From positions 1,984,001 to 2,048,000 of the forward strand of contig CBDBCY010000004.1 of assembly GCA_965203555.1 (NCBI GenBank): 64,000 nt of DNA. The letters are read 5' to 3'. Position numbers and translations under genes: made by a program. Under the pieces are notes generated by a model, which saw only the letters and a list, made by a program, of their open reading frames with translations, did not search any database and had not been told where the DNA came from. Positions 1-64,000 of the stretch are shown piece after piece (the first letter of the stretch is position 1; each line of letters opens with the position of its first letter). Origin of the DNA: Acidimicrobiia bacterium. Its GTDB lineage: Bacteria > Actinomycetota > Acidimicrobiia > Spongiisociales > ZC4RG35.

Positions 1-35
1 TCAAACTCCAATATTAGCGAGGAGGGACATCGGGG

Positions 36-205
36 ATGAACCGACTAAAACAAACTTCAGCCCCTTTCGTGAGAACTGTCACTTGCCCAGGTCGCTACGG
101 CTACGGACGGGAACCATGGTCTGAGCCTGACGGTCAGACCCATCCAAATCAAGGGACGGCTCTCGAAGACTTGGGTTCAAAGGATTCGGAACCTGAATCC
201 AAGGG
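36..205 (+). pseudogene. Frameshifted relic of a tyrosine integrase N-terminal arm-DNA-binding domain (DUF4102-like)
   Basis: A GGAGG RBS precedes the ATG at 36. The first frame reads TSAPFVRTVTCPGRYGYGR and a shifted frame continues HGLSLTVRPIQIKGRLSKTWVQRIR. Together they resemble the 'AFVRTV..PGRYGDG..GLSL.V....SK.W.QR' start of P4-like integrases. No catalytic domain follows. Confidence 0.65.
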
Positions 206-316
206 CCCCCCATACGCCACAAAGAGAGTTGCCGCTTACCGCGACCTACGGGAGATTGTCAACCAGCAACCGCCCTACACCTCTGAGTTGTGCCAGATTG
301 CAATCGGGGCCGCATC

Positions 317-365
317 GTATACAAAGCTATGCGTCTTGCGTTATGCAACAATCTAAAGCGCAATA
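317..365. repeat. 49-bp direct repeat, copy A (imperfect palindrome core)
   Basis: GTATACAAAGCTATGCGTCTTGCGTTATGCAACAATCTAAAGCGCAATA; 39/49 identical, ungapped, to 554-602 by manual alignment. Confidence 0.85.
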
Positions 366-445
366 GCTCGCGGTAAAAAGGCTGCGGTCGGCCGTCTTGA
401 CAAATCTACGCAGACTCGGCGCAGCTATTGCTAGCCGGTTCACTC

Positions 446-485
446 TCGGGCCACCGATGTCGACGGCAAAAGCCCGTGCCTCCCG
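446..485 (+). pseudogene. Relic fragment of a paralog of the downstream AlbA_2/ATPase gene
   Basis: 32/40 nt identical to 973-1012. It translates as RATDVDGKSPCLP versus RAIDVDGKPQCRP in the intact gene. Confidence 0.7.
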
Positions 486-553
486 TGCTTGCCGACGGGG
501 CCCCAGCAAGGGTGGCCTCGTGAACCTAACAGGCTAAGGACCGCTGCCATGCT

Positions 554-602
554 GTATACAAAGTTATGCACGGTGCGTTATGTCAATATCTAACGCGCAA
601 TA
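554..602. repeat. 49-bp direct repeat, copy B, immediately upstream of a probable leaderless promoter
   Basis: Contains the inverted repeat GCGTTA-N10-TAACGC (575-596). A TATAGT -10-like hexamer at 610-615 lies 7 nt before the ATG at 623. Confidence 0.85.
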
Positions 603-622
603 AAGCGTGTATAGTTGTGGGG

Positions 623-2275
623 ATGCAGGCTCGAGGGACCGAAGAGATCATCTCAGAAGGCGAGACGTACTGGGTCGAGTTCAAGACCGATGCCAGTGAC
701 GATGAAATAGTCGAAGCGGTCGTATGTCTCGCGAACGGGGACGGAGGGCGACTCCTGATCGGGGTGGCGAATGATGGATCGGTCAATGGAGCATCCCATC
801 GACACGGCACCTCGACAGACCCCCGTAGGATCGAGGCGCTTGTCGCCAACAAGACGTCCCCCGCCCTATGGGTGGAAGCATATGTAGAAGTGCTAGGCCC
901 CGGCGAGGTGATAACGATCCGTGTGCCGAGACCAAGATCCCTTGTCGCAACAACCTCGGGCAAGTACATGCGTCGGGCTATCGATGTCGACGGCAAGCCA
1001 CAGTGCCGCCCGATCCTTCCCCACGAGGTTCCCGGAAGGGTGGCCGAGCTCGGGTTGCGCGACTTGTCGGCGTTCCCACTGGCGGATCTGTCGGTGCAGG
1101 ATCTCGACGCCGCCGAACTCGACCGGTTCCGGAGTCTCGCGGAAGGCGGCGGTGACGAAGCCCTCGCCACCCTATCGGGAGAAGAGCTCCTCTCCGCACT
1201 TGGATTCAGAACTGTCGACGGCGTCCTCACACTAGGTGCCGCCTTGCTATTCGGGACTCCGGACATCCTCCAGACTATGGTCCCGACACACTCAACGGTC
1301 TTCCAGGCGCTCGACGAATACGACGCCGTCCGAGCCAACCGGCGCCTCCAGGTTCCCCTTATCCGGGCAATGGTCGAACTCTCTGAAGCGATAAGGCCCT
1401 ACAACCCTGAGGAGGAGGTCGACGATGGGCTCTTCAGGCTTGGACTACCCCTTTACTCCGAGATCGCGATTCGGGAGTTGATCGGAAACGCCTTCGCCCA
1501 CCGCGACTATTCGATCAATGGTGAGGTCCGGGTCGCCATCGAAGGCGCCACCCTTTCGGTCAGCAATCCGGGCGGTTTCCCAACCGGTATCAGGATCGAC
1601 AACCTCTTGACTGCACCGCCACAGGCGCGGAACCCCCTAATCGCCGATGCTTTCAAGCGAGCAGGGCTAGTCGAGCGGGTTGGACGTGGTATCAACAGGG
1701 TCTACCGTAACCAACTCGCTCTGGGAAGACCCCTTCCCGACTATTCGCGTTCCACTCGGGGCTGGGTAGAGGCCCGACTACCAGCTGGGCCAGCCGATCG
1801 GGAACTCGCCGCGTTCGTCGCCATGTCGGCTCGAGAAGGTAAGCGCCTCGATCTACACGCTCTACAAGTGCTACACGAGGTTCGAGCCGAAGGTCGGATC
1901 ACATCGGCTCATGCAGGACAGATCTTCCATGTCAGCCGTGATGAAACGCGGTGGATACTCAATACTCTGGTCGAGCGCGGCTTTCTCGAATCCCGCGGCC
2001 AAGGCAGGGGACGCGCCTACCACCTGACGGCCGCTCTCTACCGGGAGTTGGGGGAGTCGGCGGCATATGTCCGCACTCGTGGCTTCGACCGAATCCAACA
2101 AGAACAGATGGTTCTCACCTACGTCGGCGAACGTGGTTCCATCGCACGCTCAGAGGCGGCCGAGCTTTGCCAGCTGACACCCGATCAGGCTTCACGGCTG
2201 CTGCGGCGAATGGTAAAGGTGGGAAGCCTAGAAATGACGGGTGCCCGACGGACCGCCCGTTACAAGTCGCCATAG
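623..2275 (+). CDS. AlbA_2 (Schlafen-like) + HATPase_c_4 (RecG-C-like) + winged-helix protein
   Basis: N-terminal GETYWVEFK...VVCLANGDGGRLLIGVAND; central IRELIGNAFAHRDY, NPGGF, RNPLIADAF and VERVGRG; C-terminal HTH repeats. The ATG at 623 is preferred over 566. Confidence 0.88.
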   Translation: MQARGTEEIISEGETYWVEFKTDASDDEIVEAVVCLANGDGGRLLIGVANDGSVNGASHRHGTSTDPRRIEALVANKTSPALWVEAYVEVLGPGEVITIRVPRPRSLVATTSGKYMRRAIDVDGKPQCRPILPHEVPGRVAELGLRDLSAFPLADLSVQDLDAAELDRFRSLAEGGGDEALATLSGEELLSALGFRTVDGVLTLGAALLFGTPDILQTMVPTHSTVFQALDEYDAVRANRRLQVPLIRAMVELSEAIRPYNPEEEVDDGLFRLGLPLYSEIAIRELIGNAFAHRDYSINGEVRVAIEGATLSVSNPGGFPTGIRIDNLLTAPPQARNPLIADAFKRAGLVERVGRGINRVYRNQLALGRPLPDYSRSTRGWVEARLPAGPADRELAAFVAMSAREGKRLDLHALQVLHEVRAEGRITSAHAGQIFHVSRDETRWILNTLVERGFLESRGQGRGRAYHLTAALYRELGESAAYVRTRGFDRIQQEQMVLTYVGERGSIARSEAAELCQLTPDQASRLLRRMVKVGSLEMTGARRTARYKSP

Positions 2276-2472
2276 CAGGCTGCGACCCGCGGGCCGGTGC
2301 TAGTGGAACCAAAGCTCGCCCTGAACGGGGATGGAAACTACAGGTGGTGATGTTCGGATTAATGCACCGGAGAATCACACCAAGATGTTCCGCACCACCA
2401 TCAAGACCCCTTGGCGCCGACCATCGTTTCATCCGCGAAATGGTCACTTGTCGTGGCAAACACCTCTAGATG

Positions 2473-2549
2473 TGGTGGAGACGATGGGACTTGAACCCAC
2501 GACCTCCTGCTTGCAAAGCAGGCGCTCTTCCAGGCTGAGCTACGTCCCC
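2473..2549 (-). tRNA. tRNA-Ala(UGC), CCA encoded
   Basis: Reverse complement GGGGACGTAGCTCAGCCTGGAAGAGCGCCTGCTTTGCAAGCAGGAGGTCGTGGGTTCAAGTCCCATCGTCTCCACCA folds as a cloverleaf with anticodon TGC. Confidence 0.97.
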
Positions 2550-2611
2550 TTGAAACCACAAGGATACTCGTCTCCGGGGGTTCCCAGCCTGTGTAATATG
2601 TCTTGCGGAGA

Positions 2612-2686
2612 GGGCTCATAGCTCAGGTTGGTTAGAGCGCATCCCTGATAAGGATGAGGTCCCTGGTTCAAATCCAGGTGGGCCCA
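2612..2686 (+). tRNA. tRNA-Ile(GAU), CCA not encoded
   Basis: GGGCTCATAGCTCAGGTTGGTTAGAGCGCATCCCTGATAAGGATGAGGTCCCTGGTTCAAATCCAGGTGGGCCCA; anticodon GAT. Confidence 0.97.
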
Positions 2687-2867
2687 CAGATATCTGCCTA
2701 CTCCCCCAACCGGGTCACTATCACCCCGCGGCCTTTGCGTCCATTCAGTGGAATGAGCCGGACCCGTCCGGGCACACCGCCCGTCTTCATCTCGGGACCG
2801 GTTCTGTTCTGGTAGGTCGGATGGGTGTCGGCCCTCTCCGAGGCGGGGCGAAACCAAGGGACAGTTG

Positions 2868-3368
2868 TCAGCTTGTCTCGACCACCATGGTGGGCTGGTC
2901 CGGATCGGTCGGCCCGGTGCGGTCGGGTGCGGGAAGGGCTGGCGTCTGAGCAGGTTCGGACGGAGATGCCACCACCACCGGCACCACGTTCTCTTCCAGC
3001 AGCACCACTTCCACGCCACCCACAACGTCGGCTACCAAGTTGTACATGATCGCCGCCAGAGTGGTCAAACCGCAGGACAAAACCGCCCATGCCACCGCCA
3101 GAATGGCAGACAGACGTATGAACTGCTCGGTGTTGGAAAACGGCGCCTCTCCTTCGTCCAAGAGGGTGATCTGGACCAGGAACTCGGTGATCCTCTGCGG
3201 AATTCCGGACCTTTCCACCACTTCCCAGAACATCACCGACGCGAGCATGAAAGCAAAAGCCGCCACCAGATAGACGATCAAAGACACCTTGAGAACAGTC
3301 CATGGGTCTATCCGCCGGATAATTCGACGAACGCGGTGCACCGAGTGAGTGGGCTGGGTATCTAGCAC
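2868..3368 (-). CDS. DUF3566 membrane protein
   Basis: RRIDPWTVLKVS...YNLVADVVGGVEV motif; conserved position after gyrA in Actinomycetota. Confidence 0.9.
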   Translation of the reverse strand: MLDTQPTHSVHRVRRIIRRIDPWTVLKVSLIVYLVAAFAFMLASVMFWEVVERSGIPQRITEFLVQITLLDEGEAPFSNTEQFIRLSAILAVAWAVLSCGLTTLAAIMYNLVADVVGGVEVVLLEENVVPVVVASPSEPAQTPALPAPDRTGPTDPDQPTMVVETS

Positions 3369-3412
3369 AACCAGGAGCCTACCGGCCAGCCACGGGCTAT
3401 GGCAGCGCCCCC

Positions 3413-7818
<4,406 letters not shown>

Positions 7819-7968
7819 CTAGCTTTCTGAAAAACGGCTTTCGTGGATCGCAGGGCAGGAGTTACGGCGACCCTCTTTGATCTGCCATATATTCTAGCCG
7901 AATCGCAGTGACATTTCTCGCCTTTCCTCCTCGTCAAAGAGTGCATTAATAGCCTCTGACCTGCGGGT

Positions 7969-8289
7969 TTAGTGCTCATAGAATGACCTGGCGACCTTTA
8001 TCGCGACATGGTGCACCACCCGTGACCCCAGTGCGCCGTTGAGTTGTTCCAGCAAGCCTGCCGCGCCGTAACGGAGCAAAGTGGCGTCCATTTGCGAGCC
8101 AACCTCCACCACCAGGCAATTGTCCTCGAGGACCAGGGGTCGGGCCTTGTCCCGCCAGGGCCCGGACACCATTTCCCCCCAGTGTCGGCGGATGTGGAGA
8201 TTGGCGGCGACCCTGGGTACCCCCAGCTTCGCCAATGTCTCTTCGACCTGGGTGGCGGCCCGCGTCGGATCGTTGCGAGAGGTTCTCAT
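7969..8289 (-). CDS. DciA/DUF721 family protein
   Basis: 106 aa between recF and gyrB with a 'W.EMV' motif; canonical synteny. Confidence 0.8.
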   Translation of the reverse strand: MRTSRNDPTRAATQVEETLAKLGVPRVAANLHIRRHWGEMVSGPWRDKARPLVLEDNCLVVEVGSQMDATLLRYGAAGLLEQLNGALGSRVVHHVAIKVARSFYEH

Positions 8290-9377
8290 CGTACGCTCCC
8301 CGGCTCCACTGACCAGACCCTTCCTCCCACCGGCGCTTTTCTCTCATCCACTGCGGTCATAAAAGTTTGGGTGGTGGGCAGCCACTCAACCAATGCCCCC
8401 GCCCGGTCCTCGTCAAGTTCGCTGAAGACGTCATCCAGCACCAGCAGCGGTCGGCAGCCGGCTGCCTGCTCCACCGCCTCAAAGGCGCCCAGGCGCAGCG
8501 CAAGCGCCAGGGTTCTCTGCTCGCCCTGGCTGGCGAATAACCTGGCGTCTTCGTCGTTCAGGGTAAGCACCGGCTCATCACGATGGGGACCGGTGGTAGT
8601 GGCGCCCAACAGGAAATCGCGGCGGCGGACCTTGTTCAGGGCTTCCCTCAGTTCCTGTTCCCACACGGCGATCTCCACGGTCGGATCCAGCCTGCCGCCC
8701 CAACCTGATCGATAGTCGACTGCGATAGTCTCGCCCAGGCCCGCGATGGCCCACACCGCCTCTGACAGTGGAGAGAGAACTTCCCGAAAGGCGCGGGCGC
8801 GGGCGTCCATCACCCTGGCGCCCGACTGTGAGAGTCTCTGATCCCATACTTCCAAAGTGATCCGATCTTGCCGGTCCCCGGTCTTCAAGAAGGCGTTGCG
8901 CTGACGGAGCGCTTTCTGGTAATCCGACTGGTCCGCTCTGGCCACCGGCCACAGCAACGCGGCGGTTTCGTCCAGCCAGTCTCGACGCATACCCGGCCCT
9001 CCCTTCACCAGATCCAGGTGCTCCGGTATGAATATCAGCAACCTCCCCATCCTGGCCAACTCGCCGACCCGGGAAAGTCGGGACCCGTTGAGCATTATCC
9101 GGCGTCTCTGCATGCGATGCAACACCAATTCCACCGTGTGTGGAGAACTGTCATCAGTTTCTCCCCGGACCGCCGCCATTTCCAGTCCCGCGGATACCAA
9201 CGCCCGGTCAGGCGCTCCCCGAAAGGATGAGCCAGTGAACAGCATCCCCACTGCTTCCAGCAGGTTGGTCTTACCCACCCCGTTCGGGCCCACCAGCAGA
9301 TTGACCCCTTCCGCTGGCGTCCACCGCAGTTCCGGGTAGGAGCGGAACCCGGCCAGAGTCAGCCAGGCCAACGCCAT
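8286..9377 (-). CDS. recF: DNA replication/repair protein RecF
   Basis: FRSY, GPNGVGKTN, GPHRD, SQGEQR, LLVLDDVFSELD. Confidence 0.97.
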   Translation of the reverse strand: MALAWLTLAGFRSYPELRWTPAEGVNLLVGPNGVGKTNLLEAVGMLFTGSSFRGAPDRALVSAGLEMAAVRGETDDSSPHTVELVLHRMQRRRIMLNGSRLSRVGELARMGRLLIFIPEHLDLVKGGPGMRRDWLDETAALLWPVARADQSDYQKALRQRNAFLKTGDRQDRITLEVWDQRLSQSGARVMDARARAFREVLSPLSEAVWAIAGLGETIAVDYRSGWGGRLDPTVEIAVWEQELREALNKVRRRDFLLGATTTGPHRDEPVLTLNDEDARLFASQGEQRTLALALRLGAFEAVEQAAGCRPLLVLDDVFSELDEDRAGALVEWLPTTQTFMTAVDERKAPVGGRVWSVEPGSVR

Positions 9378-10472
9378 CTACACGTTGACCGGCATCAACA
9401 AGTAGAGAAATTCGTCTCTTTGGGGATCATCTATAACACTGGGTTTCATGCCGTCGATGATGCGGAACCGCACCTTGTCAGCGCCGGTGGCAACTACGCC
9501 GTCGGAAAGGTAGCGGGGATTGAAGGCGACTGTCAGGGTTTGGGTCTCTCCCCCGAACTCTCCTTCTACGAAATCGGTCGCACGCCCGACGTCCTGCCTG
9601 ACAACATTCACCTCGGCGCCGCCATCACTGATGGTCAACCTGACGGGGTAATGATCCTCGGCCACCAACTCCATGCGTCGAATGGTTTCCAGCAACGTTT
9701 CTCGGTCGCAGGTGAATTGGTTGGGGTATTGACTGGGCAGCAAGCCTTCGTAATTCGGATAGTTTCCTTCGATCATCCGCAGCCGGAGAGTGCCGGCCGT
9801 TGAATTGAAGATCCCTTCCCGGCTACTGAAGGACACCTTCACCTTGCTGGCGCCTACGGTGTTAGGTAGTTCCCTCAACCCGCGGGCCGGCAGCAATCCG
9901 GTGGCGTCAAGTCCGATCGCCGGCAAATCGCGCAGGGCCAATCGGTAGGAATCCGTAGCGACCAAGCGCAAGCGCTCGGATGTTGACTCCACCAACACTC
10001 CGGTGAGGACAGCTCTGCCCAAGTCGGTGGAAGCTGCGGGAACCACCTGCTTGATAGCTTCGGTGAGACTCTCCCCTTCCACCTCGGTTCCTGAAGATCC
10101 GCTGACAGAAATCTTTGGAAAGTCTTCGTTGAGTTGTCGCAACGTGTACACCGGTTGGGGATTCTCGCCCGAAATCTTCAACTCGACTTGGTCTTCGGCC
10201 TGCAAGGTCACATCACCCGGCGGCATTCTTCGCACGGCTTGGGTGAACAGCCTCCCAGGGACAATTACCTTGCCCCACTCCTCCACATCGGCTGCTATTT
10301 CGCTGCGAACCGTCACTTCCAGATCGGTACCAGTAACAGCCAGTCTGCCATCGGACGCCTCGCACTGGAGTCCCTGCAGCACAGGAAGCGAACTTCGAGA
10401 ACCAACGGCCCGCTGCGCTCGTCCCAATGCGTCAGCCAGTTGTTCCCGGTTAGCTCGGATCTTCACAAACAT
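9378..10472 (-). CDS. dnaN: DNA polymerase III beta clamp
   Basis: GTDLE, ATDSYRLA, FNPRYL, YLLMPV; lies downstream of dnaA. Confidence 0.97.
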   Translation of the reverse strand: MFVKIRANREQLADALGRAQRAVGSRSSLPVLQGLQCEASDGRLAVTGTDLEVTVRSEIAADVEEWGKVIVPGRLFTQAVRRMPPGDVTLQAEDQVELKISGENPQPVYTLRQLNEDFPKISVSGSSGTEVEGESLTEAIKQVVPAASTDLGRAVLTGVLVESTSERLRLVATDSYRLALRDLPAIGLDATGLLPARGLRELPNTVGASKVKVSFSSREGIFNSTAGTLRLRMIEGNYPNYEGLLPSQYPNQFTCDRETLLETIRRMELVAEDHYPVRLTISDGGAEVNVVRQDVGRATDFVEGEFGGETQTLTVAFNPRYLSDGVVATGADKVRFRIIDGMKPSVIDDPQRDEFLYLLMPVNV

Positions 10473-10670
10473 TCCCCTTTCATTAAGAATTCAATTTAAA
10501 AATAATGGGCGTAGTAACAGTAGGTGCTGTCGACTGTCCACACCTTGGCGGTATCGCTGGCGAATGCTGGGCGAACTACAAAGATGTTTGTATACCGGCA
10601 TACGGAGCTGTGGTCCTTGTCGGAGCGGCTGTGAACATATATGGCGCGACGTGGTCATTGCTTGTTGATA
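10473..10670. other. Replication origin oriC (dnaA-dnaN intergenic)
   Basis: AT-rich tract at about 10478-10506, DnaA-trio run TAGTAACAGTAG (10512-10523), overlapping boxes CTGTCGACT/CTGTCCACA (10527-10542), and further degenerate boxes (TGTGAACAT, TGTTGATAG). This matches the box/GC-linker/trio/AT layout of the B. subtilis unwinding module. Confidence 0.8.
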
Positions 10671-12055
10671 GCGTTGTATATACCGTTGACCCGTCCGGCG
10701 AACTGGCGATCGCCGGAGATTTGGGAGAGGATGCGTCGGTGCGCGGAAAGCACAGTGGAGTGTCCCCTGCGAAACGCGGTACCGATGCGAGCGTATGGCA
10801 ATCCGGTGATTTCACGGGTGAGGTACATCGCGACTTGGCGGGCGGCGGACGGTATCGGGCGTCGATTATGGTTAAGAATTTCCTCGACGGTGGTCCCGAA
10901 CTCCTGCGCGCAGGCCGCGATGATATTTTCTGGGGTTTGCGCCACCGATGCCAAGCCCGACATAGGAGCCAGGTGTTGAAGAGCGGCCTCCGGCGTGACA
11001 GGAAGTTTCGTCAGGTTTGCGTAAGCGTACAGTTGGCGTAGTGCGCTGGCTAGGTCTCGGATGTTGTGTGTGAACTGGTCTGCGATGATCCGGAGGACAC
11101 TGTCGTCCAGGGACATCCGGCCCGTGTCCTGAAGCCGATGCAGAATCGCCATTCGCGTTTGTAGATCCGGCGGAACGATCTCGGTGATAAGACCTGCCGA
11201 GATGCGGCTTCTGGTACGGTCGGAGACGGCAGTGAGGTCTCGAGGGGGACGATCGCAGCCCAGAACAATGTGTTTGCCTTCGTTGTGAAGGCTGTCGAAG
11301 GTCCAGAAGAATTCCTCCAGGGTCTGTTCCTTGCCTTGCAGGAACTGGAAATCGTCGAGTATCAGCATGTCCACCTGCCGGAACCTTCTTCGGAAGGCTT
11401 CCATTTGTCGTTTACCAACGCATTGAATGAAGTCTTGGACGAACTTTTCCGAAGTGCAATAACTAACGGTCAGGTCCGGTCGGCGTGCTCGGGCGCGGTG
11501 GGATATGGCCAGCAGAAGGTGGGTTTTACCGAGCCCGGATGCGCCATAGATGAAAAGAGGGTTGTAACGATCCCCGGGACTTTCTGCCACGGAGGTTGCC
11601 GCCGCATATGCGAACAAATTGGAAGACCCCACCTCAAAGTTGTCGAAGCGGTGGCGATTGGCGGGATGCCGGGGGCTGGGTACGGGCGGGCGCCGCCTAT
11701 CCGGCGCCTTCGAGACGGCGGGAAGAGTAGTTTTGGGAGGTTTGGGTCTGGGCTCGATGCGGTCGGGGTTGACAGTTACCCGGATTCGGGCGGGGAGGTC
11801 GGCGCCCGCGGTTTTTGCTGCCGACTCGACCTGCGATAGGAACCTGCTTAACACTTGGTTGGCCACGAAGCGACTGGGCGCCTCCAAAAGAACTTCCGAT
11901 GACGTTAGGGAGATGTGGATGTCCTTGAACCACCGGGACCAGTCATCCGGAGAGGTGCGGGCGGTTAGCACCTCTCGGAAGATAGTTCGATCAAGACTGG
12001 GGGCGGACGGGGTCAAGGCAGGTTGTCTCCGGGCCTGTGAGCCAAGGCCACCCAT
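10655..12055 (-). CDS. dnaA: Chromosomal replication initiator DnaA
   Basis: FDNFEVGSSN, YNPLFIYGASGLGKTHL, LILDDFQ, RQVAMYL; divergent domain IV signature RGHSTVLSA. Confidence 0.96.
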   Translation of the reverse strand: MGGLGSQARRQPALTPSAPSLDRTIFREVLTARTSPDDWSRWFKDIHISLTSSEVLLEAPSRFVANQVLSRFLSQVESAAKTAGADLPARIRVTVNPDRIEPRPKPPKTTLPAVSKAPDRRRPPVPSPRHPANRHRFDNFEVGSSNLFAYAAATSVAESPGDRYNPLFIYGASGLGKTHLLLAISHRARARRPDLTVSYCTSEKFVQDFIQCVGKRQMEAFRRRFRQVDMLILDDFQFLQGKEQTLEEFFWTFDSLHNEGKHIVLGCDRPPRDLTAVSDRTRSRISAGLITEIVPPDLQTRMAILHRLQDTGRMSLDDSVLRIIADQFTHNIRDLASALRQLYAYANLTKLPVTPEAALQHLAPMSGLASVAQTPENIIAACAQEFGTTVEEILNHNRRPIPSAARQVAMYLTREITGLPYARIGTAFRRGHSTVLSAHRRILSQISGDRQFAGRVNGIYNAINKQ

Positions 12056-12465
12056 GTTCCCGGGGTGGCGCGTGGACCAAGGCGTTTCGGTCGGGGGCTT
12101 GTGGCGAGTTGATGGCTGGGTTGTCCGGTGGGGGGACCTAAAAAGAGCGGGAGTCCCTAGAGTCAGTGTAAGGGCGGCTCACGGTCTCCCTGACAGGCGC
12201 GGTCCCGGTCCGGGGCGAACCCACAAGAATTGCTGCCCCGACCTGCGGAAAGAGCCGCTTAGGGTACAGTTTGCACGGAGAGGGCCGCGACTTGCCTGAG
12301 CAGGGAAAAAACAGGTATGTAACTTGATGCGGAGTTTCTTCGCGATTTCAAGATCTTTTTTGCCACAAAACACGTTGTTTTCACGACTTTGTCAGAACCT
12401 GTTCGCATGCAGGGGGGGTCACTTCTTTACAAAGAAGGAAGGTTCACATGGTTAAGGGCTTGTTC

Positions 12466-13032
12466 TTACGGATGTGAGCGATCAGCTTGCAAGGCGGACC
12501 CGTGCAAGTCGAACCCCAGGCCTGCGACCATCAGCCTCACTCGATCCGCCCGAGCGGCTATCAGTTGGTTGACGCGTCCCAATGCATCCCGGAATACCCG
12601 CCCGAGAGCAGAACCGGGGACAAGGCCTAAACCGACCTCGTTACTCACCAGAATCCAGGCCGCACCAGAGGCGGAAATCAGATCCAGCAAGCGGTCCGTT
12701 TCGACGAGGAGACGGCGTTCACCGTCGCAGTGACCTTCCCTTTCCAGCAGCAAATTGCTTACCCACATGGTTATGCAGTCCACCAGGAAGACGTCATAGG
12801 CGCCGAGATGGGGTCGAAGGGCCGTCACAAGGTCCCGGGGTTCTTCCAAGGTATCCCATGCCGGAGGTCTGGTTTGGCGGTGAATGCGGATTCGATGCTC
12901 CATCTCGTGGTCCCCAGGTTCTGCGGTAGCGACAAATAGAACCCGATCACCATCTTGAGCCAACTGCTCGGCAGCGGTGCTCTTCCCCGAGCGGGCGCCT
13001 CCGAGTATGAAGGTGAGGTGGGCCTCCATCAC
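12466..13032 (-). CDS. cobU: Adenosylcobinamide kinase / adenosylcobinamide-phosphate guanylyltransferase
   Basis: GGARSGKS, EM..RI..H...R, DCIT.W, VSNEVGLG, FRDALGRVNQ. Confidence 0.95.
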   Translation of the reverse strand: MMEAHLTFILGGARSGKSTAAEQLAQDGDRVLFVATAEPGDHEMEHRIRIHRQTRPPAWDTLEEPRDLVTALRPHLGAYDVFLVDCITMWVSNLLLEREGHCDGERRLLVETDRLLDLISASGAAWILVSNEVGLGLVPGSALGRVFRDALGRVNQLIAARADRVRLMVAGLGFDLHGSALQADRSHP

Positions 13033-13850
13033 AGCGGCAGCCCAATAGACGTGAAAAAGGGCGCTGCCGGCGTCCAGGCGGTCACGAGGGCGGCAAAAAG
13101 GAGAGCCGTAGCCTCTACCAGTTCATTTACAGCACCGTACACGTCACCGGTTAAGCCTCCCAGCAGCGTAGTCGCCCATCTTCCCACCGACCAGCCTACG
13201 ATGGCTGCCAGGGCCGCCAAGGCGAGACCCCACGGCCCTATCAGAGCGGTGCCCGCCACCAAGGCGACCGTCAGTCCGAGTGGCAAATGCCACCGCCCTT
13301 GCTTCTGAAGAAAGTCGACACCGAGGCCGTTGCTGCCCACATAGGGAAACACTTCCATGACTAGCAACATGGCGCCGCGGGACAAGCAGGGAACCAGGAT
13401 CAGTATCCACGGGCGGCTCTGCCATGGCAAGGCAGAAATAGCGGCCACTTTGACGAGCAGCAGGCACACAACCCCAACAACCGCAAATGTTCCCACGTGA
13501 GGGTCTTTGAGAATCTGCATGCGATGCTTTGGGCTGGAACCACCCAAGAGGGCATCACATGTGTCCATAAAGCCGTCCAAATGGAGGGCGCCGGTAATCA
13601 AGACCAACGCGGCCACCACCACCGCGCCGACCAGGACCTGGGCCACTACCGCGGCGCCGCCGTAATCGTTTATGCCTGCGCGGTATCCCCAACGTATCAA
13701 CAGATCGAACGCCGCCAACACGGTGCCAACCAGCAACCCGACCGCCGGGAACCAGGCGCGGGCCGAAGCAATCCCCTGTCCGTGGTTGGCTCGGCTCGAA
13801 CCCACCGGAAACGTGGTCAAGAATGCGATTGCAGATTGCAGACCCGTCAT
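13029..13850 (-). CDS. cobS: Cobalamin synthase
   Basis: TGALHLDGFMDTCD, ILKDPHVG.F, LGGLTGDVYGA; multiple transmembrane helices. Confidence 0.95.
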   Translation of the reverse strand: MTGLQSAIAFLTTFPVGSSRANHGQGIASARAWFPAVGLLVGTVLAAFDLLIRWGYRAGINDYGGAAVVAQVLVGAVVVAALVLITGALHLDGFMDTCDALLGGSSPKHRMQILKDPHVGTFAVVGVVCLLLVKVAAISALPWQSRPWILILVPCLSRGAMLLVMEVFPYVGSNGLGVDFLQKQGRWHLPLGLTVALVAGTALIGPWGLALAALAAIVGWSVGRWATTLLGGLTGDVYGAVNELVEATALLFAALVTAWTPAAPFFTSIGLPL

Positions 13851-14926
13851 GATGATGTTTCTTTGCGATTGGAGACCCCCGCTTGGTCGAACGTGGCCAT
13901 CTGCGCCAGACAGGCAGCGGACGCTTCGACAATCGGCATGGCGAGCACCGCGCCCGTTCCCTCTCCCAGGCGCATGTTGAAATCCAACAAAGGGGCCAAT
14001 CGCAGGTAAGACAACACTGTGGGATGCCCTTGCTCAGCTGACCGGTGGGATGCGATCATGTAGTCGCGCGCCGCGCCGCAGAGACCGTACGCAATGAGAG
14101 CTGAGGCCCCGGAGATAAAACCATCCAGCAGGACTGCACAACGCATGACGGCGGCACCCAGCATGACGCCGGATAGCACGCCGATCTCAAACCCTCCGAT
14201 CTTGGCGAGCACGTCCAGTGGGTCACGGGGATCGGGGGCGTTTACTTTCAATGCTGTTCGAACGACATCGGTCTTATGGTGGATCTGCTCCGGGGTCCGT
14301 CCCGTCCCTGCTCCTGTCGTTTCAACGGGGTGACTACCGGTGATGGCCGCCGTCACTGCGCTGGACGTGGTGGTGTTACCAATGCCCATGTCTCCGGTGG
14401 CGATCAAATTGGCCCCTTGCTCGACCGCCAACTCCACCGCCAGGTTTATACCAGTCTCTACGCAAGACACCGCTTGGTCTCGGGACATGGCGGGACCCCG
14501 GCTGATATCCCCCGTCCCCCTACCCAAGGGAAGGGAACGCAGATTGGGATGAGAGGGCAAAGCATCTGTAGCAATGCCGGCATCCACCACAATCTGATTC
14601 ACCCCCAACAAGTTGGCCATAACACTGACAGCCGCCCCTCCGGCGAGGAAATTCAGAGCCATCTGCGCCGTCACCTCCTGCGGATAGCCTGTGACTCCCT
14701 GGGCAGTGACCCCGTGGTCGGCCACCGCCACGACCACAGCTTTGCCGCGGATCAGGGGACGTTCGTTGCCGAACATGCCCGCCAGCCTGACCGAGATGTC
14801 TTCCAGTATGCCGAGAGCGCCTTCCGGTTTGGTGAGAATCGACTGTCTGGAACGGGCGCGTCGCATCGCTTCCTGGTCGGCGGGGCGGATCCGTTCCACT
14901 GCGTCGGGCAGAGAGAGACGGCGCAT
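13847..14926 (-). CDS. cobT: Nicotinate-nucleotide--dimethylbenzimidazole phosphoribosyltransferase
   Basis: LTKPEGALG.LE, ADHGV, GDMGIGNTT, GGFEI, MRLGEGTGA. Confidence 0.96.
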   Translation of the reverse strand: MRRLSLPDAVERIRPADQEAMRRARSRQSILTKPEGALGILEDISVRLAGMFGNERPLIRGKAVVVAVADHGVTAQGVTGYPQEVTAQMALNFLAGGAAVSVMANLLGVNQIVVDAGIATDALPSHPNLRSLPLGRGTGDISRGPAMSRDQAVSCVETGINLAVELAVEQGANLIATGDMGIGNTTTSSAVTAAITGSHPVETTGAGTGRTPEQIHHKTDVVRTALKVNAPDPRDPLDVLAKIGGFEIGVLSGVMLGAAVMRCAVLLDGFISGASALIAYGLCGAARDYMIASHRSAEQGHPTVLSYLRLAPLLDFNMRLGEGTGAVLAMPIVEASAACLAQMATFDQAGVSNRKETSS

Positions 14927-15117
14927 TAGGGGGCGATACGTTTGCAGGATCGCACTAGCTGCCCGGCGTTGATCGCAAATAGGGACACCGATCTTTTACC
15001 AGACGGCGGGGAGAATTACAAGCTCGTAGTTCCATAGACCTGCTATGGACTCTATTAGGGCCGGCTCTCCAAAACGAAGGCTTGTCCAGTGGTGGTTTGC
15101 GAACCCGAGAGTTTGTC

Positions 15118-15146
15118 TTGACTTACAGGCCCTTTTGCGATAGCCT
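15118..15146 (+). promoter_or_regulatory. SigA-type promoter of the rpmH operon
   Basis: TTGACT-17 bp-TAGCCT about 40 nt upstream of the rpmH ATG. Confidence 0.65.
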
Positions 15147-15185
15147 TGGCAAGTCCCCTCTCGACGATTCTTCAGGTGTGTAACT

Positions 15186-15320
15186 ATGAAAAGGACCTAC
15201 CAGCCCAAGGTTCGCCGTCGCAAGCGCCGGCACGGATTCCGTCACCGGATGCGTACCCGGGCGGGCCGGGCGGTCCTCCGCTCCCGGCGGCAGAAGGGTC
15301 GCAAACGTCTGGCCGCCTGA
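15186..15320 (+). CDS. rpmH: 50S ribosomal protein L34 (absent from the ORF track, 44 aa)
   Basis: Translates as [44 protein letters not shown]. Confidence 0.98.
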
Positions 15321-15339
15321 AATAGCGACGTACCAACCA

Positions 15340-15639
15340 CTGCGAACGTCCAAAGACTTTAACTTGGTATTCTCGCGAGGCAAGCGATGCCGGGTAGGCG
15401 GCATTACAGTTTTTTGGGCGCCAGGCGAGGCTGGCAAGCCCAGGATCGGCCTGGTGGCCAGTCGCCGGGTGGGCAAAGCTGTGGTGCGCAACCGGGTCAA
15501 GCGGCGGTTGCGCGCGGCCTTGGTGGAGGTTGACCCGGTATCGGGTGGCGATTATGTAATCGTGGCAAGCAGGCAAGTGGCGGAAGCTTCCTTCCTGAAG
15601 ATCGTGGGATGGTTGACGGACGCGCTTGGACAACGGTAA
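15340..15639 (+). CDS. rnpA: Ribonuclease P protein component (start uncertain)
   Basis: LRTSKDFNLVF...RIGLVASRRVGKAVVRNRVKRRLR with the RNR motif. The first canonical start (TTG 15364) would cut off the conserved L...DF segment. Confidence 0.92.
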   Translation: MRTSKDFNLVFSRGKRCRVGGITVFWAPGEAGKPRIGLVASRRVGKAVVRNRVKRRLRAALVEVDPVSGGDYVIVASRQVAEASFLKIVGWLTDALGQR

Positions 15640-15645
15640 GTGATG

Positions 15646-15918
15646 ATGAGCAGACAAATCGAACGGACAGGCCCCGGCACGACAGCAAGGGTTTTATTGA
15701 AGGCGTTGGCTTTTTATCAGCGGTCGATAAGCCCGGCATTTGGACGGCGTTGTCGATATCTGCCTACTTGTTCAGAATACGCAACGACCTCTGTGGAACG
15801 ATTCGGCGTATGGCGAGGACTCGCTATGGCGGTTGGTCGCCTCTTGCGATGCCAGCCTTTTGGGTCAAGCGGGTTTGATCCCGTTCCGCCTGCCAACCGG
15901 GGCGCCGAATCGTGTTAG
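15646..15918 (+). CDS. yidD: Membrane protein insertion efficiency factor YidD
   Basis: YQRSISP...CRYLPTCSEY...RLLRCQPF..GFDPVP. Confidence 0.95.
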   Translation: MSRQIERTGPGTTARVLLKALAFYQRSISPAFGRRCRYLPTCSEYATTSVERFGVWRGLAMAVGRLLRCQPFGSSGFDPVPPANRGAESC

Positions 15919-16781
15919 ACCCATGGTGGACCCTTTGGGATCTTATCAAAGAGGGCCTGGGCTGGTCTCTGGCTACTGCATATGCCTTCATCCCAAACTT
16001 TGGCATAGCGATCATCTTGGTGACGATCGTCATCAACACCCTGCTGTTTCCCCTGACGCTCAAGCAGACGCGATCCAGTCGGGCGATGATGCAAATACAG
16101 CCCGAGCTACAGCGTATCCGCCGGGATTACCGGGATCAGCGGGAAGAGATGCAACGTCGGATGACAGAGTTGCAGCGCAAGCACGGGGCTTCACCCCTGG
16201 GCTGCCTGGGGCCCCTTCTGGTCCAATCACCTATCCTGTTCGCCATTTTCCGGGTGCTCAACGACCCGACCGGCCTGCAAAACGAGTTGTCTCCCGTTCC
16301 ACCTGGGAGTGCCCTTTGGCAGGCGATCCGGGCCGAGGAAGCCACATTCGTGGGAATGGATTTGGGAGTGCCGCCTTCGGAGGCAATCACCGCGGGCATC
16401 GCAGCCGCCATACCCTACTTGGCCACCATGGTCGCCATGATCGCAATTCAATATATCCAGCAGTGGTATACACAGCGTGACCAGGTAGCGGCGGGAGGAG
16501 ACCGACAAAGGCGACAGATGCAGATGTTCACCCGCATCATGCCGCTGTTCTTGGGATTCATCTCCTGGAACTTTCCTGCTGGACTGCTGCTCTACTGGAC
16601 TACCTCGAACCTGGTTCGCCTGGGACAGCAAATAATGATCAACTGGATGGACGGGCGCCCGGAGCCTCCGCCAGCGATCACCAAGGAGGACAAGCCGGAT
16701 TCGGGAGGTTCCTCATCATCCTCCTCCCCACCACACCCCCGATCGGCTAAGAAATCAAGGAGGAGGAAGAGGAGGAACTAA
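15912..16781 (+). CDS. yidC: Membrane protein insertase YidC
   Basis: FGIAIILVT, MQIQPEL, GCLGPLLVQSPI, PAGLLLYW; basic C-terminal tail. Confidence 0.95.
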   Translation: MLDPWWTLWDLIKEGLGWSLATAYAFIPNFGIAIILVTIVINTLLFPLTLKQTRSSRAMMQIQPELQRIRRDYRDQREEMQRRMTELQRKHGASPLGCLGPLLVQSPILFAIFRVLNDPTGLQNELSPVPPGSALWQAIRAEEATFVGMDLGVPPSEAITAGIAAAIPYLATMVAMIAIQYIQQWYTQRDQVAAGGDRQRRQMQMFTRIMPLFLGFISWNFPAGLLLYWTTSNLVRLGQQIMINWMDGRPEPPPAITKEDKPDSGGSSSSSSPPHPRSAKKSRRRKRRN

Positions 16782-16785
16782 GAAT

Positions 16786-17595
16786 ATGGAACTAATAGAA
16801 GTAAGGGCCAGAACGGTGGAATTGGCCAAGCAGGCCGTTTTGGAGGAACTGGGCCTAAAGGATGACAACAGGGTGGAGTGGGAAATCCTGCAGGAACCCA
16901 CCAGGGGATTCTTGGGGGTCGGAAGGCAGGACGCCATTGTGACAGGTAAGCGGAAGCCGGCCAAGCGGCGCCGCAGTCGTGGAGGTAGGGGTGGCAGAGG
17001 CGCCAGGGGCAGGGCCGGACGCGACTCCGGCCGCGGGACGAGAAAACCAAGAGGTGGTCGTCCGCCTCAGGCGAAGGGCGGCCAACGCCCAGCAAAGAAA
17101 GCCAACCGAGGTAAGCCGCCAAAGAAGAGACAGCGCGGATCTCTGCAAGAACAGGCCGCGGCGGCCGACGGTTTCTTGACGGGCCTGTTGGAAGCAATCG
17201 GGGTGGATGGAAAGGTCCGTACCCGATACGAAGAAGATTTGATCGTGGCGGAAATCGAGGGACAGGCGACAGAGGTGCTGGTCGGCCAGCGAGGAGGCGG
17301 CATCGAGGCTCTGCACACTATCGCCAAATCTGTGATAAAACGCAAGACTGCCGGGGGGGCGCGGTTGCGTTTGGACATCGCCGGCTATGGCCGCCGTCGC
17401 CGGGAGGCTTTAGCCATCTATGCCACGGGTCTTGTGGAGCAGGTGACAGCCGAGGGCGGAGAGTTGATGCTGGAGCCCATGAACGCCGCAGACCGGAAGG
17501 TCATCCATGACACAGTCTCCAGGCACGATAATGTGCGCTCTTTCTCAGAGGGCGAAGCACCACATCGTTATGTAGTAATAGCTAACACCGGTTAG
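16786..17595 (+). CDS. jag: Jag/EloR RNA-binding protein (Jag_N, KH, R3H)
   Basis: TVELA...EILQEP..GFLG, KH GQRG, R3H RKVIH; Arg/Gly-rich linker. Confidence 0.93.
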   Translation: MELIEVRARTVELAKQAVLEELGLKDDNRVEWEILQEPTRGFLGVGRQDAIVTGKRKPAKRRRSRGGRGGRGARGRAGRDSGRGTRKPRGGRPPQAKGGQRPAKKANRGKPPKKRQRGSLQEQAAAADGFLTGLLEAIGVDGKVRTRYEEDLIVAEIEGQATEVLVGQRGGGIEALHTIAKSVIKRKTAGGARLRLDIAGYGRRRREALAIYATGLVEQVTAEGGELMLEPMNAADRKVIHDTVSRHDNVRSFSEGEAPHRYVVIANTG

Positions 17596-17602
17596 CGTGA
17601 GG

Positions 17603-17626
17603 GGCGACACGGGTGCGCCGTTTTTT
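17603..17626 (+). terminator. Probable intrinsic terminator after jag
   Basis: Bulged GC hairpin GGCGACAC-GG-GTGCGCC followed by T6, between convergent jag and parB. Confidence 0.5.
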
Positions 17627-17654
17627 AGGAGTTGGTTTGTCGGGGTCTGCTCCC

Positions 17655-18506
17655 CTATTGGGCCGTTAGTTTGGCAAATACTCGTTGAAGGTCGTCGACC
17701 GAGTTGAACGTCACCTTTAAGCTGCCCTTTTGATCCCGGTAACTGATGGAAACCGCAAGGCCGAGCTGGTCGGTCAACCGGGTCTCCAATTCAATGATTT
17801 CTGCAGGGCGCGCTTTTCGGGAAGATAGAGATGTTCTCCGGCGTGGCGCCCTGGCCTTGGCTGCCTCCTCTACCCGGCGCACCGTCCACCCTTCCGACAC
17901 GGCCCGTTTGGCTATATGGACGGCATATTTGGGATCTGAAACCGACAACAAGGCGCGGGCGTGTCCAGCAGTCAGCTTACCTGTGTCCAGCAGTTCGAGA
18001 ATTGCGGGAGGAAGGCGCAGCAACCGGATGCTATTGGCCACCGTGGCTCGTCCCTTACCCACCCGATGAGCTACTTCCTGCTGGGTGAGTCCATGGCTGT
18101 CGATAAGCAGTTTGTAGGCGGAAGCCTCTTCGAGGGGGGTTAAGTCTTCCCTTTGGATGTTCTCCACTAAGGCTTGAAGCAGAGAGCTGGTCTCGTCCGC
18201 ATTGCGGATCAGGGCGGGGATAGCCTCGAGGCCTGCTATTTGAGCAGCCCGCCATCGGCGTTCTCCGGAAATGAGGACATAGCCGGTGTCCATCTCCTGA
18301 ACCACGACGGGTTGCAACAGACCCACCTCGATAATTGATCGGGCCAGGCCTCGAAGGGTGTCCTCGCTATAGCGGGTGCGAGGCTGGGATGGGTTGGGCC
18401 GGATCTGATTGACCGGGATCTCCCGGTAAGGCGATCCCGGGGAGGGCTCGCCAGTGGGGATGAGGGTGCTCAGGCCCCGGCCGAGGCCTCCTCTCCTGTT
18501 AGTCAT
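17655..18506 (-). CDS. parB: Chromosome partitioning protein ParB
   Basis: GLGRGL, PNPSQPR, GERRWRA, ENIQREDL, HTH. Confidence 0.97.
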   Translation of the reverse strand: MTNRRGGLGRGLSTLIPTGEPSPGSPYREIPVNQIRPNPSQPRTRYSEDTLRGLARSIIEVGLLQPVVVQEMDTGYVLISGERRWRAAQIAGLEAIPALIRNADETSSLLQALVENIQREDLTPLEEASAYKLLIDSHGLTQQEVAHRVGKGRATVANSIRLLRLPPAILELLDTGKLTAGHARALLSVSDPKYAVHIAKRAVSEGWTVRRVEEAAKARAPRRRTSLSSRKARPAEIIELETRLTDQLGLAVSISYRDQKGSLKVTFNSVDDLQRVFAKLTAQ

Positions 18507-19318
18507 CGACTACTGACCATTCTGGATTGGAGTCTGGAATGCAACTCTTCGGCCAGCCTCCGATAAGCGATGGCTCCTCGATTCATGTGATCAAAAATCT
18601 CTATGGGCTCCCCGTAGGAGGCGGCCTCCGCCAGACGGACTCTGCGGGGGATGGATGTGCGAAAGACCGCGGCGCCAAAATAGTCCTTGACTTGTTCGGA
18701 GACTTCCCGGGACAGACGGGTCCGGTAGTCCAGCATGGTGAGCAACACGCCGAGCAATTCCAGGGAGGGATTGAGTGCCGACCTAACCATATCGATGGTG
18801 CGGTGCAATTCAACCAAACCATCCAACGCGTACTGCTCGCACTGCATCGGTATGAGCACGTAGCGGGCTGCCGTAAGTGCGTTGACCGTCAAGAGTCCCA
18901 GAGAAGGAGGGCAATCTATCAGGATGTAGGCATACTGACCCTCCAGCGTGCGCAGAGTATTACGCAAGATCTGCTCGCGTGCCATGAGAGGCACCAATTC
19001 AATGGTGGCGTCGGCAAGGTAACGAGTGGATGGGAGTAGATAAAGATTGCGGACGGGGGTGGGCTCAATGGCATCTTCGACGTCGGCGCCTTTTAGTAGG
19101 ACATCGTAGACGGACACATCGATCTCCTGAGAACTGAGCCCCAGGCCGGCTGTGGCGTTGGCCTGGGGATCCAAGTCAAGCACCAAGACGTTCTCTTGCA
19201 AGCCGGCCAAAGCCGCGCCGAGGTTGACGGATGTGGTGGTCTTGCCTACCCCGCCTTTTTGGTTTGTCACGGCGATCAGCGCGGAGGAGATCATGTTCCG
19301 TCCATGATAAGGAGCCAA
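18503..19318 (-). CDS. parA: Chromosome partitioning ATPase ParA
   Basis: NQKGGVGKTT, DLDPQAN, DCPPSLG; start may be 19294. Confidence 0.97.
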   Translation of the reverse strand: MAPYHGRNMISSALIAVTNQKGGVGKTTTSVNLGAALAGLQENVLVLDLDPQANATAGLGLSSQEIDVSVYDVLLKGADVEDAIEPTPVRNLYLLPSTRYLADATIELVPLMAREQILRNTLRTLEGQYAYILIDCPPSLGLLTVNALTAARYVLIPMQCEQYALDGLVELHRTIDMVRSALNPSLELLGVLLTMLDYRTRLSREVSEQVKDYFGAAVFRTSIPRRVRLAEAASYGEPIEIFDHMNRGAIAYRRLAEELHSRLQSRMVSSR

Positions 19319-19911
19319 ACCGGAGAACCTAGGATACTTGCGGGAACTTCCTGGACGCGGTATCCCCGAACGTTTGGCCGGGCGCGGTGGGAGCCGCCGA
19401 CAGCGGCGGCTCCGGAGGTGGCTAGCAAACGAACAAGGTCCGGGCGGAGGGTTGTCGGGGAACCAACGGCCCTGCAGACTATGAAATCAGCTGGGGATGT
19501 CCATTCCCGCAGTTGGGCGGTGACCACGTTGACATTGTCAAGACGAAGCAGACGGACAGCTCGTCGCGCGAGATCGGTGCGACGGGAGGATCTGTCCAAG
19601 AGGGTGACTTGGGTATTGGGCCAGGCGATTGCCAGGGGCAGCCCCGGAAGCCCAACGCCGGCGCCCACGTCCAGGAGGGAGGAAGGAGGGTCGGTCGAGC
19701 TTTTCCAGGCGGAAGCGAACAGGAGAGAATCGGCCAAGTGCCGGGTGTAGACCACCCGGCCTTCGGAAGGACCGAGGCCGCCGCCGGGAATGGCTTCCTT
19801 TACCAGCCAGTCGGCCAGGCCTCCCAGGAGCGCGAGTTGGGGATGGTCCAGGGGAAGGCCTGCCCACCGGGCGGCCCGCCTCAACACCGGCCAGTCGCTT
19901 CGGCGGCTCAA
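19291..19911 (-). CDS. rsmG: 16S rRNA m7G527 methyltransferase RsmG (GidB)
   Basis: RHLADSL, DVGAGVGLPG, CRAV; lies upstream of parA. Confidence 0.9.
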   Translation of the reverse strand: MSRRSDWPVLRRAARWAGLPLDHPQLALLGGLADWLVKEAIPGGGLGPSEGRVVYTRHLADSLLFASAWKSSTDPPSSLLDVGAGVGLPGLPLAIAWPNTQVTLLDRSSRRTDLARRAVRLLRLDNVNVVTAQLREWTSPADFIVCRAVGSPTTLRPDLVRLLATSGAAAVGGSHRARPNVRGYRVQEVPASILGSPVWLLIMDGT

Positions 19912-19920
19912 GGCGTACGG

Positions 19921-19936
19921 TGTTTCACGTGAAACA
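19921..19936. promoter_or_regulatory. parS site (perfect palindrome)
   Basis: TGTTTCACGTGAAACA. Confidence 0.95.
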
Positions 19937-19995
19937 TCACAGATTGCGCATTCTCAAGTCAGGTTAAGCAGGGAAGGGCGACCACAAAGCGCCAG

Positions 19996-20011
19996 TGTTC
20001 CATGTGAAACA
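19996..20011. promoter_or_regulatory. parS site
   Basis: TGTTCCATGTGAAACA, two mismatches to the perfect palindrome. Confidence 0.85.
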
Positions 20012-20187
20012 CTTGATAAGCACGAGCTATAGGCTCATTTCGCGTGGTTCCAGGCTCACCCCAAACTGACATTCTGCAAGAGGCGACGGTTCAGTCCCCT
20101 TAAGCCCCGGGCAGGGCACTTTGCTAAAACAACAGTCATGTAGTTTGTCGTGGCAATAGTGTAGGACTGCCGGGGAGGTTCGTTGGG

Positions 20188-21150
20188 TCATGTGACCGAA
20201 GTTCGGAAGAAGTCTTGCAGCCCGGTAACCGCCGCCTCGCCGGTTGCAGCGCCCAAGTCGGGTACGGCGACGACGACGGCGGGGGAACGGGTCTCCTTCA
20301 GCATGGCTGTCGCCTGCCCTTCGGTCTCCAATGACATGGCCTCCGCAATATAGGATGCGATCAGCTTTCCTGCCACGCTGTGGCTTATCGGTGAGGCGAA
20401 ATAGTTGATTATGCCGGGTGGGCGGTCCGCCAACTGGAACGAGATAATCAAGTCGGCGCCCATCCGGTTGGCTCTTTGGGCACGGACCCTTTCTGGGATG
20501 GTGCTGTCTACCCCTCGGGACAAAACGGGTGTACCACCTCTTTGTTGGAGAGCTACAGAAGCGGCGGCGGCGGCCTCCCAACTGACGGCAGCCTCCTTCT
20601 GGGTCCGGCAAGCCGGATCGAAATAGACGCGGGCGCCGACCAGGGTGGCTGGGCGGGTACGCAGCCACTCCCTCTCCCGGAGCGTCACTCGACCGGCTCT
20701 CATTGATCCCCGTGCTACGAGGCGCAGTTCGGTAATCACCTCCGGGCCGGAAACGCCATCAATGGCCAAGGCTCGGTTAAGCTGGAAATCCCGAAGGCCT
20801 CTTTCGGTCTGCGGACCGAAGATCCCGTCATGTTTACCTGTGTCGAACCCGAGGGCATCCAGACGACTTTGTAACTCTGCAACGTCATCGCCTCGCAGCA
20901 TGGGTCGTCGCAAGAACAGGAGGCGGTCTCCCAGGCGATATCCGGCCTCGTACAGGGCGCGCCAACAGTCCTGACCGACCACGCCATCAACGGGAAGCCC
21001 GCGGTCGCCCTGAAAAGCCCTGACCGCGGCGAGGGTGGCCTCGCCGAACTCGCCCGGCGGGTCCTTATCAGAATTGTGACCCAGCGCCGCCAGACGTTCC
21101 TGTATATCTCGCACTCCCTCTCCAGTGCTCCCTAGCTGAAAGCGGCGCAT
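20188..21150 (-). CDS. CwlM-like protein (two peptidoglycan-binding domains plus degenerate amidase_3)
   Basis: Two PG_binding_1 repeats (FQ..RGL.VDG..G), LGDRLL...MLRGDDV, RAQRAN; lies downstream of trxA as in mycobacteria. Confidence 0.85.
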   Translation of the reverse strand: MRRFQLGSTGEGVRDIQERLAALGHNSDKDPPGEFGEATLAAVRAFQGDRGLPVDGVVGQDCWRALYEAGYRLGDRLLFLRRPMLRGDDVAELQSRLDALGFDTGKHDGIFGPQTERGLRDFQLNRALAIDGVSGPEVITELRLVARGSMRAGRVTLREREWLRTRPATLVGARVYFDPACRTQKEAAVSWEAAAAASVALQQRGGTPVLSRGVDSTIPERVRAQRANRMGADLIISFQLADRPPGIINYFASPISHSVAGKLIASYIAEAMSLETEGQATAMLKETRSPAVVVAVPDLGAATGEAAVTGLQDFFRTSVT

Positions 21151-21238
21151 CTAATTCCCTGCTGATGGCGGAAGAACGACCTTCTCTCAATCAGGATAGA
21201 ACAAGAGCCACAGGCCGCGCGGCAACCTCGAAGAGGGC

Positions 21239-21562
21239 TTAGAGGTGTTCTTTGATGTTCTTGTAAAGCCAGGCTTTCGGGCGTGCGCCCACTATCCGTT
21301 GTACCTCCTGGCCGTTCTTGAACAGAATCAGAGTAGGTATGCTCATCACGCCGTAACTGGCGGGAGACTGGGGATTGTCGTCGATGTTCAGCTTCGCAAC
21401 AGTGAGCTTGTCGGGGTTCTCTGCTGCCAAAGCCTCGAGATGGGGGGCGACCAGTCGGCAGGGCCCGCACCACTCGGCCCAGAAGTCAACCAGCACCGGG
21501 CGGTCGCCCGAGATGACATCTTGGAAATTCTGGTCGCTGATAGTGAGCAGGTTGTTTGCCAT
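21239..21562 (-). CDS. trxA: Thioredoxin
   Basis: DFWAEWCGPC, SIPTL. Confidence 0.97.
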   Translation of the reverse strand: MANNLLTISDQNFQDVISGDRPVLVDFWAEWCGPCRLVAPHLEALAAENPDKLTVAKLNIDDNPQSPASYGVMSIPTLILFKNGQEVQRIVGARPKAWLYKNIKEHL

Positions 21563-21591
21563 CGATTTTGATCCTTTCTCGGCGGGCCGAC

Positions 21592-22527
21592 TCAAAGCCC
21601 GAGTGTATTTTGCAAGTAATGGTCTGCGTCCAAGGCGGCTTGGCACCCGGTGCCCGCCGCGGTGACGGCTTGACGATAGACCGAGTCAGCTACGTCTCCG
21701 GCAGCAAACACACCCGGCACGGAAGTAGCGGTCCCGCCTGGGTTGGGAAGGGCTATGTAGCCGCGTTCGTCCAATTCTACCCACTCCTGGAAGAGGTCGG
21801 TGTTCGGCCGGTGACCGATGGCAACAAAGACCCCGTCGACGGGTCGATGCCGAGCCTCACCGCTGATGGTGTCCACCAGAGTGGCCCCGGTCACATGCTC
21901 GTCACCGTGTATCACCTCAAGGACGGTGTTCCATTCCACCCGTATCCTGGGATTGGCCAGGGCCCGCCGGGCCATGATGGCCGAGGCGCGAAATTCATCT
22001 CTGCGATGAACGATCGTCACCGAGGAGGCGAACTTGGTGAGGAACAGGGACTCCTCCATAGCGGAGTCGCCGCCCCCTATCACCAAGAGTTCCTTGTCCT
22101 TAAAGAAGAACCCGTCACAGGTAGCGCAGGCCGAGACGCCCCTTCCAGTGAGACGTTCTTCGCCGGGAATGCCGAGCCATTTGGCGCTGGCGCCGGTGGC
22201 GATGATCACGCTATGGGCCAAGTGGACACCGCCGTTGGCGGTAACTGCGAACGGCGAGGCGGAAAAGTCCACCGAAGTGGCGTCTTCCATCATGAGGTCA
22301 GCGCCGAATCGCTCCGCCTGAGCCCGGAATTTGTCCATGATCTCCGGTCCCAGTATTCCATCGGGGAAACCCGGATAGTTCTCCACGTCCGTAGTGATCA
22401 TCAATTGGCCGCCAGGTGAGCTGCCCTCCAACACCAGAGGCGCCAACTCGGCGCGGGCGGCATACAGGGCCGCGGTGTATCCGGCCGGCCCTCCGCCGAT
22501 GATGAGAACTTTGTGAACGTTGGTCAA
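21592..22527 (-). CDS. trxB: Thioredoxin-disulfide reductase
   Basis: GGGPAG, CATCDG, GGGDSA, GVFAAGD; the TTG start overlaps the upstream stop codon. Confidence 0.97.
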
Positions 22528-22859
22528 CTGGGGCCTCTCGAAGGCGTGCGTCCCTTGTTCCATATAAACAATCCGGCGATCAACAATAGTCCCCCCAGCA
22601 CAGCCAAAGAACCGGCCGGCCCCAGCCAGATCGACAGTGCCCGGTGAGCGGCAACCAACAGAAAGATCAGACCAACAGATACAAGCACCAGCAAAACGAG
22701 AAGAAACAGAGCGGTCCGGATCCAATTCTCCAGCCGGTCGGCGGTCAGGGCTCGAACGCGGCCGGCGGCCGATTCCAAAGCATCGGCGAATCGAGTCGGA
22801 AAGTCATCCAGTTGCACGATTTCAAAGAGGCTAGCGTGATCGAGCAGCAAGGCTTGCAA
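22524..22859 (-). CDS. Small two-TM membrane protein (start uncertain)
   Basis: Two hydrophobic helices; stop codon overlaps the trxB start, suggesting translational coupling. Confidence 0.65.
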
Positions 22860-22905
22860 GTTATGTGCAACGTGTACTTTGCTTACACAACGCTAACAGG
22901 GCTTA

Positions 22906-24261
22906 TTATCCCCAAAACCGGACTTCGGCGATGGAGGTCGAATAATTCTCGGGACTCACATAAGGTAGCTCGGTGAACCACACCATCCAGGCTCCGGCCG
23001 GACGCTGAGGCAAGGTAAGAAAGAAGGCGCCGGATGCGGTTTGCCCGGAAGCAACCGGGTTCCATTCACTCAAAGAGGCGTCAGGGCTTGCAGCCCATGA
23101 AAGTGTGTAAACGGTGCCCGGGGTTATGCCGAGCAGTTCCAACCGCCGCGCTTCCGCCGGTGGAGTTATCACCAGCCCAACTCCTGCCTTTATCAGAGAC
23201 AGCGGGTCGTAGTAACGCTCTGTTCTCCAGGTGGTCTCCCGGTCACCGTCGACCAGGCGCTCCAGGCGGTGGTCCATTTCCCCACCACCCCCATAGGGGT
23301 CGAAGGTGGCGACTCCGGGAGGGTCCAGCAACGTGGACGCCGGGGTGGTAAGGACGGGCGCCACCGTAGCTGTCGGGACAGGTTCGGCTGCCGCGGTGCT
23401 GGGTGGGGACAGAGTCGAGGTGGTTTGTTGTAGGACGGTATTCTGAGTTGTGGTGGATGAGACAGGGGGAGCAGAAGAACGTGACCCCGAGGAGAGGAGA
23501 CTTCCTATCCCTACCAGCCCGACCGCGGTCAGCGTCAAGAAAGCGGCGATCCACAGAGCGGAGCGGGAGGCGCCCGACGCTCTGCTGGTTGGTGGAGAAG
23601 GAACCGGCGCCGAAGAGAGCAGCACTGCCAACTGGGCGGAGGAAAGTTCCCCGCCGGCGGTTTCGGCGAGAACCTGGTCGATGGAGGGCGGGATCCCGTC
23701 GACCAATTCCGATAGTGGCAGACCTTGGGAGGGCCTCCCGGTGACCCACTCTTCCAAGGCCTCCACCAGTTGCTCGACATCGGAGACGAGGGTGCTGTCC
23801 TTGTTGGGGGGTCCTACACCTCCCAGCTTGGCGGGATGATCCACGGAGTAATAAATGCTGTTGGTGCTGATCCTGGAATGGACCACCCCCGTTTCATGTA
23901 AAACGGCCAAAGCTTCGGCCAAGCCGGCGGCGTTCTGCTGGAAATGGGCCGGATCCAGCCTGGCCCCGGCCTCAAGGCGATGAGAGAGCGCCGTGCCACC
24001 CGTCCACTCGTAAGCGGCGAACACCCCGCCGGGTACCGAACCGGCATCGAAAACAGAGAGCAGGTGGGGATGAGAAGCCGAAGTCGACTTTCGGACAGCT
24101 TCCAGGTACTCCTCGCGCAGGGCTGGAGGGGTCTCAGGTCCAAGCACCCGCATTTGGACCGGCCGATCCAATACCACGTCGGTGGCCAGCCACTCTTCAA
24201 CGCCTTCGATTCTGCCCAGGCGAACCTCGAGGCGGTAGCGGTCGGGAAGCGGAGGCGGCAT
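22906..24261 (-). CDS. Membrane-anchored Ser/Thr pseudokinase with extracellular beta-sandwich domain
   Basis: RYRL..RLG, W.A.D.VL.RPV, HPHL..VFD; catalytic loop HSRISTNS and no DFG; then a TM helix, Thr/Pro linker and DGDRETTW.TERY. Confidence 0.8.
   Translation of the reverse strand: MPPPLPDRYRLEVRLGRIEGVEEWLATDVVLDRPVQMRVLGPETPPALREEYLEAVRKSTSASHPHLLSVFDAGSVPGGVFAAYEWTGGTALSHRLEAGARLDPAHFQQNAAGLAEALAVLHETGVVHSRISTNSIYYSVDHPAKLGGVGPPNKDSTLVSDVEQLVEALEEWVTGRPSQGLPLSELVDGIPPSIDQVLAETAGGELSSAQLAVLLSSAPVPSPPTSRASGASRSALWIAAFLTLTAVGLVGIGSLLSSGSRSSAPPVSSTTTQNTVLQQTTSTLSPPSTAAAEPVPTATVAPVLTTPASTLLDPPGVATFDPYGGGGEMDHRLERLVDGDRETTWRTERYYDPLSLIKAGVGLVITPPAEARRLELLGITPGTVYTLSWAASPDASLSEWNPVASGQTASGAFFLTLPQRPAGAWMVWFTELPYVSPENYSTSIAEVRFWG
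23890..23905. promoter_or_regulatory. Possible intragenic parS
   Basis: CGTTTCATGTAAAACG, a degenerate parS palindrome about 4 kb from the main sites. Confidence 0.4.
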
Positions 24262-24335
24262 TGGCTTGCCAAGAAGAATATCCGCTCCGGGCGTTTGCCG
24301 TGGGGCGATGTCGCGCCAAACTATCTAGGGCGGAT

Positions 24336-25346
24336 ATGAGAGTCTTCTATTTGACCCACCCTGCCTTCTACCGGCATCAAGCCGGGAATTATCACCCGGA
24401 GCGGCCCGCTCGACTGGAAGCCGTCCAACGGGGGGTGGACGCCTGTGGCCTGGACATCCAACCGGTGCAGGCGCCCCAGGCCGATGATAATCTGCTGGTA
24501 CTTGCCCACACCCCCGCATACATCTCCTATGTGAGGGAATTCATTGCCGCAGGCGGTGGCCGTTTCGATCCCGACACCGCCGCCGGTCCCGGATCGTGGG
24601 AAGCAGCCGTCAGGGCTGCCGGAGCAGGGCCCCATGCCGCGGCGCTGCTGGAAAGCGCCTCGGATGCGGTTGCCCTCTTGGCGGTTAGACCCCCGGGCCA
24701 TCACGCCCTGGCTGATCGGGCGATGGGATTCTGCCTGTTCAACAATGCGGCTGTCACGGCCCGCCACCTGCAGGCCGGGGGGGCGAGGGTTGCAATTGTG
24801 GATTGGGATGTACATCATGGCAACGGAACGGACGCCGAATTCGCCGCTGATCCGGAAGTGTTCTACATCAGCGCCCATCAGTGGCCCTATTACCCGGGTA
24901 CGGGCGCCCTCGATGAAGTGGGGTCGGGCGCCGGCAGGGGATACACCATTAACGCCGCTTGGCCGGCGGGCGCCGGCGGTGACGTGTACCGGAGGTTGTT
25001 CGACGAAATGGTGGTTCCGCGACTTCGCCGATACGCTCCCGACTGGGTACTGGTGAGCTGCGGATTCGACGCCCATCATTTGGACCCTCTGGCGGGCCTG
25101 CGGCTTACCGAAGCGGACTACCACTTCATGGCTTCACAACTCTTGGAGATCGTTCCGCCCAACCGGGTCCTGATCTTTTTGGAAGGCGGCTACAACCTCG
25201 ACGCTATCGCTCATTCAACGAAAGCAATGCTGGTGGGTTTGGCCGGCAGGCCATACCAGGGTTCTGCTCCCTCGTTTGCGTCCCCGCCTCGAACCCACCA
25301 TGTTTTCGAAACCCTGCTGAGTATTCACCAACAGACGGCGGGGTGA
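24336..25346 (+). CDS. Histone deacetylase family protein
   Basis: HPERPARL, RPPGHHA, GFCLFNN, DWDVHHGNGT, SCGFDAH, LEGGY. Confidence 0.95.
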   Translation: MRVFYLTHPAFYRHQAGNYHPERPARLEAVQRGVDACGLDIQPVQAPQADDNLLVLAHTPAYISYVREFIAAGGGRFDPDTAAGPGSWEAAVRAAGAGPHAAALLESASDAVALLAVRPPGHHALADRAMGFCLFNNAAVTARHLQAGGARVAIVDWDVHHGNGTDAEFAADPEVFYISAHQWPYYPGTGALDEVGSGAGRGYTINAAWPAGAGGDVYRRLFDEMVVPRLRRYAPDWVLVSCGFDAHHLDPLAGLRLTEADYHFMASQLLEIVPPNRVLIFLEGGYNLDAIAHSTKAMLVGLAGRPYQGSAPSFASPPRTHHVFETLLSIHQQTAG

Positions 25347-25397
25347 GAGCCAAAACCCACCGCCGCATAGCGAAACCCAACGACCACAATTAGCTGC

Positions 25398-26816
25398 GTG
25401 ATACCCGACAGACTCACCTGGCTACTGGACGACGACCAGATCCCGGGTCTACTGGGTCGTCGCTTTGCCCGGCACGGCTACCTGCTTTATCTGGTGGGCG
25501 GCACCGTCCGCGACGCCTTCATGACCAGGGATCGTCCCGGCGCGGGCGGAGAATTCGACTTCGCCACCGATGCGCGGCCGGCCGCTGTAAAAGCGGTCCT
25601 GACCGGCTGGGCGGAGAAGGTTTATGCCACCGGGGAAACTTACGGGACGGTGGCCGGCATCAAATCCGGCCACTCCGTGGAGATAACCACTTTCCGAAGA
25701 GATGTTTACCGCAGCGACAGCCGCCATCCGGAAGTCTCATTCTCCGACACTATCGAGGAGGATCTGGAGCGGCGGGACTTTACGGTCAACGCCCTTGCCA
25801 TCAAGGTGCCGGAGGCTCAGATGGTGGATCCCTTCGGTGGATTGGCGGATCTGGCGAGACGGGTGTTGAGGACCCCCACCGATCCGGAGAGGACCTTTGA
25901 AGACGACCCGTTACGCATGCTGCGTCTGTTCCGTTTCTGGGCGTCGCTGCAGTTTGCGCCGGACAACAGGACTCTTGAAGCGGTGACGAAGATGGCTGAC
26001 CGTCTTGACATCGTGTCAGCGGAGCGGATCAGGGATGAACTAAGCAAGCTGTTAACCGCTACCCATCCTGCGGAGGCTTTGCTGGGTTTGGTGAGATCCG
26101 GTCTGGCTGATCAATTCCTGCCGGAGCTGTCCTCTTTGCAGATGGAGCAGGATCCCCGGCATCGCCACAAGGACGTGCTGGCCCATAGCCTGGCTGTGGT
26201 TGAAAAGGCCACCCCCCGGCTTGTCCTCCGGTTGGCCTGTTTGCTGCACGACATTGGAAAACCCGACACCCGACGATTCGGCCCCAAGGGGGTGAGTTTT
26301 CACCATCATGAAGTGGTTGGGGCGCGAATGGCCCGGCGCCGTCTTGAAGAACTTCGTTACCCAAGGGCGGTGGTAAATGATGTGTCCAGGTTGGTGGAAC
26401 TGCACCTTCGCCCTCACACCCTGAAGATGGGGTGGACGGATTCGGCGGTGCGACGCTACGTCCGGGACGCCGGTCCCCTTCTGGAGGACCTCAACGAGTT
26501 GGTTCGCTGTGATGTCACCACGGTCAACCGCCGTCGGGCCTACGCCATTCAGAATCGAATCGACCGTTTGGAAGAGCGCATCTCCGAACTGAAGAAACAG
26601 GAGGATCTCGACCGGCTCCGCGCTCCGGTGAACGGCCATCAGGTCATGGCTTATCTGGGTATTCCTCCCGGCCCCGAAGTGGGCGAGATCATGAAGATTC
26701 TGCTGGAACGCCGCATCGAAGAGGGTCCCTATCTCCCCGGCGAAGCGCTGGAAACCGCTCGACAGTGGCACATAGGGAAGGGAAGGGATGATCCCGGCCC
26801 TCCGCCCCCTGTATGA
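25398..26816 (+). CDS. CCA tRNA nucleotidyltransferase with HD domain
   Basis: LVGGTVRD..FDFATD, RRDFTVNA, DDPLR, SAERI, HKDV..H, LHDIGKP. Confidence 0.95.
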   Translation: MIPDRLTWLLDDDQIPGLLGRRFARHGYLLYLVGGTVRDAFMTRDRPGAGGEFDFATDARPAAVKAVLTGWAEKVYATGETYGTVAGIKSGHSVEITTFRRDVYRSDSRHPEVSFSDTIEEDLERRDFTVNALAIKVPEAQMVDPFGGLADLARRVLRTPTDPERTFEDDPLRMLRLFRFWASLQFAPDNRTLEAVTKMADRLDIVSAERIRDELSKLLTATHPAEALLGLVRSGLADQFLPELSSLQMEQDPRHRHKDVLAHSLAVVEKATPRLVLRLACLLHDIGKPDTRRFGPKGVSFHHHEVVGARMARRRLEELRYPRAVVNDVSRLVELHLRPHTLKMGWTDSAVRRYVRDAGPLLEDLNELVRCDVTTVNRRRAYAIQNRIDRLEERISELKKQEDLDRLRAPVNGHQVMAYLGIPPGPEVGEIMKILLERRIEEGPYLPGEALETARQWHIGKGRDDPGPPPPV

Positions 26817-28525
26817 GAGCGGCCCACGCGTTCGTGTGCCTGGTGGTGGCGGGGAGCCTGGTGGCTTGTGGCGCCGAACCCGTAGACACTTCCCCCTCCA
26901 CCACCTCGTCCTCTCCCAGTCAGCCCGGAGCAACCTGGACCGTCGGCGAGACTACGACAACCGCTACGCCCGAGAATATCTCAGCGCCCGAGGCGGCGCC
27001 CACCACCTCCACCATCGGTCCGATCACCGACGGCACAGCAGCCACCACCACGACTTCGGCCATCGCCGCCACCGTGGTGACCACAACCACCACCCAGGCC
27101 GAGGCAGCAGAGTCGTCCTTGTGGGAAAGACTCCAGGAAACCACAGGCGCCGGGTTGGGCGATTCCCTTTACCCCGCGCTCGGCAACGGAGGCTACGACG
27201 TGGATACCTATAGCATCGAGATGAGCTTCGATCCCGTCACCCAGGTGATGTCTGCCGCCTCCACCATCACGGCGACGGCCACCACCGACCTCGACCTCTT
27301 CAGCCTGGATTTCTTCGGTATGTCGGTCAGCGATGTCACGGTCAACGGATTGGAGGCGGACTTCGACCAGGTGTCCGAGGAACTGATTGTTGATCCGCGG
27401 CAGCCGTTGGCGAGAGGAGATCGGATGGTGGTGTGGGTGTCCTACGAAGGGGTGGTTGCATCCCGGCCGGCCAGGGCGATACAGGGATTTACTGCCGGAG
27501 GCCACTGGTCCCAGGACGGGACGACCTTCTTCGTGCTGAACGAGCCGGAGGGCTCGGCGGCATGGGCGCCCTTCAACGATCACCCCTTGGACAAGGCACT
27601 GGTGACGGTGGAGGCGGAAGTCCCTACGGGATGGACGGTTGTCTCCGGCGGCAGGCTGGTCGACATGCGGGAAGTCGAGCAGACGACCGTCTTCACATGG
27701 TCCATGGAGCATCCGGTGGCGCCTTACCTGATTCCCCTCGCCATCGGCCCTTTTACTTCCCAAGCCGAGCCAGACTCGCTCGGTTTGGGGATTACCACCT
27801 GGTATCCGGAACACCTCGACACATCCCTGCTCGAGCCTTTCTCCCACCAGCAGGATTATGTGAGATTCTTGGAGGGACTATTCGGACCGTATCCTTTCGA
27901 GTCCCTGGGCGCCCTGGTCGTTCAGGCCGGGATAGGGCTTGCTCTTGAGCACCAGACCCTTCCCACCTATGACGTCTCTGCGGTGTGGGAGAGCGTGGTT
28001 GTACACGAACTGGCTCACCAGTGGTTCGGCAATGCCGTTTCGGTGGCGGATTGGAGCGACATCTGGCTGAACGAGAGTTTTGCCACCCTTGCCGAATGGC
28101 TCTGGGCCGAAGAGACGGGGGGCGCTACCGAGTACGATCGGATAGTGGCCGATCACTACGGGCTGTTCTCCGGCGCGTTGTTCCTTGACGAAGGCGTCTC
28201 GATCGATCAGGCGACCGCCGCCGCCACGGACCGGTTCTATCCGCCGGGTCGACCCCCGGCGGACGATCTGTTCAACTACACGGTATACGCCCGCGGCGCC
28301 CTGACCCTGGTCGCCCTTCGGGATGAACTGGGCGATGACAGTTTCTTCGGCATGGCCAGGAACTGGTACGACACCCACCGTTACGGGAATGCCTCCACCG
28401 AAGAATTCCTCTCGCTGGTAGAGACCACGGGGGGATCTGATGCAAGAGCTCTGACCGAGTCCTGGCTATACGATCCGCTTCCCCCGGCCATGCCAGAGAG
28501 AGACCTCTACCCCCTTGAGCGGTAA
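26813..28525 (+). CDS. M1 family zinc aminopeptidase lipoprotein
   Basis: Lipobox LVAC, Thr-rich linker, GNGGYDV, HELAHQWFG...WLNE, Y.RGA. Confidence 0.93.
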   Translation: MRAAHAFVCLVVAGSLVACGAEPVDTSPSTTSSSPSQPGATWTVGETTTTATPENISAPEAAPTTSTIGPITDGTAATTTTSAIAATVVTTTTTQAEAAESSLWERLQETTGAGLGDSLYPALGNGGYDVDTYSIEMSFDPVTQVMSAASTITATATTDLDLFSLDFFGMSVSDVTVNGLEADFDQVSEELIVDPRQPLARGDRMVVWVSYEGVVASRPARAIQGFTAGGHWSQDGTTFFVLNEPEGSAAWAPFNDHPLDKALVTVEAEVPTGWTVVSGGRLVDMREVEQTTVFTWSMEHPVAPYLIPLAIGPFTSQAEPDSLGLGITTWYPEHLDTSLLEPFSHQQDYVRFLEGLFGPYPFESLGALVVQAGIGLALEHQTLPTYDVSAVWESVVVHELAHQWFGNAVSVADWSDIWLNESFATLAEWLWAEETGGATEYDRIVADHYGLFSGALFLDEGVSIDQATAAATDRFYPPGRPPADDLFNYTVYARGALTLVALRDELGDDSFFGMARNWYDTHRYGNASTEEFLSLVETTGGSDARALTESWLYDPLPPAMPERDLYPLER

Positions 28526-28598
28526 GGGACCTACGCAGGTACAAGCGAGGAGGGGTTCGGTGCGGGACTGGAGCGGGCGGGGGCTCGGTTGCGTGACT

Positions 28599-28630
28599 TT
28601 GGTGATATGCGCATATTCGTATATAGTTGT
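28599..28630 (+). promoter_or_regulatory. arg operon promoter with probable ArgR operator
   Basis: AT-rich patch with the perfect palindrome ATATGCGCATAT (28605-28616) and TATAGT (28622-28627) upstream of argC; argR is in the operon. Confidence 0.5.
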
Positions 28631-28654
28631 CCCGATGGCCATCAGTGACAGCGT

Positions 28655-29677
28655 ATGAAGCTCACCGCGGCGGTGATCGGGGCATCCGGTTATGCGGGTG
28701 GGGAACTGGTCCGCTTGCTGGACGCGCACCCGGTCTTCGATCTGGTGTGGCTCGGCGCGCACTCGCGGGCGGGCGACACCCTGCGGGAGGTGCACCCGCA
28801 CCTGTCCGGGGGTGACCGGAGGTTGGCTGAAACCGTTCTTGAAGACGTTCCACCGGTGGATGCTGCGTTTCTGGCGTTGCCCCACGGCGCCTCCTACCAG
28901 TTGGGACACGATTTGGCGGAGCGGGGCGCCGCTGTGTTCGACTTGGGCTCCGATTACCGGTTCGACACGGCTGAGCGTTATGAGAATGCATACGGCGCCC
29001 CTCACCCGGCAGACGACCGGTTAGCCGAATGGCGATACGGCCTGCCCGAACTGTTCGGCCTGGAAGGGACCCGGCGGGTGGCCCTGCCCGGTTGCTATCC
29101 GACCACCGTCCTGCTGGCCGCAGCGCCCTTGCTGGCTGCCGGGTTGGCCACGGGTCCGGTGATTGCCGATTGCCTGTCCGGGGTCTCGGGAGCAGGGCGG
29201 TCGTTGAAGACCGATCTGCTGTTCGGGCAGGTGGCGGAGGGAGCACGGGCTTACGGCATCGCCACCCACCGGCACCGGCCAGAGATCGAGATGGGTATTG
29301 AAATGTCCGGCGTCTGCGCTTCCGTTACCTTCACCCCCCACCTCCTGCCCATCCAGCGGGGTCTGCTGGCCACCGTCACCATGCCGGCCGCCGACCCTCC
29401 GGTGGACCGCTCGGACCTACTCGGAGTGCTGGGGAAGGCATATGAAGGACGGCCCTTGGTGGAGGTAGTCGACGCCCCTCCTCAGACGCGATGGGTGGCA
29501 GGGTCGAGCCGGGCGATGGTAACCGCCTTCTTTGACGCCCACTCCGGAATGGTTATCGCCCAGGGCGCCCTGGACAACCTCTTGAAAGGAGCGGCCAGCC
29601 AGGCGGTACAGGCTGCCAACCTGGTGTTCGGGTTGGAGGAGGCAACCGGACTGGATATGACGGGGTGGATGCCATGA
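28655..29677 (+). CDS. argC: N-acetyl-gamma-glutamyl-phosphate reductase
   Basis: GASGYAGGEL, PGCYPT, SGVSGAGR, DNLLKGAA. Confidence 0.97.
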   Translation: MKLTAAVIGASGYAGGELVRLLDAHPVFDLVWLGAHSRAGDTLREVHPHLSGGDRRLAETVLEDVPPVDAAFLALPHGASYQLGHDLAERGAAVFDLGSDYRFDTAERYENAYGAPHPADDRLAEWRYGLPELFGLEGTRRVALPGCYPTTVLLAAAPLLAAGLATGPVIADCLSGVSGAGRSLKTDLLFGQVAEGARAYGIATHRHRPEIEMGIEMSGVCASVTFTPHLLPIQRGLLATVTMPAADPPVDRSDLLGVLGKAYEGRPLVEVVDAPPQTRWVAGSSRAMVTAFFDAHSGMVIAQGALDNLLKGAASQAVQAANLVFGLEEATGLDMTGWMP

Positions 29678-30837
29678 GCGTTACTTATCCCGAGGGTTTC
29701 CGCGCCTCGTCCAAAGCAGTGGGCATCAAGCCTTCGGGAGCGCCGGACCTGAGCCTGTTGTTGGCTGCTGAGGCCGTTCCCACGGCCGCGGTTTTCACCC
29801 AGAACGCCGCGGCGGCGCCGCCGGTGCATCTCAGCCGGCGGCATATGGAGATTTCGGGAGGGCTGATCCGCGGAGTCATCCTCAATTCCGGCTGCGCCAA
29901 CGCCGCCACCGGAGAGCAGGGGGCCCAGGCGGCGCAGGACATGGCAAGCGCGGTGGCCGAAGCAGTGGACTGCCGGGCGGCCGAGGTGCTGGTCTGCTCG
30001 ACCGGGCCGATCGGCCCTCATCTGCCCATGGACAAGATCGCGGCCGCCGTGCCGATGCTGGCCGCGAAGGCGACCGCCGCCGAGGACGCCGGTCTGCAGG
30101 CCGCCGACGGGATTCTCACCACCGACACTTTCCGGAAGGTGGCCAGCGCCGCCGTCGGAGGGTTCAGGGTAGGAGGGATGGCCAAGGGGGCGGGAATGAT
30201 ACGTCCGAAAATGGCCACCATGCTGGCGGCGATCACCACCGACGCCGTAGCGTCACCGGATCGACTGCGCCAAGCCCTCGGCCGGGCGGCGGACGAGACT
30301 TTCAACAGCATCAACATCGACGGGTGCGAGTCGACCAATGACACGGTGATTCTCATGGCTTCGGGGGCTTCGGGAACCGAACCGCGGCTAGAGGAGCTAA
30401 CGGAAGGTGTCCGTGCGGTCTGCGCCGGTCTGGCCCGCGACATCGTGGTTGACGCCGAGGAGTCCACCCGGGTGGTGACCCTTCGAGTTCGCGGCGCCCC
30501 GGACAGCAGTTCCGCACGAAGAATGGGCATGGCGATCGCCGATTCCGACCTGGTTCGCTGTTCTTTTTACGGAGGGGACCCGAATTGGGGCAGGCTGGTG
30601 GCCGCTTTGGGAGCGTGCGGAGAACCGGTGGAAGCCTCCCGGATCGGCATCTCCTATCAGGGAGTTCCGGTGGCCGCCGAGGGCGTGTTCACCGGGACGG
30701 ACCTGGCGGCGGTGGAGGCCTTGCTCCAGGGAGACTTCGTGGTGGACGTGACAGTGGGGGAGGGGACAGGTGCCGCCGAGATTCTCACCTGCGACCTCAC
30801 TCCTGGATATGTGACCTACAACGGAGAGCCCTCATGA
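29674..30837 (+). CDS. argJ: Ornithine acetyltransferase ArgJ
   Basis: NSGCANAATG, TTDT, KGAGMI.P.MATML, DG..STND, DPNWGR. Confidence 0.96.
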   Translation: MSVTYPEGFRASSKAVGIKPSGAPDLSLLLAAEAVPTAAVFTQNAAAAPPVHLSRRHMEISGGLIRGVILNSGCANAATGEQGAQAAQDMASAVAEAVDCRAAEVLVCSTGPIGPHLPMDKIAAAVPMLAAKATAAEDAGLQAADGILTTDTFRKVASAAVGGFRVGGMAKGAGMIRPKMATMLAAITTDAVASPDRLRQALGRAADETFNSINIDGCESTNDTVILMASGASGTEPRLEELTEGVRAVCAGLARDIVVDAEESTRVVTLRVRGAPDSSSARRMGMAIADSDLVRCSFYGGDPNWGRLVAALGACGEPVEASRIGISYQGVPVAAEGVFTGTDLAAVEALLQGDFVVDVTVGEGTGAAEILTCDLTPGYVTYNGEPS

Positions 30838-31739
30838 GCACCGGACACAGCCGACCCACCCGACTAAAACCACGTATCGCCACGTCTATGGGCAAGGCGG
30901 CCATCCTCATGGAGGCGCTGCCTTACATACGCCGTTTTGCCGGAACCACGGTGGTGGTCAAATACGGCGGCTCGGCGATGGATGATCGCACTTTCGCCAA
31001 ATCTTTTGCCAGGGACGTGACCCTTCTCTCGCAGGTGGGAATCAAAGTCGTGGTCGTGCACGGCGGAGGTCCCCAGATCACCGCCGCCATGAAGAGGGAA
31101 GGAATCGCCCCCACCTGGGTGGACGGTCTGCGGGTGACCAACCGCCGCACCATGGAATTGGTTCGGCGGGTTCTTGGTGGTGAGGTGAATGGAGAGATAA
31201 CCCGATTGCTGGCCGCCAGCGGCGCCCGGGCGGTGGGCCTCAACGGGGTGGACACCGGGATGTTGCGCTGCCGACAACTGGACGACCGACTGGGACGGGT
31301 GGGAGATCTGGTGGAGGTGAACCCGACGATCCTGAACCATCTCTTGGACGCGGGGATGACGCCGGTCGTGGCGCCATTGGGCCTGGGGTTGGACGAGGGC
31401 GTCTACAACCTCAACGCCGACACCGTGGCGGGCGCCCTGGCTGCGGCGCTGGAGGCGCAGAAACTGGTGTTTCTCACCGATGTGGAGGGGGTCTACCGAA
31501 ATACCGACGACCAGGGTTCGCTGATTTCGAAGATGACGCTGAGCGAACTGGCCTTCATTGTTGACCGGTTCAAGGGAGGCATGCTTCCCAAGCTAAGGTC
31601 GGTGGTGGCGGCAATGAAAGGCGGCGTCGCCCAGGCTCACGTCCTCGACGGCCGGGTGCAGCACGCCCTGCTATTGGAGATGTTCACTCCCGAAGGGATC
31701 GGGACCATGATCATTCACCAGGAAGGAGAGTCGCCGTGA
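30834..31739 (+). CDS. argB: Acetylglutamate kinase
   Basis: EALPYI, KYGG, VHGGGPQI, NADT, GGMLPK; ATG at 30834 overlaps the argJ stop. Confidence 0.97.
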   Translation: MSTGHSRPTRLKPRIATSMGKAAILMEALPYIRRFAGTTVVVKYGGSAMDDRTFAKSFARDVTLLSQVGIKVVVVHGGGPQITAAMKREGIAPTWVDGLRVTNRRTMELVRRVLGGEVNGEITRLLAASGARAVGLNGVDTGMLRCRQLDDRLGRVGDLVEVNPTILNHLLDAGMTPVVAPLGLGLDEGVYNLNADTVAGALAAALEAQKLVFLTDVEGVYRNTDDQGSLISKMTLSELAFIVDRFKGGMLPKLRSVVAAMKGGVAQAHVLDGRVQHALLLEMFTPEGIGTMIIHQEGESP

Positions 31740-32923
31740 ACTGGATCGAGGCGGCAGATCGGACGCTGGTGCCCGCCTACGGGCGGACGCCGGTGATATT
31801 CACCAGGGGCGAGGGCGTCTGGCTTTACGACGACCAAGGTCGAACTTATCTGGACTGTCTAACCGGCCTGGCGGTAGTGGCGGTGGGCCATGCCAATCCT
31901 CGAGTGTCGAAGGCCGCCGGGGCCCAGCTTTCCGAACTGGTTCATGTCTCGAATCTCTTTTACACCGAGCCGATGGCGAACCTGGCTGCCCGTCTGACCC
32001 GACTGTCCGGATTGGACCGGGTGTTCTTCGCCAACTGCGGCGCGACCGTCAACGAAACCGCCATAAAGCTGGCCCGGCGGTACGCCCAGGAGAAGTATGG
32101 AGCAAGGCGTTACGAGATTGTCTCACTCATCGACTCCTTCCACGGCCGAACCCTGGCGACTCTGGCGGCTACCGGGCAACCCGCCAAACAGCAGACTTTC
32201 CAGCCACTGCCACCCGGGTTCAACCAGGCGCCCGCCGGAGACATCGACGCGCTCGCCGAAGCGGTGGGCGACCGGACCGCGGCGGTGATGGTGGAGACAA
32301 CCCAGGGAGAGGGAGGAGTGGTGCCCCTGCGGGGTTCCTACCTGCAGAAGACCCGGGAGCTTTGTGATCGGATGGGCGCCTTGATGATCGTCGACGATGT
32401 TCAGGCCGGAATGGGTCGCACCGGTCATATGTTCTCCTGGCAGGGTCTGGGTTTCGAGCCGGACATCGCCACGGTGGCGAAGGCGCTGGCGAACGGATTG
32501 CCGATCGGCGCCTGTCTTGCCCGGGAGGAGATCGCCACCGCTTTTCGGCCCGGTGATCACGGGACCACTTTCGGCGGCGGCCCGGTTCCCTGCTCGGCGG
32601 CGTTAGCGGTGCTGGACGAGATCGAGGAACGCGATCTGCTGGGTAACTGCCAGGCGCGGTCGCGCCAATTCGTCGAGGGCTTGAGCGCTCTGGACGGCGT
32701 GGTGAGCGTGCGGGGGAGGGGGCTGCTGCTGGCTGCCATTCTGAAGGAAGAATGGGCGGCGGAGGTCACCAAACGGGCGCTGGAACTGGGACTGGTCGTA
32801 AACAATGTGCGGCCCGACGCGGTGCGATTCGCTCCACCACTCACCATATCGCCCGAGGAGACCACCGAGGCGATCTCCCGGTTCGCCACCGCCCTGTCGG
32901 ATTCGATCTCCTCGGAGAACTGA
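31736..32923 (+). CDS. argD: Acetylornithine aminotransferase
   Basis: SFHGRT, DDVQAGMGRTG, AKALANG, HGTTFGG. Confidence 0.95.
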   Translation: MNWIEAADRTLVPAYGRTPVIFTRGEGVWLYDDQGRTYLDCLTGLAVVAVGHANPRVSKAAGAQLSELVHVSNLFYTEPMANLAARLTRLSGLDRVFFANCGATVNETAIKLARRYAQEKYGARRYEIVSLIDSFHGRTLATLAATGQPAKQQTFQPLPPGFNQAPAGDIDALAEAVGDRTAAVMVETTQGEGGVVPLRGSYLQKTRELCDRMGALMIVDDVQAGMGRTGHMFSWQGLGFEPDIATVAKALANGLPIGACLAREEIATAFRPGDHGTTFGGGPVPCSAALAVLDEIEERDLLGNCQARSRQFVEGLSALDGVVSVRGRGLLLAAILKEEWAAEVTKRALELGLVVNNVRPDAVRFAPPLTISPEETTEAISRFATALSDSISSEN

Positions 32924-32924
32924 A

Positions 32925-33401
32925 GTGAAGTCGGCGGGGGCCCGGAGGCGGGCGCTGCGCAGTCTGCTGGCCCGGGGAGATGCAGCGGAGCAGGCCGACT
33001 TGGCCAGGGAACTGGCCACCGAGGGATACGCGGTCAGCCAGTCCACCATCTCTCGAGACCTCCGCTACCTGGGAGCGATCAAAGATCAGGATGGCCACTA
33101 CCGACTAGTCTCACCCAATAACCGGTCCGACCACCTCAATGACCCTGAACGAAGGCTGACCAAGGCAATCAACACCTACACCGTTTCGATCGAGGCTTCG
33201 GCCAATCTGGTGGTGTTGAAGACCTTCCCCGGCGCCGCTTCGGTGGTGGCCTCCGCACTGGATGCCGCTTTTGAAAGAGGAGAGGTCGGGGACGCCTTGG
33301 GGACGGTGGCCGGCGATGACACGGTCCTGGTGGTGGCGGCCCAGCCCGCCGGCGGTCGGAATCTGAAGAAGCAACTGGAGCGAATTGGGGAGATGGTATG
33401 A
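32925..33401 (+). CDS. argR: Arginine repressor
   Basis: Q..L...L...[19 protein letters not shown]. Confidence 0.96.
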
Positions 33402-34582
33402 CCAGAGTGGTGCTTGCCTACTCGGGTGGCCTGGATACCTCGGTGATCCTGGCCTGGCTTCGAGAGGTTCACGACGCGGAAGTGATCACTTTCACTGCCG
33501 ACGTCGGGCAGGGCGAGGAAGTTGCCGAGGCCCGGGAAAAAGCGCTTGCAACCGGCGCCGTTGAAGCGGTGGTCTCCGATCTTCGTGACGAGTTCGTCAG
33601 CGAAGCGGTGTTTCCCGCTTTTCGGGCCGCTGCCCTGTACGAGGGCTACTATCTCCTCGGCACTTCCCTGGCCCGGCCGATCATCACCGCGGGAATGATC
33701 GAGGCGGCCCGGCACTTCGGGGCGGATGCCGTCTCTCACGGGGCCACCGGAAAGGGTAACGACCAGGTGCGCTTCGAATTGTCCACCTACGCACTGCAAC
33801 CCGACATCCGGGTAATCGCTCCCTGGCGGGAGTGGGACTTGAAGGGACGCGCGGATCTGGTGGAGTACGCTCGCCGGCGCGGCATTCCCGTTCCGGTCTC
33901 ACCCGAAAAGCCCTATTCCACCGACGCCAATCTGCTGCATATCTCATATGAGGGAGGAATACTGGAAGATCCGTGGGCTTCTCCACCGGACGACATGTTC
34001 ACCCTCACGGTTGATCCCCGGCTGGCGCCGGACGAGCCTGAGCAGGTCAGCGTCTCCATCGAAAAGGGAAATCCGGTGGCGGTGAACGGCCGGCGCCTGG
34101 AACCGGTGGCCCTGCTGGAGGAACTGAACCGTTTGGGCGGTCGGCACGGGGTGGGTCGGGTCGACATAGTGGAGAACCGGTTTGTGGGGATAAAGAGCCG
34201 TGGAGTGTACGAAACGCCCGGAGGAACGATCCTGTATCACGCCCTACGGGCGGTGGAGTCGATCACGCTCGACCGGCAGGTGGCTCATCTTCGGGATGAA
34301 CTGGCGCCCCGCTACGCCGAGATGGTTTACAACGGCTTCTGGTTCGCTCCCGAGCGGTACGCTCTTCAGACACTGTTTGACGAGATGGCCGAGACAGTCA
34401 CCGGGGAGGCTCGGCTGTCGCTCTACAAGGGATCGGTGACGATCCTGGGCCGCCGGGCCCCCTACAGCCTCTACGATCCCGATCGGGCCACATTCGAGGA
34501 GGACAAGGTTTATGACCAGGCCGACGCCGGCGGATTCATCCGGATAAACTCCCTCCGGCTGCGGCCTCCGTCGGAGGGGTAG
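33398..34582 (+). CDS. argG: Argininosuccinate synthase
   Basis: [33 protein letters not shown]. Confidence 0.98.
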
Positions 34583-34585
34583 GCG

Positions 34586-35971
34586 ATGACCCTCTGGGAA
34601 GGGAGGCTGGGAGGCGTCCCTGCCTCGCAGCTGTGGGACTTCACCGTCTCAACCGCCGACCGTCGCCTGCTCCGAGACGACATTGATGGATCCATAGCCC
34701 ACGTGGAGATGCTCGGGGAAGCGGGGATCCTGTCGGGGGACGAGACGACGGCCATCGTTGACGGCTTGCGAGCCATAGCCGAGGAAGCCCGGACCGGTGT
34801 CTTCGTTTTCCTGGAAACCGATGAGGACGTGCATTCGGCGGTGGAGCGTCGTCTTGTCGAGTTGGTGGGACCGGTGGGGGGAAAACTCCATACCGGCCGG
34901 TCCCGCAACGACCAGGTGGCGCTTGATCTCATCCTTTACATGCGACGAGGGGTGGCCGGACATGCCAAAGGCTTGGCCCGACTGGCGTTGGTCCTGGTGG
35001 AGGCGGCCTCCCGGTTGGGTCCCGAGATGGTGGTTCCCTCCTATACCCATCTGCAGCAGGCCCAGCCCACCTTGCTCGCCCATCACCTTCTGGCCTACGC
35101 CCACATGCTGGTCCGGGAGCGGCAGCGCTTCCTGGATCTGAGCACCAGGTTGGATTCCTCCCCACTGGGGGCGGGCGCCTCGGCGGGATCGTCTCTTCCT
35201 CTTTCTCCGGACAAGTCCGCCGAACTGCTGGGAATGTCCCAAGCCTTTGCCAACTCATTGGATGCGGTCGGGTCGCGAGATCGGGCCACCGAGTATGTGT
35301 GGTGTTGCGCCCGGACCCTGGTTACCCTCTCCCGCCTGGGAGAAGACCTGGTCCTGTGGTCCACCCGGGAGTTCGGATGGGTCACCCTGGCCGACGAATT
35401 CGCAACGGGGTCATCCGCCCTTCCGCAGAAGAAGAACCCGGACATCGCCGAGCTGGCCCGGGGCAAAGCGGCCGGGGCTATCGGGGGCCTCACGGCCATG
35501 ATGGCCTTGGAGAAAGGTCTGCCGATGTCATACAACAGGGATCTGCAAGAGGACAAGGAGCACCTCTTCCGGGTGGACGACGACCTGGCCGGCGCCTCCT
35601 CCGCCTTGGCGGGGCTATTGGCGACTGCCCGCTTCCATCCGCCGCCACCGGCATCGGAAACGGCCGCCCTGGACCTGGCGGAGGCACTGGTCGGCAGGGG
35701 AGTGCCCTTCCGGGAGGCGCATCGGGTGACCGGTGGAATCGCCGCCCGCCTGGCAGCCGAAGGCCGGGGTTTCTCATCCCTCAGCGCCAGCGATCTAACT
35801 AACGCCCATCCCAGCTTCAAACCTTCCGACCTGGATCTGCTGGACCCGGTTGTCTCGGTCAAACACCGCGCAACGCCCGGCGGAGGCAGTCCCGAAAGCG
35901 TGGCAGTCCAGATCGACCACCTGCGCACCGAACTATCCGGTTGGTTGACCAAAGACGGAGGTTGGCAATGA
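34586..35971 (+). CDS. argH: Argininosuccinate lyase
   Basis: LW.GR, EDVH, HTGRSRNDQ, THLQ.AQP, GSSALPQKKNPD, YNRDLQEDK. Confidence 0.97.
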   Translation: MTLWEGRLGGVPASQLWDFTVSTADRRLLRDDIDGSIAHVEMLGEAGILSGDETTAIVDGLRAIAEEARTGVFVFLETDEDVHSAVERRLVELVGPVGGKLHTGRSRNDQVALDLILYMRRGVAGHAKGLARLALVLVEAASRLGPEMVVPSYTHLQQAQPTLLAHHLLAYAHMLVRERQRFLDLSTRLDSSPLGAGASAGSSLPLSPDKSAELLGMSQAFANSLDAVGSRDRATEYVWCCARTLVTLSRLGEDLVLWSTREFGWVTLADEFATGSSALPQKKNPDIAELARGKAAGAIGGLTAMMALEKGLPMSYNRDLQEDKEHLFRVDDDLAGASSALAGLLATARFHPPPPASETAALDLAEALVGRGVPFREAHRVTGGIAARLAAEGRGFSSLSASDLTNAHPSFKPSDLDLLDPVVSVKHRATPGGGSPESVAVQIDHLRTELSGWLTKDGGWQ

Positions 35972-36310
35972 GGTTTTGTGAGGTTCCCTGGCGCTCGCAG
36001 AAAGCCAGAAGGATGCGGACCCACCACCCCGAGGTGGTCCTCGTAGCCCCGGTTCGGTTTCGACATCTCCTGCGGCTAATACAAAATCGAACCGCCCCCA
36101 TCGACGGCGGGCTATGAAACCGTGGCGGATTAGGGCTTGAACTGTGTCAAGGCCCTCCGCATGTGGGCCAGAGCCCTGGGCTGGGGTATTTGCGCGCCAG
36201 GGCCAGAGGCTCCAGTCGATGGGAGAGAATACGGGCTTGGCGCCCTCCTCTGCGAAGGGATCGGCTGACCTGTCCTATAATGAGGGCCGTGTTCGCAGGA
36301 GGTTGCCGCG

Positions 36311-36646
36311 ATGATGAACATCAAACCCCACGAAAACGTTCCCCTTTCCGTTGATCACGAGTCTGAAACGATCCGGGTCGAGGGAGGGCGCCTCAAGTTG
36401 GACAATGTCATCATCTGCTATGAGATGGGCTACTCCACCCCCGAGGCTCTTCACGCACAGTACGACTTCATATCAGTAGGCACCATGCGGCGAATACTGG
36501 ACTGGTACCACACCCGCAAGGACGAAGTGGATGCTTACGTCGCTCACAACGAAGCCATATGGGAAGAAGCCAGGCGCTACTGGGAACCTATCTTCGCTGA
36601 GCGGCAGGAACGTACCCGGAGTCAGCGCGAGTCAGCCGCGTCGTAA
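36311..36646 (+). CDS. DUF433 family antitoxin
   Basis: IRVEGGRLKLDNVI...G..TPE.....Y...EVDAY pattern; RBS AGGAGG; lies upstream of a PIN-like gene. Confidence 0.75.
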   Translation: MMNIKPHENVPLSVDHESETIRVEGGRLKLDNVIICYEMGYSTPEALHAQYDFISVGTMRRILDWYHTRKDEVDAYVAHNEAIWEEARRYWEPIFAERQERTRSQRESAAS

Positions 36647-36676
36647 CCGCTCATAAGGGCAATATGATTGTGCTAT

Positions 36677-37066
36677 GTGCTGCTTGTTCTGATGGACGCT
36701 GACACGGGAATGGCTCTGTTTGAAGCGATACAAGCGGCGTCGGAAAGGGCAGGCGTCGATTTCGACATGATGCGCGCCGTTGATCTTCTGCCGCCGAGAA
36801 CCCCCGACAACGAAGTCTTGGAACTCGCTGCGAACGAAGGGCGCGTGACCGTGACTCACGACGTGAACACCATGCCCGCCGTCGCGGACTATCGCGTCGC
36901 CAACCGGCTTGCCATGGCGGGACTTATCTTGTCCCACCAGCAAACCCCGCCCTACTACGCGGCCCAGTGGATAGTGCATCAGCACGTTCAGAGAGAAGAA
37001 TGGGATCTCGGTTGGGAGGGGGCCATAGAGTGGGTACCCACGCTTAGGATACACTCTCGATTATGA
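36677..37066 (+). CDS. DUF5615 PIN-like (VapC45-type) toxin
   Basis: VLMDAD, PDNEVLELAANEGRVTVTHDV.TM; start may be 36668. Confidence 0.78.
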   Translation: MLLVLMDADTGMALFEAIQAASERAGVDFDMMRAVDLLPPRTPDNEVLELAANEGRVTVTHDVNTMPAVADYRVANRLAMAGLILSHQQTPPYYAAQWIVHQHVQREEWDLGWEGAIEWVPTLRIHSRL

Positions 37067-37354
37067 GGGCTCTAGGCGATGAGGGAGCGGGCCGGACCGG
37101 TTTGTTGGTGCTTGGTTGTGCCAGGTGATCGGGGTGAGGGCGAGGATTCAATGCAATACCCGGGCGTTGCCGCCGGTAGGAGTGCGTCCGCGTGGCGTTC
37201 GAGAGTGAGTTGGTCTCCGATGGTGTCATGCATCGATGCGATGGTTTGATGGACAAGGTTTGTGCTGACAAACACCCGAGCGGAGGCCGTTGGAACCTAA
37301 ACTGAGGGCCACTTCCTACTCAAGCCCGTACAGATCCCGGACAAAGCACATTAG

Positions 37355-38878
37355 GTGAACCGACCCAGCCTCGCCCCGCCCACCCGTCCGCCGTTTTGGC
37401 GCAATGCCACCTTTCTGAAGTGGGCGGCCCAGATCGGAGTGCTCTTCGGGGTGGTCGCCTTGGGCTATGTGTTGATCGGAGAAGCCGCGGCCAACATGAG
37501 AGCGCAGGGGCTGTCACTCGACTGGGATCTGCTGACTGATCCCCCCGGCATCCAACTGGGAGAGGGCATCTTCATCAAACCCGACACCGGACTGGAGGCG
37601 TTCTACACCGGAGCGGTCAACATGCTGCGGGTCGCCATGTCGGGAATCGTTGCAGCCACGGTGGTGGGCGCCGTTGTGGGCATCGCCCGACTCTCTTCGA
37701 ATTGGCTGGCTTCCAAGTTGGCCACAGCGTTCGTCGAGACCGTTCGCAACATTCCGGTCCTGGTGCAGGTGGTGTTCTGGTTCTTTCTCGCCTCCATCCT
37801 GTTTCCTGTTCTGGCAGAGGACAGTTCCGGCCCCATCCCGGGAATCTTGTTGGTCAGCCGCAAGGGGGTTTCTTTCGCCTGGCCCTTCCCGCAGGAGACG
37901 TTCTGGCAGTGGGGCGCCTTCCTGGTGATAGGCCTTCTGACCGCCCGGTGGATCTACCGTACGCGGATGCGCCGCGCCGAAGAGCTGGGGGAAGACACAC
38001 GTCCTCTGACATGGGCATTGTTGACCTTCTTGGCTTGGGCTTTGGTGGGCTGGTTCGCTCACCCGTTGGCAGGGGCGGTGGGGTGGCTGTTCGGTCTGCT
38101 GGCTGCCCAGGTCGGCGCTGTACCTGTTCTGGCCTACCAGGGACTCTTGGCTCTCCTCGCCCTCTATTTGGCCTGGCGCTGGATTCACCGGTTCTTGGAG
38201 TCCCGTCGAAGCCCGGCCGGGCTGGCCAAACTAACCGACGACGACTATTTCCGAATGCTCCTGGCTGGGGTGCTGGGCATAGGCGGCGCAGCGGTCCTGC
38301 TTCTATGGCCCGGCATCACGGATCTAGGCGCTGGCGTCCTTCAGTCGATCTTGGAGTTCTTTGACCAGAAGTTCGATTTCCTGCGGACTGGCGCACCGTT
38401 GGCCATCGGGCAGCCTTCTGTTGAAGTACCGGGCCGTTTTCCCCAGATCGGGGACACCGGTATGACCATGACCCCTTCCTTCTTCGGGATCTGGATGGGG
38501 GTGACGCTGTACACGGCCTCCTTTATAGCCGAGATCGTGCGAGGCGGAATACTGTCGGTTCCGAAGGGTCAGAGCGAGGCCGGATATGCGTTGGGTCTAC
38601 GCCGAGGACAGCTTCTGCGAATGGTGATCCTTCCCCAGGCCTTCCGGGTGATCCTTCCTCCATTGGGCAACCAGTACCTGAATCTGTCCAAGAACACCTC
38701 CCTCGGCATAGCGGTGGCCTTTCCCGAGATGGTACAGGTCGGCCAGACCATGTTCAACCAGACCGGCGACACCATCCAGGTGATCCTGATCTGGATGGCG
38801 TTCTATTTAAGCATCAGCCTGCTCCTGTCGGTGCTGGTCAACTACTACAACAGACGTTCCCAATTGGTTGAGCGATGA
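37355..38878 (+). CDS. Polar amino-acid ABC permease (AapQ/BztB type)
   Basis: GIARLSSNW, FVETVRNIP.LVQ, IAEIVRGGI..V.KGQ.EA, NLSKNTSL. Confidence 0.93.
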   Translation: MNRPSLAPPTRPPFWRNATFLKWAAQIGVLFGVVALGYVLIGEAAANMRAQGLSLDWDLLTDPPGIQLGEGIFIKPDTGLEAFYTGAVNMLRVAMSGIVAATVVGAVVGIARLSSNWLASKLATAFVETVRNIPVLVQVVFWFFLASILFPVLAEDSSGPIPGILLVSRKGVSFAWPFPQETFWQWGAFLVIGLLTARWIYRTRMRRAEELGEDTRPLTWALLTFLAWALVGWFAHPLAGAVGWLFGLLAAQVGAVPVLAYQGLLALLALYLAWRWIHRFLESRRSPAGLAKLTDDDYFRMLLAGVLGIGGAAVLLLWPGITDLGAGVLQSILEFFDQKFDFLRTGAPLAIGQPSVEVPGRFPQIGDTGMTMTPSFFGIWMGVTLYTASFIAEIVRGGILSVPKGQSEAGYALGLRRGQLLRMVILPQAFRVILPPLGNQYLNLSKNTSLGIAVAFPEMVQVGQTMFNQTGDTIQVILIWMAFYLSISLLLSVLVNYYNRRSQLVER

Positions 38879-40611
38879 GCACTGAATCATTCGAGCTTGT
38901 GCCCCCTGAGCCTCCTCCGAAAGCAATGCGGATCGGGTGGCTGGACTGGGCGCGCAAGAACCTGTTCAACTCGGTCGCCAACGGAACCCTGACCGTGCTT
39001 CTGACGGTCGGGCTGTTGCTGGGGATTCTGGCTGTGTTGCGTTTTGTCTTCAGCCTGGATCGCCGCTGGGAAGTGATCCCGCCCAACTCCGCCAACTACG
39101 CGGTGGAAGCCTATCCTCGCGAGGACTTGGCCAACATGTGGTGGTCTCTGTGGATCATCGCTGGCTTGGTGGGCGTTTCCACGGCTTTTTGGGGAATGGG
39201 CGGCAGGGTGTCCGTGATCAAGGTCCTGGCGGCGGTCAGGGCGGTGGGGGCGACGGCACTGGTGGTGGGTGTGCTGTCGCTGTGGTCTCCCGCCGGAACC
39301 GCCACCCAGTCTCTGCTGGTGTGGGGTGGCGCGGCTGTGTTCGGGGCGGGATTGGCGATGATGCGGATGCTGCGGGAGGAAAGGGATACTTCGATGGCGA
39401 CGGTGCTGGTGGTAGTGGGCGGGCTGTTTGTGGCCCTGTTGTGGTACCTTCCCCTGGAATCCACCACCACTTGGCCCCTCACCTTTACCGCCCTGGTGGT
39501 CGTGGCCTTCCATTGGACCGGGAAGCTGTTGGGGAAATGGGTCTCGGCCCAGGTTGCGAAGAGAGTGCTCGTCCTCTTGTGGGCGGTTTCCTTTCCGGTG
39601 ATCTACATGCATATCCAACGCAGCCCAACATTGGTTTGGGAAGAGGTGACGCCATGGCTTCCCTGGGCGGGCCTGGTAGTAGCTGCCGGCCCGGCCGTCA
39701 TCTGGTTGGTGAGCCGGGCGGGAAGGGAACAGGCGGCCGGATTGAACTTCCTGCTGGGCGCGGTGTCCATCTTCTCCTGGGTGGTCCAGTGGCCGATGGC
39801 CATTCGGATCCTGTTTCTGTTGCTCACGCTGTTTTCCCTGGCAACACCAACCTTCGCCGCCAGCCGCCAGGCGCGGAAGATGTTCTACTGGTCATGGCTC
39901 GGGGGAGGGGCGTGCACCCTTTACTTCTTTTTACTGGGGATTGGCTCAACTGATCTGGCCACTCGGGGCCACTTCTTGGGCGGCTTCAACCTAACACTGC
40001 TGCTGGCTTTGGGCGGGACCGCGCTGTCCTTTCCCGTAGGCCTGATGCTGGCACTGGGGAGAACCTCTTCCATGCCCATTTTCCGGCTGCTGTCCATTGC
40101 CTACATAGAGGTGCTGAGGGGGGTTCCTCTCATCACAGTCTTGTTCTTCGGCGATAAGGTGATACCCCGGTTCCTGCCACCGGGACTGGACTTTGCCGGA
40201 GAGGCTAAAGCCCTGTTGGCAATCACGGCCTTCTCTGCGGCTTATCTGGCCGAGAATGTGCGAGGTGGTTTGCAGTCGGTCTCCAAGGGTCAAACCGAGG
40301 CGGCCCGATCACTGGGGATGAGCACCGCCCAGATGACCATGCTCATCACCGTTCCCCAGGCGCTTCGGGCAGTGATACCCGCCCTTGTCGGGCAGGCCAT
40401 CGCACTCTTCAAGGACACTTCCCTGGTGGCCATCATCGGGCTGGCTGATTTCTTACGAGTGGCCCGCGACATCGTGCCCAACCAGCCCGATTCTCTGGGG
40501 AGCATTCTCGAAAACCTGCTCTTGGCGGCCGTAATTTATTGGATTTTTGCTTTTAGCTTCAGTCGGGCGAGCCTACGACTGGAGAGACGACTAGGCGTAG
40601 GCACCCGCTAG
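38875..40611 (+). CDS. Polar amino-acid ABC permease (AapM/BztC type) with extra TM helices
   Basis: W.RKNLF.S, LALGR.S, RGVPLI, AENVRGGLQ..KGQ.EAA, FKDTSL. Confidence 0.93.
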   Translation: MSTESFELVPPEPPPKAMRIGWLDWARKNLFNSVANGTLTVLLTVGLLLGILAVLRFVFSLDRRWEVIPPNSANYAVEAYPREDLANMWWSLWIIAGLVGVSTAFWGMGGRVSVIKVLAAVRAVGATALVVGVLSLWSPAGTATQSLLVWGGAAVFGAGLAMMRMLREERDTSMATVLVVVGGLFVALLWYLPLESTTTWPLTFTALVVVAFHWTGKLLGKWVSAQVAKRVLVLLWAVSFPVIYMHIQRSPTLVWEEVTPWLPWAGLVVAAGPAVIWLVSRAGREQAAGLNFLLGAVSIFSWVVQWPMAIRILFLLLTLFSLATPTFAASRQARKMFYWSWLGGGACTLYFFLLGIGSTDLATRGHFLGGFNLTLLLALGGTALSFPVGLMLALGRTSSMPIFRLLSIAYIEVLRGVPLITVLFFGDKVIPRFLPPGLDFAGEAKALLAITAFSAAYLAENVRGGLQSVSKGQTEAARSLGMSTAQMTMLITVPQALRAVIPALVGQAIALFKDTSLVAIIGLADFLRVARDIVPNQPDSLGSILENLLLAAVIYWIFAFSFSRASLRLERRLGVGTR

Positions 40612-40623
40612 TTTGAGGGAGTA

Positions 40624-41379
<756 letters not shown>

Positions 41380-41696
41380 GATGCTCTCCCACCCGTTAGT
41401 TCGAGCAGTGGACGGCAGCGCTAAGGATGGCTACGTTCTGTCTTCCAAAGCAACAGTGACTCAAAGGCGGTTGCGCCACCTCGCCAGTTCTATAGCTTCT
41501 GAAACGGATTCTTGATCCTCGGAGCCAGCGGGCTCTGCGGCTTTATGGCGTTTTTATTTCCCGGTCGTAAAGCTTGCTTAGAGCTTCAAGGAAGGAAAGC
41601 GGAAGGTGAGAAATCCTAGGAGCGGTAAGCTACCCGAGACGAGGAGAGGGTGGTGACGATGAAGGTGACGAAGAGTACGAACCAAGGGAGGAACAG

Positions 41697-41891
41697 ATGA
41701 GCGACTCGATCAAGGGCTACATGGTCCGAGGCAAGAAGCGGGCGCCGAAGGTCTACGGAGTGGGCCGGGTGTGCGTCCAGCGGGGATGCGAGGTGAAGCT
41801 GAACCGCTACAACCGCCGCGAGTACTGCTACAACCACGCTCCCATTCGCTATCCGAGAGTCCGGGGACGAGTGCTTCCCGAAAACGCCTAG
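41697..41891 (+). CDS. Small basic Cys/His protein, 64 aa (putative zinc finger)
   Basis: Strong RBS GGGAGG; C-x4-C-x12-C-x2-H; followed by a terminator hairpin. Confidence 0.75.
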   Translation: MSDSIKGYMVRGKKRAPKVYGVGRVCVQRGCEVKLNRYNRREYCYNHAPIRYPRVRGRVLPENA

Positions 41892-41911
41892 TCGTACCGA
41901 ACGCAATGGTG

Positions 41912-41945
41912 AAGGCGGCCTTGGGCTGATCCCAAGGCCGCCTTT
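41912..41945. terminator. Bidirectional intrinsic terminator
   Basis: 14-bp perfect stem AAGGCGGCCTTGGG-ctgat-CCCAAGGCCGCCTT between convergent genes. Confidence 0.88.
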
Positions 41946-41961
41946 GGTTTAAGAGTCGGTC

Positions 41962-43911
41962 CTAGTCTTCGTCGCCGGCGGCCGCCATTTCCGCGATCTG
42001 CTGCACCACGTCCGCATTGGCCAGGGTGGTCACATCTCCAAGCTGCCGCTGTTCGGAGATGTCCTTGAGAAGGCGACGCATGATCTTCCCCGAGCGGGTC
42101 TTGGGAAGATCGTGGGTGAAGACGATCGACTTGGGGCTGGCGATCGGCCCGATCACCTGCCTGACGTGGGTCCGCAGTTCCCCTATCAACTGACTATCGC
42201 CGGTTTGGGTTCCCCGGAGGGTCACGAAGGCGGCGATGGCCTGCCCGGTGATCTCGTCCTTGCGCCCCACCACGGCCGCCTCGGCGACAGACGGATGGGA
42301 GACCAGGGCCGACTCGACCTCGGTGGTGGAGATGTTGTGCCCCGAGACCAACATGATGTCGTCCACCCGGCCCAGCAGCCAGTAGTAGCCCTCCTCGTCC
42401 CGTTTGCAGCCGTCCCCGGGGAAGTAACGGCCGGGGAAGCGTGACCAGTAAGTATCGACATAACGATCCGGGTCTCCGTAGATGGTGCGGGCCATGGAAG
42501 GCCAGGGCCGGTTGATCACCAGGTACCCACCCCCGCCCAGCGGGACCGAGGCGCCATCGTCGTCCACGACGTCCGCCGATATTCCGGGGAAGGGGAAGGT
42601 GGCCGAACCGGGCTTGGTGGTCACCACTCCCGGAAGGGAAGTGATCATGATGGCGCCGGTTTCGGTCTGCCACCAGGTGTCGACGATGGGACAGTTCTCC
42701 CCGCCGATGTTGCGGTGATACCACATCCAGGCTTCGGGGTTGATAGGCTCGCCCACCGTTCCCAGCACCCGCAACGAAGACATGTCGTGACGAGCGGGGT
42801 ATTCATCACCCCATTTCATGAAGGCCCGGATGGCGGTGGGAGCGGTGTAGAAAATGGTGACGCCGTACTCCGCCACGATCGACCACAAACGATCCAAATC
42901 GGGATGGTTGGGGGCCCCCTCGTACATGACGCTGGTCGCTCGGTTGGCCAAGGGGCCGTAGACGATGTAGGAGTGGCCCGTCACCCATCCGATGTCCGCC
43001 GCGCACCAGTAGATGTCATCGTCAGGCTTGAGGTCGAAGACGTAGGAATGGGTGGTCATGACCGAGGTGAGATAGCCGCCCTGGGTGTGGACGATTCCCT
43101 TCGGTCGTCCGGTGGTGCCCGAGGTGTACAGGATGTAGAGGGGATGCTCGGCCCCCAGGCGAGCGGGCTCCAGCTCGGTGGGCTGTCCCTTGACCAGGTC
43201 ATGCCACCAGTGATCCCGGCCTTCGGCCATGTCAACGCGGTTTTCGGTCCTGCGGACCACGACCACCGAGGAAACATCGGGACACCTCTCGAGTGCGACG
43301 TCGGTGTTGTCTTTCAGTGGGACCACGTTCCCGGCTCGCCAGGATCCGTCCTGGGTGATGACCACACGGGCGTCGGCGTCGAGGATCCGATCGGCCAGGG
43401 AGTCGGAAGAGAAACCCCCGAACACCACCGAGTGCACCGCCCCGAGCCGAGCGCAGGCCAGCATGGCCACCGGCAGTTCGGGGATCATGCCCATGTAGAT
43501 GGCAATCCGATCTCCCTTCCTGACCCCCAGGCCCACCAAGGCATTGGCGAACTGGCATACCTGGTTGTAGAGGTCCCGGTAGGTGATGGTGAGAGTGTCG
43601 CCGGGCTCACCGACCCAGTGATATGCCACCTGGTCGCCGTGGTCGGTCAGATGGCGGTCCAGACAGTTATAGGACAGATTGACTTCCCCGTCCTCGAACC
43701 ACTTGTAGAAGGGCGGATTCTCGTCGTTGAGAACCTGGGTGGGCTTAGTGAACCAGTCGATCCGTTCGAGAGCCTGGGTCCGCCAGAAATCGAGCCAGGC
43801 AGCGTCGGCCTCGGCGTGGACGCCCTCCCGGGCGTTGGCTTGGGCGGCGAATTCGGCGGAGGGAGGAAAGGTCCTCTCCTCGATCAGCAGGTTCTCCAGG
43901 GTTTCCGCCAT
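41962..43911 (-). CDS. acs: Acetate--CoA ligase
   Basis: YTSGTTGRPKG, GWVTGHSY, VGEPINPEAW, DTWWQTETG, PKTRSGK; RBS AAGGAG before the ATG at 43911. Confidence 0.97.
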   Translation of the reverse strand: MAETLENLLIEERTFPPSAEFAAQANAREGVHAEADAAWLDFWRTQALERIDWFTKPTQVLNDENPPFYKWFEDGEVNLSYNCLDRHLTDHGDQVAYHWVGEPGDTLTITYRDLYNQVCQFANALVGLGVRKGDRIAIYMGMIPELPVAMLACARLGAVHSVVFGGFSSDSLADRILDADARVVITQDGSWRAGNVVPLKDNTDVALERCPDVSSVVVVRRTENRVDMAEGRDHWWHDLVKGQPTELEPARLGAEHPLYILYTSGTTGRPKGIVHTQGGYLTSVMTTHSYVFDLKPDDDIYWCAADIGWVTGHSYIVYGPLANRATSVMYEGAPNHPDLDRLWSIVAEYGVTIFYTAPTAIRAFMKWGDEYPARHDMSSLRVLGTVGEPINPEAWMWYHRNIGGENCPIVDTWWQTETGAIMITSLPGVVTTKPGSATFPFPGISADVVDDDGASVPLGGGGYLVINRPWPSMARTIYGDPDRYVDTYWSRFPGRYFPGDGCKRDEEGYYWLLGRVDDIMLVSGHNISTTEVESALVSHPSVAEAAVVGRKDEITGQAIAAFVTLRGTQTGDSQLIGELRTHVRQVIGPIASPKSIVFTHDLPKTRSGKIMRRLLKDISEQRQLGDVTTLANADVVQQIAEMAAAGDED

Positions 43912-44083
43912 GGTGCGCTCCTTTGTCGTTTCTTGACTCGCTCCCCGAACAGGGGCGCTGAATCCGTTGGATAGGCCGATGATTTCCCGATATGACCATG
44001 GTAGGTGACAAATCGGCCGGTCGCGTTGTTCCCACCCGTGAAGTAACAAGGCAAGTGTTTGTCAACTGCTGCCGGTCTTGGGA

Positions 44084-44455
44084 TTACCACCAGTCCGATC
44101 GGTCTGCTTCATCCTCTCGGATCCGGCGCGTCTGCGCGTCAACTGCAACGACCCTCTCTTCCTGCCGCGCCATCTCCCGGGCGGTCCTGGTTTGCACATT
44201 TGCCACAGCCTGGTGGGTCCTGGCTTGCTGATCTGCCGTTGCCCGATTCACTTCTACCTGGAGGCCGGTGGCTACTCGGAGGCGCCCTTCATCAGGATCC
44301 GCCCGGTTGGCGCGACGAGCGGGCGGCCTCGTGGGCTCGTCGTGACCGCCTGTTCGCCTCCCGACGGGACGGAACAACAGGTAGACCGCAAGGAAAAGCA
44401 GCACTTGGACCAATGTGAACGTCATCGGCGGAACGCTAGAGATGCGGTGTGACAA
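44084..44455 (-). CDS. Hypothetical small membrane-anchored coiled-coil protein
   Basis: N-terminal hydrophobic helix and a charged helical tail ending in DWW; fills the lnt-acs gap co-directionally. Confidence 0.45.
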   Translation of the reverse strand: MSHRISSVPPMTFTLVQVLLFLAVYLLFRPVGRRTGGHDEPTRPPARRANRADPDEGRLRVATGLQVEVNRATADQQARTHQAVANVQTRTAREMARQEERVVAVDAQTRRIREDEADRSDWW

Positions 44456-44510
44456 AGAACGACCCGGGACGCCTGCGGCCTCCGGCGGGAGAGGGGCCGA
44501 GTTGTTGCCG

Positions 44511-46025
44511 CTAACGACGGAGGCTGGGATAGCGGTGGCGGAACCGTGAATGGAGCAATTCGCCGATCAATGCCAATATCGACAGAAGCTGCAACCAGTC
44601 TCCCAGCCTGACGTAAAGGGTCGGGCCCTGGTCCGCGGCTCTGGTCTGTGTCTCCCCGATCAGCAGCGCCTCTTCGGCGAGGGGGGTGCGGGGACCGGTT
44701 TCCCCGCCATGTGTTATGAGGGTGGACCGGCCTGTCACCGCCGTGTGGATCAAGGGCATGCCCAGTTCGGCGGCCCGCATGCTGGTGATGCCGATGAACT
44801 GGTCCGAGGCGACCGACCTGGGGTAGCTTTCCTGGCTGGTGGCGAGTATCAGCAGCCCGGCGCCTTCCCGGGCGTTCTCCCGGCCATAACGGGCGAATGA
44901 TCCTTCGAAGGAGATCACCGAGCCGAAGAGACCGAAACCCAGGTCCCAAAGTACCGGACCGTCTCCGCGAACCATGTCGCGGGTAGGCAGGTCCGCATGG
45001 AGGTTCTCCACCCACTTGAACCAGGATCTGGCGGGGATGTATTCGCCGTAGGGAACCGGATGCTGTTTGTGATACTCACTGACGATCGTTCCCGTTTGGT
45101 CGAACACCACGTTGGCGTTGACCCAATCGGTGTCGTTCAGAGGCCGGTCCCCTCCGGCCAGCAGGACGGTGCCGATTCGGGCCGCTTCGGCGCCCATGGC
45201 CTCTCCCACCTCCGGAGCGTTGATGGGATCGGCCGTCCATGAACCGGTTGAACCCTCGGGCCAGATCACCAGGTCCACACTCCCTGGTTCCAGGGTGCGG
45301 GTTATCCGCAGATGGTTCTGATAGGTCTGGTAGCGTTCGTTGGCGCAGTGCGTTCCCGGACACGGGTTGTTGCCCTGCACCACGGCCACCCGGACCACCT
45401 CCCCTTCAACCTGGGGTGGCCACAGAGCGCCGCTCACCAGCAGGAAGACCACCGCCACCGCCACGCCTCCGGCGATGCGGGCGGAGGCCGCCAGTCGGAA
45501 GCGGCGGGAAGTCAGCAGGACCAGGGCGGCGGCGGCAGCGACCATCATTACCGTCCAGCCCGAGGCTCCGATCCAACGCGCTGCACCGCGGGGCGGCGCC
45601 CAGGCGCTCAGGGCATAGCCGGACATTCCCCATTCCAGTCCTCCCAGGGGCCACCGCACCCGGATCCATTCCATCAGCGACCATCCGCCCACCGCCCTGA
45701 TAAACCATCGGGAAGCCGACAGATCGGTGGCCACGGCCATGAAGACGGCGTACAGAGTAGGCCAAACCGACAGGACCACCACGGGGGGTATGAGCGCGAT
45801 GAATCCCAGTTCCCCCAGCCAGGGCATGAGGAACCCGAAAAAGCAGAGCCCGAACACGAAACCGGCCAGCACCGCCGACGGAACCGTTTGAAGTCGCCTG
45901 GTTTGCAAAAGGAACAGTGCGATGGCAGGGACGGCTATCCACCACCAGCCCCGAGGCGGGAAAGCCAGTGACAAAGCAACTCCGGCGACGGCCGAGAGCA
46001 GGATGGGAGGGACGCGTTCGGTCAT
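44511..46025 (-). CDS. lnt: Apolipoprotein N-acyltransferase
   Basis: LAFPP, VQGN, WPE, YHKQHPVPYGEY; the nucleophile motif reads ISFE. Confidence 0.92.
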   Translation of the reverse strand: MTERVPPILLSAVAGVALSLAFPPRGWWWIAVPAIALFLLQTRRLQTVPSAVLAGFVFGLCFFGFLMPWLGELGFIALIPPVVVLSVWPTLYAVFMAVATDLSASRWFIRAVGGWSLMEWIRVRWPLGGLEWGMSGYALSAWAPPRGAARWIGASGWTVMMVAAAAALVLLTSRRFRLAASARIAGGVAVAVVFLLVSGALWPPQVEGEVVRVAVVQGNNPCPGTHCANERYQTYQNHLRITRTLEPGSVDLVIWPEGSTGSWTADPINAPEVGEAMGAEAARIGTVLLAGGDRPLNDTDWVNANVVFDQTGTIVSEYHKQHPVPYGEYIPARSWFKWVENLHADLPTRDMVRGDGPVLWDLGFGLFGSVISFEGSFARYGRENAREGAGLLILATSQESYPRSVASDQFIGITSMRAAELGMPLIHTAVTGRSTLITHGGETGPRTPLAEEALLIGETQTRAADQGPTLYVRLGDWLQLLSILALIGELLHSRFRHRYPSLRR

Positions 46026-46082
46026 GGATCCACCTTGTCCTGTCAGGCTACCCGGATGGCGAAACCAAGTATTCTGTGTCCA

Positions 46083-46877
46083 GTGAACAAGGCCCACATT
46101 GGAAGCGATCTGGAGCTGGCGCTGGCGGTTGCCCGCCACGCGGCGCGGCGGCTGAGGGAGGCCCTGGGCAAAAGCGCCGAAGTGGAATTCAAGGGGCAGG
46201 TGGACCCTGTCACCGAGGTGGATCGGAGGGTGGAAACCGAGATACGACAGATGTTGGAAGCCCAGCGTCCTGCCGACGCCATCGTGGGAGAGGAAGAGGG
46301 CGGGATTCTCTCTTCACAGGGACGGGCTTGGATCATCGATCCCCTGGACGGCACGGTCAACTTCATACACGGCTTGGCGCCGGTCAGCGTGTCGGTTGCG
46401 CTGTGGGAGAACCGATCTCCGATGGTGGGGGTGGTGATCGAGGCCATCCACCGGGAGGAATTCACCGCGGCGCGTGGCCAGGGAGCTTGGCGGGGCGGCC
46501 AGCCGATCGCGGTCAGTTCCAACGAACGACTCTCCCAGGCGCTGGTCGGCACCGGTTTCCCCTATGATCGGCAGGAGCGGGCCTTCGAGTACGCCGCATT
46601 GCTGGGGGCGGTTCTCGCCAAATGCCAGGGAGTTAGGCGGAGGGGATCGGCGGCTTTGGATCTCTGCTACGTGGCCGACGGCAGATTCGACGCCTTTTGG
46701 GAACAGGGACTGGCGATCTGGGACGTGGCTGCCGGGATTCTGATCGTTGAGGAGGCAGGGGGTAGGGTAACCGGTCTGGATGGAGGACAGGTCCCATTGG
46801 ACGGATCGATGGTGGTTGCCACCAACGGCGTCATACATGACCCGTTCGGACAGGTGCTGGCCCGGGCGGTGAACTGA
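46083..46877 (+). CDS. Inositol monophosphatase family protein (SuhB-like)
   Basis: VTEVD, GEE, WIIDPLDGTVNF, GSAALDLC, WDVAAG. Confidence 0.95.
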   Translation: MNKAHIGSDLELALAVARHAARRLREALGKSAEVEFKGQVDPVTEVDRRVETEIRQMLEAQRPADAIVGEEEGGILSSQGRAWIIDPLDGTVNFIHGLAPVSVSVALWENRSPMVGVVIEAIHREEFTAARGQGAWRGGQPIAVSSNERLSQALVGTGFPYDRQERAFEYAALLGAVLAKCQGVRRRGSAALDLCYVADGRFDAFWEQGLAIWDVAAGILIVEEAGGRVTGLDGGQVPLDGSMVVATNGVIHDPFGQVLARAVN

Positions 46878-46899
46878 TTAGAGCGAAGAGGGAGTGACT

Positions 46900-48873
46900 A
46901 TGGGAGAATCCACAGCCCAGATATTCGATTACACCGGGATTACCGCGGAGCGGATCGAGGAAATCAGCGCAGCCGCCGTGGCGGATGCCGAACTCTTGCG
47001 GTCGCAGATTCTGGAAGCCGGACTTCCTCGCACCTTCCGGAACACCCTTGCTCCTCTCGAGAGGGTGGGGGAGGTGTTCAGCACAGCTTTTGGCGAGGCC
47101 GGGTTCATGGGCTATGTCCACACCGACCCGGAAGCCAGAACGGCGGGTCGCGCCTGCGCCGAGCGGCTCTCGAAGTGGCAAACAGAACTCATCTTCCACC
47201 CGGAGCTTTACCAGGCCGTGGAGGAATTCGCCGGCACCGAAGAGGCGGCTGCCCTGTCGGGAGAACGCGCCCGGTTGCTGGAGTTCGTTCGCAGGGATCT
47301 CAAGAAGGCGGGGCACCATCTTCCGGCCGAGTCCCAGGCGCGCGTCAAGGAACTCACCCAGCGTCTAATCGAACTTGGGGTTGCTTTCTCCCAGAACATC
47401 GCGGAATACGACGACGCTCTGGAGGTTTCCCGTGAGGACCTGGACGGGTTGCCGGCGTCTTATATCGATTCTCTTCCACCTGCCGAGGGGGAAGGGCGGC
47501 TTCGGGTGACGATGGCCTATCCCCATGTCGTGCCCTTCATGGAAAACGCTCATCGCCGGGACCTGCGCCAGAGCCTCATTAAGAAATTCAACAACCGGGC
47601 GGTGGACAGCAATCGGCCGATCCTGGAAGAGGCGGTGGCAATCCGCCTGGAAATAGCGTCCCTGTTCGATGAGCCTTCCTGGGCTCATCACCGCCTTTCC
47701 GAGCGGATGGCCAAAACACCGGAGACAGTGGAGCAGTTTTACGAATTGCTGCTGGCGCCGCTCCGTACCGCTGGTCGCCGCGAGCTCGATCGGATCACGG
47801 CAATGCTCGAAGCCGACAACGAGGAGGGCCCTGCCCAGGTGTGGGATTGGCGGTACTACGACAATCAGATCCGACGGACCGAGTACGGAGTAGACCAGAT
47901 GGAGGTGGCGGGGTACTTTCCGCTTTTCCAGGTAGTGGAAGGGATGCTGGATCTCACCGGAGAAGTCTTCGGACTCCGATACCGAGGGGTGGATGCGCCG
48001 GTCTGGCACGAGGATGTGATTACGTATGAGGTCCTCGACCGGGCTTCGGGTGAGCCCATCGCCCACTTCCACATGGACCTGTTTCCCAGAGAGGGCAAGT
48101 TCAGTCATGCCGCGGCATTCCCCTTGGTGGGAGGGCGTTTACTGGAGGACGGGTCTTACCATCGGCCGCGTTCCTGCATAGTGGCCAATTTCACCCCGCC
48201 GCTCGAGGGAACACAGGCACTGCTGCAGCATTCGGAAGTGGTGACCCTCTTTCATGAATTCGGGCATATCCTCCACCAGATTCTCACTCGCGCCGAACTC
48301 GGGCGCTTCTCGGGATCCAGCACAGAGTGGGATTTCGTGGAGGCGATCAGTCAGATCATGGAGAATTGGACCTGGCAGCCTCAGATCTTGGCGCGGTTCG
48401 CCTTCCATCATGAAACCGGTGAACCCCTGCCCGCCGAACTCCTGGAGAGGCTCACCGGCGCCCAATTGTTGAATATTGCTATCTCAAAACTTCGCCAGGC
48501 GAGCTTCGGGCAGTTGGACATGGCTCTGCACGGCCCCGACCGTGACAAGGACATCGACGAGATACTGGATCGCACCACCAAGGTGTCGCTCTTTCCCCGG
48601 CAGGAAGGGACCTTTTCACCGGCCAGCTTCGGTCACCTCATGGGTGGATACGACGCTGGGTACTACGGCTATTTGTGGTCGGAGGTGTTCGGGGACGACA
48701 TGTGGAGGCGTTTCGAGGAAGAGGGAATCACCAACCCGGCGGTGGGCATGGCTTACCGGCGGGAGGTATTGGAGGTGGGGGGCTCCCGCGACGCGATCGA
48801 CACGCTCCGCGCCTTTCTGGGAAGGGAGCCCGACAACAGCGCCTTCCTTCGCAAACTCGGAATTGACGGGTAA
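46900..48873 (+). CDS. M3 family oligopeptidase (thimet/OpdA-like)
   Basis: DLFPREGK, FHEFGH, WDFVE, GYDAGYYGYLWSE. Confidence 0.95.
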   Translation: MGESTAQIFDYTGITAERIEEISAAAVADAELLRSQILEAGLPRTFRNTLAPLERVGEVFSTAFGEAGFMGYVHTDPEARTAGRACAERLSKWQTELIFHPELYQAVEEFAGTEEAAALSGERARLLEFVRRDLKKAGHHLPAESQARVKELTQRLIELGVAFSQNIAEYDDALEVSREDLDGLPASYIDSLPPAEGEGRLRVTMAYPHVVPFMENAHRRDLRQSLIKKFNNRAVDSNRPILEEAVAIRLEIASLFDEPSWAHHRLSERMAKTPETVEQFYELLLAPLRTAGRRELDRITAMLEADNEEGPAQVWDWRYYDNQIRRTEYGVDQMEVAGYFPLFQVVEGMLDLTGEVFGLRYRGVDAPVWHEDVITYEVLDRASGEPIAHFHMDLFPREGKFSHAAAFPLVGGRLLEDGSYHRPRSCIVANFTPPLEGTQALLQHSEVVTLFHEFGHILHQILTRAELGRFSGSSTEWDFVEAISQIMENWTWQPQILARFAFHHETGEPLPAELLERLTGAQLLNIAISKLRQASFGQLDMALHGPDRDKDIDEILDRTTKVSLFPRQEGTFSPASFGHLMGGYDAGYYGYLWSEVFGDDMWRRFEEEGITNPAVGMAYRREVLEVGGSRDAIDTLRAFLGREPDNSAFLRKLGIDG

Positions 48874-48957
48874 TCATCGCTTTGTCTCCAACCCCTAGAA
48901 CTTGGCCGGGGGCCTGATCACTACTGCCCGTTGATCGCCTATGGTCGAGTCGGAGGC

Positions 48958-49659
48958 TCAGGACTCCAATTCGATGCCTCCGAACAGGCAGGTCCCGGTT
49001 ATCGTGAGCCGGCCTGCGGCGGTGCCGGGAGACGGTGGGGAACGATCATCGTCGACGCCGCCGAATAAATTGGTGGTTCGAACATCAACGATCCAACCGT
49101 CGGGGACGCGAATCGAAACGCCGCCGAATACCGCCGTGACGTCCAGGGTGGCTTCGCCGGCGGCGAGGCCCGCGTCCAGCAGGTTTAACTTGGAACCACC
49201 GAACACGCAGGTAATCCGGCCGCCCGAGAAGTTGTGATCCGTGACTCTTCGTCTGTCTTCTCTGAAGACGGTGGTGACGTCCAATTCGCCCGGTACGGAA
49301 TTGTCGTCAAGATAGGGTTCGGGCGCCTGTCGGGCCCTTTTCCTCTTCCGGCTCAACAGCATCTTTGCTCCCACCAGGATCAGGACCACCGGCCAGAACC
49401 GCCAGATGTCCCCAATGGTGTACTCCCAAACATCCTGTGTATCCAGGAGGAAGAACACGCCCAAGGCGATCAGCACCAGGCCCCCGAACCAGGAGCGGTT
49501 CCGTGCCATGTTCCAGAGTCCCACCGCGATCAGGATGGCGGGCCACCATCCACCCCACGGGATGTTCCAATCGGTGAGATTCTCCAAAAGGAACACGACA
49601 CCGATGACGAGGAACGCCAATCCGACGACAACTCGGCGGCCTCGATCAGATTTTGCCAT
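48958..49659 (-). CDS. LiaF-like / DUF5668 membrane protein
   Basis: Two 'WP..LI..G' TM hairpins and C-terminal (V/L)FGG repeats. Confidence 0.85.
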   Translation of the reverse strand: MAKSDRGRRVVVGLAFLVIGVVFLLENLTDWNIPWGGWWPAILIAVGLWNMARNRSWFGGLVLIALGVFFLLDTQDVWEYTIGDIWRFWPVVLILVGAKMLLSRKRKRARQAPEPYLDDNSVPGELDVTTVFREDRRRVTDHNFSGGRITCVFGGSKLNLLDAGLAAGEATLDVTAVFGGVSIRVPDGWIVDVRTTNLFGGVDDDRSPPSPGTAAGRLTITGTCLFGGIELES

Positions 49660-49809
49660 CTCTTCTCCTTGTCTCCTGTTTCTTCCGGCCGATGGTAGGG
49701 GAAGCAGAGCACAACATAATCGGGGGATGACCGCGCGGGCGGACTCGGGCAAGCGCCGTTCTCAACCCCTGCCTTTGCTTGAAGGCAGGCCAAAAAGAGT
49801 GGCAAAATC

Positions 49810-49857
49810 TTTTGTAAAGGTGTTTGACAAATAGGTTGTAGTGCACTTACACTGCAA
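49810..49857 (+). promoter_or_regulatory. Promoter of the ROK operon with overlapping operator-like inverted repeats
   Basis: TTGACA (49824-49829)-18 bp-TACACT (49848-49853); inverted repeat TTTGTAAA-ggtgt-TTGACAAA over the -35 and TTGTAGTG-N6-CACTGCAA over the -10. Confidence 0.75.
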
Positions 49858-49889
49858 TTTCAAACCCACACGGGAGCCTCCGACCTCCC

Positions 49890-51134
49890 TTGCCAACGGC
49901 CTTTAGGAGCGAAAGGTATGGAAAGCCAGTGATCGAAGAGTCGGGTTCCGGCATGCTTCGACTCCGAAACGGTCAGGCCGTTTTCGACCACTTTGTCGAA
50001 GCCGGCAGCCAAACCATCTCCCGGGCCGAACTTGCCCGCCTGACCGGACTGTCAAAGCCCACGGTGAACGCGCTGGTGTCCGACCTGGAGAAGTCGGGAG
50101 TGGTGAAACTGATTCCCTCCGTCCAGACCCGCGGCCGGATCGGTAGGCCGGCGGCTTCTTACCAATTGGCGGCTGACGCGGCCATGGTGGTGGGTGTCGA
50201 CATGGGAGCAACGAAGACCCTGGTGGGAGTCGCGGATCTGCTGGGAGAGGTGATAGCCGTGGAGCGGATCGAGACCGCACCCCACGCAAGGGCGGCGGTT
50301 GACGGGGTGGTGGCCACCACACGTCGTCTGCTGGAGGGCCTTGGGGAGCGGGCTTGCCGGCTCGAGGGCGCCTGTGTAGGAGTTCCGGGCGTCTACCGGC
50401 CCGAGTTGGACCGAGTGGAAATGGCGCCCAACCTGCCGGGGTTCGGGGATCTGGCGATCGCGGCGGAGTTGTCGAGGCAACTGGGGATTCCGGTGAGCAT
50501 TGAAAACGACGTCAATCTGGCCACTGTGGGAGAGGCGAATGCCATGACCGGGGAGGGGGTAAGGGATTTTGCGGCCATCTCGATCGGAACCGGGATCGGT
50601 ATGGGGATGGTCCTGGACGGGGAACTTTATAGAGGCGCCCATGGGGCGGCCGGCGAGATCGGGTCGGTAAAGCTTCCCCGGGTGGGCGGTGACGTGTTTC
50701 ACGCTCTCACGCTGGAGGACGTGGCGTCGGCGCCGGCTATCCGCAAACTGTTTCACCGAGCGGTCGAGGCCGGGCATCGTACCGGTTTGAACGGTGACGT
50801 CGACGTGCCCGCCATTTTCTCCGCTTCGGCCCAGGGGGACGAGGCAGCGAGGGCGGCGCTTCGCATAGCGGCCGACTCGGTCGCTTTTGCAACGTCCTAC
50901 TTCTGCTGGGTAAATGACCCCGCCCTGGTGGTGTTCGGGGGAGGCGTAGGCGCCAATCCCGTTTTTGTGGAGGCGGTAAGAGCGCGGATCGGACGCTACC
51001 TGACGGTGGTTCCGGAACTGGTGCCTTCCACTATCGGTGGACAAGCCGCATTTTTGGGGGCGGTCTCCACGGCGCTCTCCTCGGTGCACAAGTCGTTGGT
51101 CACCAGGCGACTGGGACGAAGGAGCGGGAGATGA
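49890..51134 (+). CDS. ROK family transcriptional repressor (start uncertain: 49890, 49929 or 49953)
   Basis: N-terminal HTH SRAELARLTGLSKPTV, GRP, GVDMG, ENDVN, GTGIG, GAAGEIG. Confidence 0.93.
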   Translation: MPTAFRSERYGKPVIEESGSGMLRLRNGQAVFDHFVEAGSQTISRAELARLTGLSKPTVNALVSDLEKSGVVKLIPSVQTRGRIGRPAASYQLAADAAMVVGVDMGATKTLVGVADLLGEVIAVERIETAPHARAAVDGVVATTRRLLEGLGERACRLEGACVGVPGVYRPELDRVEMAPNLPGFGDLAIAAELSRQLGIPVSIENDVNLATVGEANAMTGEGVRDFAAISIGTGIGMGMVLDGELYRGAHGAAGEIGSVKLPRVGGDVFHALTLEDVASAPAIRKLFHRAVEAGHRTGLNGDVDVPAIFSASAQGDEAARAALRIAADSVAFATSYFCWVNDPALVVFGGGVGANPVFVEAVRARIGRYLTVVPELVPSTIGGQAAFLGAVSTALSSVHKSLVTRRLGRRSGR

Positions 51135-52390
51135 AGAACGCGGCGGCCGTCATCGCCGCCGCGGTCGATGCCGACTCTCTGGTCGACCTGGTCCGGGATG
51201 CGGTGCGGATTCCCAGCATCACCGCGGATGAAGGGCGTTTCGCCGATTGGGTGAGAAGCCGGCTGGAAGAGGGTTGCTGGCACGAGGTCGATCAGGTGGA
51301 GGTGGAGCGGGGCCGCCCGAATGTGTATTCACGGGCAGGCGCCGGAGAGCATGGAACCCGGTCCCTGGTGCTGGCCGGGCACCTGGACACTGTCCATGCC
51401 GAAGACTGGACACAGGAGTGGAGAGGCTCTGATCGTGACGATCCGTTCGCCGGTCAGGTTGTCGACGGGGAGATTTGGGCGAGGGGAGTAACCGACCAGA
51501 AGGGAGGGATCTGCTCCATCATCGAAGCGGTTCGGGCGATCTATCGGGCCGGATACCGACTGAGGGGGTCGGTGATCGGATTGTTCGTATGCGATGAGGA
51601 GTCCGGCCAGCCGGGAAGCGGGGTCTCCCTGGGGATGCGAGCCGCAGTCAAGGAGCTCTTGGAAGGCTCTGGTAGCCCGCCCGACTTTGCGATCTACACA
51701 GAGCCCACCACCGGCGCCATCTACACCGCCCAGATGGGATTTCTGATAGCCGACATCACCCTGGTGGGCAAGTCTGCCTATTTTGGCAGGCCCGAACTGG
51801 GAGTGGACGCGCTGAAGGCAGGGCACGCCCTGCTCGGTGCTCTGTGGGATCACAACGAGACGCTGTCTACGGGAGAAGCCCACCACCTGCTGGGAGAGCG
51901 GTTCCTGCTGGTGACCACGGTCGGGTCGGGGGGTAACATCGCCGTGCCCGGAAAGTTCGAACTGTCGCTCATTCAAAAGTTCCTGCCCGGGGATGACCTC
52001 GATGCGGCGGCCACGGCCTTGCGGGAGATCACCGCCGGAGTCGCCGAAGAGCACGGGGTCTGTTCCGAGGTGGTCTTCTCCGCTCCGAGAGATCACTCGG
52101 TGGGGGGTACCCCCGATGAGATATCGGCTAATCATCCGGGTGTGCTTGAGTTGGCCGGCGCCATCGAAGCGACCGGCGGCCGGCAGGCGAGAATCGAAGG
52201 AGCGCCCTACTGGTCGGAGAAACCGATGCTTCGGTCGGCAGGCATTCCAGGCGTCTACTTCGCGGCAGGTGATATCGCCACCTGTCACACACCTTTTGAA
52301 CGACTACCGATAGAGGATTTCGTGTCTTTGACCCGTGCCCTGGCCTACTTCGTGGCGTCGTGGTGCGGGGTGGAGAAGTCCGCAACCTAG
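51131..52390 (+). CDS. M20 family metallo-hydrolase (ArgE/DapE-like deacylase)
   Basis: GHLDTV, RG..DQKGG, DEE, EPT, C-terminal H..E. Confidence 0.9.
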   Translation: MKNAAAVIAAAVDADSLVDLVRDAVRIPSITADEGRFADWVRSRLEEGCWHEVDQVEVERGRPNVYSRAGAGEHGTRSLVLAGHLDTVHAEDWTQEWRGSDRDDPFAGQVVDGEIWARGVTDQKGGICSIIEAVRAIYRAGYRLRGSVIGLFVCDEESGQPGSGVSLGMRAAVKELLEGSGSPPDFAIYTEPTTGAIYTAQMGFLIADITLVGKSAYFGRPELGVDALKAGHALLGALWDHNETLSTGEAHHLLGERFLLVTTVGSGGNIAVPGKFELSLIQKFLPGDDLDAAATALREITAGVAEEHGVCSEVVFSAPRDHSVGGTPDEISANHPGVLELAGAIEATGGRQARIEGAPYWSEKPMLRSAGIPGVYFAAGDIATCHTPFERLPIEDFVSLTRALAYFVASWCGVEKSAT

Positions 52391-52398
52391 GAGGAACC

Positions 52399-54603
52399 AT
52401 GAAAGGAACCCGCAAATACAAACGCAATACATCCGCAAGGTGGCTCATAACCGGTCTGGTGGCAGTGCTCAGCCTGGTTGCGGCGGCTTGCGGCGACGAT
52501 GCCGAGGGCGAAACCACTACTACCCGGGCCGCCGCCGAAGCCACCACTACCCAAGCACCTGCTACGACGGAAGCTCCTCCAGAGCCTGTGGCGCCGGTTA
52601 CTCAGGGGCCTGGTGGTGAGGAGGCTACCGCGTCGGGTGAGATTGTTTTGAGTGGTGATGAGATTGCGCAGGTGCAGTCTGGGGGGTATACGGCGGCTTT
52701 GCTTTGGCATACGGCGGGTGCTTTCACCGATGCGGTGAGTCAGGGTGCTCGGGATGCTTTTGCCGAGTTGGGTATTGAGGTGATTGCCGAGACGAATGCT
52801 CAGTTTGATGCTGCTCAGCAGGCCAATGATGTGGAGACTGTGTTGGCGCAGGATCCTGATGTCATTATCAGTTTGGTGATTGATCCGGTGTCGGGCGCGG
52901 AGGCGTTCCGTCCTGCGGTCGAGGCCGGGGTGCAGTTGGTGTTCTTGAGCAATGTGCCCGAGGGCTATGTGCACGGTGTCGATTATGTGGGGGTGGTGAC
53001 CGATGATCTGGCTGCGATGGGGATGGCGGCTGCGGATTTGTTGGCTGATGCGTTGGGCGGCTCCGGGGAGGTGGGTTTCATCTTTCATGATGCTGCCTAT
53101 TACGTGACCAATCAGCGTGATCAGGCGTTCAAGACTTGGATCGAGCAGCGTTATCCGGGGATCGAGATCGTTTCTGAGCAGGGGTTGGCTGATCCGGCTG
53201 CTGCTGAGGAGATCGCGGCTACGTTGTTGACGCGCAATCCTGATCTTGATGGTATTTATGCGCCGTGGTCGGCTGGTCCGGCCGACGGGGTGTTGGCTGC
53301 TTTGCGGGCGGCTGGTGCTTCTGATGTGGCGGTGGTGACTTTGGATCTGGATACCAATGTTTCGTTGGACTTGGTGGAAGGCGGGAATGTGGTTGGTATC
53401 GCGGCGGATGAGGCGTATGCGCTGGGACGGACCATGGCGTTGGAGGGTGCTTACGGTCTGTTGGGCAAGGACGCTCCTCCGTTTACGGTGGTACCGGCGA
53501 TCGCAGTGACCGCTGACAACATCGTGGATGCCTACCGCCGGTCACTGGCCACCGACCCACCTCCCGAAGTCATGGCCGCACTCGGCGAGTCCGTGCCTGT
53601 GGCGCCGGTTACTCAGGGGCCTGGTGGTGAGGAGGCTACCGCGTCGGGTGAGATTGTTTTGAGTGGTGATGAGATTGCGCAGGTGCAGTCTGGGGGGTAT
53701 ACGGCGGCTTTGCTTTGGCATACGGCGGGTGCTTTCACCGATGCGGTGAGTCAGGGTGCTCGGGATGCTTTTGCCGAGTTGGGTATTGAGGTGATTGCCG
53801 AGACGAATGCTCAGTTTGATGCTGCTCAGCAGGCCAATGATGTGGAGACTGTGTTGGCGCAGGATCCTGATGTCATTATCAGTTTGGTGATTGATCCGGT
53901 GTCGGGCGCGGAGGCGTTCCGTCCTGCGGTCGAGGCCGGGGTGCAGTTGGTGTTCTTGAGCAATGTGCCCGAGGGCTATGTGCACGGTGTCGATTATGTG
54001 GGGGTGGTGACCGATGATCTGGCTGCGATGGGGATGGCGGCTGCGGATTTGTTGGCTGATGCGTTGGGCGGCTCCGGGGAGGTGGGTTTCATCTTTCATG
54101 ATGCTGCCTATTACGTGACCAATCAGCGTGATCAGGCGTTCAAGACTTGGATCGAGCAGCGTTATCCGGGGATCGAGATCGTTTCTGAGCAGGGGTTGGC
54201 TGATCCGGCTGCTGCTGAGGAGATCGCGGCTACGTTGTTGACGCGCAATCCTGATCTTGATGGTATTTATGCGCCGTGGTCGGCTGGTCCGGCCGACGGG
54301 GTGTTGGCTGCTTTGCGGGCGGCTGGTGCTTCTGATGTGGCGGTGGTGACTTTGGATCTGGATACCAATGTTTCGTTGGACTTGGTGGAAGGCGGGAATG
54401 TGGTTGGTATCGCGGCGGATGAGGCGTATGCGCTGGGACGGACCATGGCGTTGGAGGGTGCTTACGGTCTGTTGGGCAAGGACGCTCCTCCGTTTACGGT
54501 GGTACCGGCGATCGCAGTGACCGCTGACAACATCGTGGATGCCTACCGCCGGTCACTGGCCACCGACCCACCTCCCGAAGTCATGGCCGCACTCGGCGGA
54601 TAA
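52399..54603 (+). CDS. Sugar ABC substrate-binding lipoprotein with two identical binding modules
   Basis: RBS GGAGG, lipobox AAAC, Thr-rich linker, RbsB-like (type I periplasmic binding) module repeated twice in frame. Confidence 0.9.
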   Translation: MKGTRKYKRNTSARWLITGLVAVLSLVAAACGDDAEGETTTTRAAAEATTTQAPATTEAPPEPVAPVTQGPGGEEATASGEIVLSGDEIAQVQSGGYTAALLWHTAGAFTDAVSQGARDAFAELGIEVIAETNAQFDAAQQANDVETVLAQDPDVIISLVIDPVSGAEAFRPAVEAGVQLVFLSNVPEGYVHGVDYVGVVTDDLAAMGMAAADLLADALGGSGEVGFIFHDAAYYVTNQRDQAFKTWIEQRYPGIEIVSEQGLADPAAAEEIAATLLTRNPDLDGIYAPWSAGPADGVLAALRAAGASDVAVVTLDLDTNVSLDLVEGGNVVGIAADEAYALGRTMALEGAYGLLGKDAPPFTVVPAIAVTADNIVDAYRRSLATDPPPEVMAALGESVPVAPVTQGPGGEEATASGEIVLSGDEIAQVQSGGYTAALLWHTAGAFTDAVSQGARDAFAELGIEVIAETNAQFDAAQQANDVETVLAQDPDVIISLVIDPVSGAEAFRPAVEAGVQLVFLSNVPEGYVHGVDYVGVVTDDLAAMGMAAADLLADALGGSGEVGFIFHDAAYYVTNQRDQAFKTWIEQRYPGIEIVSEQGLADPAAAEEIAATLLTRNPDLDGIYAPWSAGPADGVLAALRAAGASDVAVVTLDLDTNVSLDLVEGGNVVGIAADEAYALGRTMALEGAYGLLGKDAPPFTVVPAIAVTADNIVDAYRRSLATDPPPEVMAALGG
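52584..54598. repeat. Tandem direct repeat, 2 x 1004 bp (52584-53587 and 53595-54598; period 1011 bp = 337 codons)
   Basis: No mismatch seen by eye between copies; the identical shadow-ORF segments starting at 53088 and 54099 confirm the 1011-bp period. Confidence 0.95.
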
Positions 54604-54646
54604 CCTTCCATGAACAGCTGATCGCATAGGGAAACGGTCGCAAGAG

Positions 54647-55660
54647 ATGAGAGCCCATGTCCTGGCCGGCGTCGCCACCCGGTTGAGGCAGGCATGGGCC
54701 AGACAGAGCGACGACGGCGGGTTTCGACGTTACGTGGTCTATTTGGCCTTCGTTTCGATTCTCGCCGTCTTCGCTCTCATGCTGTGGGACGATGGTTTCC
54801 TGAGTTGGTCGAATCTTTTGAACATCGGCCGCCAGGCAGCGCCGATCGCGGTCATGGCGGTGGGTATGGCCTTCGCCCTGGCCTCGGCGGAGATAGATCT
54901 TTCGATCGGATCGACCGTGGCGCTCTCCTCGTTGGTTGCCGCAGTAGTGGTCGGCGACCATGGATTCCTCATCGGAGCGCTGGCGGCGGTGGCCGTGGGT
55001 GCACTGGTGGGGCTGGCGAACGGCCTGATCACCGTCAAGATACGGATCCCATCCTTCCTGGTGACGCTGGGGATGCTGGGGATCATCAGCGGGATTGCCC
55101 GCAACATGAACAATCTGCAGTCGATGCCGATCAGAAACGACGCCTTCTCCGCCCTGTTCGGCGCCGGGTCGCTGGGTCCTGTCTCGTCTTTGGTGATCTG
55201 GACCGCGGTGGCCTTTGCCTTGGGCCACTTTGCACTGCACCATCTGCGGTGGGGAAGGCATGTGCTCGCCACGGGGGCCAATCGGGCGTCGGCCAAAGCG
55301 GCCGGCCTCAATACCGACCGGATTCGGATCAGCGCCCTGGTGGTCAGTTCGGTGGCTGCCTCCTTCGCCGGGGTGCTGCTGGCTGGGCGTCTGGCCATCG
55401 GCCGCCACGACCTGGGAGAGAACGATCTGCTCACCGTGATTGCCGCGGTGGTGATCGGTGGTACCAGTTTGTTCGGCGGACGCGCGTCCATCGCCGGCGC
55501 GGTGACGGGCGCCCTGATCATGGCGATGCTCAACAATGGATTGATTCTGATGGGCCTCGAGGTGGCGGACCAGTTGATCGCCCGGGGGCTCATCATCATT
55601 GTGGCGGTGGCTCTGAGCATGAGGGCGCCGTCGGAAAGCGTGGGTGACGATGTTCCTTGA
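54647..55660 (+). CDS. Sugar ABC permease (RbsC-like)
   Basis: IDLSIGS, IPSFLVTLG, G.N...A..AG, IAAVVIGGTS.FGG. Confidence 0.95.
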   Translation: MRAHVLAGVATRLRQAWARQSDDGGFRRYVVYLAFVSILAVFALMLWDDGFLSWSNLLNIGRQAAPIAVMAVGMAFALASAEIDLSIGSTVALSSLVAAVVVGDHGFLIGALAAVAVGALVGLANGLITVKIRIPSFLVTLGMLGIISGIARNMNNLQSMPIRNDAFSALFGAGSLGPVSSLVIWTAVAFALGHFALHHLRWGRHVLATGANRASAKAAGLNTDRIRISALVVSSVAASFAGVLLAGRLAIGRHDLGENDLLTVIAAVVIGGTSLFGGRASIAGAVTGALIMAMLNNGLILMGLEVADQLIARGLIIIVAVALSMRAPSESVGDDVP

Positions 55661-56852
55661 ATCTCTGATCGGAAGGAACCGGGCCTTTCTGGAGGCCGCG
55701 GTACGGCTTCACCAGGAAAACCGGATTCCGGCCAACAGTTATGTGCTTGACCTGGACGCGGTGGAGTCGAACGCTCGCCTCATGACAGCTGAGGCTCACC
55801 GCCGTGGCTTGACGGTGTATGCCATGAGCAAACAGGTCGGACGGGCCCCGGGAGCGCTTGACGCGATCACCAGGGGTGGGGCAGACGGTTATGTGGCGGT
55901 CGACATGGGATGCGCCCGGCCCATTGCCGCCAACGGACACGCAATCGGCAATCTCGGACATCTGGTGCAGATCCCGCGAGCCGAAGCGGCCGAGGCTGCG
56001 AGCCTGGCCCCGGAGTATTGGACCATCTTCTCCCGCAACAAGGCGGTTGAGGCTTCACGGGCAGTAGCAGCCCAGGGACGCAGGCAAAAGGTGCTATTGC
56101 GGATTTGGGAACAGGGCGATGTCTTCTATCCGGGCCACGAGGGCGGGTTTCACCTTGATGAACTCTGCCAGGCGATCGACTTCGTCAACGGTCTGCGGGG
56201 ATTGCAATTCGCAGGACTCACCACCTTTCCGGCCCTGCTTTTTGACGGGGCGGCGAAAAAGGTGAACCCCACTGCCAATGTCGAAACGCTGGCTCGGGGG
56301 GTGGAGGCTGCTCTCGGCCACTTGGGCTCGGGCTTTGCCATCGAAGTCAACGCTCCCGGGACCACCTCCACGGCGGTGCTGGATGTGCTGGCAGAGGTTG
56401 GCGCCACCCAGGTGGAACCGGGGCACGGCCTAACCGGCACCACCCCTTTGCATGCGGTGGAGGAGCTTCCCGAACAGCCTGCAGTGCTGTACCTGACGGA
56501 GGTGGCCCACGTTCATCAGGGAGTGCCCCTGTGTTTTGGAGGGGGGTTCTATGTGGATCCGGTGTTCGAGCCTTATCCAACCACCGTTGTGGCTGCCGCC
56601 GGGCCAGAGGATGTGAGCCGGCAGCGGGTGCCGATCGACATGCCGGATCCGGCCGGTATCGACTATTACGCGCGGCTCCACCCGGAGGGTCGGGTGCTGC
56701 GGGAGGGCGACACCGTTATCGCCGGCTTCCGCATCCAGGCTTTCGTCACCCGCTCTCTGGTGGTGGGCGTGACCGGCGTCCGCGCCGGCGCCCCGGTGGT
56801 GGCCGGGATCTGGAATGTGGAAGGGGCGCCGGTCTCCTGGGGTGGCGGATGA
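55650..56852 (+). CDS. YhfX-like PLP-dependent enzyme (alanine racemase fold III)
   Basis: MFL..L...N, YVLDLD, YAMSKQVGR (PLP lysine), GHLVQIP, YPGHEGGF, EPGHGLTGTTP, YLTEV.H, GGGFY. Confidence 0.85.
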   Translation: MFLESLIGRNRAFLEAAVRLHQENRIPANSYVLDLDAVESNARLMTAEAHRRGLTVYAMSKQVGRAPGALDAITRGGADGYVAVDMGCARPIAANGHAIGNLGHLVQIPRAEAAEAASLAPEYWTIFSRNKAVEASRAVAAQGRRQKVLLRIWEQGDVFYPGHEGGFHLDELCQAIDFVNGLRGLQFAGLTTFPALLFDGAAKKVNPTANVETLARGVEAALGHLGSGFAIEVNAPGTTSTAVLDVLAEVGATQVEPGHGLTGTTPLHAVEELPEQPAVLYLTEVAHVHQGVPLCFGGGFYVDPVFEPYPTTVVAAAGPEDVSRQRVPIDMPDPAGIDYYARLHPEGRVLREGDTVIAGFRIQAFVTRSLVVGVTGVRAGAPVVAGIWNVEGAPVSWGGG

Positions 56853-57616
56853 CGGCGCCTGCTCTCTCGGTGCGCAACATGTCCAAGTCGTTTCGGGCCG
56901 TGCAGGCCCTGGACGATGTGTCGTTGGACCTGCGCCCCGGTCGGGTTACGGGACTACTGGGAGACAACGGCGCCGGTAAGTCCACCCTGGTCAAATGCAT
57001 CGCCGGGGTGTACCAGGCGGATGCGGGGACGATCAGTATTGATGGAGCCGTCCATCGGATCTCGTCTCCGGATGCGGCGCGCACCCTGGGCGTGGAGACC
57101 GTACATCAGAATCTTTCGCTGATAGACAGCCTGAATGTGGTGGAGAACCTGTTCTTGAACCGGGAATACACGCGGGGCGGTCGTTTCGGCGCCAGGATCG
57201 GCTTCTTGAACAAGAGGCGAATGCATAGAGAGTGCAAAGCGACCCTGGCCAGGCTCGACATTGCCATTCCCTCGATGCGCCGACCGGTTGGTCTGCTTTC
57301 GGGAGGACAGCGCCAGGCCATCGCGATCGGCCGGGCAGTGGCATGGGGACAACGGATCGTGCTCTTGGACGAACCCGCTGCCGCCCTGGGAGTGGAACAG
57401 GCGCAAAGGGTCATGGATCTCATTCTTTCCCTGCGAGACGCAAGGGTGGCTGTTCTGCTGATCACTCACAACATGGATCGCGTCACCGCAGTTTGTGACA
57501 ATGCCGTAATTCTGCGTCAGGGCCGCAAGGCTGCCGAGGTTGAAGTCAGCCGGGTGAGCAAGGATGACTTGGTGGCCTTCATAACCGGGGCCAAATCTGA
57601 TCAACAACCGGCCTGA
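56849..57616 (+). CDS. Sugar ABC ATPase (single domain)
   Basis: GDNGAGKST, LSGGQRQ, LDEP.AALG, ITHN. Confidence 0.95.
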   Translation: MTAPALSVRNMSKSFRAVQALDDVSLDLRPGRVTGLLGDNGAGKSTLVKCIAGVYQADAGTISIDGAVHRISSPDAARTLGVETVHQNLSLIDSLNVVENLFLNREYTRGGRFGARIGFLNKRRMHRECKATLARLDIAIPSMRRPVGLLSGGQRQAIAIGRAVAWGQRIVLLDEPAAALGVEQAQRVMDLILSLRDARVAVLLITHNMDRVTAVCDNAVILRQGRKAAEVEVSRVSKDDLVAFITGAKSDQQPA

Positions 57617-57674
57617 AGGGACTGCTTCGCTCTACACCCATGACGAGAAGCTGTCTGTCGGAGGCGCCGCTCGG

Positions 57675-58412
57675 ATGGAGGTAATCGTGGAACCGGATGG
57701 CGCCGGCGTTACGCGCACCGCGGCCGACCTGGTGCAGGAGTACCTGTGCGCCACGAGAGAGCCGGCCCTGGGCCTGGCCACCGGCGGGTCCGTTGCAGCC
57801 CTTTACCGCGAATTGGTGCTCCGATACCGGCAAGGCCGGTTGGATTTTGGCAGGGCGCGGGCCTTTTTGTTGGACGAGTATGTGGGGCTGGGGCGCTCGC
57901 ATCCGCAGCGATACGCCAATGTCATTCTGAACCAGTTGGCAAGACATGTCGGCCTCGATCCTCATCGTGTTCGCGGACCCGACGGCGACGCTCCTGATTT
58001 GGCGGAGGAGTGTTCTCGCTACGAGCACCTGGTATGCGGCGCCGGAGTGGGATTGCAGATTCTCGGAGTCGGGCGCAACGGTCACCTGGCTTTCAACGAA
58101 CCTGGCTCTTCCCTCGAGTCCCGTACGCGAGTGGTGGAGTTGGCCGAGACCACCAGGGCCGACAACGCCCGGTTCTTTCCCAGTCCCGCAAACGTGCCCT
58201 TCCTGGCCATCACCCAGGGTTTGGCCACCATCAGCCAAGCGGCGCATCTGTTGGTATTGGCCACCGGATCGAACAAGGCTGCAGCTGTGCGGGCAACGCT
58301 GGAGGGAACGGTCACTTCTGCTGTTCCGGCTTCGGCCCTGCGACTCCATCCACGAGTCACGTTGCTCTTGGATCCGCCGGCTGCCCGGCTAACTCGATTC
58401 GCTCTGCCCTGA
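57675..58412 (+). CDS. nagB: Glucosamine-6-phosphate deaminase family protein
   Basis: GLATGGS, LDEYVGL, GRNGH.AFNEPGS, N.RFF, TQG..TI, PAS.L..H. Confidence 0.92.
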   Translation: MEVIVEPDGAGVTRTAADLVQEYLCATREPALGLATGGSVAALYRELVLRYRQGRLDFGRARAFLLDEYVGLGRSHPQRYANVILNQLARHVGLDPHRVRGPDGDAPDLAEECSRYEHLVCGAGVGLQILGVGRNGHLAFNEPGSSLESRTRVVELAETTRADNARFFPSPANVPFLAITQGLATISQAAHLLVLATGSNKAAAVRATLEGTVTSAVPASALRLHPRVTLLLDPPAARLTRFALP

Positions 58413-58438
58413 GACTTCTCACAGGGACTGAATGGCGT

Positions 58439-59221
58439 CTAGCCGCTCGCCTCGGTGGTAGTCGTTGTCGGCTCTTCGGAGTCGGCCTCCTCCGATTCGG
58501 TTTCTTCGGAATCAACCGGGCCCGGCGCCGTCAGATCCCGGCTAACGATGAGGGCCGTTATCTCTTCGTCTCCGATGTACTCGGCGATGATCGCGTCGAT
58601 GCCTTCTTTGAAGACCCCGAACGCGGCGTTGAGCCCCACCTGCGCCGCCTGACGCTGCTCGCCGGTGTCAGACGACTGCAACCCGGCCAACATCTCCATT
58701 GCAGATTCAGCGATCTGGCCAACTGCCGAGACGACGGTCAGGTGTTTTGGCGGGAAATCGCCGGTTGGGGGAACTGAAATAAGGTCGAAGTCAACCCGAG
58801 CCGTCTGGATACTCTCTGCGGCCGCTTCCATCGCCGCTTCGGTATCCGAGAAACTGACATCCGTCTCGGACCGGTTGTCCCAATCGTTGCTGATGCCGAT
58901 GATCTCATTCACCAACCGACTGACTCCCACCTCCGCCGTAAGAAGCTGTTTGAGATAATTCCGGACCACTTCGGCGGGAAACGTGGATGCAGCAGCGGGT
59001 GGTTGGGTAGTGGTGGTCGTGGAAGGCTGAGTGGTGGTCGTGGGTGGTCGGGTGGTGGAAGTCGTGGCCAGGGGGGCGATGGTGGTGGGGGGAGCGGAGG
59101 TGGAGACCGTGGCCGCGGTGGTGGTACTGGAAGGTGGGGCCTCGACCGGATCCAGCAGGCATGAAGATCCGCCCAGAAAACTCAGGGAGAGGATGAGGAG
59201 CAAGACGGCAGGTTTACGCAT
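58439..59221 (-). CDS. Uncharacterised helical lipoprotein, paralog 1
   Basis: Signal peptide ending GGSSC, Thr/Pro linker, NDWDNRS...SFSDTE...H...MLAGLQSSDTGEQR. Confidence 0.8.
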   Translation of the reverse strand: MRKPAVLLLILSLSFLGGSSCLLDPVEAPPSSTTTAATVSTSAPPTTIAPLATTSTTRPPTTTTQPSTTTTTQPPAAASTFPAEVVRNYLKQLLTAEVGVSRLVNEIIGISNDWDNRSETDVSFSDTEAAMEAAAESIQTARVDFDLISVPPTGDFPPKHLTVVSAVGQIAESAMEMLAGLQSSDTGEQRQAAQVGLNAAFGVFKEGIDAIIAEYIGDEEITALIVSRDLTAPGPVDSEETESEEADSEEPTTTTTEASG

Positions 59222-59705
59222 GATCGGCACTATTCACATGGACAGCGGAAAGCCCCAGGCGCCTTCTTGGGCGGGCATTTCCCTGCTGGATTTGTAGGTT
59301 GGTTCCATGAGTCCGAATATACCCGCAGGGTCACCTGGAGCAAGGTAATAATGGGACTGGGAGAGTCTCTCTCGGCAGGCTTTCTTCCGGTTGGTGGTCC
59401 TTCCACCACCGACAAGTCCCCTTCCACGACTCCAAACAGGCGTTGTACAACTCAGATCACATGCCGAACACCTCGGTCAGGCGGCGATGCCGAGAGGACG
59501 AGGGCTCGACCGCAAAGCGCCGGGTCTGCACCGTCTGGGACATGAACCAAAGAGTCTCCCAGAGTTGTGACAACAATCACACGCCACCCAATCGTCAACC
59601 CGGGGGAACTCCATCCCGCAACAGACCTCAACTCGACCCCAGCGGCAGGACGTGACGGAATCCGGGTTCTCTCCGGGACCCCAGGCCGGCTGCCGGGAGG
59701 AGCTC

Positions 59706-59724
59706 GGTCATACCGGGTTATACT
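59706..59724 (+). promoter_or_regulatory. Probable TA autoregulatory operator overlapping the -10 box
   Basis: Tandem GGTCATACC/GGTTATACT; TATACT lies 9 nt before the antitoxin ATG, with no Shine-Dalgarno sequence. Confidence 0.6.
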
Positions 59725-59733
59725 ACCGCGTAT

Positions 59734-59970
59734 ATGAAAGTTGCGGTGTCGATTCCCGACGCGGTGTTTGAAGCGGCGGAACTACTGGCCAAGCGTCGTC
59801 GGTGTTCACGTTCGAGTTTGTACACGGAAGCCTTGGAAGGCTTGTTGGCAGTTGCTGACCGTGACGAGATCACTGCCCGTTTGGACGCTGTGTACCAAAG
59901 TGATCCTTCAGAGATCGGACCGCTAATGCTGGAGGCACAGCAACGGGCGCTGGACGACGATCATTGGTAA
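59734..59970 (+). CDS. RHH antitoxin (MazE6/ChpI-like)
   Basis: MKVAVSIPD.VF..AE..A....SRS.LY..AL...EITARLD.VY...W. Confidence 0.88.
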   Translation: MKVAVSIPDAVFEAAELLAKRRRCSRSSLYTEALEGLLAVADRDEITARLDAVYQSDPSEIGPLMLEAQQRALDDDHW

Positions 59971-60335
59971 TCCATAGAGGCGATATTTTCTGGGTCGATT
60001 TTCGCCCGCCGATTGGATCCCAACCGGGATACAGGCGCCCGGTTTTGGTTGTGTCGAGCGAGCAGTTCAACAGAAGCAGAATCGCTACGGTGGTGGCTGT
60101 TGTAATCACGTCCAATCTGCGTCTTGCCTACGCGCCGGGAAACGTCATGCTGCCGGCCGAGACCTCCGGCCTGGATCGGGATTCCGTTGCAAACGTGTCC
60201 CAGATAGTGACTCTCAACAAGAGTGATCTTTCTCAAAAAGAGGGCCGGGTCGATGACGCGATGATGCGGATGATCGAAAAGGGCTTGGAGTTGGTGCTGG
60301 GCCTATCGCCGAAGCGGGGACCACGGGTTCCTTAG
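59964..60335 (+). CDS. mazF: MazF/PemK endoribonuclease toxin
   Basis: RGDIFWVD, GS.PGYRRPVLVVS...FN.S, ITSN, GL..DSVANVSQI.T. Confidence 0.93.
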   Translation: MVIHRGDIFWVDFRPPIGSQPGYRRPVLVVSSEQFNRSRIATVVAVVITSNLRLAYAPGNVMLPAETSGLDRDSVANVSQIVTLNKSDLSQKEGRVDDAMMRMIEKGLELVLGLSPKRGPRVP

Positions 60336-60410
60336 CCCGGCTAAGGGTTGGCCGAGAGTCAAAGGCTCAGGTAACAGGAGAAACCGCCCGACTACTGTGG
60401 TAGGCGTCCC

Positions 60411-61352
60411 TCAGGGCAGTAGTTCGCAGGCCAGGTTGTTTTCATTGGTGTCGAGCAAGGCGACGTCGCCGTAAAAGGGGAAGTAGGCGTCGAACCACTC
60501 TTGAGCTTCGGCCTGGGTGGAGAAGTCACTGCAGTTTTTGGTATTGCCCGGGTCCGGCGGGGCCGTACCCAAGGTGGCGCCGGTGGCGGCAGAGGTACTG
60601 GAAGTGGTAGTGGTTTCCTCAGGTGTGGTGACCGGAAAGGAGTCATCGGCCCTGCTGGCTTCGAGCATCTCGATCCCTTCCTCTCCGGTGATGGCGGCCA
60701 CTCGGTCGATTACTTGCCCAAAGAGGTCGAACGCAGTCAAAAACCCCGCCAGCACCGCCCTGCGTGCCTCGCCGGTGTCAGGTGAACGTAGCCCGTCAAG
60801 CATCTGCGGGGGGGAATCCACCAGGATGCCCACCGCTGAACTGGCCACGCGGTGCTCATCCCGAAGACCGAATTCGGAGGGCGCCTTTATCAGAACGAAG
60901 GTGTCCTGCAGGCTTTGGGCTCGGGCAACGGTCTCCTCCAAGGCGAGTTCGGTGTCCGAGAATGAGACCCCCGTTTGAGATCTGTTGTCCCAATCGTCGT
61001 TGATGTCCCTGACTTCCATCACAAACCGAGCTATTTCAGCTTGGGCGGCCAGCAATTGCTCCAGATAGTCGAGCGCCACCCGGACAGGGGAAGTTGTCGT
61101 GGTGGATTCGGGGACCGAGGAAGTGGTGGTGGTCGGCGGCAGGGTGGTGCTTGTGGCCGGGGAGGAATCGGTGGTGGATGTCGATTCGGCAAGGGTAGTG
61201 ACCGGTGCGGTGATGGTGGGGGTGGGCGCCAGGGAGTCCTCGGGTTCGAAAAGCGCACATGAAGAAGCCCCACTCACGAGTAACGCCAACCAGGCGGGCC
61301 CCAGGATGTGGAGATAAGGAAAGCGACTGGAGAGGGTACGGTTAGATGGCAA
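60411..61352 (-). CDS. Uncharacterised helical lipoprotein, paralog 2, with C-terminal Excalibur-like Ca-binding domain
   Basis: Lipobox GASSC, Thr linker, DDWDNRS domain, tail NCSDF.TQ.EAQ...LDTNENNLACE; TTG 61352 is preferred over 61448. Confidence 0.8.
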   Translation of the reverse strand: MPSNRTLSSRFPYLHILGPAWLALLVSGASSCALFEPEDSLAPTPTITAPVTTLAESTSTTDSSPATSTTLPPTTTTSSVPESTTTTSPVRVALDYLEQLLAAQAEIARFVMEVRDINDDWDNRSQTGVSFSDTELALEETVARAQSLQDTFVLIKAPSEFGLRDEHRVASSAVGILVDSPPQMLDGLRSPDTGEARRAVLAGFLTAFDLFGQVIDRVAAITGEEGIEMLEASRADDSFPVTTPEETTTTSSTSAATGATLGTAPPDPGNTKNCSDFSTQAEAQEWFDAYFPFYGDVALLDTNENNLACELLP

Positions 61353-61368
61353 GTCTTCCCATCCTGTC

Positions 61369-62142
61369 CTATGCGACTCCGGGATGCCACCACTGTGCCT
61401 CCACCCGCCCGATGGCGTCGGAAGCGGCGGCTGTTGTTGTGGTTTCATCGTCGGGACTTTGTAGTGCTCCGGTTCCTACATTTCCCACCATCGAGGCCAC
61501 CTGCTCGATCGCGTCGGTGAAGATGTCGAAGACCGCTTCCAGCCGCACCAATGCCGCCCTGCGAGCCTCGCCGGTATCCGCGGACCGTAGTCCGTCCAGC
61601 ATCTCCGAGACCATGTCGGGCATCCGGCCGACTGCCGTTGCGGCCATCCGATGTGCTTGTGAAAAGTCGACCCCCGACGGCGCTTCGATCGATGCGAAGG
61701 CCTCGACCAAATCCCGGGTGCGTTGTACGGCATCCTCCAAGGCGGCTTCAGTATCCGAATAAGAGACAGACCCTCCGGACCGATTGTCCCATTGGTCGTT
61801 TACAGAGCGGACCTGTTCCACCAGCGCCTTTACACCGGTCTCGGCCGAGAGGAGGTCTCGGAGATAATTCGAAGCGGCCTCGGTGGGAAAGGTCGTGGTG
61901 GTAGTGGTGGCCGGCGCAGCAGTGGTCGTTGTTCCAGGCTGGACCGTGGTGGTGGTTACCGTGGCGATGGTGGTTGCCTGGGCCGAAGTGGTGGTCGGTG
62001 TCCCCGCGGCGCCTGCTGAAGTGGTCTCTGGAGCATCTGCCGCATCAGGCGAACATGACGCTCCCAGGGCAGGGAGCAACATGATCGCAACAAGGACACA
62101 GGACTTTCGGAGTGTGACAGAGGAGGTATGCACCGCTCTCAT
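61369..62142 (-). CDS. Uncharacterised helical lipoprotein, paralog 3
   Basis: Lipobox LGASC, Thr linker, DQWDNRS...SYSDTE...H...MLDGLRSADTGEAR. Confidence 0.8.
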   Translation of the reverse strand: MRAVHTSSVTLRKSCVLVAIMLLPALGASCSPDAADAPETTSAGAAGTPTTTSAQATTIATVTTTTVQPGTTTTAAPATTTTTTFPTEAASNYLRDLLSAETGVKALVEQVRSVNDQWDNRSGGSVSYSDTEAALEDAVQRTRDLVEAFASIEAPSGVDFSQAHRMAATAVGRMPDMVSEMLDGLRSADTGEARRAALVRLEAVFDIFTDAIEQVASMVGNVGTGALQSPDDETTTTAAASDAIGRVEAQWWHPGVA

Positions 62143-62219
62143 TCTCTAAAACAGCTTCGCTCCTCCTGAAAATACTCACATGGACGCGCAGAAGATGGGA
62201 TTGATCAAGTGGCAGGCGC

Positions 62220-62924
62220 CTACCGGGAGGTCTTACGTTTCCAGGCCTTGGACAGGTAGGGAATGGCTTCGGGGGTCTTGCAGGAGGTCTTTCCGTGGTC
62301 GACCTCGACTTTCCCTATCCGTCGCGCCGCCTGTATCGCCGCCCGACGCAAATGCGGGTTCCGACAGCCGATGGCAATCAAAGCGCCGTTCATGGAGTGC
62401 CGCACCCGGTTGGCTGCCCGCGAGATATAGTGTTCTATGTGAATCAAGCGGCCGCTGAAGTAGTCGTCGGGCAAGCCGCCCTTGGCGTCCAAGGCCTGGG
62501 AGGCTACCAGTGACCACCCGGTGGCGCCCACCCATTCATCTTCGGGGTCGGCAGTCCATTCCTGGGCGAAATCGTCTCTCAGGGAGGTTCGACCGACCAG
62601 CGACGCCAGGGCGTCGGCCAGAACGTAATTGTCGACATCCATGATCCTTTGGCGAATAATCTTGGCGGTGATCCGAGACGGATCATCCACCATGGTGGCC
62701 AAAACTCGCGCATCGTGGTTGCCGGACATCCACAGCTCTTGCGCCAATCGAGAATTGGGAGCCAGTCGTTTGGCAACTTTCCGCAGATTGGCGTAGCTGA
62801 CTCCGAACAGCGGCGCCTGCACGCCATGACGAGGATAGACCTTGCGATTCTGGGCGGTCCCGAGCACTTCCAACTCGGCCAGTGTCTCGTCATAAAGGGC
62901 GGATGAAATGACAGCGGGCGACAG
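62220..62924 (-). CDS. DNA alkylation repair protein (AlkD-like HEAT repeat)
   Basis: FGVSYANLRK.AK, LA.ELW.SGNHDAR.LA, MN.ALIAIG, VDHG.TSCKTP; probable CTG start at 62924 behind GGAGG (first canonical start TTG 62873). Confidence 0.85.
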   Translation of the reverse strand: MSPAVISSALYDETLAELEVLGTAQNRKVYPRHGVQAPLFGVSYANLRKVAKRLAPNSRLAQELWMSGNHDARVLATMVDDPSRITAKIIRQRIMDVDNYVLADALASLVGRTSLRDDFAQEWTADPEDEWVGATGWSLVASQALDAKGGLPDDYFSGRLIHIEHYISRAANRVRHSMNGALIAIGCRNPHLRRAAIQAARRIGKVEVDHGKTSCKTPEAIPYLSKAWKRKTSR

Positions 62925-63056
62925 GGTGTCTCCTCCAATGGTTGGCCTCGGTCTCGGTCCAGTTTAAGGTCCACGCGAAAATCTATCTATCTGTGACGGG
63001 CCTAAGGCTGAAGCACGCTCTTACCATTCCAGAGAAGTGGCTGAAAGGAGCCTGAT

Positions 63057-64000
63057 ATGAGCAACTTGACCGCGGCGGCTGATGCCGTCCTTGACGGGGT
63101 GACATCGGGAAGCCCACGGGTACCCGGCGTCGTGGCTTTGGCAACCAACCGTGACGGCAATATCTACGAAGGCGCGAGAGGGGTCCGCTCTCTTGGCAAC
63201 GGCGCGGCGATGACCACCGACACCATTTGCGCGATCTTCTCGACCACCAAGGCCATCGGTGGTACCGCCTGCCTGCAGTTGGTGGAGGAAGGCCGGCTCG
63301 ACCTTGACGCACCGGCCAAGAACTACACCCCCGACATAGGGGAACTGCAGGTACTGGACGGTTTCGACGACAACGGGGACCCGATGCTCCGGCCCCCGAA
63401 ACGTGATGTGACAACCAGGATGCTGCTCCTCCACACCGCAGGCCTGTCCTACTTTTTCTTCAACGAAACATACAATCGGTTGGCGCAGGACCACGGCCAG
63501 GTCAGCCCGGTCACCTCTTCCAAGGAATCCCTTATGACGCCCCTGCTTTTCGATCCGGGAGATCAGTGGGAGTACGGAACGAATATCGACTGGGCCGGTC
63601 AGGTGGTGGAAGGGATCACCGGCAAGCGCCTGGGCGAGGTGATGCAGGAGCGGATCTTCGAACCCCTGGGGATGGATTCCACGTCCTTTGACCTGAGCGA
63701 TGAGATGCGGAGTCGGATGGCTTTGATACATCACCGGGGCGACGACGGAGAGTTGACGCCTCTCGACTTCGAGTTGCCGCCGGATCCCGAGGTGCACATG
63801 GCCGGTCACGGCTTGTACTCGACCGTTGAGGACTACATGAAGTTCATTCGTATGTGGCTGAACGACGGCATGGGTCCCGGCGGGCAGGTCCTCGCCAGGG
63901 AGACCGTGGAGATGGCAGTCCAGAACGGGTTGGGAGAGATGAAGATCAAGGGTCTTCCCGCAGTGGACCCGTTTCTCACCAACTACGCCGAGTTCTTCCC
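63057..64000 (+). CDS. Serine hydrolase, beta-lactamase class C-like esterase (truncated by the window end; absent from the ORF track)
   Basis: RBS AAGGAG; [12 protein letters not shown]...PGVVA...FSTTK (SxxK), LLLHTAG, PL.FDPG..WEYG, PLGM. Confidence 0.92.

Follow-up and report, generated by a model that had tools for sequence, protein, structure and literature searches.

The doubled binding-protein gene and its operon

The window (the whole stretch of DNA that was analysed, 64,000 nucleotides from an Acidimicrobiia bacterium) carries on its forward strand a gene for a binding protein of an ABC importer in which the predicted ligand-binding domain is present twice. The features of this gene and of its neighbours are listed below, with the fraction of codons ending in G or T given as G+T3 and single-base fractions as A3 and C3.

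49890-51134, + strand: ROK-family protein gene (Pfam), upstream, ordinary codon endings, G+T3 0.55
51131-52390, + strand: M20 peptidase gene (Pfam), upstream, ordinary codon endings, G+T3 0.52
52399..54603, + strand: gene for a sugar-binding putative lipoprotein of an ABC importer, two tandem Peripla_BP_4 domains (ORF, translation, Pfam)
52399..52583, + strand: putative signal peptide and lipobox, and T/A/E/P-rich linker; unique, 62 codons without the G/T signature, G+T3 0.42
52501-52552: 27-bp tandem repeat in the linker part
52584..53587, + strand: repeat copy 1, 1004 bp, 100% identical to copy 2
52585..53514, + strand: run of G/T-ending codons, unit 1, 310 codons, G+T3 0.842, A3 0.013
53515..53595, + strand: C/A-ending tail, unit 1, 27 codons, G+T3 0.30, C3 0.56
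53588..53594, + strand: junction between the copies, 7 bp, encoding part of "..ALG-ESV-PVAPVT.."
53595..54598, + strand: repeat copy 2, 1004 bp, 100% identical to copy 1
53596..54525, + strand: run of G/T-ending codons, unit 2, 310 codons, values identical to unit 1
54526..54600, + strand: C/A-ending tail, unit 2, 25 codons, G+T3 0.24
54647-55660, + strand: BPD_transp_2 permease gene (Pfam), downstream, ordinary codon endings, G+T3 0.55
55644-56852, + strand: YhfX-like protein gene (Pfam), downstream, ordinary codon endings, G+T3 0.54
within 56531-57616, + strand: ABC ATPase gene (Pfam), downstream

The longest ORF for the doubled gene extends from 52360 to 54603 and contains both copies; the ATG at 52399 was selected by eye as the likely start. 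The lipoprotein is putative, a lipobox-like VAAAC within "...LSLVAAAC-GDD" having likewise been read by eye. A single unit belongs to Pfam PF13407 (Peripla_BP_4; E=3e-36, 125.7 bits, cut-off 35.1), and the gene adjoins BPD_transp_2 permease and ABC ATPase genes as assigned by Pfam. The repeat period is 1011 bp, or 337 codons, and is in frame. Coral metatranscriptome RNA contigs, which by themselves carry no strand, level or end information, span the doubled gene from 52367 on. The start of a contig at 52367 and the lack of RNA-contig cover over the M20 gene were treated as hints at most.

Third positions in the 310-codon core of each unit comprised A 0.013, C 0.145, G 0.471 and T 0.371 (84% G/T, 1.3% A), which bears out the extreme signature noticed in a preliminary description of this DNA, as well as its strand-specific character, the sense strand being poor in C and A. 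By simple arithmetic, the odds shift in the core was about 13-fold for A and 6.4-fold for C. The switch back to C/A endings over the last 25–27 codons of each unit was also as described (G+T3 0.30 and 0.24), and unit 2 tail and spacer together (54526-54646) had a keto fraction of 0.41. The signature had further been said to be absent from all neighbouring genes. This held within the window, where the other 55 ORFs had G+T3 values of 0.40-0.58 and the flanking operon genes 0.52-0.55, but not for the genome, in which tuf and other genes carry it.

The duplication is real and not an assembly artefact. In contigs of three studies the unit formed a single clean unitig of 1004 bp, at 2.1-3.1 times the depth of the flanks and with no mixed alleles, and a 67-bp contig (53558-53624) bridged the junction in runs X1, X3 and X4. 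Run X1 contained no alternative letters in the unit, and its 3.1x depth hints at three-copy variants; in X3 and X4 the unit was one unitig at 2.1x depth despite 8 and 6 differences from the window. Doubled orthologues were present in independent complete assemblies. Identity between copies within a genome was at least 99.6% (99.6-100%) in nine of ten genomes, as compared to 68-93% between genomes, and the junction peptide "ALGE.." was common to nine of the ten doubled loci. The earlier view of a repeat that is old yet homogenised was thereby upheld: higher identity within than between genomes, with a common junction, is the pattern of concerted evolution. As judged by these comparisons, the duplication is ancient and in frame and covers the entire ligand-binding domain of a putative Peripla_BP_4 lipoprotein, with the copies held identical by gene conversion. 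Nine binding-protein genes with doubled, concertedly evolving domains, from different binding-protein families, were found in this genome.

Distribution of G/T-ending codons in the genome and among relatives

ORFs were called genome-wide by scoring codon positions 1 and 2 only, cruder callers having rejected the target or taken antisense frames. Even so, two doubled genes and one A/C-rich gene were called in the antisense direction and were corrected by hand. A "243-aa G/T-rich ORF" proved spurious, being the caller's choice of an antisense frame, and a "HlyD-like" label for C4 1295343-1296509 was discarded, with no Pfam support (0 families).

Among the 2298 ORFs that reached 150 codons, mean G+T3 was 0.50 (sd 0.06). 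The whole doubled ORF, at 0.757, came fifth in this set, and of the four that ranked higher one was a spurious antisense frame. A 60-codon window with G+T of at least 0.85 occurred in just 25 of 2788 ORFs, and the doubled ORF contained 283 such windows. Replication-strand skew (G+T3 0.524 leading, 0.465 lagging) was rejected as the source, co-oriented neighbours reaching just 0.52-0.55; the sense-strand G+T excess was independent of replication strand in the unit core, in tuf and in a G/T-loaded kinase gene (C4 2901975-2904344, minus strand) that is transcribed from the lagging strand. Whole-base keto islands mix codon effects with amino-acid composition (linkers, low-complexity proteins) and were therefore used for one figure only: extreme keto-skew 300-bp windows were 62% repeated DNA, as compared to 6% of background, an enrichment of about ten times.

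The strongest loading was found in tuf (EF-Tu), with a G+T3 of 0.98 in both copies and at 12 same-genus loci and 378 codons in an unbroken row ending in G or T. The G/T tract covers almost the same stretch as that over which the copies are identical (-14 to +1201), and the 14 nt 5' of tuf are also G/T-affected. The adjacent fusA, 13 bp upstream, had a G+T3 of 0.50 overall and 0.70 in its final 40 codons; rpsL, rpsG and fusA were otherwise ordinary (0.49-0.55). The tRNA complement is unexceptional (G34, C34, U34), with G34 alone reading NNY. In tuf, NNY codons are almost all NNT, Leu is TTG in 34 of 34 cases, and four-fold families use both G- and T-ending codons (GGG with GGT, GCG with GCT). 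Arg AGG (5/30) is not above its genome share, and Ser AGY is absent (0/11). Keto content rises from about 0.46 to 0.55 at position 2 and from 0.53 to 0.66 at position 1; the loading in EF-Tu is strong enough to alter about 9% of second codon positions.

Of the nine doubled binding-protein genes of this genome, six lack the keto signature, two of these having copies that are 100% and 99.8% identical. Three binding-protein genes carry the loading, at 74-84%, and in each of these G/T-type genes the start of the run coincides with that of the repeat unit. A doubled TctC gene was G/T-rich (0.72-0.82) in six of seven same-genus genomes; its orthologue in genome G014 (locus L143) had 95% amino-acid identity, yet a G+T3 of 0.53. 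A doubled Peripla_BP_4 gene not of the G/T type stayed at 0.42-0.50 at all eight loci. Outside repeats, a single-copy 388-aa gene was G/T-rich from end to end, and three non-repeated histidine-kinase paralogues (67% DNA identity) all showed a G/T gradient. Several IS families had the same G/T-to-A/C polarity.

Among orthologues of the doubled gene, the first 12 same-genus loci, single or doubled, all had a G+T3 of 0.65-0.78, with neighbours at about 0.5. At wider range, 24 of 77 loci were G/T-rich (0.62-0.85), including single-module genes in complete chromosomes; the single-module orthologues L026, L018, L030, L032 and L049, in chromosome-level assemblies, covered this same range. In sister lineages the binding-protein gene was mostly A/C-rich and tuf still G/T: orthologues L022, L023, L031 and L034 were G/T-rich over their first ~40-60 codons and A/C-rich thereafter, with tuf at 0.97. 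A/C runs of 285-300 codons occurred in orthologues and in kinase genes. The operon context of the doubled gene is conserved in relatives, and the protein is unusually conserved, with 79-97% identity across several named sponge-symbiont genera. From these orthologue comparisons, the signature is gene-specific and vertically inherited in sponge- and coral-associated Acidimicrobiia. Literature searches, only some of them directed at codon bias, yielded no account of G/T-only codon usage in tuf or binding-protein genes, nor of the codon usage of these symbionts.

Nucleotide-level effect, polarity and turnover

In the binding-protein orthologues, keto content at position 1 followed that at position 3 (r=0.92). 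The force acts on the nucleotide and not on the codon, C and A both being removed wherever they are expendable, positions 1 and 2 included. Along genes genome-wide, G+T3 fell from 0.54 to 0.47, and the difference between 5' and 3' thirds over 1456 long ORFs had a mean of +0.028 (sd 0.086, maximum +0.57, minimum -0.17). The polarity was shown to be always that of a G/T-rich 5' part followed by an A/C-rich 3' part.

Turnover was analysed in 21 pairs from seven same-genus genomes, the pairs being non-independent, the flanks taken as neutral and bases grouped in two-state classes. At four-fold sites, divergence was 0.25 for the core, as compared to 0.48 for the flanks; a synonymous divergence lower by half gives no sign of hypermutation in the region. 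Differences between G and T per G/T site were alike in core (0.16) and flanks (0.18). Differences between C and T averaged 12.05, as compared to an expectation of 23.8 from mutation bias alone and 16.2 from fixation bias, and lay below the mutation-bias expectation in 21 of 21 pairs. The force is thus directional and not hypermutagenic: G and T interchange at a neutral pace, and changes away from G/T are rarer than mutation bias predicts. The turnover model rejects pure hypermutation and is compatible with selection, with biased conversion, or with increased loss of C and A from the sense strand combined with template protection. The G/T and A/C versions of the gene do not differ by transitions alone; at 123 four-fold sites, G stood opposite C at 46 and opposite A at 11, and this comparison yielded no mechanistic lever.

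Candidate explanations and comparison with known systems

The comparisons above demonstrate the anatomy of the gene, its inheritance, the concerted evolution of its copies, an effect that reaches every codon position, the polarity and the reduced turnover. The G/T signature of the doubled gene belongs to a keto loading of the sense strand that is particular to certain genes and is inherited, and it is not an outcome of doubling. The preliminary description had attributed the signature to a mutagenic process acting on repeats, loosely analogous to fungal repeat-induced point mutation (RIP), and had named the same bias in single-copy orthologues or other highly expressed genes as grounds for abandoning the idea. 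Single-module orthologues (0.62-0.85) and the highly biased tuf (0.98) both carry the bias, and the RIP-like reading fails on these grounds. RIP acts on repeats only, changes C to T on both strands, lowers GC and leaves its copies destroyed and diverged. The present case resembles it in a directional base change in duplicated DNA, but unique genes, such as the kinases, are affected and most doubled genes spared, frames remain open, copies are 100% identical with lower four-fold divergence than the flanks, and A is depleted, an A-to-G-type change being equally strong. In all likelihood, the G/T signature was not induced by repetition.

The best reading, rated at somewhat less than even odds, is a pressure on the sense strand that follows the direction in which transcription mainly runs. 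Where DNA is very heavily transcribed, its non-template strand would lose C and A while the template strand was shielded or repaired; G/T runs would mark strong sense transcription, and A/C runs (the unit tails and the mirror-image orthologues) would mark dominant antisense transcription or some other 3'-end process. Several observations count against this reading. The first 62 codons lie on the RNA contig yet are not G/T-rich, where a promoter-proximal effect would be expected to be strongest; run and repeat unit start together in all three genes; and extreme keto windows are enriched about ten-fold in repeats. Spontaneous single-strand deamination favours loss of C, whereas depletion of A here is at least that of C. 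The ordinary rpsL, rpsG and fusA imply that expression, as a cause, would need to be far more extreme in the loaded genes, and the low turnover (16.2 expected, 12.05 observed) suits selection or conversion bias at least equally.

A close rival, tentatively entertained, is selection on the message itself, by which very abundant mRNAs would be kept poor in C and A. Such messages might escape a C-directed RNase E, avoid Rho loading or present, as single-stranded RNA, fewer amino bases that are liable to damage; the C-rich tails of about 75 nt (C3 0.56 over 25-27 codons) would be processing or termination sites and the A/C-rich versions messages selected to be short-lived. Mycobacterial RNase E cuts just 5' of cytidines and limits transcript decay for at least 89% of genes (PMC10641625), which would give a reason for a long-lived, C-poor message in Actinomycetota; the abstract and outline of that paper draw no link to codon usage, and C-directed cutting leaves the avoidance of A and the A/C-rich versions unexplained. 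Genes for Rho and an RNase E/G homologue are present, the carriers are EF-Tu and transporter binding proteins, which are classic examples of abundant proteins, turnover fits a fixation bias with S of ~2-3, and TctC at L143 looks as it would after relaxed selection. However, A is avoided as strongly as C, so that a C-directed nuclease or Rho alone would be insufficient; the Arg and Ser codons of tuf show no shift to AGG or AGY; the 285-300-codon A/C runs need a separate account; ribosomal-protein genes and fusA are unaffected as a whole; and the bias spills into the last 40 codons of fusA.

The remaining explanations carry less weight. A wider form of the idea in the preliminary description, a strand-biased process associated with repeats or recombination, is improbable. 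Recurrent conversion accompanied by single-strand damage, or by unequal handling of G-T and A-C mispairs, would push repeats towards G/T on one strand, with the actinobacterial NucS pathway as a candidate: NucS is present and MutS domain V was not found in the genome (95% complete). The near coincidence of identical and G/T tracts in tuf, the start of the runs at unit starts, the repeat enrichment and the polarity of the IS families suit such a process; both transitions shift by similar factors, as a mispair asymmetry predicts, and conversion bias would likewise yield low turnover. Against it stand the six doubled genes without signature, two of them with near-identical copies, the retention of the signature in single-module orthologues (S 2.4-2.7), kinase paralogues that show the gradient yet are too diverged for conversion, the single-copy 388-aa gene, and copies free of RIP-type divergence or decay. 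Classical adaptation of highly expressed genes to the tRNA pool was rejected as very improbable. Expressed genes of GC-rich bacteria seldom use A-ending codons, tuf is the strongest case and C34 tRNAs exist for every NNG codon, but NNT has almost wholly replaced NNC where G34 alone reads both, G- and T-ending codons are mixed within families, positions 1 and 2 are shifted too, the binding-protein gene takes the mirror state where tuf is unchanged, and rpsL, rpsG and fusA are unaffected. Foreign origin, with the unit retaining the codon usage of a donor, is similarly hard to credit. The usage is atypical and the protein unusually conserved, but relatives have the same operon context, the G/T "clock" runs alike in core and flanks, native tuf has the same bias and the signature ends inside the gene. 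An assembly artefact, whether a false duplication or a consensus picking T and G in ties as had been suggested, found no support and can be dismissed in view of the junction contig, the depth in three studies, the single set of letters in X1 and the independent complete assemblies.

A broader and more speculative possibility is that of a so far undescribed, heritable, switchable strand-polarity marking of single genes, in which keto or amino loading, at all positions that the protein can spare and in the constant order G/T then A/C, is maintained by a directional force (S ~2 to 4 or more) and sets or records the permitted direction of transcription. G/U-rich RNA alone would, for instance, escape Rho and a C-directed RNase E, and a transporter gene that is "on" (G/T) in one lineage could be "off" (A/C) in the sister lineage. 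Such marking might extend from these Acidimicrobiia to many other bacteria.

Several known systems offer partial parallels. Beletskii and Bhagwat, and Francino and Ochman, reportedly found in E. coli an excess of C-to-T change on the non-transcribed strand, with transcription-coupled repair of the template. The likeness lies in a G/T-enriched sense strand tied to the gene and not to replication direction. The differences are of degree and kind: 84-100% of third positions are affected here and a few percent there, and here loss of A equals loss of C, amino acids are changed, few genes are involved and the bias reverses to A/C in 3' parts and whole orthologues. The tufA/tufB pair of Salmonella and E. 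coli is the model of concerted evolution by gene conversion, with copies identical over an exact homologous tract as in the tuf pair and the two binding-protein units here; conversion accounts for identity but not for direction, and G/T-only codon usage is not known from those organisms.

Synonymous sites are usually ascribed to genome-wide mutation bias plus mild tRNA-linked selection, and a few genes here break that pattern. If a transcription-linked asymmetry of mutation and repair is the cause, this would be by far its strongest natural example, and codon endings would provide a sequence-only read-out of the hardest-transcribed genes and their direction in uncultured symbionts. If selection on the message is the cause, it would point to a rule governing how mRNAs survive or terminate in Actinomycetota that has so far escaped notice. 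In practice, G/T genes mislead gene callers into open antisense frames, mimic foreign DNA and distort tuf-based phylogenies.

The GlnPQ ABC importer likewise has tandem substrate-binding domains, two binding domains being carried on one polypeptide (bioRxiv 10.1101/2020.12.19.423572; PMC8025302). Its domains differ in specificity and are fused to the membrane subunit, in contrast to the identical domains on a putative lipid anchor found here. A further difference in transporter architecture, here in a lineage of sponge and coral symbionts, is that one genome carries nine such doubled genes of different binding-protein families.

The doubled binding-protein gene

The gene under study encodes a lipoprotein-like ABC-importer binding protein laid out as a signal peptide, a T/A/E/P-rich linker and a 337-codon module present twice; one module matched Peripla_BP_4 (Pfam) with E=3e-36. 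Its neighbours were assigned by Pfam as a ROK-family protein, an M20 peptidase, a BPD_transp_2 permease, a YhfX-like protein and an ABC ATPase. The linker-coding DNA contains a 27 bp tandem repeat (1.9 copies, window 52501-52552), which fits linker evolution by slippage. The window (G000:C4:1984001-2048000; genome 3.42 Mb, GC 62%) spans the likely replication origin, because dnaA and the cumulative GC-skew minimum of the chromosome (about window position 6000) both lie inside it; the terminus lies near C4 0.40 Mb. The named relatives are MAGs of Acidimicrobiia associated with sponges (Ca. Spongiisocius, Ca. Poriferisodalis and Ca. Aldehydirespirator). Contig C3 (20.7 kb) is 95-98% identical along almost all of its length to C4 2095529-2116094; it may represent the counterpart from a second strain, an element that was excised, or a haplotype left unmerged.

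Window 52360-54603, + strand: ORF of the binding protein, likely ATG at 52399
Window 52584-53587 and 53595-54598, + strand: exact 1004 bp repeat, 7-bp junction between copies
Window 10655-12055, - strand: dnaA, Bac_DnaA domain match at 11183-11659

Codon endings were scored as G+T3, the fraction of third codon positions being G or T. The preliminary description had reported G/T endings throughout the repeated unit, and this was confirmed over the 310-codon core of each unit (A3 0.013, C3 0.145, G3 0.471, T3 0.371; G+T3 0.842), with TTG supplying 20 of the 28 Leu codons in one unit. The reported switch to C/A endings at the unit ends was also found, G+T3 falling to 0.30 over the final 27 codons of unit 1 and to 0.24 over the final 25 of unit 2 (C 0.56). 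The N-terminal unique part (62 codons, signal peptide and linker) is exempt though transcribed, with G+T3 of 0.42. Absence of the signature from neighbouring genes holds within the window, where all 55 other ORFs scored 0.40-0.58 and the four flanking operon genes 0.52-0.55. Genome-wide, mean G+T3 is 0.50 (sd 0.06; 2298 ORFs, each 150 codons or longer) and the target ranks fifth.

Contigs from three DNA sequencing runs of three studies were used as read evidence: X1 (maybe the source sample), X3 (coral metagenome) and X4 (sponge metagenome). The unit formed a separate 1004-bp unitig in every run, at 3.1x (X1), 2.15x (X3) and 2.1x (X4) the depth of the flank, and a 67-bp contig bridged the junction between copies in all three. 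X1 showed no alternative letters; the unit departs from the window sequence at 8 sites in X3 and at 6 in X4, yet in each both copies merge into a single unitig. The suggestion that the signature arose by assembler bias is contradicted by these results. In X1 the junction contig stood at 1.6x, which with the 3.1x unit depth hints that some cells carry three unit copies.

Doubled orthologues were found in 6 relatives by a first search and at 9 of 77 loci by a wider one. Within doubled genomes (n=10) the copies are 100% identical in six, 99.6-99.9% in three and 91.6% in one; units compared between genomes are 68-93% identical, and 9 of the 10 doubled loci share the junction peptide 'ALGE' + short linker + 'PVAPVT'. 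Because copies are near-identical within genomes, divergent between them and joined by a common junction, these comparisons mean that the unit was duplicated once, long ago, and that its copies have evolved in concert since, single-module forms being secondary; the earlier view of the repeat as old yet homogenised thus stands.

Repeats and the G/T signature

Genome G000 encodes nine lipoprotein binding-protein genes with whole-domain in-frame doubling, the target included, plus one doubled protease-like gene. The other eight lie as follows.

C1 24784-26835
C4 757862-760447
C4 1073189-1075411
C4 1196610-1198787
C4 1533620-1535893
C4 1710306-1712591
C4 2276660-2278771
C4 2313922-2315982

Two Pfam stretches apiece were matched in the TctC, Peripla_BP_2, OpuAC and second Peripla_BP_4 genes; of the remaining doubled genes, three were labelled by eye and one had no Pfam match. 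Copies in the nine are 89-100% identical, and doubling is kept in sister genomes for both doubled genes examined there. Only three of the nine are G/T-rich (target 0.80, Peripla_BP_2 0.76-0.77, TctC 0.74-0.75); the other six scored 0.40-0.58, among them genes with copies 100% and 99.8% identical.

The preliminary description had suggested RIP-like mutagenesis confined to repeats as the source of the signature and had named single-copy orthologues as a check. Single-module orthologues in chromosome-level assemblies scored 0.85 (L018), 0.80 (L026), 0.75 (L049), 0.67 (L030) and 0.62 (L032). Unique genes are also affected: a single-copy gene of 388 aa is G/T-rich along its whole length, and three kinase paralogues (DNA identity 67%; Pfam run on one of the three) each show a smooth gradient from ~90% G/T endings 5' to ~15% 3'. 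Repeat-induced mutation was therefore rejected on these genes, on the six ordinary doubled genes and on a unit that is not hypermutated. The signature tags particular genes rather than repeats, and is inherited.

C4 2901975-2904344, - strand: GAF-PAS-HisKA-HATPase-REC-Trans_reg_C paralogue
C4 212965-215571, + strand: paralogue of the same family
C4 284141-286543, + strand: paralogue of the same family

Codon choice, polarity and mirror forms

The strongest case is tuf, present in two copies identical from -14 to +1201.

C4 162257-163453: tuf
C4 198395-199591: tuf

Both contain a run of 378 consecutive G/T-ending codons (A3 0.00, C3 0.01). G+T3 drops to 0.70 over the last 20 codons, and the 100 nt 3' of the copies are keto-poor (G/T 0.39 and 0.31), A-rich and T-poor. 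The fusA gene, ending 13 bp 5' of tuf, has G+T3 of 0.50 as a whole, 0.58 over its last 100 codons and 0.70 over its last 40. Within the genus tuf scored 0.97-0.99 (12 loci), and several further families of the same order gave 0.84-0.95; tuf is ordinary (0.42-0.57) at orthologue loci L091-L093, L095, L096 and L115, a statement that rests on L091-L093 and L115, L095 and L096 being from unpublished genomes. The signature is absent from ribosomal-protein genes.

Adaptation to tRNAs was rejected, the 47 tRNA genes forming an ordinary G34/C34/U34 set, yet NNT displaces NNC in tuf (Asp 29 to 0, Ile 15 to 1, Phe 12 to 1), and codon families use G and T endings side by side (Gly GGT 29, GGG 18). Leu is TTG in 34/34 codons; since neither Arg AGG (5/30) nor Ser AGY (0/11) is favoured, A is shunned as strongly as C. 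ARAGORN also predicted a tRNA-His with anticodon ATG besides the normal GTG, and a tRNA-SeC. Across tuf genes keto content rises from ~0.46 to 0.55 at position 2 and from 0.53 to 0.66 at position 1, and in binding-protein orthologues (n=75) positions 1 and 3 are correlated with r=0.92; the G/T force extends to amino acids.

Mean genome G+T3 declines from 0.54 to 0.47 from gene start to end, and the difference between 5' and 3' thirds of 1456 long ORFs has extremes of +0.57 and only -0.17. Transposase ORFs of several multi-copy IS families share this polarity, with G/T-rich 5' parts and final 60-codon windows at 5-15% G/T. In the element at C4 2688337 the DUF772 and DDE_Tnp_1 domains are divided between two ORFs.

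C4 2688337-2690160, 1150592-1152022 and 833868-835145: examples of such IS families, last 60 codons 85-95% A/C-ending
C4 1005774-1008188, + strand: A/C-rich ORF (A3 0.28, C3 0.47, T3 0.06) encoding a secreted, highly repetitive protein of 804 aa (GS-, P/N/D-rich)

Pfam gave no match for the 804-aa protein, and the open antisense frame of its gene misled the gene caller. Mirror-image orthologues of the target (L022-L024, L031, L033, L034) retain 87-90% amino-acid identity with inverted endings (e.g. A 0.22, C 0.59, G 0.16, T 0.03); in the codon maps of these orthologues the domain's first ~40-60 codons have G/T endings and the rest A/C. In four genomes with a mirror-image orthologue tuf is still at 0.97. 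The doubled TctC gene of same-genus genome G014 (L143) scored 0.53-0.54 at 95% amino-acid identity, versus 0.72-0.82 in six sister genomes; loss or gain of the signature can thus happen inside one genus, and in both copies together.

Turnover at four-fold sites and candidate explanations

Turnover was measured at four-fold sites in 21 pairs among 7 same-genus genomes. Differing sites made up 0.25 of the unit core versus 0.48 of the flanks, and G<->T differences per site with both G or T were 0.16 and 0.18, respectively. Since the latter figures agree, core and flanks are of the same age and history, which speaks against transfer. Within the core, C<->T differences averaged 12.05; with the flanks as calibration, the expectation of a two-state model was 23.8 if the C-to-T rate alone were raised and 16.2 under fixation bias (S ~2-3). 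Changes away from G/T are suppressed, as observed C<->T fell under the mutation-only expectation in 21/21 pairs. This suppression fits selection, conversion bias, or a mutational regime exposing the sense strand while protecting the template strand.

The explanation tentatively favoured is that the signature may come from a pressure on the non-template strand tied to transcription direction, because it is symmetric for both transitions, is blind to codon position, is found reversed both inside genes and from one lineage to another, and spills over into the last codons of fusA. Close behind comes selection on the message, in itself rather unlikely: an RNA low in C and A might evade Rho or the C-directed RNase E. 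The genome encodes both enzymes, and the C-directed preference of RNase E is described in PMC10641625. A recombination-linked, strand-biased process is improbable as the source; on its side, the genome uses NucS, with MutS domain V not found in it, G/T tracts coincide with conversion tracts in tuf and three binding-protein genes, and extreme-skew windows are 62% repeated DNA versus 6% in the background.
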